The notes beneath the pieces are model-generated. The model ran no database searches. It was not told where the DNA came from and was given only the letters and a program-made list of their open reading frames with translations. The position numbers and the translations under genes were made by a program. From Squalus acanthias (lineage: Eukaryota), in contig CM059452.1 in the NCBI GenBank assembly GCA_030390025.1, positions 9,114,001 through 9,178,000 on the forward strand: a stretch of DNA of 64,000 nt. Direction: 5' to 3'. This document shows, in pieces, positions 1 through 64,000 of this stretch. Every line of letters starts with the position of its first letter. Position 1 is the stretch's first letter.

Positions 1-268
1 ATTGTAAATTAGAAATAGAGCTTTCTCAGGGTAAACCTGAGACTGAGGACACCTCACTCACTGACATCACAGCTGAGGGAAATCTTTGCCGAAGTGCTGG
101 AATCCTGAACCGTGAGGAACCCTGAGTCAGCACTGACATCGGAAGGAAACACACACTGTGTGATTGGAAATTAGAAATATTTCTGTGCTTTTTACGAATT
201 CCAATAAAATTGCTGGCAGAGATCAGCGGTCAGAATGGTCTGGGACTTCTCGGGATTGTGTCTCTTAC

Positions 269-580
269 CCGGAGATCTGGAAATGTTTCGGCTTTGGGTG
301 ACCCCTTGATGAGAGACCTGGCAGGTATAGACCGAGCCAGCGAACCATTCCCCGGCGGGGAATGTCAGCCGACTGGTCGCCGAGAAGTTCCCGTTCACTT
401 CAAAGACGGGAGAGGTGACGAAGCCCGAATCCATGAGTTGTCCATTCTTCAGCCAATTCACGGTCATTGAGTTTGGACGGAAATCGATGATTGAACACAC
501 GGCGGTTGCAGACCTGCTGCTGATGATTTCTTCACTGGAACTCAGGGTGAGGATCACAGTTGGATGATGTACCACACGAT
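269..580 (-). CDS. IGHM: Immunoglobulin heavy chain constant exon CH2 (IgM-type, Cmu2)
   Basis: C1-set domain (D)[18 protein letters not shown]...VCSIIDFRP...WLKNG...SATSRLT...YTCQVSHQG...SRNISRSP with canonical C-W-C. Acceptor TTGCAG at 586-581, donor GTAAG at 268-264, 312 nt, phase 1/1. Closely resembles shark IgM CH2 as recalled. Confidence 0.93.
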
Positions 581-599
581 CTGCAAGAAAATACATTTT

Positions 600-2305
600 A
601 TTGGGATTATTTGTTGCAATCCAAACAATTAAGAATTGTAAAGTGTTTTTTTACATAGAATCTACAACACAGAAACAGGCCACTCGGCCCAACAGGTCGG
701 TGTTTATGCTCCACATGAGCCTCCTCTCTCCCTACTTCATCTCCCTCATCAACATAACCTTCTATTCATTTCTCCCTCCTGTACCTATCTAGATTCCCCT
801 GAAACACATCTATGCTGTTTGCCTCAACCACTCCATGTGGTAGCGAGTTCCACATTCTACCCACTCTCTGGGTAAAGAAGTTTCTCCTGAATTCCCTATT
901 GATTTATTAGTGATTATCTTATATTTATGGCCCCTAGTATCGGGCTCCTCCTCAAGCAGAAATATTGTCGCTATATCTAACCTTTCAACCCCCTTCATAA
1001 TTTTAAAGACCTCTATTCGGTCAACCCACAGACTTCTCTTTTCTAGAAAAAAGATCCCAAACCCGTTCAATCATTCCTGACAGTTACAATTTTTCTTTCT
1101 GGTATCGTCCTTGTAAATCTTTTTTGCACTTCTCCAGTGCCTCTGTATCATTCTTATAATATGGAGACCAGACCTGTACACAGTACACTAAGTGTGATAT
1201 GGAAACCAAAACTATAGGCAGTACACTCAGTGTTATATGGAGACCAGGCCTGTACACAGCAATCTTTGTGTGATATGGAGACCAGACCTCTACTCAGCAA
1301 TCTATGTGTGATATGGAGACCAGACCTCTACTCAGCAATCTTTGTGTGATATGGAGACCAGACCTCTACTCAGCAATCTATGTGTGATATGGAGACCAGA
1401 CCTGTACACAGTACTCTAAGTGTGATATGGAGACCAGACCTGTGCACAGTACTCTAAGTGTGATATGGATACCCGACCTGTGCACAGTGCTCTAAGTGTG
1501 ATATGGAGACCAGACCTGTGCACAGTGCTCTAAGTGTGATATGGATACCCGACCTGTGCACAGTGCTCTAAGTGTGATATGGAGACCAGACCTGTGCACA
1601 GCACTCTCAGTGTGATATGGAGACCAGACCTGTGCACAGTGCTCTAAGTGTGATATGGAGACCAGACCTGTGGACAGTGCTCTAAGTGTGATATGGAGAC
1701 CAGACCTGTGGACAGTGCTCTAAGTGTGATATGGAGACCAGACCTGTGGACAGTGCTCTAAGTGTGATATGGAGCCCAGACCTGTGCACAGTACTCTAAG
1801 TGTGATATGGAGATCAGACCTGTGCACAGCACTCTGTGTGATATGGAGACCAGACCTGTACACAGTGCTCTAAGTGTGATATGGAGACCAGACCTGTACA
1901 CAGTACTCTAAGTGTGATATGGAGACCAGACCTGTACACAGTGCTCTAAGTGTGATATGGAGACCAGACCTGTACACAGTGCTCTAAGTGTGATATGGAG
2001 ACCAGACCTGTACACAGTACTCTAAGTGTGATATGGAGACCAGACCTGTACACAGTACTCTAAGTGTGATATGGAGACCAGACCTGTGCACAGTACTCTA
2101 AGTGTGATATGGAGACCAGACCTGTGCACAGTGCTCTAAGTGTGATATGGAGACCAGACCTGTACACAGTACTCTAAGTGTGATATGGAGACCAGACCTG
2201 TACACAGTGCTCTAAGTGTGATATGGAGACCAGACCTGTACACAGTACTCTAAGTCTGGTCTAACCAAAGTTGTATAGAAGTTGAACATAACTTCTCTGC
2301 TTTTC
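600..2305 (-). mobile_element. CR1-clade LINE 3' fragment in the CH1-CH2 intron, interrupted by an internal minisatellite expansion
   Basis: Degenerate ORF2 C-terminus (DRIEVFKIMKG..., TRGHKYKI) and CR1-type 3' UTR near 650-700; LINE sequence resumes after the array at about 2256. Boundaries approximate. Confidence 0.75.
1160..2255. repeat. 38-bp tandem minisatellite, about 28-29 copies (GATATGGAGACCAGACCTGTACACAGTACTCTAAGTGT)
   Basis: Period read directly, e.g. units starting at 1861 and 1899. Confidence 0.95.
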
Positions 2306-2336
2306 ACAGTTTCCCCCTGTATCCCACAACACTAAC

Positions 2337-2636
2337 CTGGCATTTTGACGCTCCAGTCCGACCCACTTCGTCGAACCTGGCAGTAGATGGCGCTGCTCCC
2401 CACCTCTGACTCGGTGATGGTTAACTGGCTGCTCAGGGTGTAGGTTCCCTGCTTGTTGAACACTGACGGGTAGGTCTTCAATCCAGTGGTGATCGGCTCT
2501 TTATCTTTACTCCAGGAAAGGCTGGTGATTTCCGGGAAGTAGTCCATCGCCAAACAGCCGTACGTGACGGGGCCGCCGGTGTTGGGTTGTTCACAGGAGG
2601 AGAGCAGGGCGTAGAGGGTGGGAGGAGACTGTGTCG
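2337..2636 (-). CDS. IGHM: Immunoglobulin heavy chain constant exon CH1 (IgM-type, Cmu1)
   Basis: (A)[89 protein letters not shown]. Acceptor TTCCCAG ends at 2637, donor GTTAGT at 2336, 300 nt, phase 1/1. Retains the N-terminal Cys expected for light-chain linkage. Confidence 0.95.
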
Positions 2637-3084
2637 CTGGGAAAGAATGGCCAATTGAACAAGTTAGACTCTGTAATCCGTGCTTATAACATAACCAAAC
2701 AACTCGAAATGTGACTACAGGATGAACTAATTCCATCATTTGCCGATCAAAACCTAGATCAGCATTTGAGTTTCTGTGAGTTGTGAGACCCGACGTGAAA
2801 TGCCTTCATGTGACTCCAGTCTTGTACATAAGAAAAGTCAGGAGTCTGAAAGGGGCATTCTGTCCATGAGGCCCCTTTATACCGAGTGAATGCCGGAATA
2901 TTGTATCGTGGACTTCCTCCAGCTCTTGATCCCCTGTTATGGAACACTCCCCTCATTCCTCAACCACTTTCACATTAGATTCTTTCACATTCTGTCCACT
3001 GAGCTCCTCCCTACATCCTTTTGCTGTCAGCCTCTTATTATCAGCACAGAATCAGGCCATTCCATGATATCAAAGTGTCGTCAT

Positions 3085-3290
3085 CTCTCCATTGTAAGAT
3101 GCTGCCTTAAAACCTACCTCTTTGACCAAGCTTTTGGTCAACTGTCAGAGTAACTACCAACCATACTAAAGAATAAAATGATATCTCCTTATGTGGCTCG
3201 GTGTCAGATTGTATCTGCTGACGCTCCTGTGAATCGTCTTGGGACGTTTTACTACGTTAAAGGCGCTATATAAATGCAAGTTGTTGTTTT
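3085..3290 (+). mobile_element. L2-like LINE 3' end fragment
   Basis: LKTYLFDQAF-type ORF end followed by a 3' tail ...GGGACGTTTTACTACGTTAAAGGCGCTATATAAATGCAAG(TTG)n. Confidence 0.65.
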
Positions 3291-4429
3291 CAGGGGATAG
3301 ACTTGTTTGAATAGCGGTGGGATTAGTTCTCCTAATCACACAACTCCTACAGCTAGATCTACTAGTTGTATTACCTTTAAAACAAATCCCAGCATGTTTA
3401 TAGAGCATGACCAGAATTATAAAATAATACAACTTTACAGCACAGAAGGAGGCTATTCGGCCAATCACGCCTCTGAAAGATCTCTCCACCAATCCCGTGC
3501 ACCTTCCAATTCCCAATCTTCTCAACTGTGCAATTTTATCGAGCTATTATGGAGTCTGCATGCAGCCCTCTTTCTGATAGGACATCCCATGTCCAGCAGC
3601 CCCCTGTGTAGAAAAGTAGAATAATACCCTCTCCCTTCATTCTGTTGCTGCTGATTTTCAATCAGTGCCATTTACTCACCAACTCACCGACCCGGGGAAA
3701 TATGTTTCCCGAATCCCTTCATAAAACCCTTCATAATTCCAAACCCCTCTATCAGACCTCATCTAAATCTTCTTTGTTCCCATGACAATAAAGGACGTTT
3801 ACAATAAATGGTTGAAGTCTCCTTTAAAATGTGAGCGGAATAATTTAGCGCACAGATTTGAATAGGGAACTTTTGCACAGCCTGGTTTCTAAGATTCAAG
3901 CTTTAGATGAATCGGGATTGATTCGAGTCTCTCTCTTTCCTTCTCAGAATTGGAGGAAGAGCGATGCAGTGTGACTTGTGCTCTATCCCATTCTACTGAA
4001 TGGATGTCTCCTGACTTTCCTCCTCCCACTCACTCAATTAAATAATCCGAATTAATTACAATTCCCAAAGCCGGTTATATGGAACGATGCTCTTTAAATG
4101 CTCCATTTCATTTTCCAAATTACTTTCCAACCTCCCACCAGTGAGAACAGGCGCTGCTTTCTGGGTCGTTACAGTCACTTCTTGTTGCTGTTTGTACCGA
4201 ACATAATCTAAACATCGGGACAGGTTTCTTCTCTAAATATCTAATATTGGCAATCCTTAAACATTATAAATGGATTGGTTATCAGCGGGTTCTATGCAAG
4301 GAAGGACCAACAGTAACTAATGTGCTGACTGCTGATATGGGTAACTCTGCCTTCTGGTTTGTGCGGATAACTCAAACACCTGCGGCTTATTGGTCAGATA
4401 CTGAAAGCTCGGTCTACAGTGTGAAGTAA

Positions 4430-5590
4430 CAGAGAGGGTTGATGATGGTGTTGCAATAGATATTGTACACATAGCCTTTCAAATGGCATTTTATAAAGTA
4501 TCTCATAAAAGACTTATTCGGAAAATAGAAACACATTAAAGGATGGAGGTAACTTGGGTATGTAATTGGCTGAGGGAGAGGAGGCAGAGAGTAGTGGTGA
4601 ACGGATGTTTTTCTGACTGGCGAGAAGTATGCAGTGGGGTCCCCCTTGGGTCGGTATTAGGACCATTGCTTTTCCTGTTTTATATATAAATTACCTGGAC
4701 TTGTTTATAGGGAGTACAGTTTCCAAGTTCGCGAATGATGCAAAACTTGGCAACGCAGTAACTCGGGAGGAGGATATCAGCGGACTTCAGGAGGACAGAG
4801 ACAGACTGGTGAAATGGGCAGACATGTGGCTGATGCAATTTAATGCAGATAAGTGTGAAATGATGCACTTTGGGAGGAACAACAGGGAGAGACAGCATAA
4901 TCTAACTGGCACTATTTTGAGGGGGATGCAAGAGCAGGGGGACCTGGGGAGCTTATTCTCAAATCTGTGAAGATGGCAGGGCAAGTTGATCAGGTGGTTA
5001 CGGATGTGTGTGGGATACTTGCCATTGTCAAAGGAGCATTGAATACAAAAAAGGAGGAAGTCCTGCTAAACAATTACAAATCACTGGTTAGGCATCAGCC
5101 GGAGTAGTGTATACAATTCTGACACCACAATTTAGGAAGGATGACAAGGCCTTGGAGAGGGTACAGAGGAGGTTGACCAGGATGATACCACGGATGAGAG
5201 ACTTCAGCTATGTGGAGAGATTGGATAAGCTGGGATTGTTCCTTGGAGCAGAAAAGGTTAAGGGGAGACCTAATAGAGGTGTTCAAAATTGTGAGAGGTT
5301 TTGTCAGAGCAAGTCGGGAGAAACGGTTTCTTCTGGCGAGTATGTCGGTAACCAAAGGTCACAGATTTAAAATAATTGGCAAAATATCTAGAGGGGAAAT
5401 GAGGCTCATTTTTTCAAACAGAGGGTTGTTAATTTCTGGAATGCACGAGGCAACTGGACATGTTCTTGAAGAGGACTCAGTGGAGGGTTACGAGGAAAAA
5501 GCTGGGATTTGATTGGACAGCTCTTTCAGAGCCAGCACAGGCAAGACGGGCCGAATGGCCCCTTCTGTGCTCTGAGATTCTGTGATTCTA
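4430..5590 (+). mobile_element. Degenerate CR1 LINE (RT and C-terminal fragment) in the J-C intron
   Basis: Frameshifted fragments LYINYLD, SKFANDAKLG, FNADKCEMMHFG, ALERVQRR, RLRGDLIEVFKI, plus a CR1-type 3' tail near 5540-5590. Confidence 0.85.
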
Positions 5591-6339
5591 CACGGCTCAG
5601 CGGAATTAGTTCTTCCCGATTTAATGGAAGGAAACGCTTCATAATGTTGAACACCTCTATCAGATCTATTTTATTGTTTGTTATAATGCAAGAGGATGTT
5701 TAAAATAAAGGAACTGAGGAATTTGACACAAATGATTCAATCGGATACCGTCACAGAGTCTTAAAGCTTATTGTGAATGACGACTCATCGCAGGCTGACT
5801 GTTTCTCTTTAAATGTTTCACAGAGGTGCGGCTCAGTGACTGTGAGCCTTGTGCTGTGACCCAGTCCAATAGCTGCACCTCACCCGAGTTTGTCCCTGCC
5901 TGTTACCTTTTTAAAAAACAATTGAACGAAATAATGCTTTCAAACATAAGGTTCCCAACATGGTTATTTGGAGCGGGAGTCTCGACATTCTCCATTTAAA
6001 TTCTCAAAATAACTCCCAGCCTCCCATCAGATCAGAACAGGCGCTGCTTTCTGGAGCGTTACCGTCACTTCCTGAAACTGTTTGTTCTGAAAGTGAGCTC
6101 AGGATCAGGCCAATCTCATTCAATCATTATCTGATACTCAAAATGTTTAAAGTTTATCAATTCATTAAAAATTGGGCAGTTTTATTTGCAATAAGGTTAA
6201 ACTCAATTAATGCGCGGTTGTTTCATCGGAGCAATGGAAAGTTTTATTTTTATATATCTGGCTCGGAAACTCACACTTTATTAGTTGGATGCACATTAAG
6301 GTTCCTTGAACAACACGGGACAAAGCACTCACAGATCTG

Positions 6340-7445
6340 TTACAGTACAGATACAGAGTAAAGCTCCCTCTGCACTGCCCTGCCATACGCTGTACCCTCA
6401 GGTATAGGAAGGGATTGATTCCGAGCAACACCAAGTCTCCACAGCACTGTCAAACACTCCGGGTAAGGCACCGCACTGGTTAAATACAGAGTAAAGCTCC
6501 AACTACATTGCACAATCAAACACTCCCAGGGCAGGTACAACATGGGCATGATACAGAGTAAATTCTCCCTCTACACTGAACCATCAAAGATTCACGGGGC
6601 ATAACAGCACGGGTTAGATACAGAGTAAAGCTCCCTCTACACTGTCCCATAAAACACTCCCAGGGCAGCTACAGCACGGGTTAGATACAGAGTAAAGCTC
6701 CCTCTACACTGTCCCATTAAACAATCCCAGGACAGGTACAGCGCAGGTTAGATACAGAGTAAAGCTCCCTCTACACTGTCCCATCAAACACTCCCAGGAC
6801 AGGTACAGCACAGGTTAGATACAGAGTAAAGCTCCCTCTACACTGACCCATCAAACACTCCCAGGGCAGGTACGGCACGGGTTAGAAACTGATTAAAGCT
6901 CCTTCTACACTGTCACATCAAACACTCCCAGGGCAGGTACAGCACGGGTTAGATACAGAGTAAAGCTCCCTCTACACTGTCCCATCAAACACTCCCAGGA
7001 CAGGTACAGCACGGGTTAGATACAGAGTAAAGCTCCCTCTAAACTGTCCCATCAAACACTCCCAGGGCAGGTACAGCACGGATTAGATGCAGAGTAAAGC
7101 TCCCTCTACACTGTCCCATCAAGCACTCCCAGGACAGGTACAGCACGGGTTAGATACAGAGTAAAGCTCCCTCTACACTGTCCCATCAAACACTCCCAGG
7201 GCAGGTACAGCACGGGTTAGATACAGAGTAAAGCTCCCTCTACACTGTCCCATCAAACACTCCCAGGGCAGGTACAGCACGGGTTAGATACAGAGTAAAG
7301 CTCCCTCTACACTGTCCCATCAAACACTCCCAGGGCAGGTACAGCACGGGTTAGATGCAGAGTAAAGCTCCCTCTACACTGTCCAATCAAACACTCCCAG
7401 GGCAGGTACGGCACGGGTTAGAAACTGATTAAAGCTCCTTCTACA
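6340..7445. repeat. 67-bp satellite array (about 16 units) inside the IgH J-C intron
   Basis: Unit GGTTAGATACAGAGTAAAGCTCCCTCTACACTGTCCCATCAAACACTCCCAGGGCAGGTACAGCACG; period 67 (7141 to 7208). Confidence 0.95.
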
Positions 7446-9609
7446 GTCTGCCAGACGTGTTTCTGAAATGCTCCTTCTGAATGTCACAAACTGGGTTACT
7501 GAGTCCAGTTCGGAGGCGCCTCCTCAAACTTAAAGTCAAACTATCGCATTTCTCACAGATACAAGCTTCTGAAATAAGTGAGTCGAATTGTACTCCATGA
7601 AACACAAGAGAACAAACCAGCAGGTTTACAACCAGTCAGGAGGACTCCTGATTCTCACACAGTGAGCAGGCGCACAGAAACAGAACAGACACAAACGGTG
7701 CAACAATCGTGCTCTCAGCAGATAGATCTCTTCAATCTGTCAATTTCAATGAAGCTGATTTCTAATTGATCTCTTGTCAATTTCCGACCACCTCAAGTCT
7801 GCACGTTTTTTGAAATTAAACTGATATTAATTTGAAAAACTCTCTTCGACTTCCAACCATTTCTCCCTCCCTGTCTACAATCTTACAAACAAATAAGATT
7901 TAGCTTCCCTGAAAACAAGTTTACTGAAATAATTCACATTCCAGGGTAATTTGCTGCATATAACAGGGACTCCGTGACAGAGTAAGAATTTAATGAACTA
8001 GGAACCACTGGTTTAATATAATTTCATAATTAAATATAACCGGTAAAATCATCGATACAAAACACGAAGTTAATTCATTAAAATCTGCGGCGACACCTTC
8101 TCGAGCTGAGCACAGCTGAGTAAGACATGTATTGTTTCTAAATTAATTTTAGACATAATTTAAAATTCTCTCCAACACTTGAGATTTTACAGTAACTGTA
8201 ATCCTGTCCAGTATAGAACGCAATTGTGGGAGGTCATTTATGTTTAATTAATTCGCACTCACGTTATATTCTAAGTTAATATTGATGTTAGCTGCATTAT
8301 ATTAAAATTAGTTGATATTAATTTTAATCCTGTTTCTGCCTGGTAACTTTTGAACTTATAGGGTTTCAATTAAATTAACATGACACTTATCAATATTAAA
8401 ATATTAAAAATCATATTAATAGATAAAGACATTCAGACAAATATATTACTTTTACTTAAATCAAATCACATTTGAATAGTTTAAAATGGTCACGAACTTC
8501 TAATACATTCCCGCTCTCTATCTACACACTTGTAAACTCTGCATGTTTCTGAACTCTCTGATACAACATAAACTCCATCTTTTCTCATAGTGGATTTCAC
8601 ATGATGGATTTAGGAGTGGACTATTTTAAATACTTCAAAGTCTGGCCGTGGTCACATCTCACTAACTACTGATGGACTGTGACACCATGTGTTTACTAAA
8701 GCAGGGTCTCGAGTTTAAACATTGTCCTCAATCTTAACTATAAATACTATTTTCGTGAATTAAAAGACAACCGGCCAGTTTGCAGTCAGTAACAGAGACT
8801 CCGCTATTTAATAACACAAACAATCTTTTTATACTTTACTCCCGTAATTCACACAATGCCCGTAAATTAATTATTAAATATATTCTGCTATTTATTGAAA
8901 ATCAGTTCCAGAATGATCAATGTAAAACTGGCGGAGAACAAATCAATCAGACCATCTGCGACACTGAAATTTAATGAGCAGATGGAGGAGAGATTTTGTT
9001 GATCAATTTAACATTAATGAGAATTAAACATAACTCTCAGATGTAATCTGTTCACTGTCTATAATTCTATCCCGTATACAGCACAGCTATGGGAGACAGG
9101 ATGTTGTTATTAAATTCAAAACTAATATTAACCTTTTGTAATTTAATTAATCTGCTTGAATGTCAATGGGTTATTTGTCTGTCTCCAGCCTTACGCAGTC
9201 TGCACCTTCCGTGAATTTAAATAGAATCATATGAACAATTCTTTGACTGCCAGCGACCGCTCAGCCTATGATCTTACAAACTGTTTAAGATTAGTTTAGT
9301 GATAATTGTCTCGCTATCAAACAACAAATAATATTGAAGGAATAACATGGTTTCCGCTGCACAGTAAGAATTTAATAACCCGGCAGATTTATTACATTTA
9401 CAAACTGCAATTTATACTCGCATTTAATGCATAATTAAATACAATCTGTCATTCATCTGTGTGAAACAGGGAGATAACAATTAATTTCAAACCCCTCATT
9501 AAACTGAACACTGCGGTGGAATCAGTCTGCTGTTATTAAAATAATTTCAGACATAATCAGAAATTGTCTCCAGCCTCTAAAATTCTCCGCTCAGGTTAAT
9601 TGTGACCAG

Positions 9610-10890
9610 TGCACAGCAGAATTGTGGAAGGCGAATAATGTTTAATACATTAATATTAATACTGCAACATATTTAGTGATATTGGGCAATATTACCGCAT
9701 TCTAATCGTTTGAGTTATATTAATTTAACTCTCCTTCAACCTGCAAATTGTTAATTATATAATTCGTAATTCAGTAACATTTCACCTATTAAATGTGAGC
9801 ACCGTAAACCATAGATTAACAGTTGAATCTGTAACTCTCACTTAAATAAAAACATGCATTAAATTATTTTTAAATGATTTTTGATTTATAAAACCTACTT
9901 GTTGTCTGCCTACAATCATCTTTCAAACAGTTTAAACAGATCAGAAAACCTGCAGCAGTTCGATGTCACCGAGATTAAACATTGCAGAAACTCCAAACAG
10001 TTTCACAAACTTTAGTTATTCAAAGTAACCCAGGCACACACTCTCCTCAGCAGATAAACAGCAAATCACATCACTGAGGGGCTGAATCCCGCAACAGAAC
10101 GTTTTGTGGAGAAGCAGCTTCATTCTATAAACCCTTTCAGCAGAATCAAATGTAACATTGCAAAAAAATCTCAATACAGAATCCAGCGAACCCATCTATC
10201 ACTGAACGAATTAATTATTGAAATAAACAAAAATATAAAATAATGACAGCAGAATTGTGAGTAGACGGATCATGGTTAATAAATTAATATTGATATAGCA
10301 TATTGTTGTAATATTGAGTGATATTACTACATATGATAATTTAATTTATATTAATTTAAATCTGATTCAGGCTACAAATTTGTTAATTATGTAGTTATAA
10401 ATTACAGTAACATTTCACATATTGAATATGACCGTTGGTGAACATTAGATTAATAGATGACAATGTAAATATCACAAATAAAAATACACTAAAATATCTT
10501 AAGATTATTTTTGACTGCTAAAGCTTTCTGTTTTCTGCCTACAATCTTATTTCAAACACATTTAGTCACATAATGTTTACATTTGATCAGAAAACCTACA
10601 ACCATTGGATGTCACCGAGATTAAACATTGTAGAAACTCCAAACAGTTCAACAACCGTTGGGTATTTAAAGTAACCCCGGCTCACAGTCTCATCAGCAGA
10701 TAAACACCAAATCACATCAATCAGGGGCTCAATCCCTCAACAACACGTTTTCTGAAGAAACTGTTTAAATCTCTTATCCCTTTGCAGCAGAATCAAATGA
10801 AACATTGCAAAAAATCTCAATACAGAATCCACCGAACCCAAGTTTCAGTGAATGAATGAATTATTGAAATAAACAGAAATATAAAATAAA
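9610..10890. repeat. Diverged AT-rich ~640-bp tandem duplication adjacent to JH, with an older related copy at about 7860-8480 matching 9260-9900
   Basis: Shared anchors GCAGAATTGTG (9616 and 10249), GATGTCACCGAGATTAAACATTG (about 9962 and 10609), AAAAAATCTCAATACAGAATCCA (about 10162 and 10809). Confidence 0.8.
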
Positions 10891-10932
10891 GGCACAAATA
10901 CAACAGTTGCTGAAAGAGTGAATGTTTCTTAC

Positions 10933-10980
10933 CTGCAGTCACCGTCACCATGGTGCCTTGTCCCCAGTAGTCCATGGCGT
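10933..10980 (-). CDS. IGHJ: IgH joining (JH) segment AMDYWGQGTMVTVTA
   Basis: WGxG motif; donor G|GTAAG at 10933/10932 in phase 1, splicing in frame to CH1 (G+CG = Ala). Confidence 0.96.
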
Positions 10981-11019
10981 CACAGTGTTACATTCCCCGG
11001 GCTGGGTCACACAATAACC
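10981..11019 (-). other. JH recombination signal sequence, 23-bp spacer
   Basis: On the + strand: CACAGTG (10981-10987), 23 nt, ACAATAACC (11011-11019). Confidence 0.93.
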
Positions 11020-11343
11020 GGCTCTGTGTAAAACAGACAGAAATCCAACATTAGTTTAAATATTCACATCCCAGAGACAAAGTAAAGTCACGATGGATCT
11101 TCATAAAATGATAAATGTGTCAATGGATACTTTTCACTCTTTATAAATTCCCTGATGTTTTATATTTCACAGAGTAACCCATGAACAGTTATTGAAAGCA
11201 CCAACTGATCAATGATTAATTATCACAGTTTATCCATGTTAAACTGTGCTAGTGGACAGTGCTGGACACAAATAGGACTTCACTGCATCTACAGTTGGAT
11301 TGTGAAAGCGACACTGACCCAGACTCACTCAATTAGTGCTGAG

Positions 11344-11412
11344 GGTTTTTGTATTGACAGTAACTGCTGTGCCACCCAGTGTACCACAGTGAGACACGCC
11401 GTGCCAAATACT
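11344..11412 (-). other. DH2 segment (coding 11372-11384, GTACACTGGGTGG) flanked by 12/12 RSS
   Basis: On the + strand: GGTTTTTGT (11344-52), 12 nt, TGCTGTG (11365-71), core, CACAGTG (11385-91), 12 nt, CCAAATACT (11404-12). Confidence 0.93.
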
Positions 11413-11632
11413 CCGGCGGACTGTTAACTGTAAAATACAGAGATGAAATTCCACAGCGCTCTCAAAACCCTGATTCCGACTCCCCTAAGAGTGAATCAGT
11501 GAGATATTTCAGTTTGTGCTGGTCATTTTACAAAGCTATATTACTTCTACCCATTATTTGCATTCAAGCCTCATTTTCTTCGACGCTCCTGCCGTGGCAG
11601 TGATCGCAGGTGTGAGCAAACTCGCTGTCTGG

Positions 11633-11712
11633 GGTTTTTGTATGAGGAGCTCGCTCTGTACAGCACCGTGACCCCCTGTAGTACCACAGTGACAGGAACC
11701 CGCACAAATACT
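11633..11712 (-). other. DH1 segment (coding 11671-11684, GTACTACAGGGGGT) flanked by 12 (V side) and 22 (J side) RSS
   Basis: On the + strand: GGTTTTTGT (11633-41), 22 nt, CACCGTG (11664-70), core, CACAGTG (11685-91), 12 nt, ACAAATACT (11704-12). Confidence 0.93.
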
Positions 11713-12062
11713 GCACTCACTCTCTGATTAACGCTGTTAGAGATAAAATCGCTCAACCAATAAAAGCTTTTAGCAGATTTTGATTATAATCTATTCATGA
11801 ATTTTTCTCAGTAGGGCAGAATTGGACCAAAATTATGCCCATACATACAATATTAAAGCTTTCATTGAATCCTCGTTGCCAGTCCCGGGCACTGTAAACA
11901 GTCACCATGGATACAAACTTAGTTAATGTGTATTTTATTCTTAGCCAGTTTATTGCTGTAGCAAATACATCCTTCCCATCTCGGTTAAAACACACCTCTT
12001 GTTATATTTTACACCATTACTGACCTAGGATTCGATGGAAGTTGCTGCAATTGCTCTCGTTC

Positions 12063-12101
12063 GGTTTCTGTACGAGCCCTGGACTTGTTCGGGTCGCTGT
12101 G
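12063..12101 (-). other. VH recombination signal sequence, 23-bp spacer
   Basis: Minus strand CACAGCG, 23 nt, ACAGAAACC directly after the YYCARD codons. Confidence 0.92.
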
Positions 12102-12404
12102 GGTCTCTTGCACAGTAATACATGGCGGTGTCTTCGGTTCTCAGATTATTGATCTCGATATAGGTTGTGGAAGATGTTTTTGAAGGGACGATCCGACCTT
12201 CGACTCCAGGCGCGTAATAATTGGTATCCGACGGACTTCTGTAAGCAAGCAGCCACTCCAGCCCCTTCCCGGGAACTTGTTTCACCCAGCTCATATAGTA
12301 GCTGCCCAGAGTGAACCCGCTCACTGAACAGGACAGTTTGTGAGATTCTCCGGGCTTCTTCGACACAGAAGCCGACTGGGTCAGCACGATATCGGACCGG
12401 ACAT
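12102..12404 (-). CDS. IGHV: IgH variable exon (open, IgW-like framework)
   Basis: (Y)VRS DIVLTQSASVSKKPGESHKLSCSVSGFTLGSYYMSWVKQVPGKGLEWLLAYRSPSDTNYYAPGVEGRIVPSKTSSTTYIEINNLRTEDTAMYYCARD. Acceptor TGACAG ends at 12405; no stop codons. Confidence 0.95.
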
Positions 12405-12525
12405 CTGTCAGTGAATGAAAAAAATGCAATTACATTGGAGAACATTCACATCAATGAATAGAAATTAAAACACAATATCTGAAGCTGTCTTCTATTGTGT
12501 CACTAAAGCAGTGAGGAATACTCAC

Positions 12526-12571
12526 AGGCGAAGCAAGCCAGTAACAAACAGAGGCACGGGGCAAGTCCCAT
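12526..12571 (-). CDS. IGHV: IgH V leader exon MGLAPCLCLLLACFA
   Basis: ATG at 12571, hydrophobic signal peptide, phase-1 donor T|GTGAGT at 12526/12525; a 121-bp intron joins it in frame to the V exon. Confidence 0.92.
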
Positions 12572-12660
12572 CGTTCGGTCTCTCGGTGTAACTGACTCGG
12601 GAACGTGTCTCGGCGCCGCAACAACGCCTCCTGATTGTGAACTTGGAGCTGAACCGTCCC

Positions 12661-12670
12661 GCTATTTAAA
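12661..12670 (-). promoter_or_regulatory. TATA-like box of the VH promoter
   Basis: TTTAAATAGC about 90 nt upstream of the leader ATG. No ATGCAAAT octamer was seen in the proximal promoter. Confidence 0.55.
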
Positions 12671-12973
12671 CTGGCTGGAGCCCTGTGTGTGTGTGTGAGA
12701 GAGAGGGGGAGCTGGGGACTGGGAGTTACACGCCTCCCCCAGCAGCAGCCTGACTCCTCCTCTGTTTCCTGTCTGAGTCCAGCTGTGTAAAATATAATTA
12801 ACCATTAATAATCCGTGTTCTGTGTCCATTCCCCAAAATTACCTTGACTTTGATTGCCGATTTACTGTTGGGGATTATATACGGTCGAACCAAAACATAT
12901 TTAGTATAAAATTGAATCAGTGTGAGGATTTACATTCCCCACAAACAGCCCACATTTACCCAGGGTCCAATTC

Positions 12974-13258
12974 CTCTCAGGTGGACGTAAAAGATCCCAT
13001 GGCATTATTTCGAAGAAGAGCGGGGGAATTCTCCCCGGTGTTTGGCCAATGTTTATCCCTCAACCAACATGACTAAAACAGATTATTTGGTCATTTATCA
13101 CATTGCTGTCAGTTGGATCTTGCTGTGCTCAAATTGGCTGCCGCGTTTCCCGAGGTTATAACAGTGATTACATTTCAAAAAGTACATCATTGGTTGTGAA
13201 GCGCTTTGGGACATCCTGATGTCGAGACAGGCGCTGCATAAATGCAAGTTTTTCTTTT
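12974..13258 (+). mobile_element. Deu-domain SINE fragment (SacSINE1/AmnSINE-like)
   Basis: CTCTCAGGTGGACGTAAAAGATCCCATGGCA...CAAATTGGCTGCCGCGTTTCC...AAGCGCTTTGGGAC...ATAAATGCAAG matches the Deu core and tail as recalled. Confidence 0.7.
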
Positions 13259-14619
13259 TCCGATCGGCAACTGCTTGTGGGATGGAAGGGAAAAGGACAC
13301 AAGAGTTGATATTTGTCCCGGTTTTACAGGAGGGAAAGCGAAGTTTGGGAATAACGTCACATATTGTCAGATCGCATCCATCGCGCCTGCGCAGCTCCGC
13401 ACCTAATACAATCATCCCTGCCTCAATCGGGCACTGGATCTCAGTTCACCTGTGTGAAGACCGTCACTTTATTTCACTCTGAACAATTCTAAGTTGTAAA
13501 AGTTAAGATCTACACCGATCTGTGTGGGTGTGAGGAGACCGCACGGTCCGCCCCAAGCTGTCTGGGTGAGAATTCAATCACGCTGCCTGCCTTTCTAATC
13601 GCAGTTACATTACTGTCCCGCCGACCATGGAAATGTCCTCAACACTGCAGATTAAACAGTATCGATCAAAGTGAACCGATTAAAGGAGCAATTACAGTCG
13701 TAGATTTGGGATATTACTAGTTTTAGGTAACATTTTTAATTTGCACCAGCAAAGGGAACTCATTAAATTAAATGCTTTAATTGAGTGTCACCATCGTGCG
13801 GTTTGATTCAGTGCTGACCTTAACCCAGCTGTGGCCAGCTGCTCTGATGCCAAGTGCACGTCTCTCACAGCTGGACCGGAGCGTGTTTCATTTTAAAATA
13901 TAAAGGCTGTCAATGACAATTAGACCAAAACCTCAGTGAGTAACTAGAATTCCCGGTCAGAGGCTCCATCACTGGGACAGTAACTCGGCAGACTGCAGGT
14001 CATGGGGTCAAGGACAAAATTACCAATGGAACCAAGAACTGTTATATCGGTTCTTTATATCTGTGCCTGTCTCTGTTTATGTGATTCCAGCACAGCTTCC
14101 ATTGCTTTCTGCAGGATTGTAATAGAACATCGCCTTCAATCAGAGGAGAATTGTCTTTTAATGATGAATGTCTTAAACGCTTTCATTGCTCTAATCGTAT
14201 TTTATTCAGTTCTGCACATGTCATACACGAAACATCATATTTTTTAAGGTCATGCCATAAGAAATATATTTTCGATGGACGTTGTCTAATCATTCAGTAG
14301 TTGAAGAGTTAAATTCCACTTCGCTCCCACCCATACTCAGTCCATATCTCTCCCACACAGTTTGTGAGAGAAATCAATCATTTCCCCCTCAGGGAGGGGC
14401 GAGAACTCACAATGTAACTTACAGGAAACATCTGTTGGTTCTGTGCAGAAAAATCAACGCGCTGTTTCCAGCCCGCTGATCAGAGATAGAAAGCCAACTA
14501 CAACCCACCTATCATGAGTGGAACCTCTTTGGACACACACCTGCCCAACAATAATATACCCATACAGGTAAAACACAACCCCATTGGTTATATGGAGTTT
14601 CATTTCAAATCACTTGATA

Positions 14620-15140
14620 ACCCTGGGAATGATTCTGAGAGCCTGGGACCTATCTGTCACACCAGTGTGTACAAACCCTGGGAATGATGCCCAGAGTCTG
14701 GGACCTATCTGTCACACCAGAATGCACAAACCGTGGGAATGATTCCCAGAGCCTGGGACCTATCCGACACACCAGAGAGCACAAACCCTGGGAATGATTC
14801 TCAGAGCCTGGGGCCTACCTGACACACCAGAGAGCACAAACCCAGGAGAATGATTCCCAGAGTCTGGAATCTATATGACACACCAGAGAGCACAAACCCT
14901 GGGAATGATTCCCAGAGTCTGGAATCTATATGACACACCAGAGAGCACAAACCCTGGGAATGATTCCCAGAGTCTGGAATCTATATGACACACCAGAGAG
15001 CACAAACCCTGGGAATGATTCCCAGAGTCTGGAATCTATATGACACACCAGAGAGCACAAACCCTTATGGGACCTATCTGACACACCACAATGCACAGAC
15101 ACTGGAAAATATTCTGAGAGTTAGGGACCTATCTGACACA
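14620..15140. repeat. 55-bp tandem repeat, about 9-10 copies, with internal palindrome CTGGGAA-TGA-TTCCCAG
   Basis: Period 55 (14934 to 14989). Confidence 0.9.
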
Positions 15141-15219
15141 CAGACTTTTCATCTGTTCTGTTCGAATACACGCGGTCCTTTCTCAGTTATCACTGCACTA
15201 GACCATGTCTAGTTCATTT

Positions 15220-18200
15220 TCAGTTCATGGGGCACTATCCCCACTACTGGGGAAAGAGGGAGCTGTTCCATTGGGACGTGCTCCACTTAAACTGGGCTGG
15301 GACCAGTGTCCTGGCGAACTGAATAACTGGGGCAGTAGACAGGGTTTTAAACTAATGAAAGGTGGGGGGGGGGGGGGGTGCGGTGCGGGATGATTCAGGA
15401 AAGAGTAAATTTAAAAGCAGCGACATAAATGTCAGTGACTAAGGTGACATCAGGGAAAAATAGAAAAAAATCAAAGCTAAAGGCACTATATCTGAATGCG
15501 CAAAGCATTCACAACAAAATAGATAATTAATAGCACAGATAGAAATTAACAGGTTTGATCTAATAGCCATAACGGAGACGTGGTTGTACAGTGACCAAGT
15601 TTGGGAATGGAATATTCCAGGATACTTAAATTTTAAAAGAGATGGAAAAGGAGGAGGAGTTAGCCCTGATAATAAAGGAAGGGTTAAAGACAGAAGAGAG
15701 AAAGGATCTTAGCTCCGAAAATAAAAAAGTAGAATCAGTTTGGGTGGAGGTAAGAAACAGCAAGGGGCAGCAAACATTGGTGGGAGTTGTTTATAGGCCC
15801 CCAAACAGTAGTTGTAATGTAGGGCAGAGTATAAATCAGGAAATTAGAGGCGCATGTAACAAGGGTAATACAGTAATCATTGGGGACTTTAATCTACATA
15901 TAGACTGGCCAAACCAAATTTGCAGCAATAGTGTGAGGACGAATTCATGGAATGTATGCAAGATAGGTTTCTAGATCAGTATGTTGAGGAACCAACTAGG
16001 GAACAGGCGATTTTAGATCTAGCATTGTGCAATGAGAAAGAGTTAATTAATAACCTTGTAGTGAAGGGACCTTTAGGGAAGAGTGACCATAATATGATAG
16101 AATTTTATATTGAGTTTGTAAGTTAAATCCGAAACTAGGGTCTTAAATCTAAACAAAGCAAACTACGTAGGTATGAGGGGCGAGATGACTAAGATAGATT
16201 GGGAAAATATATTAAAAAGTATGACGGTTGACAAGCAATTGCTAGCATTTAAAGAATTAATACATAATTTACAACAAATATACATTCCTTAAGGCACAAA
16301 AATCCCACAGGAAAAGTGGTCCACCCGTGGCTAACAAGAGAAGTTAAAGATAGTATTAGATCAAAGGAAGAAGCTTATAATGTTGCCAAACAGAGTAGTA
16401 AGCCTGAGGATTGGGAGGATTTTAGAATTCAACAAAGGAGGACCAAGAAATTGATACAGACAGGGAAAATAGAATATTAGAGTAAACTAGCGAGAGACAT
16501 AAAAACAGACTGTAAAAGCTTCTATAGGTATGTAAAAAGGAAAAGATTAGCAAAAGTAAATGTGGGTCCCTTACAGGCTGAGCAGAAGAAATTAAAATGG
16601 GGAATAAGGAAATGGCAGAGAAATTAAACAAATACTTTGTGTCTGTCTTCATGGAAGAAGACGCAAAAATCTTCCTGGAAACAGTGGTTAACTAAGGGTC
16701 TAGCGAGAATGAGGAACAGAAAGAAATTAGTATTACTAAAAAAATAGTACTGTAGAAATTAATGGGACTGAAAGCCGATAAATCCCCTGGAACTGATGGC
16801 CTACACCCGAAGGTTTTGAATGAGGTGGCTGTAGAGATAGTGGATGCATTGGTTGTCATTTTCCAAAATTGCATAGATTCTAGAATGGTGCCCGCGGATT
16901 GCAAGGTAGCAAATGTAACCCCACTATTTAAGAAAGGAGGGAGAGAGAAAACGGGGAACTACAGACCAGTTAGCCTGACATCAGTAGTAGGGAAAATGCT
17001 AGAATGTATTATTAAGGACGTGGTAACAGGGCACTTAGAAAATAATAATAGGATTGGGCAGAGCCAACACGGATTTATGAAAGGCAAAACATGTTTGACA
17101 AATCTGTTAGAGTTTTTTGAGGTTGTAACTGGCAGAATAGATAAAGGGGAACCAGTGGATGTGGTGTATTTGGATTTTCAGAAGGTATTCGATAAGATGC
17201 CACACAAGAGGTTATTAAACAAAATTAGGGCTCATGGGATTGGGGGTAATATACTAGCATGGATTGAGGATTGGTTAACGGCAGGAAACAGAGAGTAGGA
17301 ATCAACGGGTCATTTTCGGGTTGGCAGGCTGTAACTAGTGGGGTACCGCAAGGATCAGTGCTTGGGCCTCAGCTATACACAATCTACATCAATGATTTGG
17401 ATGAGGGGACCAAATGTAATATATCCAAGTTTGCTGATGATACAAAGCTAGGTGGGAATGTAAGTTGTGATAAGGATGCAAGGAGGCTTCAAGGAGATAT
17501 AGACAGGCGAAGTGAGTGGGCAAGAACATGGCAAATGGAATATAATGTGGAGAAATGTGAAGTTATCCACTTTGGTAGGAAAAATAGCAAAGCGGAGTAT
17601 TTTTTAAATGGTGAGAGATTGGGAAATGTTGGTGTTCAGAGGGACCTGGGTGTCCTTGTACACGGATCACTGAAAGTTAACATGCATGTACAGCAAGCAA
17701 TTAGGAAAGTAAAAGGTATGTTGGCCTTTATTACAAGAGGATTTGAGTATAAGTGTAAAGACGTCTTACTGCAATTATATAGGGCCCTGGTGAGACCACA
17801 CCTGGAGTGTTGTGTACAGTTTTGGTCTCCTTACCTAAGGAAGGATATACTTGCCATAGAGGGAGTGCAACGAAGGTTCACCAGACTGGTTCCTGCGATG
17901 GGGGACAAGATTGAGGACATATTGAGTAGACTAGGCCTATATTCTCGAGAGATTAGAAGAATGAGAAATGATCTTATTGAAACATACAAAATTCCTACAG
18001 GGCTTGACAGGGAAGATGCAGGGAGGATGATTCCCCTGGCTCGGGTGTCTTGAACCAGGGGTCACAGCCTCAGAATAAGGGGTCAACCATTTAGGAGTGA
18101 GATGAGGAGAAATTACTTCACTCAGAGGGTGGTGAATCTTTGGAATTCTCCACCCCAGAGGGCCGTGGAGGCTCAGTCATTGAGTATATTCAAGACAGAG

Positions 18201-18365
18201 ATCGATAGATTTTTGAATATTAAGGGTATCAAGGGATATGGGGATAGTGCAGGAAAGTGGAGATGAGGTAGAAGATCAGCCATGATCTTATTGAATGGCG
18301 GAGCACGCTCGAAGTGCCAAATGGCCTACACCTACTCCTATTTCTTATGTTCTTATGTTCTTATT
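15220..18365 (+). mobile_element. Near full-length degenerate CR1 LINE (APE endonuclease and RT) with (TTCTTATG)n tail
   Basis: Motifs VVYRPP, GDFN, KSPGTDG, NYRPVSLTS, QHGF, YLDF, GVPQGSVLGP, FADDTK; several stops and frameshifts. Confidence 0.92.
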
Positions 18366-18704
18366 TCTCTGTTCCTGTTATATTAGACAGCGTATCAGCT
18401 TATTACATGAGGGCCTGTCTCAGATACTCCCGCAAAAGGCAATGTCGCTCTTTACATTACACTACACCATCTGTTTTGATACTATTACACTAGGCCCTGT
18501 CGCAGTTATACTGCAGTAGACCACGTCACTGTTTGTATTTCACTAGACCCTGCCTCTGTTAATATTACACTAAACCCTGTCTCATTTATTACTGCACTAG
18601 GCCACGTAGCTATTTATACTACACATGGCTTTATCTTACTTATTACTACAACAGACCATGCCTCTATTTCTATTACACTCGGCCCTGTCTCACATATACT
18701 TCTA

Positions 18705-19515
18705 CGTCAGGATGGTGTGTGACCTGGAGGGGAACTTGGAGGTGGTGGTGTTTCCATGCGCCTGCTGCCCTTGTCCTTCTAGGTGGAAGAGTTCGCGAGT
18801 TTGGGTGGTGCTGCCGAAGGAGCCTTGGCGAGTTGCTGCGGTGCATCTTGTAGAGGGTACACACTGCAGCTACGGTACGCCGGTGGTGGAAGGAGTGAAT
18901 GTTTAACGTGGTGGAAGGGGTGTCAATCAAGCGAGTTGCTTTATCCTGGATGGTGTCGAGCTTCTTGAGTGTTGTTGGAGCTGCACTCATCCAGGCAAGT
19001 GGAGAGTATTCCATCACACTCCTTACTTGTGCCTTGTAGATAGTGGAAATGATTTGAGGAGTCAGGAGGTGAGACACTCGCCGCAGAATACCTAGCTTCT
19101 GACCTGCTCTTGTTGCCACAGTATTTATGTGGCTGGTCCAGTTAAGTTTCTAGTCAATGGTGACCCCTGGATGTTGATGGTGGGGGATTCGGCGATGGAA
19201 ATGCCGTTGAACATCAATGGGCAGTGGTTAGATTCTCGCTTGTTGGAGATAGTCATTGCCTGGCACTTGTGTGGCGCAAATGTTACCTGCCACTTAGCAG
19301 CCCAAGCCTAAACGTCTTCCAGCTCTTGTTGCATGCGGGCATGGACTGCTACATTATCTGAGGAGTTCTGAATGGCACTGAACAATGTGCAGTCATAAGC
19401 GAATATCCCCATTTCTGACCTTATGTTGGAGGGAAGGTCATTGATGAAGCAGCTGAAGATGGTTGGGCCTAGGGCACTGCCCTGAGGAACTCCTGCAGCG
19501 ATGTCTTGGGGTTCT
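18705..19515 (-). mobile_element. Non-LTR retrotransposon 3' fragment, second CR1-clade family
   Basis: RAGQKLGILRRVSHLLTPQ...IYKAQVRSVMEYSPLAW; homologous to 24400-24912. Confidence 0.8.
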
Positions 19516-21109
19516 GATAACTGCCGAGACCCGTCTCTCTTTATATTACACTAGACCCTGTCTCTGTTTATATTACACTAGATCCTGTCTCTGTTTATAT
19601 TACACTAGACCCTGTCTCTGTTTATATTACACTAGACCCTGTCTCTGTTTATATTACACTAGACCCTGTCTCTGTTTATATTACACTAGACCCTGTCTCT
19701 GTTTATATTACACTAGACCCTGTCTCTGTTTATATTACACTAGACCCTGTCTCTGTTTATATTACACTAGACCCTGTCTCTGTTTATATTACACTAGACC
19801 CTGTCTCTGTTTATATTACACTAGACCCTGTCTCTGTTTATATTACACTAGACCCTGTCTCTGTTTATATTACACTAGACCCTGTCTCTGTTTATATTAC
19901 ACTAGGCCCTGTCTCATTTATTACTGCACTAGACCCTGTCTCTGTTTATAATACAATTCGACCCTCATTCAGCTATCACTGTACAGAGCATGCCTGTTTA
20001 TATTATACTAGACTCTACCGCTGTTATTACTGCACCAGTACCTGTTCCTGTTTATATCACACTAGTTCCCGTATATTTTATTGATGCACTACACAATGTC
20101 TCTGTTTATATTATACTACAGCCTGTCTCTGTTTATATTACACTACACCATGTCTCTGTTTATATTACACTAGACCCTGTCTCTGTTTATATTACACACC
20201 GCCCTGTCTCAATTATTACTGCACTAGACCCTGTCTCTGTTTATATTACACTAGACCCTGTGTCTGTTTATATTGCACTAGACCCTGTCTCTGTTTATAT
20301 TACACTCGGCCCTGTCTCTGTTTATATTACACTAGACCCTGTCTCTGTTTATATTACACTAGACCCTGTCTCTGTTTATATTACACTGGACCCTGTCTCT
20401 GTTCATATTGCCTTAGACCATTGGTCTATTTATATTACACTAAATCATGTCTCATGTATTACTGCACTAAGTCATGTATCTCTTCATTTATTACTGCAAG
20501 GGTCCCTGTCTCTGTTTATATTGCATTAGACCATGTATCTGTTTATATTATACTAGGCCCAGTCTCAGTTGTTACTGTACTAGACCCTGTTTCTACTTAT
20601 ATGACACAAAAGGCATCAAGGGGCGTGCGGAAAGAGCGGGAATATGGTATTGAGATAAAGGATCAGCCATGATCATATTGAATGGTGGAGCAGGCTCGAA
20701 GGGCCAGATGGTCTACTCCTGCTCCTATTTTTCTATGTTTCTATGAAACCTTGTCTCAGTTATAACTGCACTAGACGCTGTCTATGTTTATAATACACTG
20801 AACGCCCTCAGTAATTACAATCTACACCATGTCTCCATTAATTGTCTTAGTGCAGTAATAAGTGAGACAAGGTCCAGTCTCACGTATTACTGCACTAGGC
20901 AACGTCTCCTTTAATATTACGCTTGACTCTGTCTCTGTTTATATTTCACAAGGCCCAGTCTCACGTATTACTGCACTAGACCCTGTCTCTGTTCTATTAG
21001 ATCATGGACCAGCCTTGGTTCCGTCACCCTTAGTACCCTTTCCTCACCCAAATCTCCCAATCTATCTCTGGTAGCAATCAGAAATTAACGCCGCTGCCTG
21101 TTAAAGCTG

Positions 21110-21930
21110 TCCCTTTATGAAGGGATTTGATAGAGATGAAAGTGAGGCATTGTTTCCACTGACAGGAGTGTCAGTAACCAGTGGACACAGATTTAAGATC
21201 ATTTGCACAAAAAAACAGAGGGAAGATGAGGAGTTTATTTAATACAGCCAGTTGTTATGATCTGGAATGCAGAAGGTATACACGATATTTGGTTTTTATA
21301 AATAGAGTACAAATAGAGTACAAATGTAAGGAAGTTATGCTAAACATTTGTAAAACACTGATTATGCCCCAGCTGGAGTATTGTGTTTAATTCTGGGCAC
21401 CACATTTTAGGAAGGATGTCAAGGCCTTGGCGAGAGGCTGCAGAGGGGATTTACTGGAATGGTGCCAGGGATGAAAGACTCAGTTACATGAAGATACGAG
21501 GGAAACTGGGGTTGTTGACTTTCGAGCTTGCAATGTTAAAAGGAAATTTCATAGACATGTTCAAGATCATGAAGGGTTCTGACAGAGTAAATAAGAAGAA
21601 TTTTTTTCGCAGTGGCTGAAGGGTCTGTAACCAGAGGACACAGATTTAAGGTCATTGGCAAAAGAGCCGGAGGCGACATGAGGCAAAAGAAATACACAAC
21701 GAGCTGTTATGATCTGGAAAGCACTGCCTGAAAGAGTGCTGGAAGCAGATTCAATAATCACTTTCAAAAGGGAATTGGATAAATACTTGAACTGGAAAAA
21801 AATGCAGGGCTATTGGGAAAGAGCAGGGGGAGTGGGACTAATTGGATAGTTCTTACAAATTAGTGTTGGCACAGGCACCAGTGGCTGAATGTACACGTTC
21901 TGTGCAGTATCATTCTTTGATTCTGTGATT
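21110..21930 (+). mobile_element. Old CR1 3' fragments
   Basis: EYKCKEVML...PQLEYCV, TRGHRFK-like segment and a CR1 3' tail. Confidence 0.7.
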
Positions 21931-23581
21931 CGATAAATACACCATGTCTCTGTTTATATTACACTAGGCCCTGTCTCTGTTTATATTACACTAGACCCTG
22001 TCACTGTTTATATTACACTAGGGCCTGTCTTAGTTATTATTGCACTTGACCCTGTCTCTGTTTATATTACACTAGACCCTGTCTCTGTTTATATTACACT
22101 AGGGCCTGTCTCTGATTATATTACACTAGGCCCTGTCTTAGTTATTATTGCACTAGACCCTGTCTCTGTTTATATTACACTAGACCCTGTCTCTGTTTAT
22201 ATTACACTAGACCCTGTCTCTGTTAATGTTACACTAGACCCTGTCTCTGTTTATATTACACTAGACCCTGTCTCTGTTTATATTACACTAGACCCTGTCT
22301 CTGTTTATATTACACTAGACCCTGTCTCTGTTTATATTACACTAGACCCTGTCTCTGTTTATATTACACTGGACCCTGTCTCTGTTTTTATTACACTAGA
22401 CCCTGTCTCTGTTTATATTACACTAGGGCCTGTCTCTGTTTATATTACACTCGGCCCTGTCTTAGTTATTATTGCACTAGACCCTGTCTCTGTTTATATT
22501 ACACTAGACCCTGTCTCTGTTTATATTACACTAGACCCTGTCTCTGTTTATATTACACTAGACCCTGTCTCTGTTTATATTACACTAGACTCTGTCTCAG
22601 TTATTACTGCTCTAGACCATGCGTCTATTAGAGAGACAGACAGATGATCGTTGGAGGGATAGATGGATATTGATGTAAGTAAAGATATATATTTGCGTGT
22701 GTGAGGATGCAATTATTTTTCTTACTTCGATGCACGTTTATTGTTGTTAATAGCTATCAGCAGCTGTGTGTAATTTCTAATTGATCTGGTATTTTGTCGA
22801 TAATATTTGTTTTGAAAGGATAGGATGAAACTTGGAACAAGCTTCCAGAGAAGAGATGGGATTGAGGGACAGGGCTAAAGATGAGCAATAGTGCACTGCA
22901 CTTTGATCTACTTAGTGGCAAGCGCTGTTGTGTTAAATATTACTTTATTTTTCCTGCAGTATTTTCTATTGATCTTTCGCGGGACCCACTGATTGTGTGA
23001 CAGAGCCTGGAACCGTGACCTCACAGCACCGGCGTATGGGCTGCCGCGGGGTCCTAATGTCCACCGATTTCATATCTCTCATCTGGTTAAGAGGAACAAC
23101 TGAATAGAGCGCACACAAGAAGTGTTTGCTGTATATATGTGTGATGTGTGTGTGTGAGTGTGTACAAAACACATTTTTGTCAATGTTTGCAAGTGCATTC
23201 CACAAAAAATGATTATGTTCACCAGTTATTTTTCACCATTTTATTTTATTTTATTCAAAATGTAATTTCTGATCGTTTAATTCCTTCAAATTTTATTGAT
23301 AACCCATTCTCTGAGTGCTCTTGTTTAGAAAGTGATGTCACACTGACCAGTCCGTTACCATGGTGAGCCTGTCTGTCCGCAGTATTCAGTTGGGAAGGGA
23401 ATGAAATCACACCGAGGATAATGAGCAGCTACCCACCAGTCTCTGTGGTTTATTGTCCAGTGATCACCTCAGCATCACACAGAATCTCCTGATATATTCC
23501 TCGAGTGTGTAATAACTTTGTGCAATTGATCGTCAAAATAAAAATGTACCGATCCCTGTTTCCCTCTACACTGTCCCATCA

Positions 23582-24912
23582 GATCAAAGCTCTGCAGTCC
23601 TGCCACATCCAGTCGTGAATGGTGGTGGACCATTAAACAACTAACAGGAGGAGGAGGCTCCATGAATATCTCCATCCTCAATGATGGTGGAGCCCAGCAC
23701 TTGAGTGCAAAAGTGTTTGCAGCCATCTTCAGCCAGAAATGCCGAGTGGATGATCCATATCGGCCGACTCCTGAGGTCCCCACCATCACAGAAGCCGGTC
23801 TTCAGCCAATTCGATTCACTACATGCGACATCAAGAAACGGCTGAGCGTATTGGATACAGCAAAGGCTATGGGCCCCAACAACATCCCGGCTATCGTGCT
23901 GAAAACTCGTGCTCCAGAACGAGCCGCGCCTCGAGCCAAGCTGTTCCAGTACAGCTACAACAATGGAATCTATCCGACAATGTGGAAAACTGCCCAGCTA
24001 TGTCCTGTCCACAACAAGCAGGACAAATCCAATCTGGCCAATTACCGCCCGATCAGTCTACTCTCAATCATCATCAAAGTGATGGAAGGTGTCAACGACT
24101 GTGTTATCAAGCGGCACTTATTCACCAATAACCTGCTCACTGATGCCCAGTTTGGGTTCGGCCAAGACCACTCGGCTCCCGACCTCATTACAGCCTTGGT
24201 CCAAACATGGACAAAGGAGCTGAATTCCAGAGGTGAGGTGAGAGTGACTGCCCTTGACATCAAGGCAGCATTTGACCGAGTGTGGCATCAAGGAGCCCGA
24301 GTAAAACTGAAGTCAATGGGAATCCGGGGGAAAACGCTCCAGTGGCTGGAGTCATACCTAGCACAAAGGAAGATGGTTGTGGTGATTGAAGGTCAAGCAT
24401 CACAGCCCCAGGACATCGCTGCAGGAGTTCCTCAGGGCAGTGTCCTAGGCCCAACCATCTTCAGCTGCTTCATCAATGAACTTTCCTCCAACATAAGGTC
24501 AGAAATGGGGATGTTCGCTGATGACTGCACAATGTTCAGCGCCATTCACAACTCCTCACATAATGAAACAGTCCATGCCCGCATGCAACAAGACCTGGAC
24601 GACGTTCAGGCTTGGGTTGATAAGTGGCAGGCAACATTCACGCCACAAAAGTGCCAGGTAATAACTATCTCCAACAAGCGAGAGTCTAACCACCGCATTT
24701 GTCATTCAATGGCATTACCATCACCGAATCCCCCACCATCAACATCCAGGGGGTCACCATTGACCAGAAACTTAACTGGACCAGCCACATAAATATTGTG
24801 GCTACAAGAGCAGGTCAGAGGCTAGTTATTCTGCGGCGACTGTCTCACCTCCTGACTCCCCAAAGCCTTTCTACCATCTACAAGGCACAAGTAAGGAGTG
24901 TGATGGAATACT
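23582..24912 (+). mobile_element. Non-LTR retrotransposon RT region (second CR1-clade family), truncated at both ends
   Basis: ORF 23662-24792 with KAMGP, NYRPISLLS, QFGF, LDIKAAFDRVWH, GVPQGSVLGP, FADD. Confidence 0.88.
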
Positions 24913-27485
24913 CAGCACTTTGCTGGGAGTATACTATAGGCCCCCAAACAGTCAGGGGGAGATAGAGGAACAAACATGTAGGCAAATCTCAGAGAAGTGT
25001 AGAAATAATAGGGTAATAATAGCAGGGGATTTCAACTTCCCCAATATTAACTGGGATAGTCAGAGTGTGAAAGGCTTAGAGGGTGCGGAATTCTTAAAGT
25101 GCATCCAGGAGAGCTTAATGAGTCATCATGTAGAAAGTCCTACAAGAGAGGGGGCGGTACTGGACCTAATTCTTGGGAATGTAGCCGGGTAAGTGGGAGA
25201 AGTGTCAGTAGGAGAGCATTTTGGTGACAGTGAGCATAATTCGGTGAGATTTAAGGTAGTCATGGAAAAGGACAAAGATGGACCGGAAATAAAGGTTCTA
25301 AATTGGGGGAAGGCCAATTTTAATATGATAAGGCAGGATCTGGCCAAAGTGGACTGGGATCAGCTACTTGTAGGAAAATCCACATCAGAGCAGTGGGAGT
25401 CATTCAGAAAGCAAATAGAGAGAGTACAACGCCAACATGTTCCCGTAAAGGTCAAGGGTGGGACCAACAAGCCCAGGGAACCCTGGATGTCAAGGGATAT
25501 ACAAGACTGGTTTGGAAAAAAAGGGAGGCTTTTGGCAGATACAAAGGACTAAAAACAGTGGAAGCCCTAGAGGTGTATAGAAAGTGCAGGGGGGTACTTA
25601 AAAAATAAATTAGGAGAGCGAAGAGGGGGCATGAAATAACACTGGTGGGCAAAATAAAGGAAAATCCCATGGTGTTTTATAAGTATATTAAGGGCAATAG
25701 GATAACCAGGGAAAGAGTAGGGCCCATTAGGGACCAAAGTGGCAATCTGTGTGTACAGCCGAAAGATGTGGGTGAGGTTTTAAATGAATATTTTGCATCT
25801 GTGTTCACTATGGAGAAGGACTATTGTAGGCATAGAAATCAGGCAGGGGGATTGTGATATACTTGAACAAATTAGTATTGAGAGGGAGGAGGTACTAGCG
25901 GTTTTAGCGTGCTTAAAAGTGGATAATTCCCCAGGCCCAGACGAGATGTATCCCAGGCTGCTGTGTGAGGCAGGGAGGAGATTGCAGGGGCTCTGACACA
26001 AATTTTCAGAACCTCCCTGGCCACAGGGGAGGTGCCAGAGAACGGGAGGACAGCTAACATAGTACCATTATTCAAGAAGGGTAGTAGGGATAAACCAGGG
26101 AATTACAGGCCAGTGAGCCTAACATCAGTGGCAGGGAAATTATTGAAAAAATTCTGAGGGACAGTATTAGTCTCCACTTGAAGAGGCAAGGATTAATCAA
26201 GGATAGTCAGCATGGCTTTGTCAGGGAGAGATCATGTCTAACCAATTTGATTGAATTTTTCAAGGGGGTGACTATGTGTGTGGATGAGGGCAGTGCAGTT
26301 GATGTACTCTACATGGACTTCAGTAGGTTTTTGACAAAGTACCCCATGGGAGACTGGTCAAGAAGGTAAGAGCCCATGGGATCCAGGGCAATTTGGCATA
26401 TTGGATCCAAAATTGGCTTCGTGGCAGGAGGCAGAGGGTGATGGTCGAAGGTTGTTTTTGTGACTGGAAGCCTGTGTCCAGTGGTGTACCGCAGGGATCG
26501 CTGCTGGTTCCTTTGCTGTTTGTAGTGTACATTAATGATTTAGATATGAATGTAGGAGGTATGATCAGTAAGTTCGCAGATGACACGAAAATTGGTGGAG
26601 TGGTAAATAGCGAGGAGAGGAACCTTAGGCTACAGGACGATATAGACGGGTTGGTCAGATGGGCAGAACAGTGGCAAATGGAATTTAACTCTGAAAAGTG
26701 TGAGGTGATGCATTTTGGGAGGACTAACAAGGCAAGGGAATACACAATGAATGGTAGGACCCTAGGAAGGACAGAGGATCAGAGGGACCTTGGTGTGCAT
26801 GTACGTAGATCCCTGAAGGCAGCAGGACACGTAGATAAGGTGGTTAAAAAGGCATATGGGATACTTGCCTTCATTAGCCGAGGCATAGAATATAAGAGCA
26901 GGGAGGTTATGATGGAGCTGTACAAAACGCTAGTTAGGCCACAGCTGGAATACTGTGTGCAGTTCTGGTCACCACACTATAGGAAGGATGTGATTGCATT
27001 GGAGAGGGTGCAGAGGAGATTCACCAGGATGTTACCTGGGCTGCAGCCCTTCAGCTATGAAGAGAGACTGGACAGGCTGGGGTTGTTTTCCTTAGAGCAG
27101 AGAAGGCTGAGGGGGGACCTGATTGAGGTGTACAAAATTATGAGGGGCATAGATAGGGTAGATAGAAAGGAACTTTTCCCCTTAGTGGAGGGGTCAATAA
27201 CCAGGGGGCATAGTTTCAAGATAAGGGGCAGGAGGTTTAGAGGGGATTTGAGGAAAAACTTTTTCACCCAGAGGGTGGTTGGAATCTGGAACTCACTGCC
27301 TGAAAGGGTGGTAGAGGCAGGAACCCTCACAACATTCAAGAAGCATTTAGATGAGCACTTGAAACGCCATAGCATACAAGGCTACGGACCAAGTGCTGGA
27401 AAATGGGATTAGAATAGATAGGGCTTGATGGCCGGCGCGGACACGATGGGCCGAAGGGCCTATTTCTGTGCTGTATGACTCTATG
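24913..27485 (+). mobile_element. CR1 LINE (partial endonuclease, RT and intact C-terminal 339 aa) with (CTATGA)n-type tail
   Basis: YYRPP, GDFN, SEHN, GVPQGS, FADDTK, LEYCVQFWSP, RLRGDLIEVYKI; frameshifts upstream of 26393. Confidence 0.92.
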
Positions 27486-27487
27486 AC

Positions 27488-27693
27488 GTGGGAGGGAAAG
27501 GGGGAGGGGCCCGTGGAATTCATACCCCAACGTGGGAGGGAGAGGGGGAGGGGCCTGTGGAATTCATACCCCAATGTGGGAGGGAGAGGGGGAGGGGCCT
27601 GTGGAATTCATACCCCAATGTGGGAGGGAGAGGGGGAGGGGCCTGTGGAATTCATACCCCAATGTCGGAGGGAGAGGGGGAGGGGCCTGTGGA
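27488..27693 (+). repeat. 44-bp G-rich tandem repeat, about 4.7 copies
   Basis: GTGGGAGGGAGAGGGGGAGGGGCCTGTGGAATTCATACCCCAAT; period 44 (27532 to 27576). Confidence 0.92.
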
Positions 27694-27694
27694 T

Positions 27695-30600
27695 CCTGCA
27701 TGTGTTAGATACAGAGGAATACTCCCTCTACACTCTCCCATCAAACATTCACTGGGCAGGTACAGCACGGCTTAGATACAGAGTGATTTTCCATCTACAC
27801 TGTCCGACCAAACACGCCCAGTGCAGTTACATCACGGATTAGATACAAAGTAAAGCTCCCTATAAATTGTCCCACCACACATACCGAGGGCAGGGACAGC
27901 ACGGGTTAGATACAGAGTAAAGCTCCCTCTACACGCTCACATCAAACACTCCCACGGCAGGGACAGCACAGGTTAGATTTAGAATAAAGCTCGCACTACA
28001 CTGTCCCATAAAAGATTCCCAGTGCAGCTACAGCACGAATGAGATACAGAGTAAAACTTCCTTTACAATGTCCCATCTAACAAGCCATGTGCAGGTACAG
28101 CATGATTTCGAAATAGAATAAAGCTCCCTCTACACTGTCCCAACATACAGTCCCAGAGCAGGGACAGCAGGGGTCAGATACAGATTAAAGCTCCCTGTAC
28201 ACTCTCCCATCAAAAACTCCCAAGGCAGTTACACCACGGATTAGATACAGATTAAAGCTCACTCTACACTGTCCCATCAAACACCCCCAGGGCATGGGCA
28301 CTGCAGGTTAGATTCAGAGTAAATCTCCCTCTACACTGTCCCATTAAACACTCCCAGGGCAGGTACTGCATGGGTTAGATACAGAGTAATGCTCCCTCTA
28401 CACAGTACCATCAAAAATTCACAGGGCAGGTACTGCACATGTTAGATACAGAGAAAAGCTCCCTCTACACTGTCCCATCAAACACACCCAGAGCAGGTAC
28501 AGCATGTGTCAGATGCAGAATATAGCACCCTCCACACAGTCCCGTCAAACACACTCAGGGCAGGTACAGCACGGAATGGATAAAGAATCAGGTATCCTTC
28601 ACACTGCCCCATCAAACATACCCAGGGCAGGTACAGCACGGATTAGATACAGAGTAAAGCATCCTTTACACAATCACATCAAACACAACCAGGGGAGTTA
28701 CAGCACGGTTGAGATACAGAGTAATGCTCCCTCTACACTGTCCCATCCAACACTCCCAGGGATGGTACTGCACGTGTTACATACAGAGTAAAGCTCCCTC
28801 TACACTGTCCCATCAAACACTCCCAGGCAGGTACAGCACGGGTTAGATACAGAGTAAAGCTCCCTCTACACTGACCCATCAAACACTCCAATGGCAGGTA
28901 CAGCACAGGTTAGATACAAAATAAAGCTCCCTCTACACTGTCCCATCAAACACTCCCAGGGCAGGTACAGCATGTGTTAGATGTAGAATAAAGCTCATTC
29001 TACACTGTGCCGTCAAACTCCCACAGAGCAGGTACAGCACGGGTTAGATACAGAGTAAGGCTTCCTTAAAAATGTCCCAGCAAACACTCCCAGGGCCGGT
29101 ACAGTACAGGTTAGATACAGAGTAAAGCTTCCTCTACACTATCGCATCATACACGCCCTATGCAGGTACAGCACGGATTAGAAATAGAATAAAGCTCCCT
29201 CTAAACTGTCCCATCACACATTCCCAGAGCAGGGACAGGCAGGGTGAGATACAGAGTAAAGCTCGCTCTACACAATTCCATCAAACACTCCCAGGGCAGG
29301 TGCAGTACAGGTTAGTTTCAGAGTAAAACTCCCTCTACAATGTCCCATCAAATATTCCCAGGCATGTACTGGATGGGTTAGATACAGAGTAATGCTTTCT
29401 TTACAATGTCCCTTCAAACACACCCAGGGCTGGGACAGCAGGGGTTCGCTACAGAATAAAGCTCAATCTACACTTTCCCATCCAACATTCCAAGGTCAGG
29501 GACAGCAAGGGTTCGAAACAAAGTAAAGCTCCCTCTAAACTGTCCCATGACACTTTCCCAGGGCAGGGACAACATAGGTTAGATACAGAGTAAAGCTCGC
29601 TCTACACTGTCCCATCAAACACTCTCAGGGCAGGTACTGCATGGGTTATATACAGAGTAAAGCTCCCTCTATACTGTCCCATCCAACACTCCCAGGGCAA
29701 CAGCACTGGATAGATACATAGTAAAGATCCCACCACACGGACCCTGCAAACGCTCTCAGGGCAGATGCTGCATGGGTTATATACAGAATAAGGCACCCTC
29801 TTTCCTATTCCATCACACATACTCGGGGCAGAGACAGCATGGGTTAGATACAGAGTAAAGCTCGTTCTACACTGTACCATCAAACACTCCCAGGGCAGGT
29901 GCACTACAGGTTAGATACAGAGTAAAGCTCCCTCTACACTGTCCCATCCAACACTCCCAGGGCAGGTACAGCACGTGTTAGATACAAAGTAAAGCTCGCT
30001 TTACACTGTCCCATCAAACTTTGCCAGGGCAGGTACAGCACTGGTTAGATACATAGTAAAGTTCCCTCTACACTGTCATATCAAACACTCACAGGGCAGG
30101 TACAGCACGGGTTAGATACAGAGTAAAGCTCCCTCTACACTGTCCCATCAAACACTCCCAGGGCAGGTACAGCATGGGTTAGATACAGAGTAAAGGCTCC
30201 CACTACATTGTCCATCAAACACTCTCAGGCAGGAACAGCACGGGTTAGATACAGAGTAAAGCTCCCTCTACACTGTCCCGTCAAACTCTTCAGGGCAGGT
30301 ACTGCATGGGTAGATACAGAGTAAACCTCCCTCTACACTGTCCCTTCAAAATCTCTCAGGGCAGGTACTGCAAGGGTTGGATACAGAGTAAAGCTCCCTC
30401 TACACTGTCCCATCAAACATTCCCAGGGCAGGTACATCACAGGTTAGATACATAGTAAAGCTCCCACTACACTGTCCCATCAGACGGTCTCAGGGCAGGT
30501 ACTGCATGGGTTATATATAGAGTAAAGCTCCCTCTTTACTGTTCCATCACACACTCCCAGGGCAGATGCACTACAGGTTAGATACAGAGTAAAGCTACCT

Positions 30601-33600
30601 CTTTACTGCTCCATCACACATACTCAGGGCAGGTTAGATACAGAGTAATGCTCCCTCTACACTGTCCCATCAATGATTCAGAGGGCGGGTACAGCAAGGG
30701 TTATATACAGAGTAATGCTCCCTCTACACTATCCCATCAATGATTCACAGGGCAGGTACAGCAAGGTTTATATACAGAGTAAAGGTCCCACTACATTGTC
30801 CCACCAAACACTCTCAGAGCAGGTACTGCATGGGTTAGATACAGAGTAAAGCTCCCTCTACACTGTCCCATCAAACTCTTTCAGGGCAGGTATTGCATGG
30901 GTTAGATACAGAGTAAACCTCCCTCTACACTGTCCCATCAAACACTCTCAGGGCAGGTACTGCAAGGGTTGGATACAGAGTAAAGCTTCCTCTACAATGT
31001 CCCATCAAAAATTCCCAGGGCAGGTACAGCACGGATTGATACAGAGTCAAGCTTTCTTTACAATGTTATAGGACAGGTAAAGCAAGGGTTAGATACAGAA
31101 TAAAGCACCCTCCAAACTGTCGTGTCACACAATCCCAGGTCAGGGATAGCACGGGTTAGATACAGAGTAAAGCTCACTCTATACTGTCCCATTAAATAAT
31201 CCCAGTGCAGGTGCACTACACGTTAGATACAGAATAAAGCTCCCTCTGCACTGTCCCATCAAAAACTCCCAGGGCATGTACAGCATGGATTGATACAGAG
31301 TCAAACTTTCTTTACAATGTCCCATCAAACACACCCAGGACAGGTAAAGCATGGGTTAGATACAGAATAAGGCTCCCTCTAAACTGTTGTGTCACACAAT
31401 CCCAGGTCAGGGATAGCAAGGGTTAGATACAGAGTAAAGCTCACTCTACACTGTCCCATCAAACATTGACAGGGCAGGTACTGGTCGAGATAGATACAGA
31501 GCAAAGCTCCCTCTAAAATGTCACATCAAACACTCCCACGGCAGGTACAGCAAGGGCAGGATACAGAGTAAAGCTCCAACTATACTGTCCTATCAAATTC
31601 TCTCAGGGCAGGTACGTCCTGGGTTAGATACAGAGTAAATCTCCCTCTACACTGTCACATCAAACACTCTTAGGGCAGGTACTGCATGGGTAATATACAG
31701 AGTAAAGCTCCCTCTACTCTGTCCCATCCAACACTCCCAGGGCAGGTACAGCAGGGGTTAGATACATAGTAAAGCTCCCTGTACACTGTCCCAAGAAACG
31801 CTCACAGGCCAGGTACTGCATGGGTTAGATACTGAGTAAATCTCCCTCTTCACTGTCCCACCAAACACTCCCAAGGCAGGTACAGCAAGGGCAGGAAAAA
31901 GAGTAAAGCTCCAACTATACTGTCCTATCAAATTCTCTCAGGGCAGGTACTGCATGGGTTAGATACAGAGTAAATCTCCCTCTACACTGTCACATCAAAC
32001 ACTCTTAGGGCAGGTACAGCATGGGTAATATACAGAGTAAAGCTCCCTCTACTCTGTCCCATCAAACACTCCCAAGGCAGGTATAGCACGGGTTAGATAC
32101 AGAGAAAAGCTCCCTCTAAACTGAGCCATTAAATACTGCCAGGGCAGGTACAGCACGGGTTAGATACAGAGTAAAGCTTTCTTTACAATGTCCCTTCAAA
32201 CACACCCAGGGCTGGGACAGCAGGTGTTAGTTACAGAATATAGCTCCATCTACACTTTCCCATCCAACATTCCAAGGTCAGGGACAGCAAGGGTTCGAAA
32301 CAGAGTAAAGCTCCCTCTAAACTGTCCCATCAAACACTCTCAGGGCAGGTACTGCATGGGTTATATACAGAGTAAAGCTCCCTCTGTACTGTCCCATCCA
32401 ACACTCCCATGGCAACAGCACTGGTAGTAAAGATCCCACCACACGGACCCTGCAAACGCCCTCAGGGCAGATACTGCATGGGTTATAAACAGAATAAAGC
32501 TCCCTCTTTCATGTTCCGTCACACATACTTGGGGCAGAGACAGCATGGGTTAGATACAGAGTAAAGCTCGTTCTACACTGTACCATCAAACACTCCCAGG
32601 GCAGGTGCACTACAGGTCAGATACAGAGTAAAGCTCTCCCAACACTGTCACATCAAACACACTCAGGGCAGGTACTGAATGGGTTATATACAAAGTAAAG
32701 CTCCCTCTACACTGTCCCATCCAACACTCCCAGGGCAGGTACAGCACGTGTTAGATACAAAGTAAAGCTCGCTCTACACTGTTCCATCAAACTTTCCCAG
32801 GGCAGGTAAAGCACGGGTTATATACAGAGTGAAGCTCCCTCTACACTGTCCCATCAAACACTCCCAGGGCAGGTAAAGCACGGGTTAGATACAGAGCAAA
32901 GCTCCCTCTACACTGTCCCATCAAACACTCCCAGGGCAGGTACAGCACGGATTGATACAGAGTCAAGTTTTGTTTACAATGTCCCATCAAACACACCCAG
33001 GACTGGTAAAGCATGGGGCAGATACAGAATAAAGCTCCCTCTAAACCGTCGCATCATACAATCCCAGGTCAAGGATAGCAAGGGTTAGATACAGAGTAAA
33101 CCTCCCTCTACGCTATCCCACCAAACACTCCCAGGGCAGGTACAGCAAGGGCAGGATACAGAGTAAAGCTCCAACTATACTGTCCCATCAAAATCTCTCA
33201 GGGCAGGTACTGCATGAGTTAGATACAGAGTAAAGCTCCCTCTACACTATCACATCAAACACTCTAAGGGCAGGTAATGCATGGGTTATATACAGAGTTA
33301 TGCTCCCTCTACACTTTCCCATCCAACACTCCCAGGGCAGGTACAGCACAGGTTAGATACAGAGTAAAGCTCCCTCTACACTGTCCCATCAAACACTCCC
33401 AGGGCATGTACAGCACGGGTTATACACAGAGTAAAGCTCCCTCTACACTGTCCCATCAAACGTTCTCATGTCAGGTGTTGCATGGGTTATATACAGAGTA
33501 AAGCTCCCTCTACACTGTCACATCAAACACTCCCAGGGCAGATGCACTACAGGTTAGATACAGAGTAAAGCTAGCTCTTTACTGCTCCATCACACATACT

Positions 33601-33860
33601 CAGGGCAGGTTAGCTACAGAGTAATGCTCCCTCTACACTGTCCCATCAATGATTCACGGGGCAGGTACAGCAAGGGTTATATACAGAGTAATGCTCCCTC
33701 TCCACTGTCCCATCAATGATTCACAGGGCAGGTACAGCAGGGTTTATATACAGAGTAAAGGACCCACTACACTGTCCCACCAAACACTCTCAGAGCAAGT
33801 ACTGCATGGGTTAGATACAGAGTAAAGCTCCCTCTACACTGCCCCATCAAACACTCCCAG
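27695..33860. repeat. 67-bp satellite array (diverged units)
   Basis: Same unit as at 6340-7445. Confidence 0.95.
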
Positions 33861-34925
33861 TTTATCTAATGTACAGGTTACAATTTATATTAATGCTCCC
33901 TCTGCGCACTCCAATCAATTTGGTTCGAGGCCTATGAATAGGGTTGAGGGAACACTTTTTAAGACAATGATCCATTCTTGAGAGGCAAGACACAAGGTGG
34001 AAATAGGAGGGAGAGGCAGAGAGGGAGAGGATACAGGAAATCTCCACACACACATTTGTGATGTCACTATGTACGGTGACTTGTGGGAATCTTTCCCCAT
34101 TCTGAACATGGATATCATCTTTACTTTATTCTCCAATAACTTAGAGAAATGTCCCAAAATCAATTGTTGCTGGAATCCGTTGAGACATTTGCATTTCTCT
34201 CTTTATTTCTGTTCTGTGTTGGTGGGGAAACATTTATTGTGTTTCTGTCGCTCAATACTCTAATCTGCGATTCTATTTCTGTGTTTATTTACATAAAAAC
34301 CTCACTGGTTTCCATGAAGTGTTCATGACAGCAAAACCAGATCAACAAAGTCACTTATTGATTCGTTTCAACTCACAACAAAGGTTTATTTTAAGAATAT
34401 TGACATTTCGTACAAAATGAATAGAAATATCTCGAATAGTGACGTTGGCCTCAGTTTTGTTCAATTAAAACAGATGTGATTTTATAACAGAGGAAAAAAT
34501 ATTAAAATTAATAAATCAGTTCTGAAAGTTCTGCTGCCGAAATCAATGGGACATCTGTGAACAGGCTGGTGATCCACTGGATGTCCATTTAGTGGAAGCT
34601 TCAACCCATTAAAATGTTGTCATTTAGAAAGAACTTGCATTTATATAGCGCCTTTCACTGCCTCAGGACGTCCCAAAGCGCTTCACAGACAATGAAGAAC
34701 TTTGGAAATATAGTCACTGTTGTAAAGTAGGAAATGCTGCAGCCAATTTGCGCACAGCAAGCTCCCACAAACAGAAAGGCGATATTGACCAAAATATCTG
34801 TGTTTAGTGATTTTTTTTGAGGGATAAGTAATCAGCAAAATACCAGGGCGAACTCCACTGCTGTTACAGAGTCATAGAGTCATACAGACATAACGGCACA
34901 GAAGGAGGCCATTCGGCACATCAAC
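33861..34925. repeat. ~1.06-kb non-satellite block, also present at 59481-60570 and 63344-64000
   Basis: Near-identical sequence at the three sites; includes a minus-strand Deu-SINE tail at about 34628-34860. Confidence 0.9.
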
Positions 34926-37900
34926 ACCCTCGACACTCTCCCATTCAACACTCCCAGGGCAGGTACAGTGCAGGTTAGATACAGATTAAAGCTCCCTCAT
35001 CACTGTTTCATCAAACACTCCCAGGACAGGTATAGCACGGTTTAGATTCAGAGTAAATCTCCCTCTACACTGCCCCATCAAACACTCCCAGGGCAGGTAC
35101 AGTAAAGGTTAGATACAGAGTGAAGCTCCCTCTGCACTGTCCCAAATCACACACACCCAGGGCAGGAACAGCATGGGTTAGATACAGAGTAAAGCACTCT
35201 CTACACTGTCCCATCAAACACTCCCAGGCCACGTACAGCACGGTTTAGATACAGAGTAAATCTCCCTCTGAACTGCTCCATGAAACACACCCAGGGCAGG
35301 TACTGTGCAGGTGAGATACAGTGCAAATCTCCCTCTAAACTGCCCCATCAAACACACCCAGGCAGGTACAGTGTAGGTAAGATACAGATTAAATTTCCCC
35401 GTACAATGTCCAATCAAACACTCCCAGGCCAGGTATAGCAAGGTTTAGATACAGAGTAAAGTACCATCTACACTGTCACATCCAACACTCCCAGGGCGGG
35501 TACAGCACGGGTAAGATGTAAAGTAAAGCTCCCTCTACAATGTCCGATCAAACACTCCCAGGCAGGTAAAGCAGGATTAGATACAAAGTAAAGCTCCCTC
35601 TACACTGTCCCATCAAACACTCCCACGGCAGGTACAGCACGGGTTAGATAAAGTGTAACTCTCCCTCTAAAGTGCCCCATCAAACACTCCCAGGGCAGGT
35701 ACAGTACAGTTTAGATACAGAATAAAGCTCCCTCTACACTGTCGCATCAGAGGCTCCCAGTGCAGGTACAGCATGGGTTAGATAAAGAGCAAAGCTCCCT
35801 CTACTCTTACCCATCAAACACTCCCAGGGAAAGGTAAAGTACAGGTTAGATACAGAGTAAACCGCCCTCTACATTGCCCCAAAAAACACTGCCAGGGCTG
35901 GTACAGCACGGCTTAGATACAAAGTAAAGTTCCCTCTACACTCTCCCATCACACACACTCAGGGCAGGGATAACATGGGTTAGATGCAGAGTAAAGCTCC
36001 CTCTACAATGTCGCATCAAGCACTCCCAGGGTAGGCACAGCACGGCTTAGATATCGAGTAAAGCTCCCTCTACACTGTCCCATCAAACACTCCCAGGGCA
36101 GGTACACCAGCTGTTAGATACAAAGTAAAGCTCCCTCCACACTGTCCCATCAAACACTCGCAGGGCAGGTACAGCACGGGTTAGATACAGAGTAAAGCTC
36201 CCTCTACACTGTCCCATCAAACACTCCCAGGGCAGGTACAGCACGGGTTAGATACAGAGTAAAGCTCCCTCTACACTGACCCTTCAAACAGTACCAGGGC
36301 AGGTACAGTACGGTTTAGATATAGAGTAAAGCTCCATCTTTACTGTCAATCTAACACTCCCAGGGCAGGGGCAGCATGGGTGAGATAAAGTGTAAATTTC
36401 CCTCGACACTGCCCCATCAAACACTCCCAGCGCAGGTACAGTGCAGGTAAGATACAGATTAAATCTCCCTCTACACTGTACAATCAAACACTCCCAGGCC
36501 AGGTAAAGCACGGTTTAGATACAGAATAAAGTTCCATCTACACTGTCACATCAAACACTCCCAGGGCGGGCACAGCACGGGTAAGCTGCAAAGTAAAACT
36601 CCCTCTACACTGTCCCATCAAACACTCCCAGGGCAGGTACATCACGGGTTAGTTCAAGTGTAACTCTCCCTCTAAAGTGCCCCATCAAACACTCCCAGGG
36701 CAGGTACAGTACAGTTTAGATACAGAATAAAGCTCCCTCTACACTGTCGCATCAGAGGCTCCCAGTGCAGGTACAGCATGGGTTAGATAAAGAGTAAAGC
36801 TCCCTCTACTCTTACCCATCAAGCACTCCCAGGGAAAGGTAAAGTACAGGTTAGATACAGAGTAAACCGCCCTCTACATTGCCCCAAAAAACACTGCCAG
36901 GGCTGGTACAGCACGGCTTAGATACAAAGTAAAGTTCCCTCTACACTCTCCCATCACACACACTCAGGGCAGGGATAACATGGGTTAGATGCAGATGAAA
37001 GCTCCCTCTACAATGTAGCATCAATCACTCCCAGGGCAGGCACAGCACGGCTTAGATATCGAGTAAAGCTCCCTCTACACTGTCCCATCAAACACTCGCA
37101 GGGCAGGTACAGCACGGGTTAGATACAGAGTAAAGCTCCCTCTACACTGTCCCATCAAACACTCCCAGGGCAGGTACAGCACGGGTTAGATACAGAGTAA
37201 AGCTCCCTCTACACTGACCCTTCAAACAGTACGAGGCCTGGTAAAGCACGGTTTAGATATAGAGTAAAGCTCCCTCTACACTGTCCCATCAAACACTCCC
37301 AGTGCAGGCACAGCACCGGTTGGATTCAAAGTAAATCTCCCTCTACACTGTCCCATCAAACACTCCCAGGGCAGGGGCAGCATGGGTGAGATAAAGTGTA
37401 AATTTCCCTCGACACTGCACCATCAAACACTCCCAGTGCAGGTACAGTGCAGGTAAGATACAGATTAAATCTCCCTCTACACTGTCCAATCAAACACTCC
37501 CAGGCCAGGTAAAGCACGGTTTAGATACAGAATAAAGTTCCATCTACACTGTCACATCAAACACTCCCAGGGCGGGCACAGCACGGGTAAGCTGCAAAGT
37601 AAATCTCCCTCTACACTGTCCCATCAAACACTCCCAGGGCAGGTACATCACGGGTTAGTTCAAGTGTAACTCTCCCTCTAAAGTGCCCCATCAAACACTC
37701 CCAGGGCAGGTACAGTACAGTTTAGATACAGAATAAAGCTCCCTCTACACTGTCGCATCAAAGTCTCCCAGTGCAGGTACAGCATGGGTTAGATAAAGAG
37801 TAAAGCACCCTCTACTCTTACCCATCAAGCACTCCCAGGGAAAGGTAAAGTACAGGTTAGATACAGAGTAAACCGCCCTCTACACTGCCCCAAAAAACAC

Positions 37901-38266
37901 TGCCAGGGCAGGTACAGCACGGCTTAGATACAAAGTAAAGTTCCCTCTACACTCTCCCATCACACACACTCAGGGCAGGGACAACATGGGTTAGATGCAG
38001 AGTAAAGCTCCGTCTACAATGTAGCATCAAACACTCCCAGGGCAGGCACAGCACGGCTTAGATACAGAGTAAAGCTCCCTCTACACTGTCCCATCAAACA
38101 CTCGCAGGGCAGTTACAGTGCAGGTTAGATACAGATTAAAGCTCCCTCTACACTGACCCTTCAAACAGTACCAGGCCAGGTATAGCACGGTTTAGATATA
38201 GAGTAAAGCTCCATCTTCACTGTCCCATCAAACACTCCCAGTTCAGGCACAGCACCGGTTAGATTC
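34926..38266. repeat. 67-bp satellite with ~1005-bp (15-unit) higher-order repeat
   Basis: Diagnostic variant AAGTGTAACTCTCCCTCTAAAGTGCCCC recurs at 35651, 36656 and 37662. Confidence 0.9.
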
Positions 38267-40413
38267 ATAAGAACATAAGAACATAAGAAATAGGAGCAGG
38301 AGTAGGCCAATCGGCCCCTCGAGCCTGCTCCGCCATTCAATAAGATCATGGCTGATCTGATCCAAACCGCCAATCTACTATCTACTATCACAGAACCATC
38401 TCCTGCATCTAACAGAATTGCACACACGAAATAGGAGCAGAATCAGGCTACACGGTCCCTGGGCCCGCTCCACTACCCACAGGGCCATGACCGATCCGAA
38501 CCTAGACTCATGTCCAAATTCCTGCCCGCTCCCCGTAACCCTTAATGCCCTTTACTTCTAGGAAACTGTCTATTTCTGTTTTAAATTTATTTAATGATGT
38601 AGCTTCTACAGCTTTTTGTGGCAGCATATTCCATGGACCTACCACCCTCTGAGTGAAGTAGTTCCTCCTCATCTCAGTTTTGAAAGAGCAGCCCCTTATT
38701 CTAAGACTATGTCCCCTAGTTCTAGTCTCACCCGTCATCGGGAACATCCTCCCCGCATCCACCCGATCCAACCCCTTCACAATCTTATATGTTTCAATAA
38801 GATCGCCTCTCATTCTTCTGAACTCCAATGAGTAGAGTCCCAATCTACCCAACCTCTCCTCATATGACCACCCCCTCATCCCCGGGATTAACCGAGTGAA
38901 CCTTTTTTGCACTGCCTCGAGAGCAAGGATGTCTTTCCTTAAGTAAGGACACCAAAACTGTATGCAGTATTCCAGGTGCGGTCTCACCAATACCTTGTAC
39001 AACTGAAGCAATACCTCCCTATTTTTATATTCTATCCCCCTAGCAATGAAAGCCAACATTCCATTTGCCTTCTTAATCACTTGCTGCACCTGCATACTAA
39101 CCTTTTGAGTTTCGTGCACCAGGACCCCCAGATCCCTTTGCACTTCAGTACTCTCCAGTTTCTTGCCATTAAGATAATAAATTGCTCTAGGATTTTTCCT
39201 GCCAAAGTGCATCACCTCACACTTTCCAGTGTTGTATTCCATCTGCCAAATCTCTGCCCACTTACTTAGCCTGTCTATGTCCCCTTGCAGGTTTTTTATG
39301 TCCTCCTCACTCACTACTTTCCCTCCCATCTTAGTATCATCTGCAAATTTTGATATGTTACACTTGGTCCCTTCCTCCAAATCGTTAATATAGATTGTAA
39401 AGAGTTGGGGACCCAGCACTGACCCCTGTGGAACACCACTAGTTACTGATTGCCAGTCTGAGAATGAACCATTTATCCCAACTCTTTGCTTTCTGTTAGA
39501 TAGCCAATCCTCTATCCATGCCAGAATATTACCCCCAATCCCGTGATTTTTTACCTTAAGCAATAATCTTTTGTGTGGCACCTTGTCAAATGCCTTTTGG
39601 AAGTCTAAATACACTACGCCCACTGGTTCCCCTTTATCCACTCTATATGTTACTTCCTCAAAGAACTCCAGCAAATTTGTCAAACATGACTTCCCCTTCG
39701 TAAAACCATGCTGACTTTGTCCTATTAAATTATGATTATCCAAATGTCCTGTTACTGTTTCCTTAATAATGGACTCCAAAATTTTACCTACCACAGATGT
39801 TAGGCTAACCGGTCTATAGTTACCAGCCTTCTGTCTACTGCCCTTTTTAAATAAGGGTGTTACATTAGCAGTTTTCCAGTCTGCCGGGACCTTAGCGGAA
39901 TCCAGGGAGTTTTTAAAAATTATTACCAATGCATCTACAATCCCTACCGCCACTTCCTTCAAGACTCTAGGATGTAAGCCATCAGGTCCAGGTGATTTAT
40001 CCGCCTTGAGTCCCATTATTTTACCGAGTACCACTTCCTTAGTGATTTTGATCGTGTTTAGCTCCTCTCCCCCTATAGACCCTGTTTGTCCAGTGTTGGG
40101 ATATTCTTAGTGTCCTCTACTGTAAAGACTGATACAAAATATTCATTCAGTGTTTTTGCCATCTCCATATTTCCCACCATTAATTTCCCGGTCTCATCCT
40201 CTAAGGGACCAACATTTACTTTAGCCACCCTTTTTCTTTTTATATAACTATAAAAACTCTTACTATCTGTTTTTATATTTTTTGCTAATTTACTTTCATA
40301 ATCTATCTTCCCTTTCTTAATCAATCTTTTTGTTATTTTTTGCTGCCTTTTAAAGTTTTCCCAATCCTCTGTCCTCCCACTAGATTTCGCTACCTTATAT
40401 GCCCTTGTTTTTA
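38267..40413 (-). mobile_element. Young 5'-truncated CR1 LINE inserted in the satellite; uninterrupted 508-aa RT and C-terminal ORF
   Basis: ORF 38508-40034 has all RT motifs; frameshift near 40075; (TTCTTATG)n tail at 38267-38290; the flanks rejoin into one satellite unit. Confidence 0.93.
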
Positions 40414-40608
40414 GTCAAAGTAAATCTCCCTCTACACTGTCCCATCAAACACTCCCAGGACAGGGACGGCACGCGTTAGCTACAGAGTAAAGCTCTATCT
40501 GCACTGTCCCAAATCATACATGCTGCGGAGATGCCGGTGTTGGACTGGGGTGGACAAAATTGAGAGGTCGCACAACACCAGGTTATAGTCCAACAGTTTT
40601 ATTTGAAA

Positions 40609-40650
40609 TCACAAGCTTTCGGAGCTATCGATTGCTCCTTCCTCAGGTGA
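40609..40650 (-). ncRNA. Putative minimal hammerhead ribozyme (inverted copy)
   Basis: Reverse complement of 41132-41173. Confidence 0.6.
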
Positions 40651-41131
40651 AGTAAATTAGATACAGAATCGCCAAAGCATATATAGATAGAGAACAAAGC
40701 ATGTGTACCTTACAATTGCAGACCACTAAATTAAATCATCCTGACTATCTGCCGAGGTGTGATAAAGTTAATCAAGTCAGCCAGGAAGGTACCACATCAA
40801 AGACATAGCAAGATACAACTGAGACAATGAGGTGTAGTCGCAGGGGTTCTAACGTGTCAAAAGCTGCCGTCTGTATGTAAAACGAAAAGCTATAAAATTT
40901 TTACTTTTTTACTGGGAAAATTTTTACTTTTTTACTGGGAATCACATCTGTGAACAAGCCAACGACGACTCGAGTCCGGATCACGTCATGTATCTTCCTG
41001 GCTGACTTGATTAACTTTATCACACCTCGGCAGATAGTCAGGATGATTTAATTTAGTGGTCTGCAATTGTAAGGTACACATGCTTTGTTCTCTATCCATA
41101 TATGCTTTGGCGATTCTGTATCTAATTTACT

Positions 41132-41173
41132 TCACCTGAGGAAGGAGCAATCGATAGCTCCGAAAGCTTGTGA
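41132..41173 (+). ncRNA. Putative minimal type-I hammerhead ribozyme
   Basis: TCAC-CTGAGGA-A-GGAGC-AATCGATA-GCTCC-GAAA-GCTT-GTGA: CUGANGA and GAAA boxes, 5-bp stem II, 4-bp stem I, palindromic AAGCTT at stem III. Confidence 0.62.
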
Positions 41174-41230
41174 TTTCAAATAAAACTGTTGGACTACAAC
41201 CTGGTGTTGTGCGACCTCTCAATTTTGTCC

Positions 41231-44200
41231 AAATCATACAACCAGGGCAGGGGTAGCATGGGTGAGATAAAGTGTAAATTTCCCTCGACACTGCCCCATC
41301 AAACACTCCCAGGGCAGGTACAGCAGCTGTTAGATACAGAGTAAAGCTCCCTCTACACTGTCACATCAAACACTCGCAGGGCAGGTACAGAACGGCTTAG
41401 ATACAGAGTAAAGCTCCCTCTACACTGTCCCATCAAACACTCGCAGGGCAGGTACAGTGCAGGTTAGATACAGATTAAAGCTCCCTCTACACTAACCCTT
41501 CAAACAGTACCAGGCCAGGTAAAGCACGGTTTAGATATAGAGTGAAGCTCCATTTTCACTGTCCCATCAAACACTCCCAGGGCAAGCACAGCACCGGGTA
41601 GATTCAAAGTAAATCTCCCTCTACACTGTCCCATCAAACACTCCCAGGGCATGGACAGCACGGGTTAGCTACAGAGTAAAGCTCTATCTACACTGTCCCA
41701 AATCATACACCCAGGGCAGGGGCAGCATGGGTGAGATACAGTGTAAATTTCCCTCTACACTGCCCCATCAAACACTCCCAGGGCAAGTACAGTGCAGGTA
41801 AGATACAGATTAAATCTCCCTCTACACTGTCCAATCAAACACTCCCAGGCCAGGTAAAGCACGTTTAGATACAGAGTAAAGCTCCCTCTACACTGTCCCG
41901 TCAAACATTTCCAGGGCAGGTACAGCACGGGTTAGATCCAAAGTAAAGCTCATTCTCCACTGTCCCAAATCACACACACAGGGCAGGGACAGCATGCGTT
42001 AGATAGAGTGTAAATCTCCCTCAACACTGTCTCAGCAAAGTCTCACAGTGCAGGTACAGCAACGGTTAGCTACAGAGTAAAGCTCATTCTACACTGTCCC
42101 AAATCACACACACAGGGCAGGGACAGCATGGGTTAGATACAGTTTAAATGTCCCTCTACAGTGTCAAATCAAACACACCCAGGACAGGTACAGCACGGGT
42201 TAGATACAGATTAAATCTCCCTCTACACTGTCCCATCAAACACTCCGAGGCCAGGTACAGCACGGTTTAGATACAGAGTAAAGCTCCCTCTACACTGTCC
42301 CATCAAACACTCCCAGGCAGGTACAGCACGGGTTAGATACAGAGTAAAGCTCCCTCTACACTGTCCCATCAAACACTCCCAGGCCAGGTACAGCACGGTT
42401 TAGATACAGAGTAAAGCTCCCTCTACACTGTCCCATCAAACACTCCCAGGGCAGGTACTGCACGGTTTAGATACAGAGGAAAGCTCACTCTACACTGTCC
42501 CATCAAACACTCCCAGGGCAGGTACAGTGCGGGTTCGATACAGATTATAGCTCCATCTACACTGTCCCATCAAACAATCCCAGGCCAGGTACTGCACGGT
42601 TTAGATACAAAGGAAAGGTCCCTCTAAACTGAACCATCAAAAACTCCCAGGGCAAGTAAAACACGGGTTAGATATAAAGTGGGGCTCCCTCTACACTGTC
42701 CCATCAAACACTCCCAGGGCAGGTACAGCACCGGTTAGCTACAGAGTAAAGCTCCTTCGACACTGTCCAAAATCACACACCCAGGACAGGTACAGCACGG
42801 GTGAGATACAGTTTAAATCTCCCTCTACACTGTCCCTAAAACACTCCCAGGCCAGGTATAGCATGGTTTAAATACCGAGTAACGCTCCCTCTACGCTGTC
42901 ACATCAAACACTCCAAGGGCAGGGACAGCACGGGTTAGCTACAGAGTAATGTTCCCTCGACACTGTCCCATCAAACACTCCCAGAGCAGGTACAGCATTG
43001 GTTAGATACAGAGTAAAGCTCCCTCGACACTGTCCCATCAAACACTCCCAGAGCAGGTACAGCACGGGTTGAATACAGAGTAAAGCTCCTTCTACACTTT
43101 CCCTTCAAACACTCCCAGGGCAGGTACAACACGGGTTAGATACAGAGTAAAGCTCCCTCTACACTGTCCCATCAAACACACCCAGGGCTGGTACAGCACG
43201 GGTTTAATATAGAATAAAGCTCCCTCTACACTGTCCCATCAAACACTCCCAGGCCACGTATTGCACGGTTTAGATACAGAGTAACGCTCCCTCAACACTG
43301 TCCCATCAAACAATCAGAGGGCAGTTTAGTCAAGGTTAGATGCAGAGTAAAGCTCCCTCTACAACTTCCCATAAAACACTCCCAGGGCAGGTACAGCACG
43401 GGTTAAATACAAAGTAAAGCTCCCTCTAAACTGCCCCATCAAACACTCCCAGGCAAGGTACTGCACGGTTTAGATACAGAGGAAAGGTCCCGCTAAACTG
43501 TCCCATCAAACACTCCCAGGGCAAGTACAACACGGGATAGATACAGAGTAAAGCTCCCTCTACACTGTCCCAACAAACACTCCCAGGGCAGGTACAGCAC
43601 GGGTTAGATACAGAGTAAAGCTAATTCTACACTGTCCCAAATCACACACACAGGGCAGGGACAGCATGCGTTAGATAGAGTGTAAATCTCCCTCTGCACT
43701 CTCAGCAAAGTCTCCCAGTGCAGGTACAGCAACGGTTAGCTACAGAGTAAAGCTCATTCTCCACTGTACCAAATCACACACACAGGGCAGGGACAGCATG
43801 GGTTAGATACAGTTTAAATCTCCCTCTACACTGTCAAATCAAACACACCCAGGACAGGTATAGCACGGGTTAGATACAGCTTAAATCTCCCTCTGCACTG
43901 TCCCATGAAAGACTCCCAGGCCAGGTACAGCACGGTTTAGATACAGAGTAAATCTCCCTCTACACAGTCCCATCAAAAACTCCCAGGGCAGGTACAGCAC
44001 GGGTTAGATACAGAGTAAATCTCCCTCTACACTATCCCATCAAACACTCCCAGGCCACGTACAGCACGGTTTAGATACAGTGTAAATCTCCCTCTAAACT
44101 GCCCCATCAAACACACCCAGGCAGGTGCAGCACGGGTTAGATACAGAGTAAAGCTCCCTCTACACTGTCCCATCAAACACTGCCAGGGCAGTTACAGCAC

Positions 44201-46966
44201 GGGTTAGATACAGAGTAAAGCTCCCTCTACACTGTCCCATCAAACACTCCCAGGCAGGTACAGCACGGGTTAGATACAGAGTAAAGCTCCCTCTACACTG
44301 TCCCATCAAACACTGCCAGGGCAGTTACAGCACGGGTTCGATACAGAGTCAAGCTCCCTCTACACTGTCCCATCAAACACTCCCAAGCCAGGTACAGCAC
44401 GGTTTAGATACAGTGTAAATCTCCATCTAAACTGCCACATCAAACACTCCCAGGCCAGGTACAGCACGGTTTAGATACAGAATAAAGCTCCCTCTACACT
44501 GTCCCATCAAACAATCCCAGGCCAGGTACAGCACGGTTTAGATACAGAGTAAATCTCCCTCTACACAGTCCCATCAAAAACTCCCAGGGCAGGTACAGCA
44601 CGGGTTAGATACAGAGTAAAGCTCCCTCTACACTGTCCCATCAAACACTCTCAGGCCACGTACAGCACGGTTTAGATACAGTGTAAATCTCCCTCTAAAC
44701 TGCCCCATCAAACACTGCCAGGGCAGTTACAGCACGGGTTAGATACAGAGTAAAGCTCCCTCTACACTGTCCCATCAAACACTCCCAGGGCAGGTACAGC
44801 ACTGGTTAGATACAGAGTAAAGCTCCCGCTACACTGTCCCATCAAACACTGCCAGGGCAGGTACAGCACGGGTTAGATACAGAGTAAAGCTCCCTCTACA
44901 CTGTCCCATCAAACACTCCCAAGCCAGGTACAGCACGGTTTAGATACAGTGTAAATCTCCATCTAAACTGCCCCATCAAACACTCCCAGGCCAGGTACAG
45001 CACGGTTTAGATACAGAATAAAGCTCCCTCTACACTGTCCCATCAAACAATCCCAGGGCAGGTACAGCACGGGTTAGATACAGAGTAAAGCTCCCTCTAC
45101 ACAGTCCCATCAAACATTCCCAGTTCAGGTACAGCACGGGTTAGATACAGAGTAAAGCTCCCTCTACACTGTCCCATCAAACACTCCCAGGGCAGGTACA
45201 GCACGGGTTAGATACAGAGTAAAGCTCCCTCTACACTGTCCCATCAAACACTCCCAGGGCAGGTACAGCACGGGTTAGATACAGAGTAAAGCTTCCTCTG
45301 CACTGTCCCATCAAACACTCCCAGGGCAGGTACAGCACGGGTTAGATACAGAGTAAAGCTCCCTCTACACTGTTTAAACAAACAATCCCAGGTCAGGTAC
45401 TGCAAGGGTTAGATACAGAGTAAAGCTCCCTCTACACTGTCTCATCAATCACTCCAACGGCAGCTACAGCACGGGTTAGATGCAGAGTAAAGCTCACTCT
45501 ACACTGTCCCATCAAACACTCCCAGGCCAGGTACAGCACGGGTTAGATACAGATTAAAGCTCCCTCTGCACTGTCCCATCAAACACCCCAAGGGCAGGTA
45601 CAGCACAGGTTAAATATAAAGCAAAGCTCCCTCTACACTGTCCCATCAAACACTACCAGGCCAGATACAGCACGGTTTAGATACAGAGTAAAGCTCCCTC
45701 CACACAGTCCCACAAAACACTCCCAGGCCAGGTACAGCACGGGTGAAATACAGAGTAAAGCTCCCTCTACACTGCCCATCAAACACTCCCAAGGCAGGTA
45801 AATCACAGGTTAGATACAGAGTAAAGTTCCGTCTACACTGTCCCAACAAACACTCCCAGGACAGGCACGGCACAGATTAGATACAGAGTAAAGATCGCTC
45901 GACATTTTCCTATCAAACACTCCCAGGGCAGGTACAGCACGGGTTAGATACAGAGTAAAGCTCCCTCTGCACTGTCCCATCAACCACTCGCAGGCCAGGT
46001 TGAGCACGTTTCAGATACAGTGTAAAGCTCCCTCTAAACTGTCCCATCAAAAACTCCCAGGCAGGTACAGCACGGGTTAGATACAAAGTAAAGCTCCCTC
46101 TACTCTGTCCCATCAAACACTCCCAGGGCAGATACATCACGGGTTAGATACAGAGTAAAGCTTCCTCCATACTGTCCAATCAAGCAAACCCAGGATAGGT
46201 ATAGCACGGGTTAGATGCAGATTAAAGCTCCCTCTACACTGTCCCAAATCACACACCCAGTGGAGGGACAGCATGGGTTAGATACAATGTAAATCTCCCT
46301 CTACACTGCCCCATCAAACACTCCCAGGGCAGCTACAGTACAGGTTAGCTACAGATTAAAGCTCCCTATACAATGTCCCAGCAAAGTTACCCAGTGCAGG
46401 TACAGCATGGTTTAGATTCAGTGTAAATCTCCCTCTAAACTGTCCCATCAAACACTCCCAGGGCAGGTACAGCACGGGTTAGATAAAAAGTAAAGCTCCC
46501 TCTAAAATGTCCCATCAAACACTCGCAGGCCAGGTCGAGCACGGTTTAGATACAGTGTAAAGCTCCCTCTACACTGTCCCATCAAACACTCCCAGGGCAG
46601 GTACAGCACGGGTTAGATACAGAGTAAATCTCCCTCTGCACTGTCCCATCAAACACTCCCAGGGCAGGTACAGCACGGGTTAGATACAGAGTAAATCTCC
46701 CTCTGCACTGTCCCATCAAACACTCCCAGGGCAGGTACAGCATGTGTTCGATACAGAGTAAAGCTCCCTCTGCATTGTCCCATCGAACACTCCCAGGGCA
46801 GGAAGAGCACGGGTTTGATACAGAGTAAATCTCCCTCTACACTGTCCCATCAAACACTCCCAGGGCAGGTACAGCACGGGTTAGATACAGAGTAAAGCTC
46901 CCTCTACACTGTCCCATCAAACACTCCCAGGGCAGGTACAGCACGGGTTAAATACAGAATAAAGCT
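41231..46966. repeat. 67-bp satellite array
   Basis: Direct periodicity. Confidence 0.95.
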
Positions 46967-48350
46967 CATAAAAACATAAGAACATAAGAAATAGGAGCAG
47001 GAATCGGTCACTTGGCCCCTCGAGCCTGCTCCGCCATTCAATAAGATCATGGCTGATCTAGGGCTCAAAGCCACTTCCCTGCCCGCTCCCCATAACCCTT
47101 CACTCCCTTATCTTGCAAATGTATTTAATGACCCAGCCTCCACAGCTCTCTGGGGCAGAGAATTCCACAGATTTACGACCCTCTGAGAGAAGAAGTTCCT
47201 CCTCATCTCAGTTCTAAAAGGGCGACCCTTTATTCTGAGACTGTGCCCCCGAGTTCTAGATTTCCCCATGAGGGGAAACATCCTCTCTGCATCTACCCTG
47301 TCGAGCCCCCTCAGTATCTTATATGTTTCGATAAGATCACCTCTCATTCTTCTAAATTCCAATGAGTATAGGCCCAGCCTGCTCAACCTTTCCTCATAAG
47401 TCAAACCCCTCATCTCTGGAATTAACCTAGTGAATCGTCTCTGAACTGCCTCCAATGCAAGTATATCCTTCCTTAAATAAGGAGACCAAAACTGTACGCA
47501 GTACTCAAGGTGTGGTCTCACCAATACCTTGCACAGTTGTAGCAGGACTTCGCTGCTTTTATACTCCAACCCCCTTGAAATACAGGCCAACCTTCCATTT
47601 ATCTTTTTGATTACTTGCTGTACCTGCATGCTAACTTTTGGTGTTTCCTGCACAAGGACCCCCAGGTCCCTCTGAACTGTAGCATTTTGTAATCTCTCTC
47701 CATTTAAATAATAGTTTGCTTTTTTATGTTTCCTGCCAAAGTGTATAACCCCGCACTTTCCCACATTATACTCCATCTGCCAAATGTTTGCCCACTCACC
47801 TAGCCTGTCTATATCCCTTTGCAGATTCTTTGAGTCCTCTGCACAACTTGCTTTCCCACCCATCTTTGTATCATCCGCTAACTTGGCTACATTACACTCG
47901 ATCCCTTCATCCAAGTCATTAATGTAGATTGTAAATAGTTGAGGCCCCAGCACCGATCCTTGTGGCACCCCACTAGTTACCGTTTGCCAACCAGAAAATG
48001 ACCCATTTATCCCGACTCTCTGCTTTCTGTTAGTTAGCCAATTCTCTATCCATGCTAATATATCACCCCCAACTCCATGAGCTCTTATCTTATGCAGTAA
48101 CCTTTTATGTGGCACCTTATCGAATGCCTTCTGGAAATCCAAATACACCACATCCACTGGCTCACCCTTGTCCACCCTGCTTGTTACATCCTCAAAGAAT
48201 TCCAGCAAATTTGTTAAACATGATTTCCCTTTCATAAAAACATGCTGACTCTGCTTGACTGCATTATGATTTTCCAAATGCCCTGCTACTGCTTCCTTAA
48301 TGAAGGACTCCAGCAGTTTCCCAACGACAGATGTTAGGCTAACTGGTCTA
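46967..48350 (-). mobile_element. 5'-truncated CR1 LINE (ORF 47108-48277, 389 aa)
   Basis: YLDFQKAFDKVPH, GVPQGSVLGP, LADDTK (F to L change), LEYCVQFWSP; TTCTTATG tail at about 46967-46990. Confidence 0.92.
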
Positions 48351-48587
48351 TGAACATTTACATGAACGATTTGGACTCGGGAATCAGAAGTATAATTTCA
48401 AAATTTGCAGATGCCACGAAATTGGGGGGTTATGTTAATACTGAGGAAGACTGCGATAGCATCCTTGTAGAATTATTCAGTTGTGTTCAGTAAATAGCAG
48501 CGCCATCTTTTAATTTGCTTTGACTGATCACATCACTATATAGTTATGTGAAAAACAAAAATCATTAACAGCTCCCAATTTCAGAAT

Positions 48588-49205
48588 TAGAAACATAGAA
48601 AAATAGGAGCAGGAGTAGGCCATTCGGCCCTTCGAGTTTGTCAAACACGATTTCCCTTTCATAAATCTGTGTTGACTTTGTCTAATCCCGTTGATATTTT
48701 CTAAGTGTCCTGTTATCAAAACCTTTATAATAGACTCTAGCATTTTCCCTACTACTGACGTTAGGCTAACCAGTCTGTAGTTCCCTGTTTTCTCTCTCCC
48801 TCCTTTTTTAAATAGTGGGGTTACATTTGCCACCCTCCAATCTGCAGGAACTGTTCCATAATCTATAGAATTTTGGAAGATGACAACCAATGCATCCACT
48901 ATTTCCATGGCTACCTCTTTTAGTACTCTGGGATGCAGATTATCAGGCCCTGGGGATTTATCAGCTTTCAGTCCCATTAATTTCTCCAGCACTATTTTTT
49001 TACTAATACTAATTTCCTTTAATTCCTCCTTCTCACTAGACCCTTGGTTCCCTAGCATTTCTGGGAAGTTATTTGTGTCCTTTTCCATGAAGACAGAACC
49101 AAAGTATTTGTTTAATTGCCCTGCCATTTCCTTGTTCCCCATTATAAATTCTCCCGTTTCTGACTGTAAGGGACCTACATTTGTCTTCACTAATCTTTTT
49201 CTTTT
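48588..49205 (-). mobile_element. Internally deleted CR1 LINE fragment
   Basis: KSPGPD...NYRLVSLTS...KSCLTN fused directly to the 3' UTR tail at about 48635. Confidence 0.8.
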
Positions 49206-49294
49206 TCTTGTCAGATTCAAACTCATCTCCTTTCAAGTACAATCTTAACACTTCAAAAATTGTAATGGATGTAGGCGAGATATTAGGACTAATA

Positions 49295-50585
49295 CAATTG
49301 CAAAATACTGCAGATGCTGGAAATCTGAAATAACAACAGAAAATGCTGGAATCAGGCAGCATCGAGGAGAGAGTTTCGAGTCGGTGACCCTTCGTCAGAA
49401 CTGGAAAAGGTTAGAAAAGAGAGATTTTTAAGCAGGGGGAGGGAGGGGGGGAGGGGAGGAAAGAACAAAGGGAAGGTCTGTGACAGGATGGAAGGCCGGA
49501 GAGATTGACTGACAAAAGGGATGATGGTGCGAGGCAAAAGGAGAGGCAGTGGGACAAGTTAAGAAACAAAAGATGACTCCAGATGAGGTGTGAATGATGA
49601 TGGCATCAACATTAACAGCTACCATGTGAGAAAACGAGAAAAACATTAAAAAAATATAAAGAAATACAGGAGCCAAGGTTATAGTCTGAAATTGTGGAAC
49701 TCTATGTTGAGTCCAGAAGGCTGTAAAGTGTCTAATAGAAAGATGAGGTTCTGTTCCTCGAGCTTATGTTGAGCTTCGTTGGAACAGTGTAAGAGGCCGA
49801 GGATGGAGAGATCAGAGTGGGAGTGGAGCGGAGAATTAAAGTGACAGGCGACCAGAAGCTCGGGGTCCCCATTACAGACTGAACGGAGGTGTTCCGCAAA
49901 GCGGTCACCCAATCTGCGTTTGATCTCCCCAATGTAGAGGAGACCGCATCGTGAGCAGCGAATACAGTATACTAAATTGTAAGAAGTACAAGTAAATCAC
50001 TGTTTCACCTGGAAGGAGTGTTTGGGGCCCTGGACGGTGGGAAGGGAGGAGGTAAAAGGGCAGGTGTTGCATCTCCTGCGCTTGCATGGGAAGGTGCCGT
50101 GCGAAGGAGAAGGGGTGTTGGGGGTGGTAGAGGAGTGGACTAGGGTGTCGCAGAGGGAGCGGTCCCTGCGGAATGCTGAAAGGGGATGGAGAGGAAGATG
50201 TGTTTGGTGGTGGGATCACGCTGGAGGTGGCGGAAATGGTGGAGGATGATCCGTTGAATGTAGAGGTAGGTGGGGTGAAAGGTGAGGACAAGGGGAACCC
50301 TATCGAGGTTCTGGGAGGGAGGGGAAGGGGTGAGAGCAGAAGTGCGGGAGATAGAACGGACACGATCGAGGGCCGAGTCGACCACAGTAGAGGGGAATCC
50401 TCGGTTGAGGAAAAAGAAAGACATGTCGGAAGCACTAGTATGGAAGGTGGCATCGTCAGAACAGATGCGGCAGAGACGGAGAAACTGGGAGAATGGAATA
50501 GAGTCCTTACAGGAAGCGGGGTGGGAGGAAGTGTAGTCCAGGTAGCTGTGGTAGTCAGTGGGCTTATAGTGGATGTTGGTCAATT
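49295..50585 (-). mobile_element. Penelope-like retroelement 3' portion (RT C-terminus, GIY-YIG endonuclease, pLTR)
   Basis: YKPTDYHSYLDYTSSHP...SIPFSQFLRLCRICS; DRFAEHLRSV...VACHFN...EEQNLIF...QPSGLN; pLTR-type sequence with CTGACGA...GAAAC at 49398-49373. Confidence 0.85.
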
Positions 50586-50910
50586 CCTCCCACTCCCTGG
50601 TTATTGACCTCTCTGCTAAGGGGAATAGGTCCTTCCTATCCACGCTATCTAGGCCCCTCATAATTTTATACACTTCAATTAAATCTCCCTTCAGCCTCCT
50701 CTGTTCCAAAGAAAACAACCCCAGCCTATCCAATCTTTCCTCATAGCTAAAATTCTCCAGTCCTGGCAACATCCTCGTGAATCTCCTCTGTACCCTCTCC
50801 AGTGCAATCACATCTTTCCTGTAATGTGGTGACCAGAACTGTACTCAGTATTCGAGCTGTGTCCTAACTAGTGTTTTATACAGTTTTAGTATAACCTCGC
50901 TGCTCTTTTG
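50586..50910 (-). mobile_element. CR1 ORF2 C-terminal fragment
   Basis: LYKTLVRTQLEY, ALERVQRRFTRMLPG, RRLKGDLIEVYKIMRG. Confidence 0.85.
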
Positions 50911-51898
50911 GGACATACAATGACAGGAAGGGAACCTTCCTCCACAAAGCAATGCAGATAATTTAATCAGTGATGCTGCACCATATTTTGTGCATAAAGT
51001 CACACTTGCTTTTTTAATGGGAACAGGTGCATAAAGCAGTTCAATGATCATGTTAACACCAAAAGCTAAAAATAAACCAAATACAGCCCTTCATGTTCGC
51101 TGACACAACATAAACAGCCTTGTAAAGTGGCTGGAAACTAAACCCGAGGTTATGAGGATTTCAAACAGCAAGCTGTGAGAGTGACTGGCAATGATGTGAC
51201 AACATGGGAATTTTGGCTGCAGATATAGTGGCCCTGTGGGAGACTAATAACCAAATGTAATGTTGCTAGAAGGAGGAGTGAACACCCACAGGACCACTGA
51301 CTACTGGTGACCGAACAAGGCAAATTCTATTTTTACTACATGGGATTCTGGGAATGTTACCAGAGTTTTCGAGGCTGAATTCTGCAATTCATCCATTTTT
51401 TTCCTGTGAAAACCATAAAATCGTTTGCTATAATGTTCTTATATTTAGACAGATGGTGCACATTGGCTATTAGCAGCTTTAAGAAGATGCCTGACTTATT
51501 GGCATCTAAAGCAAACAATAGTTTGTCTTTTACAATTCCTGGTGGAATATTCTAGATTTTGTTGGAAGATCACAGGATAGGTTTGGATGAAGATGGCCCT
51601 TCAGCCCATTTAATCTCCTTCTAGAATACCAACCTTACCATCTTAGCATCTGTTTCTTCATTACTCCAGTGTCCTGGCATAAACCACCCTGCTGGCAACC
51701 CATTTCAGCTGTTGATCACCCTCTGAGTAAAGAAAGATTTCCTGCCGTCTATCCGAAATTTGCTCTCCACACCCATGAACCCTGTGCCCTCATGTCCTGC
51801 TGCCCAGATGTACTTTCTCTATCCAGGTAAGTATTTATATACCTCTATTAATGTTGCTTCTAAGACCTGTCTTCTTGAGGTTGAAGAAGAGGACTTCA

Positions 51899-52206
51899 CA
51901 GAATCACCACAGTGCAGATAGAGGCCATTTCGGCCCATCGAGCCTGCACCGACACATATCCCACCCTATCCCCGTAACCCCACGTATTTAATCCCCCTAA
52001 CACTAAGGGTCAATTTATCATAGCCAAATCAACCTAACCCGCACATCTTTGGACTGTGGGAGGAAACCGGAGCACCCGGCGGAAACCCACGCAGACACAG
52101 GGAGAATGTGCAAATTCCACACAGACAGTCACCCGTGGCCGGATTCGAACCCGGGTCCCTGGCGCTGTGAGGCAACAGTGCTAACCACTATGCCACCGTG
52201 TTGCCC
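51899..52206 (-). mobile_element. tRNA-derived HE1/V-type SINE, apparently full length
   Basis: A box TGGCATAGTGG, B box GGTTCGAATCC, V-domain-like core TTTGCACATTCTCCCTGTGTCTGCGTGGGTTTCC...CTCCGGTTTCCTCCCACAGTCCAAAGA, CR1-like 3' tail. Confidence 0.85.
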
Positions 52207-52239
52207 TTGCTGATCAAGTTGTACATCCTAACTCTTCCC

Positions 52240-53010
52240 TCTAACACCATGGATCAGGGTTTGTTGCTTTCTTCTGGATTGCCAGTAAGACCTGGATGGC
52301 TCCTATAATATCACGGTGACCAGGACTATATGCAGCATACCAAGTGCAATGTGACCAGGGCAGCTTCGGCATTAGCTCTAGGTACTTGAACTGAACTGAT
52401 TGGACAATATGATCCAGCATGCTATTTCCTTTGTTTATTGATGAGCCACACCTTTTAGGAATGATGAGTGGTGACTCAACTAACACCCTAAGGTTTGTCT
52501 CAACTTCCCACTTGACAAGTTCTATCCCACCCATTTCTATTTTTCCCTAATAAACAGTATCTTGCCTTTTTCTATATTGAGTTTCATTTGCCAATGGTCA
52601 TTCTTTGAAAGCTCCCTTTGTAAGATCCTAGTTGCCTTATCTGAATTCACATTCTTTCCTAGTTTGGTGTCATCTCCAAATTTAACTGTTTTATATTCTG
52701 ATTCTGATTGCAGGTCACCTTTGTAGACCAAGACCAGGAGGGATTCCCAGCATGGACCCCTGGGGTAACCCACTCAGTATCCTCCCTTTGCAACCTAGCT
52801 TCACCTCGACAGTAATCAATCAATATGCATGTTTCAGCTTGAAACCTACTGACCTTAGTTAGTAAAGAAGTCTCTCATGCAATACCTTATCAAAGGCCTT
52901 TTGGATGTCCAGGTACACTAGATCATTTAATTTGGGATACGCCCCATTTAATTCAGGACGTCATCTCTTTCAAAAAAGTCTAAGAAGTTGGTTAGGCAAG
53001 ATCTATCTAT
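52240..53010 (-). mobile_element. Highly degenerate CR1 fragment
   Basis: RSCLTNFLDFFE, KFGDDTKLG, WQMKLNIEK remnants. Confidence 0.7.
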
Positions 53011-53189
53011 TAACTCTGATTCTCTCTCCACAGATGCTGCCTGGCCTGCTGAGTATTTTCTGTTTTTATTTATAATAGAGAAGGGTGAAGCTATGTCTGT
53101 GCCTTTAACGGCAGCTGCCCAGACACAGGGTGCTGTCCCTTTAAGAATGAGTGACGGGGACAATCCAGATTCCTCTTTCAGATTTTCTG

Positions 53190-53530
53190 GGGAGGATGTC
53201 AGGAGCCCAGCGCGCAGGCGCGGGACAGGCTCTGCGCGGTTGCCGGGCGGAGCAGCAGGTCGGCGGGAGCGGGGTCGGGAGATTAATAAACTGCGGGTAG
53301 GCCGCGCCGCAGGGTTTATAAAGTTGGAGAACGGCCTCAGGCTCGAATGAGATCCAGCGGCCCGGTCTGTGTTCCACCGGACGGCAGCTGTGAGGCTTTT
53401 TCTCGGTGACAGGCCCGGGTTACGCGCCGCCATCTTGGTGGAGGAAAGACGGACCGGTTCCACCTGTAGCAGGGCGCATGCGCGGCCATCTTTGTACAGG
53501 AACAGGGAGTGGGCGGGGCTTCAGGGTCCC
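53190..53530 (+). promoter_or_regulatory. CpG-island promoter-like region upstream of the zinc-finger gene
   Basis: Locally GC- and CpG-rich; YY1-type CCGCCATCTT (about 53426), NRF1-type GCGCATGCGC (about 53474), GC box GGGCGGGG (about 53511). Confidence 0.6.
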
Positions 53531-54552
53531 AGTGACCAGGAGAGACAATCATTGACTCATTGATTTTATTCTCACTCTGCACACAGCGGGTGTGGAACTG
53601 AACCCAACCAGAGTAGAGGGAGGGAGAAAACTGGGAGTGGAGGAAAGAAATGTTGGAGATGGTGCGATGGGTTTGGATTTCAGCACAGGGAGGAGGGAGA
53701 GTGTGTGGGACTGGGATTTACAGCTTTGGGGGAACAAGAGAGGAAAGAATGTTCCATAGAAACTAGAATTGTCTGTTCTGAATTTCTATCCTGTACTTAC
53801 AGTGATGACTTTTGTAAACTCCTTTTACAGGGTATTAGAAGGGGAGGATTTGCTGACAGGAAACTCAAACTAAACATCACCTCAACATCTGATAGAGACA
53901 CTCGATTCATCAGGACCTGAATATCATCGGCCTTTGAATGTGGAAGGAGAAATGTTTGTCTCTTCTGTCTGTGGGGAAAGATTTCAAACATCAGTGTGAC
54001 TGGAAAAGCACTGAGACACACACACCCGAGTGAGAGTGTTCCAGTGCACTGAGTGTGTGTGTGAGTGTTGGCGATGGTCTGAAGCGGAAGACACGCTCCC
54101 GGGAGGCAGCGGAGATTGTGGGCTCGGGGAGGAATTGGACCCGCGGTTCGGCTGGGAAGCTTCATAAACACCCGGTGCAGGCCTCAGGCCCCGAATAAGA
54201 GCCCATAGGCCCGGCGGTGACAGGCCTGGTCAGCGGGGTCACTGGCCGCCATCTTGGACAGGCCGGGATCACGGCGCATGCGCGGCCATCTCCAGTGACC
54301 AGGAGAGACAATCATTGACTCATTGATTTTATTCTCACTCTGCACACAGCGGGTGTCTCACCATTTTCAAAAAGATTTCAAACATCATTGTGACTGGAAA
54401 AGCACTGAGACACACACACCCGAGTGAGAGTGTTCCAGTGCACTAACTGTGGAAAGAGCTTTAACCAGTTACACAGCCTGAAAAAACATCGCACCATTCA
54501 CAGCGGGGAGAAACCGTACACGTGTTCTGTGTGTGGACGAGGCTTCAACTGA

Positions 54553-55431
54553 TCGTCCAACCTGGAGAGACACAAGGACACCCGCACCACGGAGAAACCG
54601 TGGAAATGTGGGGACTGTGGGAAGGGATTCAGTTGCCTGTCCGAGCTGGATATTCATCGAGGCAGTCACACCGGGGAGAGGCCGTTCACCTGCTCCACGT
54701 GTGGGAAGGGATTCAGTCAGTCATCCAACCTTCTGACACACCAGCGAATTCACACTGGGGAAAGGCCATTCACCTGTTCTGTGTGTGAGAAGACTTTCAC
54801 TCACTTATCCACCCTGCTGACACACCAGCAAGTTCACACCGATGATAGACCTTTTGAATGTTCTGACTGTGGCAAGAGCTTTAAAAGCACAAAGCAACTG
54901 GTGACCCATCAACGCACTCACACTGGGGAGAGGCCGTTCACCTGCTCCGAGTGTGGGAAGGGATTCACTCAGTCATCTCACCTGCTGACACACCAGCGAG
55001 TTCACACTGCCGAAAGGCCGTTCACTTGCTCCGAGTGTGGGAAGGGATTCACTTGTTCGTCCAACCTGCTGGCCCACCAGCGAATTCACACTGGGGAGAG
55101 GCCATTCACCTGCTCTCTGTGTGGGAAGGGATTCACTCAGTCATCCCAAATCATTGTACACCAGCGTATTCACACTGGGGAGAGGCCATTCACCTGCTCC
55201 GTGTGTGGGAAGGGATTCATTGATTCATCCAACCTGCTGAATCACCAGCGAGTTCACACTGGGGAGAGGCCGTTCACCTGCTCCGTGTGTGGGAAGGGAT
55301 TCATTCACTCATCCAAACTTGTGACACACCAGCGAGTTCACACTGGGGTGAGGCCGTTCACCTGCTCCGTGTGTGGGAAGGGATTCACTCATTCACCCCA
55401 CTTGGTGAGACACCAGCGAGTTCACAAGTGA
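54553..55431 (+). CDS. Kruppel-type C2H2 zinc-finger array with 10 intact fingers; no in-frame ATG (possible pseudogene or last exon)
   Basis: Repeated CxxC...HxxxH with TGERPF linkers, open from the TGA at 54550-52 to the TGA at 55429-31. Degenerate upstream fingers with stops; candidate acceptor TTTTACAG at 53830; AATAAA at 55577-55582. Confidence 0.8.
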
Positions 55432-56547
55432 CTGCAGGGGTTGGATTCTGCTGTCATTGCTGCTGTTAATCACATCCAGGACTGAACCATGTTCATTCTG
55501 ACAGTTGGGGTTTGTTTCTGCTGATGTTAATAACCCCTATAACTAGGCTGTAGTTTAATATTCTGTATAACTGTTGAATAAATCTACTTTGTTTCCAGCA
55601 CACAGTGTGTTGAGTCCTTCATTTCTCCAAGATAAGAGACTAATTGATGTCCTGTTACTGATGGCTGCATTTTTTTGGTGCCTTTTTCTAACTCAAGATT
55701 ATTTCAGTTCTCATACCTTCGGTTACTCTCATGGACAAGTCCCAGCTCCCCATGTCTCCAGAGTGCCTCTCCTAGCCTTGGTATCCAGGGAAGGTCTCGG
55801 TAACACACCCGGGATCACTAAACACAAAACCCAGTCTGTTAATCACTTTCAGCTACTGGGCTTAGCGTGTGTCCCACAGCATCTCTCTCACCTTCGATGT
55901 GTGAATAGAGCATCACGCCTGCAAACCTAATCTTGAATTTAAATCCACTCAACAAATGTATTGAACAAAATACGAACAAGTAAATACATCACGGCCCAAT
56001 AATCCAGCTCTATATTCACAGGGGAAAGTCTGGTATCTAATCCTCGAGTGGACAAAATAAGGAAAGATCCCAAATGGAAAAGTCCCTCGAATCCTTTGTT
56101 AATACCTTTCAAATCGTGATCGGTTCCTTCCTTATTCTAGAATTTCCCATCCCTGTGGGAATCGATATTGGGCAAAAACTGCTAATTGGAAATTTCTAAC
56201 TGAGTTACAAGCTGACCAGTTCCTTCTCTCAGAGAATCTCCAAGGAGACTCTTTGATTTAAACACAGCTCTTCCCTCCTTTATATCCAGGATTAGAGTTA
56301 CTGGGAATGTAAAAAGGGCCTGTCAGTCCTCTACAGACTGAAACAATCACACAGCTCTCCGTCAGATTGAATGATTCCTCTCCAGCCTGTAACCGATGAA
56401 ATTGTAACACTGAGGCTAAAATTCATTTCCGTGCGCCGGGGGTGCAGGCAGTGCTGGGCACAGAGGGAGCAACAAACCGGGTTCAGAGTGGGCACTCTGG
56501 GTGAAATTTACCCTGGGTTTTCCAATTACCTTGCGTTGGGGATTCCA

Positions 56548-56836
56548 GCCCTGAGACTGTACATGGGGATTCTAACCCTGGGACTGTACATGGGAATTCT
56601 AACCCTGGGACTGTACATGGGAATTCTAACCCTGGGACTGTACATGGGGATTCTAACCCTGGGACTGTACATGGGGATTCTAACCCTGGGACTGTACATG
56701 GGGATTCTAACCCTGGGACTGTACATGGGGATTCTAACCCTGGACTGTACATGGGGATTCTAACCCTGGGACTGTACATGGGGATTCTAACCCTGGGACT
56801 GTACATGGGGATTCTAACCCTGGGACTGTACATGGG
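56548..56836. repeat. 27-bp minisatellite (CTGGGACTGTACATGGGGATTCTAACC) running into the gap
   Basis: Direct periodicity, about 10 copies. Confidence 0.92.
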
Positions 56837-57036
56837 NNNNNNNNNNNNNNNNNNNNNNNNNNNNNNNNNNNNNNNNNNNNNNNNNNNNNNNNNNNNNNNN
56901 NNNNNNNNNNNNNNNNNNNNNNNNNNNNNNNNNNNNNNNNNNNNNNNNNNNNNNNNNNNNNNNNNNNNNNNNNNNNNNNNNNNNNNNNNNNNNNNNNNNN
57001 NNNNNNNNNNNNNNNNNNNNNNNNNNNNNNNNNNNN
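56837..57036. other. Assembly gap (200 N)
   Basis: Run of N; the round size suggests a scaffolding placeholder. Confidence 0.98.
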
Positions 57037-60000
57037 AAACCTCCCTACAATGTTGCATCAAACACTCCCAGGGCAGGTAAAGTAAAGGTTATATACAGAG
57101 TAAAGCTCCCTCTACACTGTCCCAACAAACACTGTCAGGGCAGGTACAGCACAGCTTAGATACAGAGTAAAGCTCCCTCTACACTGTCCCATCAAACACT
57201 CCCAGGGCAGGAACAGCACAGGTTAGATACGGAGTAAAGCTCCCTCTGCACTGTCCCAACAAACACTCCCAGGGCAGGTACAGCAAGGGTAGGATACAAA
57301 GTAATGCTCCATCTACACTGACCCATCAAACACTCCCAGGGCAGGTACAGCACAGGTTTGATACAGAGTAAAGCTCACTTTACACTGTTCCATCAAACAC
57401 ACCCAGGTCAGGTACAGTACGGGTTAGATACAGAGTAACTCACCCTCTACACTGTCCCAGCAAGGTCTCCCAATGCATTTCCAGCATGGGTTAGATACAG
57501 AGTAAAGTTTCCTCTACATTGTCCCATCAAGCACTCCCAGGGAAGCGACAGCACGGGTTATCTATAGAGTATAGCTCCTTCTACACAGTCCCAGATTACA
57601 CACCCTGGGCAGGGACAGCAGGTGTTAGATGCAGTGTAAATCTCCCTCTACACTGCCCCATCAAAAACACCCAGGGCAGGTACAGTACAGGTTAGAATCA
57701 GAGTAAAGCTCCCTCTACACTGTCCCATCAAACACTCCTAGGGCTGGCATAGCACGGGTTAGATACCGAGTAAAGCTCCCTCTACACTGTCCTAAAAAAC
57801 ACAGCCAGGGCAGGTACAGCACGGGTTAGACACAGAGTAAAGCTCCCTCGACACTGTCCCATCAAACACTTCCAGGCCAGGCACAGCACGGTTTAGATAC
57901 AGAGTAAAGCTCCATCTACACTGTCCCGTCAAACACTCCCAAGGCAGGTAGAGAACGGGTTTGGTATAAAGTAAAGCTCCCTCTGCACTTTCCCATCAAA
58001 CACTCTCAGGGCAGGTACAGCACTGGTTAGAAACGAATTAAAGCTCCCTCTACACTGTCCCATCAAACACACCCAGGACAGGTACAGCACTGGTTAAATA
58101 TAAAATATAGCTCCCTCAGCACTGTACCATCAAACACTCCCAGGGCAGCTCCATCACGTGTTAGATACAGAGTGAAGCTCCCTCCATACTGTCCCATCAA
58201 ACACACCCAGGACAGGTATAGCACGGTTAAATACAGAACAAATATCCCTCTGCACTGCCCCATCAAACAATCCCAAGACAGGTACAGTACAGGTTAGATA
58301 CAGAGCAAAGCACAATCTACACTGTCCCAGAAAATTCTCCCAGTGCAGATAGAGCATGGGTTGGATACAGAGTAAAGCTTCCTCTGCACTGCCAATCAAA
58401 CACCCCCAGGGCAGGTAAAGCACGGGTTAGAGACAAAGTAAAGCTCCCTCTACACTGTCCATCAAACATTCCATGGGGAGGTACAGCACGGGTTAGATAG
58501 AGTGTAAAGCTCTCTCTGCACTGTCCCATCAAACTCTCCCACAACTGGTAAAGAACGGGTTAGATACAGAATAAAGCTCCCTCTTCACTGTCCCATCAAT
58601 GTCTCCCAGGGCAGGTAGAGCACGGGATAGATACAGAGTAAAGCTCCCTCTACACTGTCCATCAAACACTCCCACGGCACGTGCAGCACGGGTTAGATAG
58701 AGCGTAAAGCTCCCTCTGCACTGCCCTACCAAACACACCCAGGACAGGTATAGCACGGGTTAAATACAGAATAAAGCTCCCTCTACACTGTCCCATCAAT
58801 GTCTCCCAGGGCAGGTGGAGCACGGGATAGATACAGAGTAAAGCTCCCTCTGCACTGTCCATCAAACACTCCCACGGCACGTGCAGCACGGGTTAGATAG
58901 AGAGTAAAGCTCCCTCTGCACTGCCCTACCAAACACACCCAGGACAGGTATATCACGGGTTAAATACAGAATAAAACTCCCTCTGCATTGTTCCATCAAA
59001 CATACCCAGGGCAGGTAAAGTACAGCTTAGAAACACAGTAAAATTCGCTCTACACTGTCACAACAAACACTCCCAGGGCAGGTAGAGCACGGGTTAGATA
59101 CAGAGTAAAGCTCCCTCTGCACTGTCCCATCAAACACTCCCAGGGCAGGTAGAGCACGGGTTAGATACAGAGTAAAGCTCCCTCTACAATGTCCCATCAA
59201 ACACTCCCAGTTTATCGAATGCATAGGTTACATTTTATATTAAAGCTCCCTCTACACTTTACAATCAAACACTCCCAGGGCAGGTACAGCACGGGTTAGA
59301 AACAGAGTAAAGCTCCCTCTGCACTGTCCCATCAAACACTCCCAGGGCAGGTACAGCACGGGCTAGATACAGAGTAAAGCTCCCTCTACACTGTCCCATA
59401 AAACGCTACTAGGGCAGGTACAGCACGCGTTAGATACAGAGTAAAGCTCCCTCTACACTGTCTCATCAAACATTCCCAGTTTATCTAATGTATAGGTTAC
59501 ATTTTATATTCAAGCTCCCTCTGCGCACTCCAATCAATTTGGTTCGAGGACTATGAATAGGGCTGAGGGAAAACTTTTGTAAGAGTTGACATCTTGTTTT
59601 GTGGTAAAGACAATGATCCATTCTTGAGAGGCAAGACAGAAGGTGGAAATAGGAGAGAGAGGCAGAGAGGGAGAGGATACAGGAAATCTCCACACACACA
59701 TTTGTGATGTCACTATGTACGGTGACTTGTGGGAATCTTTCCCCATTCTGAACATGGATATCATCTTTACTTTATTCTCCTATAACTTAGAGAAATGTCC
59801 CAAAAACAATTGTTGCTGGAATCGTTGAGACATTTGCATTTCTCTCTTTATTTCTGTTCTGTGTTGGTGGGGAAACATTTATTGTGTTTCTGTCACTCAA
59901 TACTCTAATCTGGGACTTCTATTTCTGTGTTTATTTACATAAACGCCTCACTGGTTTCCCTGAAGTGTTCATGGCAACAAAACCAGATCAACAAAGTCAC

Positions 60001-63000
60001 TTATTGATTCGTTTCAACTCACAACAAGGGTTTATTTTAAGAATATTGACAGTTGGTACAAAATGAGTAGAAATATCTCGAACAGTGACGTTGGCTTCAG
60101 TTTTGTTCAATTAAAACAGATGTGATTTATAACTGAGGAAAAAATATTAAAATTAAGAATTCAGTTCTGAAAGTTCTGCTGCCGAAATCAATGGGACATC
60201 TGTGAACAGGCTGGTGATCCACTGGATGTCCATTTAGTGGAAGCTTCAACCCTTTAAAATGTTGTCATTTAGAAAGAACTTGCATTTATATAGCGCCTTT
60301 CACTGCCTCAGGACGTCCCAAAGCGCTTTACAGACAATGAAGAACTTTGGAAGTATAGTCACTGTTGTAAAGTAGGAAATGCTGCAGCCAAATTGCGCAC
60401 AGCAAGATCCCACAAACAGCAAGGCGATATTGACCAAAATATCTGTGTTTAGTGATTTTGGTTGACGGATAAATATTCATCAACATACCAGGGCGAACTC
60501 CACTGCTGTTATAGAGTCATAGATTCATACAGACATAAGGGCACAGAAAGAGGCCATTCGGCACATCAAGTCCCTCTACACTCTCCCATCCAACTGTCCC
60601 AGGGCAGGTACAGCACGGGTTCGATACAGAGTGATGCTCCCTCTACATTATCAGATCAAACACTCCCAGTGCAGGCCCAGCACTGATTAGATATAGAATA
60701 AAGCTCTCTCTACACTGTCCCATCACACACACTCAGAGCAGGGACAACATGGGTTGAACAGTGTAAACCTCCCTCTACACTGTCCCAGCAAACACTCCCA
60801 GGGCAGGTACAGCACGGGTTAGATAAAGAGTAAAGCTCCCTCTACACTGTCCCATCAAACACTGCCAGGGCAGGTACAGCACGGGTTAGATACAGAGTAA
60901 ACCTCCCTACAATGTTGCATCAAACACTCCCAGGGCAGGTAAAGTAAAGGTTATATACAGAGTAAAGCTCCCTCTACACTGTCCCAACAAACACTGTCAG
61001 GGCAGGTACAGCACAGCTTAGATACAGAGTAAAGCTCCCTCTACACTGTCCCATCAAACACTCCCAGGGCAGGAACAGCACAGGTTAGATACGGAGTAAA
61101 GCTCCCTCTGCACTGTCCCAACAAACACTCCCAGGGCAGGTACAGCAAGGGTAGGATACAAAGTAATGCTCCATCTACACTGACCCATCAAACACTCCCA
61201 GGGCAGGTACAGCACAGGTTTGATACAGAGTAAAGCTCGCTTTACACTGTTCCATCAAACACACCCAGGTCAGGTACAATACGGGTTAGATACAGAGTAA
61301 CTCACCCTCTACACTGCCCCAGCAAAGTCTCCCAATGCATTTCCAGCATGGGTTAGATACAGAGTAAAGTTTCCTCTACATTGTCCCATCAAGCACTCCC
61401 AGGGAAGCGACAGCACGGGTTATCTACAGAGTATAGCTCCTTCTACACAGTCCCAGATCACACACCCTGGGCAGGGACAGCAGGTGTTAGATACAGTGTA
61501 AATCTCCCTCTACACTGCCCCATCAAAAACACCCAGGGCAGGTACAGTACAGGTTAGAATCAGAGTAAAGCTCCCTCTACACTGTCCCATCAAACACTCC
61601 TAGGGCTGGCATAGCACGGGTTAGATACCGAGTAAAGCTCCCTCTACACTGTCCTAAAAAACACAGCCAGGGCAGGTACAGCACGGGTTAGACACAGAGT
61701 AAAGCTCCCTCTACACTGTCCCATCAAACACTCCCAAGGCAGGTAGAGAACGGGTTTGGTATAAAGTAAAGCTCCCTCTGCACTTTCCCATCAAACACTC
61801 CCAGGCAGGTACAGCACGGTTTAGATGCAGAGTAAAGCTCCCTCTGCACTATCCCATCAAACACTCTCAGGGCAGGTACAGCACTGGTTAGAAACGAATT
61901 AAAGCTCCCTCTACACTGTCCCATCAAACACACCCAGGACAGGTACAGCACTGGTTAAATATAAAATATAGCTCCCTCAGCACTGTACCATCAAACACTC
62001 CCAGGGCAGCTCCATCACGTGTTAGATACAGAGTAAAGCTCCCTCCATACTGTCCCATCAAACACACCCAGGACAGGTATAGCACGGTTAAATACAGAAC
62101 AAATCTCCCTCTGCACTGCCCCATCAAACAATCCCAAGACAGGTACAGTACAGGTTAGATACAGAGCAAAGCACAATCTACACTGTCCCAGAAAATTCTC
62201 CCAGTGCAGATAGAGCCTGGGTTAGATACAGAGTAAAGCTTCCTCTACACTGTCCAATCAAACACTCCCAGGGCAGGTAAAGCACGGGTTAGAGACAAAG
62301 TAAAGCTCCCTCTACACTGTCCCATCAAACATTCCATGGGGAGGTACAGCACGGGTTAGATAGAGTGTAAAGCTCTCTCTGCACTGTCCCATCAAACTCT
62401 CCCACAACTGGTAAAGAACGGGTTAGATACAGAATAAAGCTCCCTCTACACTGTCCCATCAATGTCTCCCAGGGCAGGTAGAGCACGGGATAGATACAGA
62501 GTAAAGCTCCCTCTACACTGTCCATCAAACACTCCCACGGCACGTGCAGCACGGGTTAGATAGAGAGTAAAGCTCCCTCTGCACTGCCCTACCAAACACA
62601 CCCAGGACAGGTATAGCACGGGTTAAATACAGAATAAAGCTCCCTCTACACTGTCCCATCAATGTCTCCCAGGGCAGGTAGAGCACGGGATAGATACAGA
62701 GTAAAGCTCCCTCTACACTGTCCATCAAACACTCCCACGGCACGTGCAGCACGGGTTAGATAGAGAGTAAAGCTCCCTCTGCACTGCCCTACCAAACACA
62801 CCCAGGACAGGTATAGCACGGGTTAAATACAGAATAAAGCTCCCTCTGCACTGTTCCATCAAACATACCCAGGGCAGGTAAAGTACAGCTTAGAAACACA
62901 GTAAAACTCGCTCTACACTGTCACAACAAACACTCCCAGGGCAGGTAGAGCACGGGTTAGATACAGAGTAAAGCTCCCTCTGCACTGTCCCATCAAACAC

Positions 63001-64000
63001 TCCCAGGGCAGGTAGAGCACGGGTTAGATACAGAGTAAAGCTCCCTCTACACTGTCCCATCAAACACTCCCAGTTTATCTAATGCATAGGTTACATTTTA
63101 TATTAAAGCTCCCTCTACACTTTACAATCAAACACTCCCAGGGCAGGTACAGCACGGGTTAGATACAGAGTAAAGCTCCCTCTACACTGTCCCATCAAAC
63201 ACTCCCAGGGCAGGTACAGCACGGGTTAGATACAGAGTAAAGCTCCCTCTACACTGTCCCATAAAACGCTACTAGGGCAGGTACAGCACGCGTTAGATAC
63301 AGAGTAAAGCTCCCTCTACACTGTCTCATCAAACATTCCCAGTTTATCTAATGTATAGGTTACATTTTATATTCAAGCTCCCTCTGCGCACTCCAATCAA
63401 TTTGGTTCGAGGACTATGAATGGGGCTGACGGAAAACTTTTGTAAGAAATTGACATCTTGTTTTGTGGTGAAGACAATGATCCATTCTTGAGAGACAAGA
63501 CAGAAGGTGGAAATAGGAGAGAGAGGCAGAGAGGGAGAGGATACAGGAAATCTCCACACACACATTTGTGATGTCACTATGTACGGTGACTTGTGGAAAT
63601 GTTTCCCCATTCTGAACATGGATATCATCTTTACTTTATTCTCCTATAACTTAGAGAAATGTCCCAAAAACAATTGTTGCTGGAATCCTTTGAGACATTT
63701 GCATTTCCCTCTTTATTTCTGGTCTGTGTTGGTGGGGAAACATTTATTGTGTTTCTGTCGCTCAATACTCTAATCTGGGACTTCTATTTCTGTGTTTATT
63801 TACATAAACGCCTCACTGGTTTCCATGAAGTGTTCATGGCAGCAAAACCAGATCAACAAAGTCACTTATTGATTCGTTTCAACTCACAACAAGGGTTTAT
63901 TTTAAGAATATTGACAGTTGGTACAAAATGAGTAGAAATATCTTGAACAGTGACATTGGCTTCAGTTTTGTTCAATTAAAACAGATGTGATTTTATAACA
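57037..64000. repeat. 67-bp satellite organised in a ~3.86-kb tandem macro-unit that includes the non-satellite block
   Basis: AAACCTCCCTACAATGTTGCATC at 57037 and 60899; block starts at 59481 and 63344. Confidence 0.9.

Follow-up and report, generated by a model that had tools for sequence, protein, structure and literature searches.

The window, the whole 64 kb stretch of DNA that was analysed, carries on its minus strand an intact, unrearranged IgM cluster of the form L-V-D1-D2-J-Cµ1-Cµ2, all parts of which could be located, as an earlier note on this DNA had claimed. A motif scan of the entire 64 kb returned a single V, J and CH1 of the cluster's kind, and the sole N run in the window (56837-57036) is distant from the cluster. 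The features are:

14304..14551, minus strand: conserved element 5' of the cluster, with 68% identity to one similarly placed 5' of ordinary IgM (VHI) clusters
12526..12571, minus strand: leader exon, VHII type; putative RNA runs X9 and X11 show its splice
12405..12525, minus strand: leader intron, 121 bp, GT-AG
12102..12404, minus strand: VH exon of the λ1113/VHII family, open frame
12063..12101, minus strand: V 3' RSS with 23-bp spacer, unrearranged
11727..12062, minus strand: V-D1 spacer, VHII-specific, a diverged homologue (~57%) of the IgM VHI spacer and without IgW homology
11713..11726, minus strand: edge of the D-J-Cµ block that is near-identical in VHI and VHII clusters, where identity goes from ~55% to 97%; contigs have loose ends at 11726
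11633..11712, minus strand: D1 (11684-11671) with its RSSs, the 5' RSS with a 12-bp and the 3' RSS with a 22-bp spacer
11344..11412, minus strand: D2 (11384-11372) with its RSSs, 12-bp spacers on both sides
10981..11019, minus strand: J RSS, 23-bp spacer
10933..10980, minus strand: JH, IgM type
2337..2636, minus strand: Cµ1 (CH1) exon, canonical splice sites
269..580, minus strand: Cµ2 (CH2) exon, canonical splice sites
G000:C29 ~9107442-9112106, 1.9-6.6 kb past the window's left end: Cµ3, Cµ4 with secretory tail, and TM exon, open where aligned

The leader has 19 residues in all, the final four being encoded by the V exon. The RSSs follow the VHI-type order 23, 12-D1-22, 12-D2-12, 23, and the locus has the make-up of a minicluster: a V, two D and a J with compatible RSSs, followed by C exons.

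The D, J and C exons proved to be of IgM type, again as claimed. The window CH1 is 75% identical to horn-shark IgM C versus 29-38% to seven IgW chains, whilst the CH1-4, tail and TM exons together show 70-83% identity to horn-shark IgM C. In a CH1 protein tree, in which the sturgeon CH1 was disregarded as misplaced on a long branch, IgM and IgW separated with support of 100/100 and the window CH1 fell with IgM. An IgW cluster would be recognised by IgW-type C exons and J; besides its CH1, the cluster has a J unlike the IgW J of C284. Nor does the V resemble a TCRδ-associated V, which would stand in a tandem array without a D-J-Cµ of its own, since it has its own D-J-Cµ; the tandem V genes of C911 are 37-44% identical to it and three of the four group with VHI.

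The V exon belongs to a family that is already published. λ1113 is a germline horn-shark IgM cluster of the VHII type, the J and CH1 of which were compared with those of other clusters and for which three matching cDNAs are described (Hinds-Frey 1993, PMC2191167). The window V (P0003) matches the λ1113 V printed in Fig. 5 of that paper at 81/96 amino acids, ungapped and by eye, with one base of the scan illegible; this places it, on amino acids, above the >70% to λ1113 that the paper sets for nucleotides as the family threshold. In tblastn alignments it differs from VHI by a 1-codon (3-nt) insertion in CDR2 and a 2-codon (6-nt) deletion in FR3, the two changes relative to VHI that are VHII-diagnostic in PMC2191167. 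The catshark protein scyTo_0014239 is 86% identical to the window V, and the tag that follows, scyTo_0014240, belongs to an IgM C region, the V-C linkage being inferred from the consecutive tags and the equal size (159436) of the contigs carrying them.

Within the genome (G000) at least 12 VHII V matches were found at 74-100% identity, with 150 of 884 candidates scored and some matches possibly alleles or haplotigs, alongside ~33 ordinary V matches counted by hand in the same scored set. An IgM CH1 lies 7-10 kb downstream on the same strand in 10 of the 12, and an IgW CH1 in none of them. The 67-bp tandem arrays in the J-C intron of the window cluster are present in all five VHII clusters checked. 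The window CH1 is 97.7-99% identical to the CH1 of six of the ten VHI clusters tested and 88-90% identical to that of the other four, and VHII-linked CH1 are interspersed among VHI-linked CH1, their monophyly being rejected (p=4e-46). The window cluster is an intact shark IgM gene and a member of the old, known VHII family, not a new hybrid: its V type is one of the regular IgM VH families in the literature (λ1113/VHII, PMC2191167), present here in at least 12 copies. The earlier note had itself named this circumstance as one that would refute its reading.

The IgW-like character of the leader and V, also put forward in the earlier note, was borne out. The window V is 61-70% identical at the amino acid level to nine IgW V versus 47-59% to 22 IgM VHI-type V, the 19-residue leader matches Squalus IgW at 13/19 positions versus 8/19 for horn-shark IgM VHI, and alignment of the leader intron gave z values of 5.6-5.7 to IgW versus 2.1-2.7 to VHI. 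The gap is modest in the DNA of the V (73-74% to IgW versus 66-70% to VHI) and of the leader exon (63% versus 59-61%). Compared in 60-base windows, the sequence is nearer to IgW at the end of the intron and in FR1, with CDR2-FR3 about equal for IgW and VHI, and the RSS spacer is common to IgW and VHI (87%) and different in VHII. The comparisons used two IgW V from the genome, one of them broken; a V was sought in the ~18 kb upstream of three IgW CH1 on C284, and none was found, hence just these two. A PDB search returned only mammalian-type antibodies. A search of protein clusters at 50% identity returned unnamed VH, which were left unused.

The first V tree, built after removal of 12 near-duplicate rows and without the broken IgW V, gave the VHII clade support of 97/96. 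In a tree of 99 columns VHII was nested in a clade (97/93) that also holds six IgW V, representing five shark genera, and AU tests on 31 chosen rows rejected monophyly of IgW V alone (p=0.016) and, marginally, that of VHII with VHI (p=0.043). VHI itself lies among the IgW V, as sister to a ray IgW (84/83) and on a long stem (0.35), and bony-fish VH likewise fell among IgW V in the first, larger tree. Since the IgW V are paraphyletic, with VHI too among them, 'IgW-like' may mean 'ancestral', and the grouping of the window V with IgW V leaves the direction of any transfer unfixed.

The flanks of this IgW-like leader-V tract are of IgM type on both sides. Against two VHI spacers the V-D1 spacer scored 52 and 62, where shuffled sequences reached at most 32 and 38; against each of the two IgW loci it scored 27, with shuffled sequences reaching 31 and 34. 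It is collinear with its counterpart in ordinary IgM clusters but not with IgW. The conserved element 5' of the cluster was not found in the ~12 kb preceding each IgW V. Repeats aside, the regions upstream of VHII and of IgW showed no homology, and promoter-region alignments were weak in every pair (z 2-5) and uninformative. With spacer and upstream element both IgM-homologous, no IgW/IgM junction lies within 11713-12062, the interval in which the break between V and D1 had been placed. The identity profile along the cluster does have the sharp step expected of a breakpoint, at ~11726, but this step separates VHII-specific sequence from IgM-shared D-J-Cµ, which is 97-99% identical across the two V families, and is therefore the edge of homogenisation among IgM clusters, not an IgW-IgM fusion. 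Contigs from X13 and X7, runs labelled as two other organisms, cross 11726 with 34 bases on the D1 side.

Putative RNA runs, whose RNA status is a tool's guess with no run on record as RNA, covered the VHII exon (X9, X11 and X13) and showed the VHII leader intron spliced exactly (X9 and X11). Leader-V splice, V-J joints and J-Cµ1 ends were each seen on separate contigs, with no contig joining VHII-specific V to Cµ; the short sides of the V-J joints measure just 22-39 bases and may come from VHI.

With good confidence we read the locus as an unrearranged VHII IgM minicluster that likely undergoes V-D1-D2-J rearrangement and splicing to Cµ, and whose leader and V were likely copied from IgW in an ancestor of modern sharks. 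RAG would rearrange V, D1, D2 and J inside the cluster by the 12/23 rule, as is established by cDNAs for λ1113 in horn shark (PMC2191167), and the rearranged VHII V would be spliced to Cµ like that of any IgM gene. In the ancestor, an IgM cluster would have received a copy of the leader and V of an IgW cluster. Gene conversion in the germline, or unequal crossing-over, would still go on between IgM clusters and renew D-J-Cµ downstream of ~11726, the diverged V-side cassette presumably being retained meanwhile. As to origin, transfer of the V from IgW to IgM long ago is the likeliest, although it is not secure; it is the part of the proposed heritable germline hybrid that stands, whilst a one-off new hybrid does not agree with a known family of at least 12 copies.

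In the main competing account VHII is an IgM paralogue of ancient date in which the ancestral VH type was preserved whilst VHI diverged fast, with no IgW transfer or with one from IgM to IgW. Both flanks are IgM-homologous at 57-68%, near the 66-70% of the V to VHI, and the long VHI stem, the position of VHI amid IgW V and that of bony-fish VH would all suit it. The well-supported nesting of VHII with IgW V of five shark genera, the marginal rejection of VHII+VHI monophyly, and the leader and leader-intron likenesses to IgW argue the other way, and we consider this account possible but on the improbable side. A recent, lineage-specific hybrid formed by one IgW x IgM crossover in the V-D1 spacer would account for the IgW likeness of leader and V, for the IgM D-J-C and for the sharp step at ~11726, yet the spacer is IgM-derived, the copies number at least 12 and are up to 26% diverged, and the window V is 63% identical in amino acids to the genome's intact IgW V versus 84-86% to horn-shark and catshark VHII. 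It is highly improbable, and these VHII orthologues in other species refute it. Chimeric misassembly between V and D1 is barely credible: the locus is repetitive and no contig covers the whole stretch, but the same V-spacer-D1 junction recurs at a second locus (L003), X13 and X7 contigs bridge it, and horn-shark λ1113 was cloned with the same V type on IgM-type D-J-C (PMC2191167).

Extending the preferred IgW-to-IgM transfer, VHII might be the fossil of a germline isotype exchange, in which conversion brought an IgW leader-V tract into an IgM cluster ahead of the divergence of the main shark lineages. The tract would then have survived as a portable V cassette, expanding in this dogfish-like genome to roughly one in four of the IgM V genes found and being re-paired repeatedly with current D-J-Cµ at a constant border that lies 14 bp outside the D1 nonamer. 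We hold this only tentatively, a little short of an even chance; it would overturn the suggestion of the 1993 paper (PMC2191167) that D1-D2 inversion shields VHII from homogenisation.

The window cluster itself is ordinary, its V family having been known for 30 years. VHII is not always a single-copy oddity, given 12 matches beside ~33 ordinary V with 150 of 884 candidates scored, and its identity is maintained without the inversion once proposed as its protection; V and C regions of shark IgM clusters have different histories with a mappable border between them. Were the IgW origin true, this would be a datable germline V transfer between isotypes and would bear on V-gene trading among cluster-type loci in the time preceding the translocon, for which a general proposal has already been made (PMC12227049). 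The expansion of VHII, its position inside IgW V and the fact that it persists without D1-D2 inversion are probably new, being absent from the literature searched. No title or abstract among the papers listed by full-text literature searches states the IgW likeness of VHII. Rumfelt 2004 reportedly described, in nurse shark, an orthologue of the monotypic horn-shark VH and included IgM/IgW VH trees, so the likeness may already be in print.

Amongst known systems, the horn-shark λ1113 cluster resembles that of the window in its V, the same indels, the V-D1-D2-J-Cµ layout and common IgM-type D and J. In PMC2191167 it is reported as single-copy (monotypic), unlike VHII here, 10 of the 12 copies of which are moreover germline-joined, unlike λ1113 as reported. 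Its D1-D2 spacer is inverted, a trait of that cluster and not of the V family, whereas the window spacer has the ordinary VHI orientation and is collinear with VHI clusters at 87-100% identity in 60-base windows. Ordinary elasmobranch IgM VHI miniclusters (horn-shark λ1403 type; L014-L030 here) share the RSS order and have a homologous V-D1 spacer and upstream element, the closest in the genome being 93-99% identical to the window cluster over D, J, J-C intron and Cµ, but their leader, intron and V are of another family. Shark IgW V (horn-shark W26, Squalus acanthias IgW and Carcharhinus plumbeus IgW) are alike in leader and FR1 motifs, short FR3, amino acid identity and tree clade, whilst the J, D layout, spacer and all C exons of the window cluster are non-IgW. 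Nurse-shark somatic inter-cluster switching likewise places IgW V on IgM C (Zhu 2012 and Zhang 2013, as covered in the review PMC4279169), but it acts on rearranged genes in B cells, whereas in the window all RSSs are unrearranged and the pairing is inherited and common to shark orders.

The cluster is a complete, unrearranged heavy-chain minicluster on the minus strand of the window, and the earlier note's claim of an intact germline cluster was upheld, since all parts are present (listed below by window position), the exon frames are open and the splice sites are canonical.

12571-12526, minus strand, leader exon
12404-12102, minus strand, V exon, with a 23-spacer RSS
Minus strand, D1, RSS spacers 12/22
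Minus strand, D2, RSS spacers 12/12
10980-10933, minus strand, J, preceded by a 23-spacer RSS
2636-2337, minus strand, CH1 exon
580-269, minus strand, CH2 exon

The adjoining contig stretch beyond the window carries Cµ3, Cµ4 with a secretory tail, and a TM exon. Tandem arrays occur in the J-C intron (67-bp unit, ~6450-7450; shared by each of five further VHII clusters checked, VHII being the second shark IgM V family), between CH1 and CH2 (~38-bp unit, ~1170-2260) and upstream of V (~55-bp unit, ~14620-15140). The J-C intron also holds an old ~640 bp duplication (approximately 9600-10250 and 10250-10890, 77% identical) common to clusters of VHII and of the ordinary family, VHI.

The window CH1 shares 75% identity with horn-shark IgM C and 29-38% with seven IgW chains, IgM and IgW CH1 separating at 100/100 in the CH1 tree. 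Identity of the V is 61-70% against nine IgW V and 47-59% against 22 ordinary IgM V; of the 19 leader residues, 13 agree with IgW and 8 with IgM VHI. The recognition of an IgW-like leader and V beside an IgM CH1 from motifs was therefore right. An IgW CH1 of the same genome shares 89/95 residues with Squalus acanthias IgW, which points to a dogfish-like shark as the probable source.

The cluster is a real, intact IgM gene belonging to the known VHII family, and its reading as a one-off hybrid does not hold, as this V type occurs in horn shark and catshark and in at least 12 copies here (74-100% identity; 150 of 884 candidates scored, some copies perhaps being alleles), alongside ~33 VHI matches counted by hand among the same scored candidates. 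The window V shares 86% identity with a catshark gene model, whose neighbouring locus tag, on a contig of equal length, is an IgM C region. Horn shark, catshark and dogfish span the deepest split of living sharks, >200 million years, and Rumfelt is said to have reported a nurse-shark orthologue in 2004.

In 10 of the 12 VHII matches an IgM CH1 follows on the same strand at a distance of 7-10 kb, and none of the 12 listed is linked to an IgW CH1; one of the remaining two meets an assembly gap after D2, and for the other no CH1 was found within the 30 kb fetched. Only the window cluster and L003 are unrearranged among the 12. The other ten (L002 and L004-L012, on contigs C29, C449, C559, C988 and C1142) are germline-joined, one V-D1, four through D2 and five fully V-D-J; four of these five are in frame through J, and L012 carries a stop and no longer has its second cysteine. 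The second unrearranged VHII cluster (L043, L044, L109; C29 ~5.803-5.829 Mb) is cut off after D2 by a 500-N gap, beyond which lie >20 kb of mostly 67-bp tandem repeat.

Identity to VHI clusters steps from ~55% to 97% at ~11726, and six VHI-linked CH1 match the window CH1 at 97.7-99%. VHII- and VHI-linked CH1 are mixed in the tree, where monophyly of the VHII-linked CH1 was rejected (p=4e-46) and a VHII CH1 from contig C988 grouped with the neighbouring VHI CH1 (97/98). Because of this identity step, shared CH1 and intermixed tree, D-J-Cµ appears to have been swapped or corrected between IgM clusters irrespective of V family. It is very unlikely that the cluster is a misassembly, as contigs of runs X13 and X7, which carry the labels of other organisms, cross 11726 and reach 34 bases beyond it towards D1. 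Splicing of the VHII leader intron is exact in X9 and X11, two putative RNA runs from a single study, and coverage of the VHII exon comes from the putative RNA runs X9, X11 and X13; the diverse V-J joints and J-Cµ1 ends in such runs are not attributable to VHII.

The earlier note had placed a probable crossover between V and D1 (11713-12062), which the V-D1 spacer contradicts: from the nonamer onward it is collinear with VHI spacers, scoring above 100/100 shuffles, and aligns with both IgW loci only at chance level. Upstream of the V exon, at 1.9-2.2 kb, lies an element that shares 68% identity with its counterpart ahead of five VHI clusters and is absent from the ~12 kb upstream of each of two IgW V; 12 of its 16 genome matches adjoin VHII V. 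IgM sequence thus flanks the IgW-like leader-V tract on both sides, an arrangement more in keeping with conversion of leader and V than with a crossover in that interval. Four near-identical copies of the element have no V behind them (C988:4300, 50165, 93714 and 359360; L100-L103).

An IgW origin of the VHII V is slightly favoured. VHII formed a clade (97/96) whose sister was horn-shark W26 with a white-shark IgW V (95/80) in a 60-row tree, and in a 31-row tree it was nested with six IgW V in one clade (97/93); AU tests did not reject an IgW+VHII grouping (p=0.35) and rejected IgW-only monophyly (p=0.016). Retention of an ancestral V type, to which we give slightly less than an even chance, is countered by the weak rejection of VHII+VHI monophyly (p=0.043). 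A firm choice is held back by an alignment of only 99 columns behind the trees, by VHI, which has a long stem and likewise nests among IgW V, and by the small size of the nucleotide preference (IgW 73-74% vs VHI 66-70%), which is limited to the intron end and FR1. The V RSS spacer is nearly identical between IgW and IgM VHI (87%), VHII differing from both (69-72%; L031, L033, L045-L049).

Elsewhere in the genome, searches found two IgW V against five IgW CH1. Three IgW CH1-CH2 sets on contig C284 (~651-710 kb, L035-L040), with no V detected in ~8-18 kb upstream, may be V-less loci or have a V more distant or unscored. The intact IgW V at L031 (C284:799000-805000) has a 23-spacer RSS, then just one 12-spacer RSS, borne by a fused D-J-like segment that looks like a germline D-J join. 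Contig C911 (~373-520 kb, L075-L078) bears a tandem array of ~30 V exons at ~4 kb spacing, probably TCRδ-associated Ig-like V, three of four sampled joining IgM VHI by a long branch.

Our literature search, which did not reach the most relevant papers, found no statement of either the IgW affinity or the expansion of VHII. PMC4279169 gives a summary of the somatic pairing between IgW V and IgM C, and PMC12227049 proposes V exchange between linked loci over evolution. The VHII family is known, and this cluster adds some new evolutionary detail. In Hinds-Frey et al. (1993; PMC2191167), horn-shark λ1113 is one cluster, with three matching cDNAs, whose V shares ~61% identity with VHI, the main family, and has 3 nt inserted in CDR2 and 6 nt deleted from FR3; the cluster's D, J and CH1 segments are ordinary. 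The window V shares both indels relative to VHI and 81/96 residues, ungapped, with λ1113 (their Fig. 5 translated by eye, one base illegible). The D1-D2 spacer of λ1113 is inverted, which was proposed there to shield it from correction, whereas that of the window cluster is not, yet VHII persists; inversion is thus not required for its persistence.
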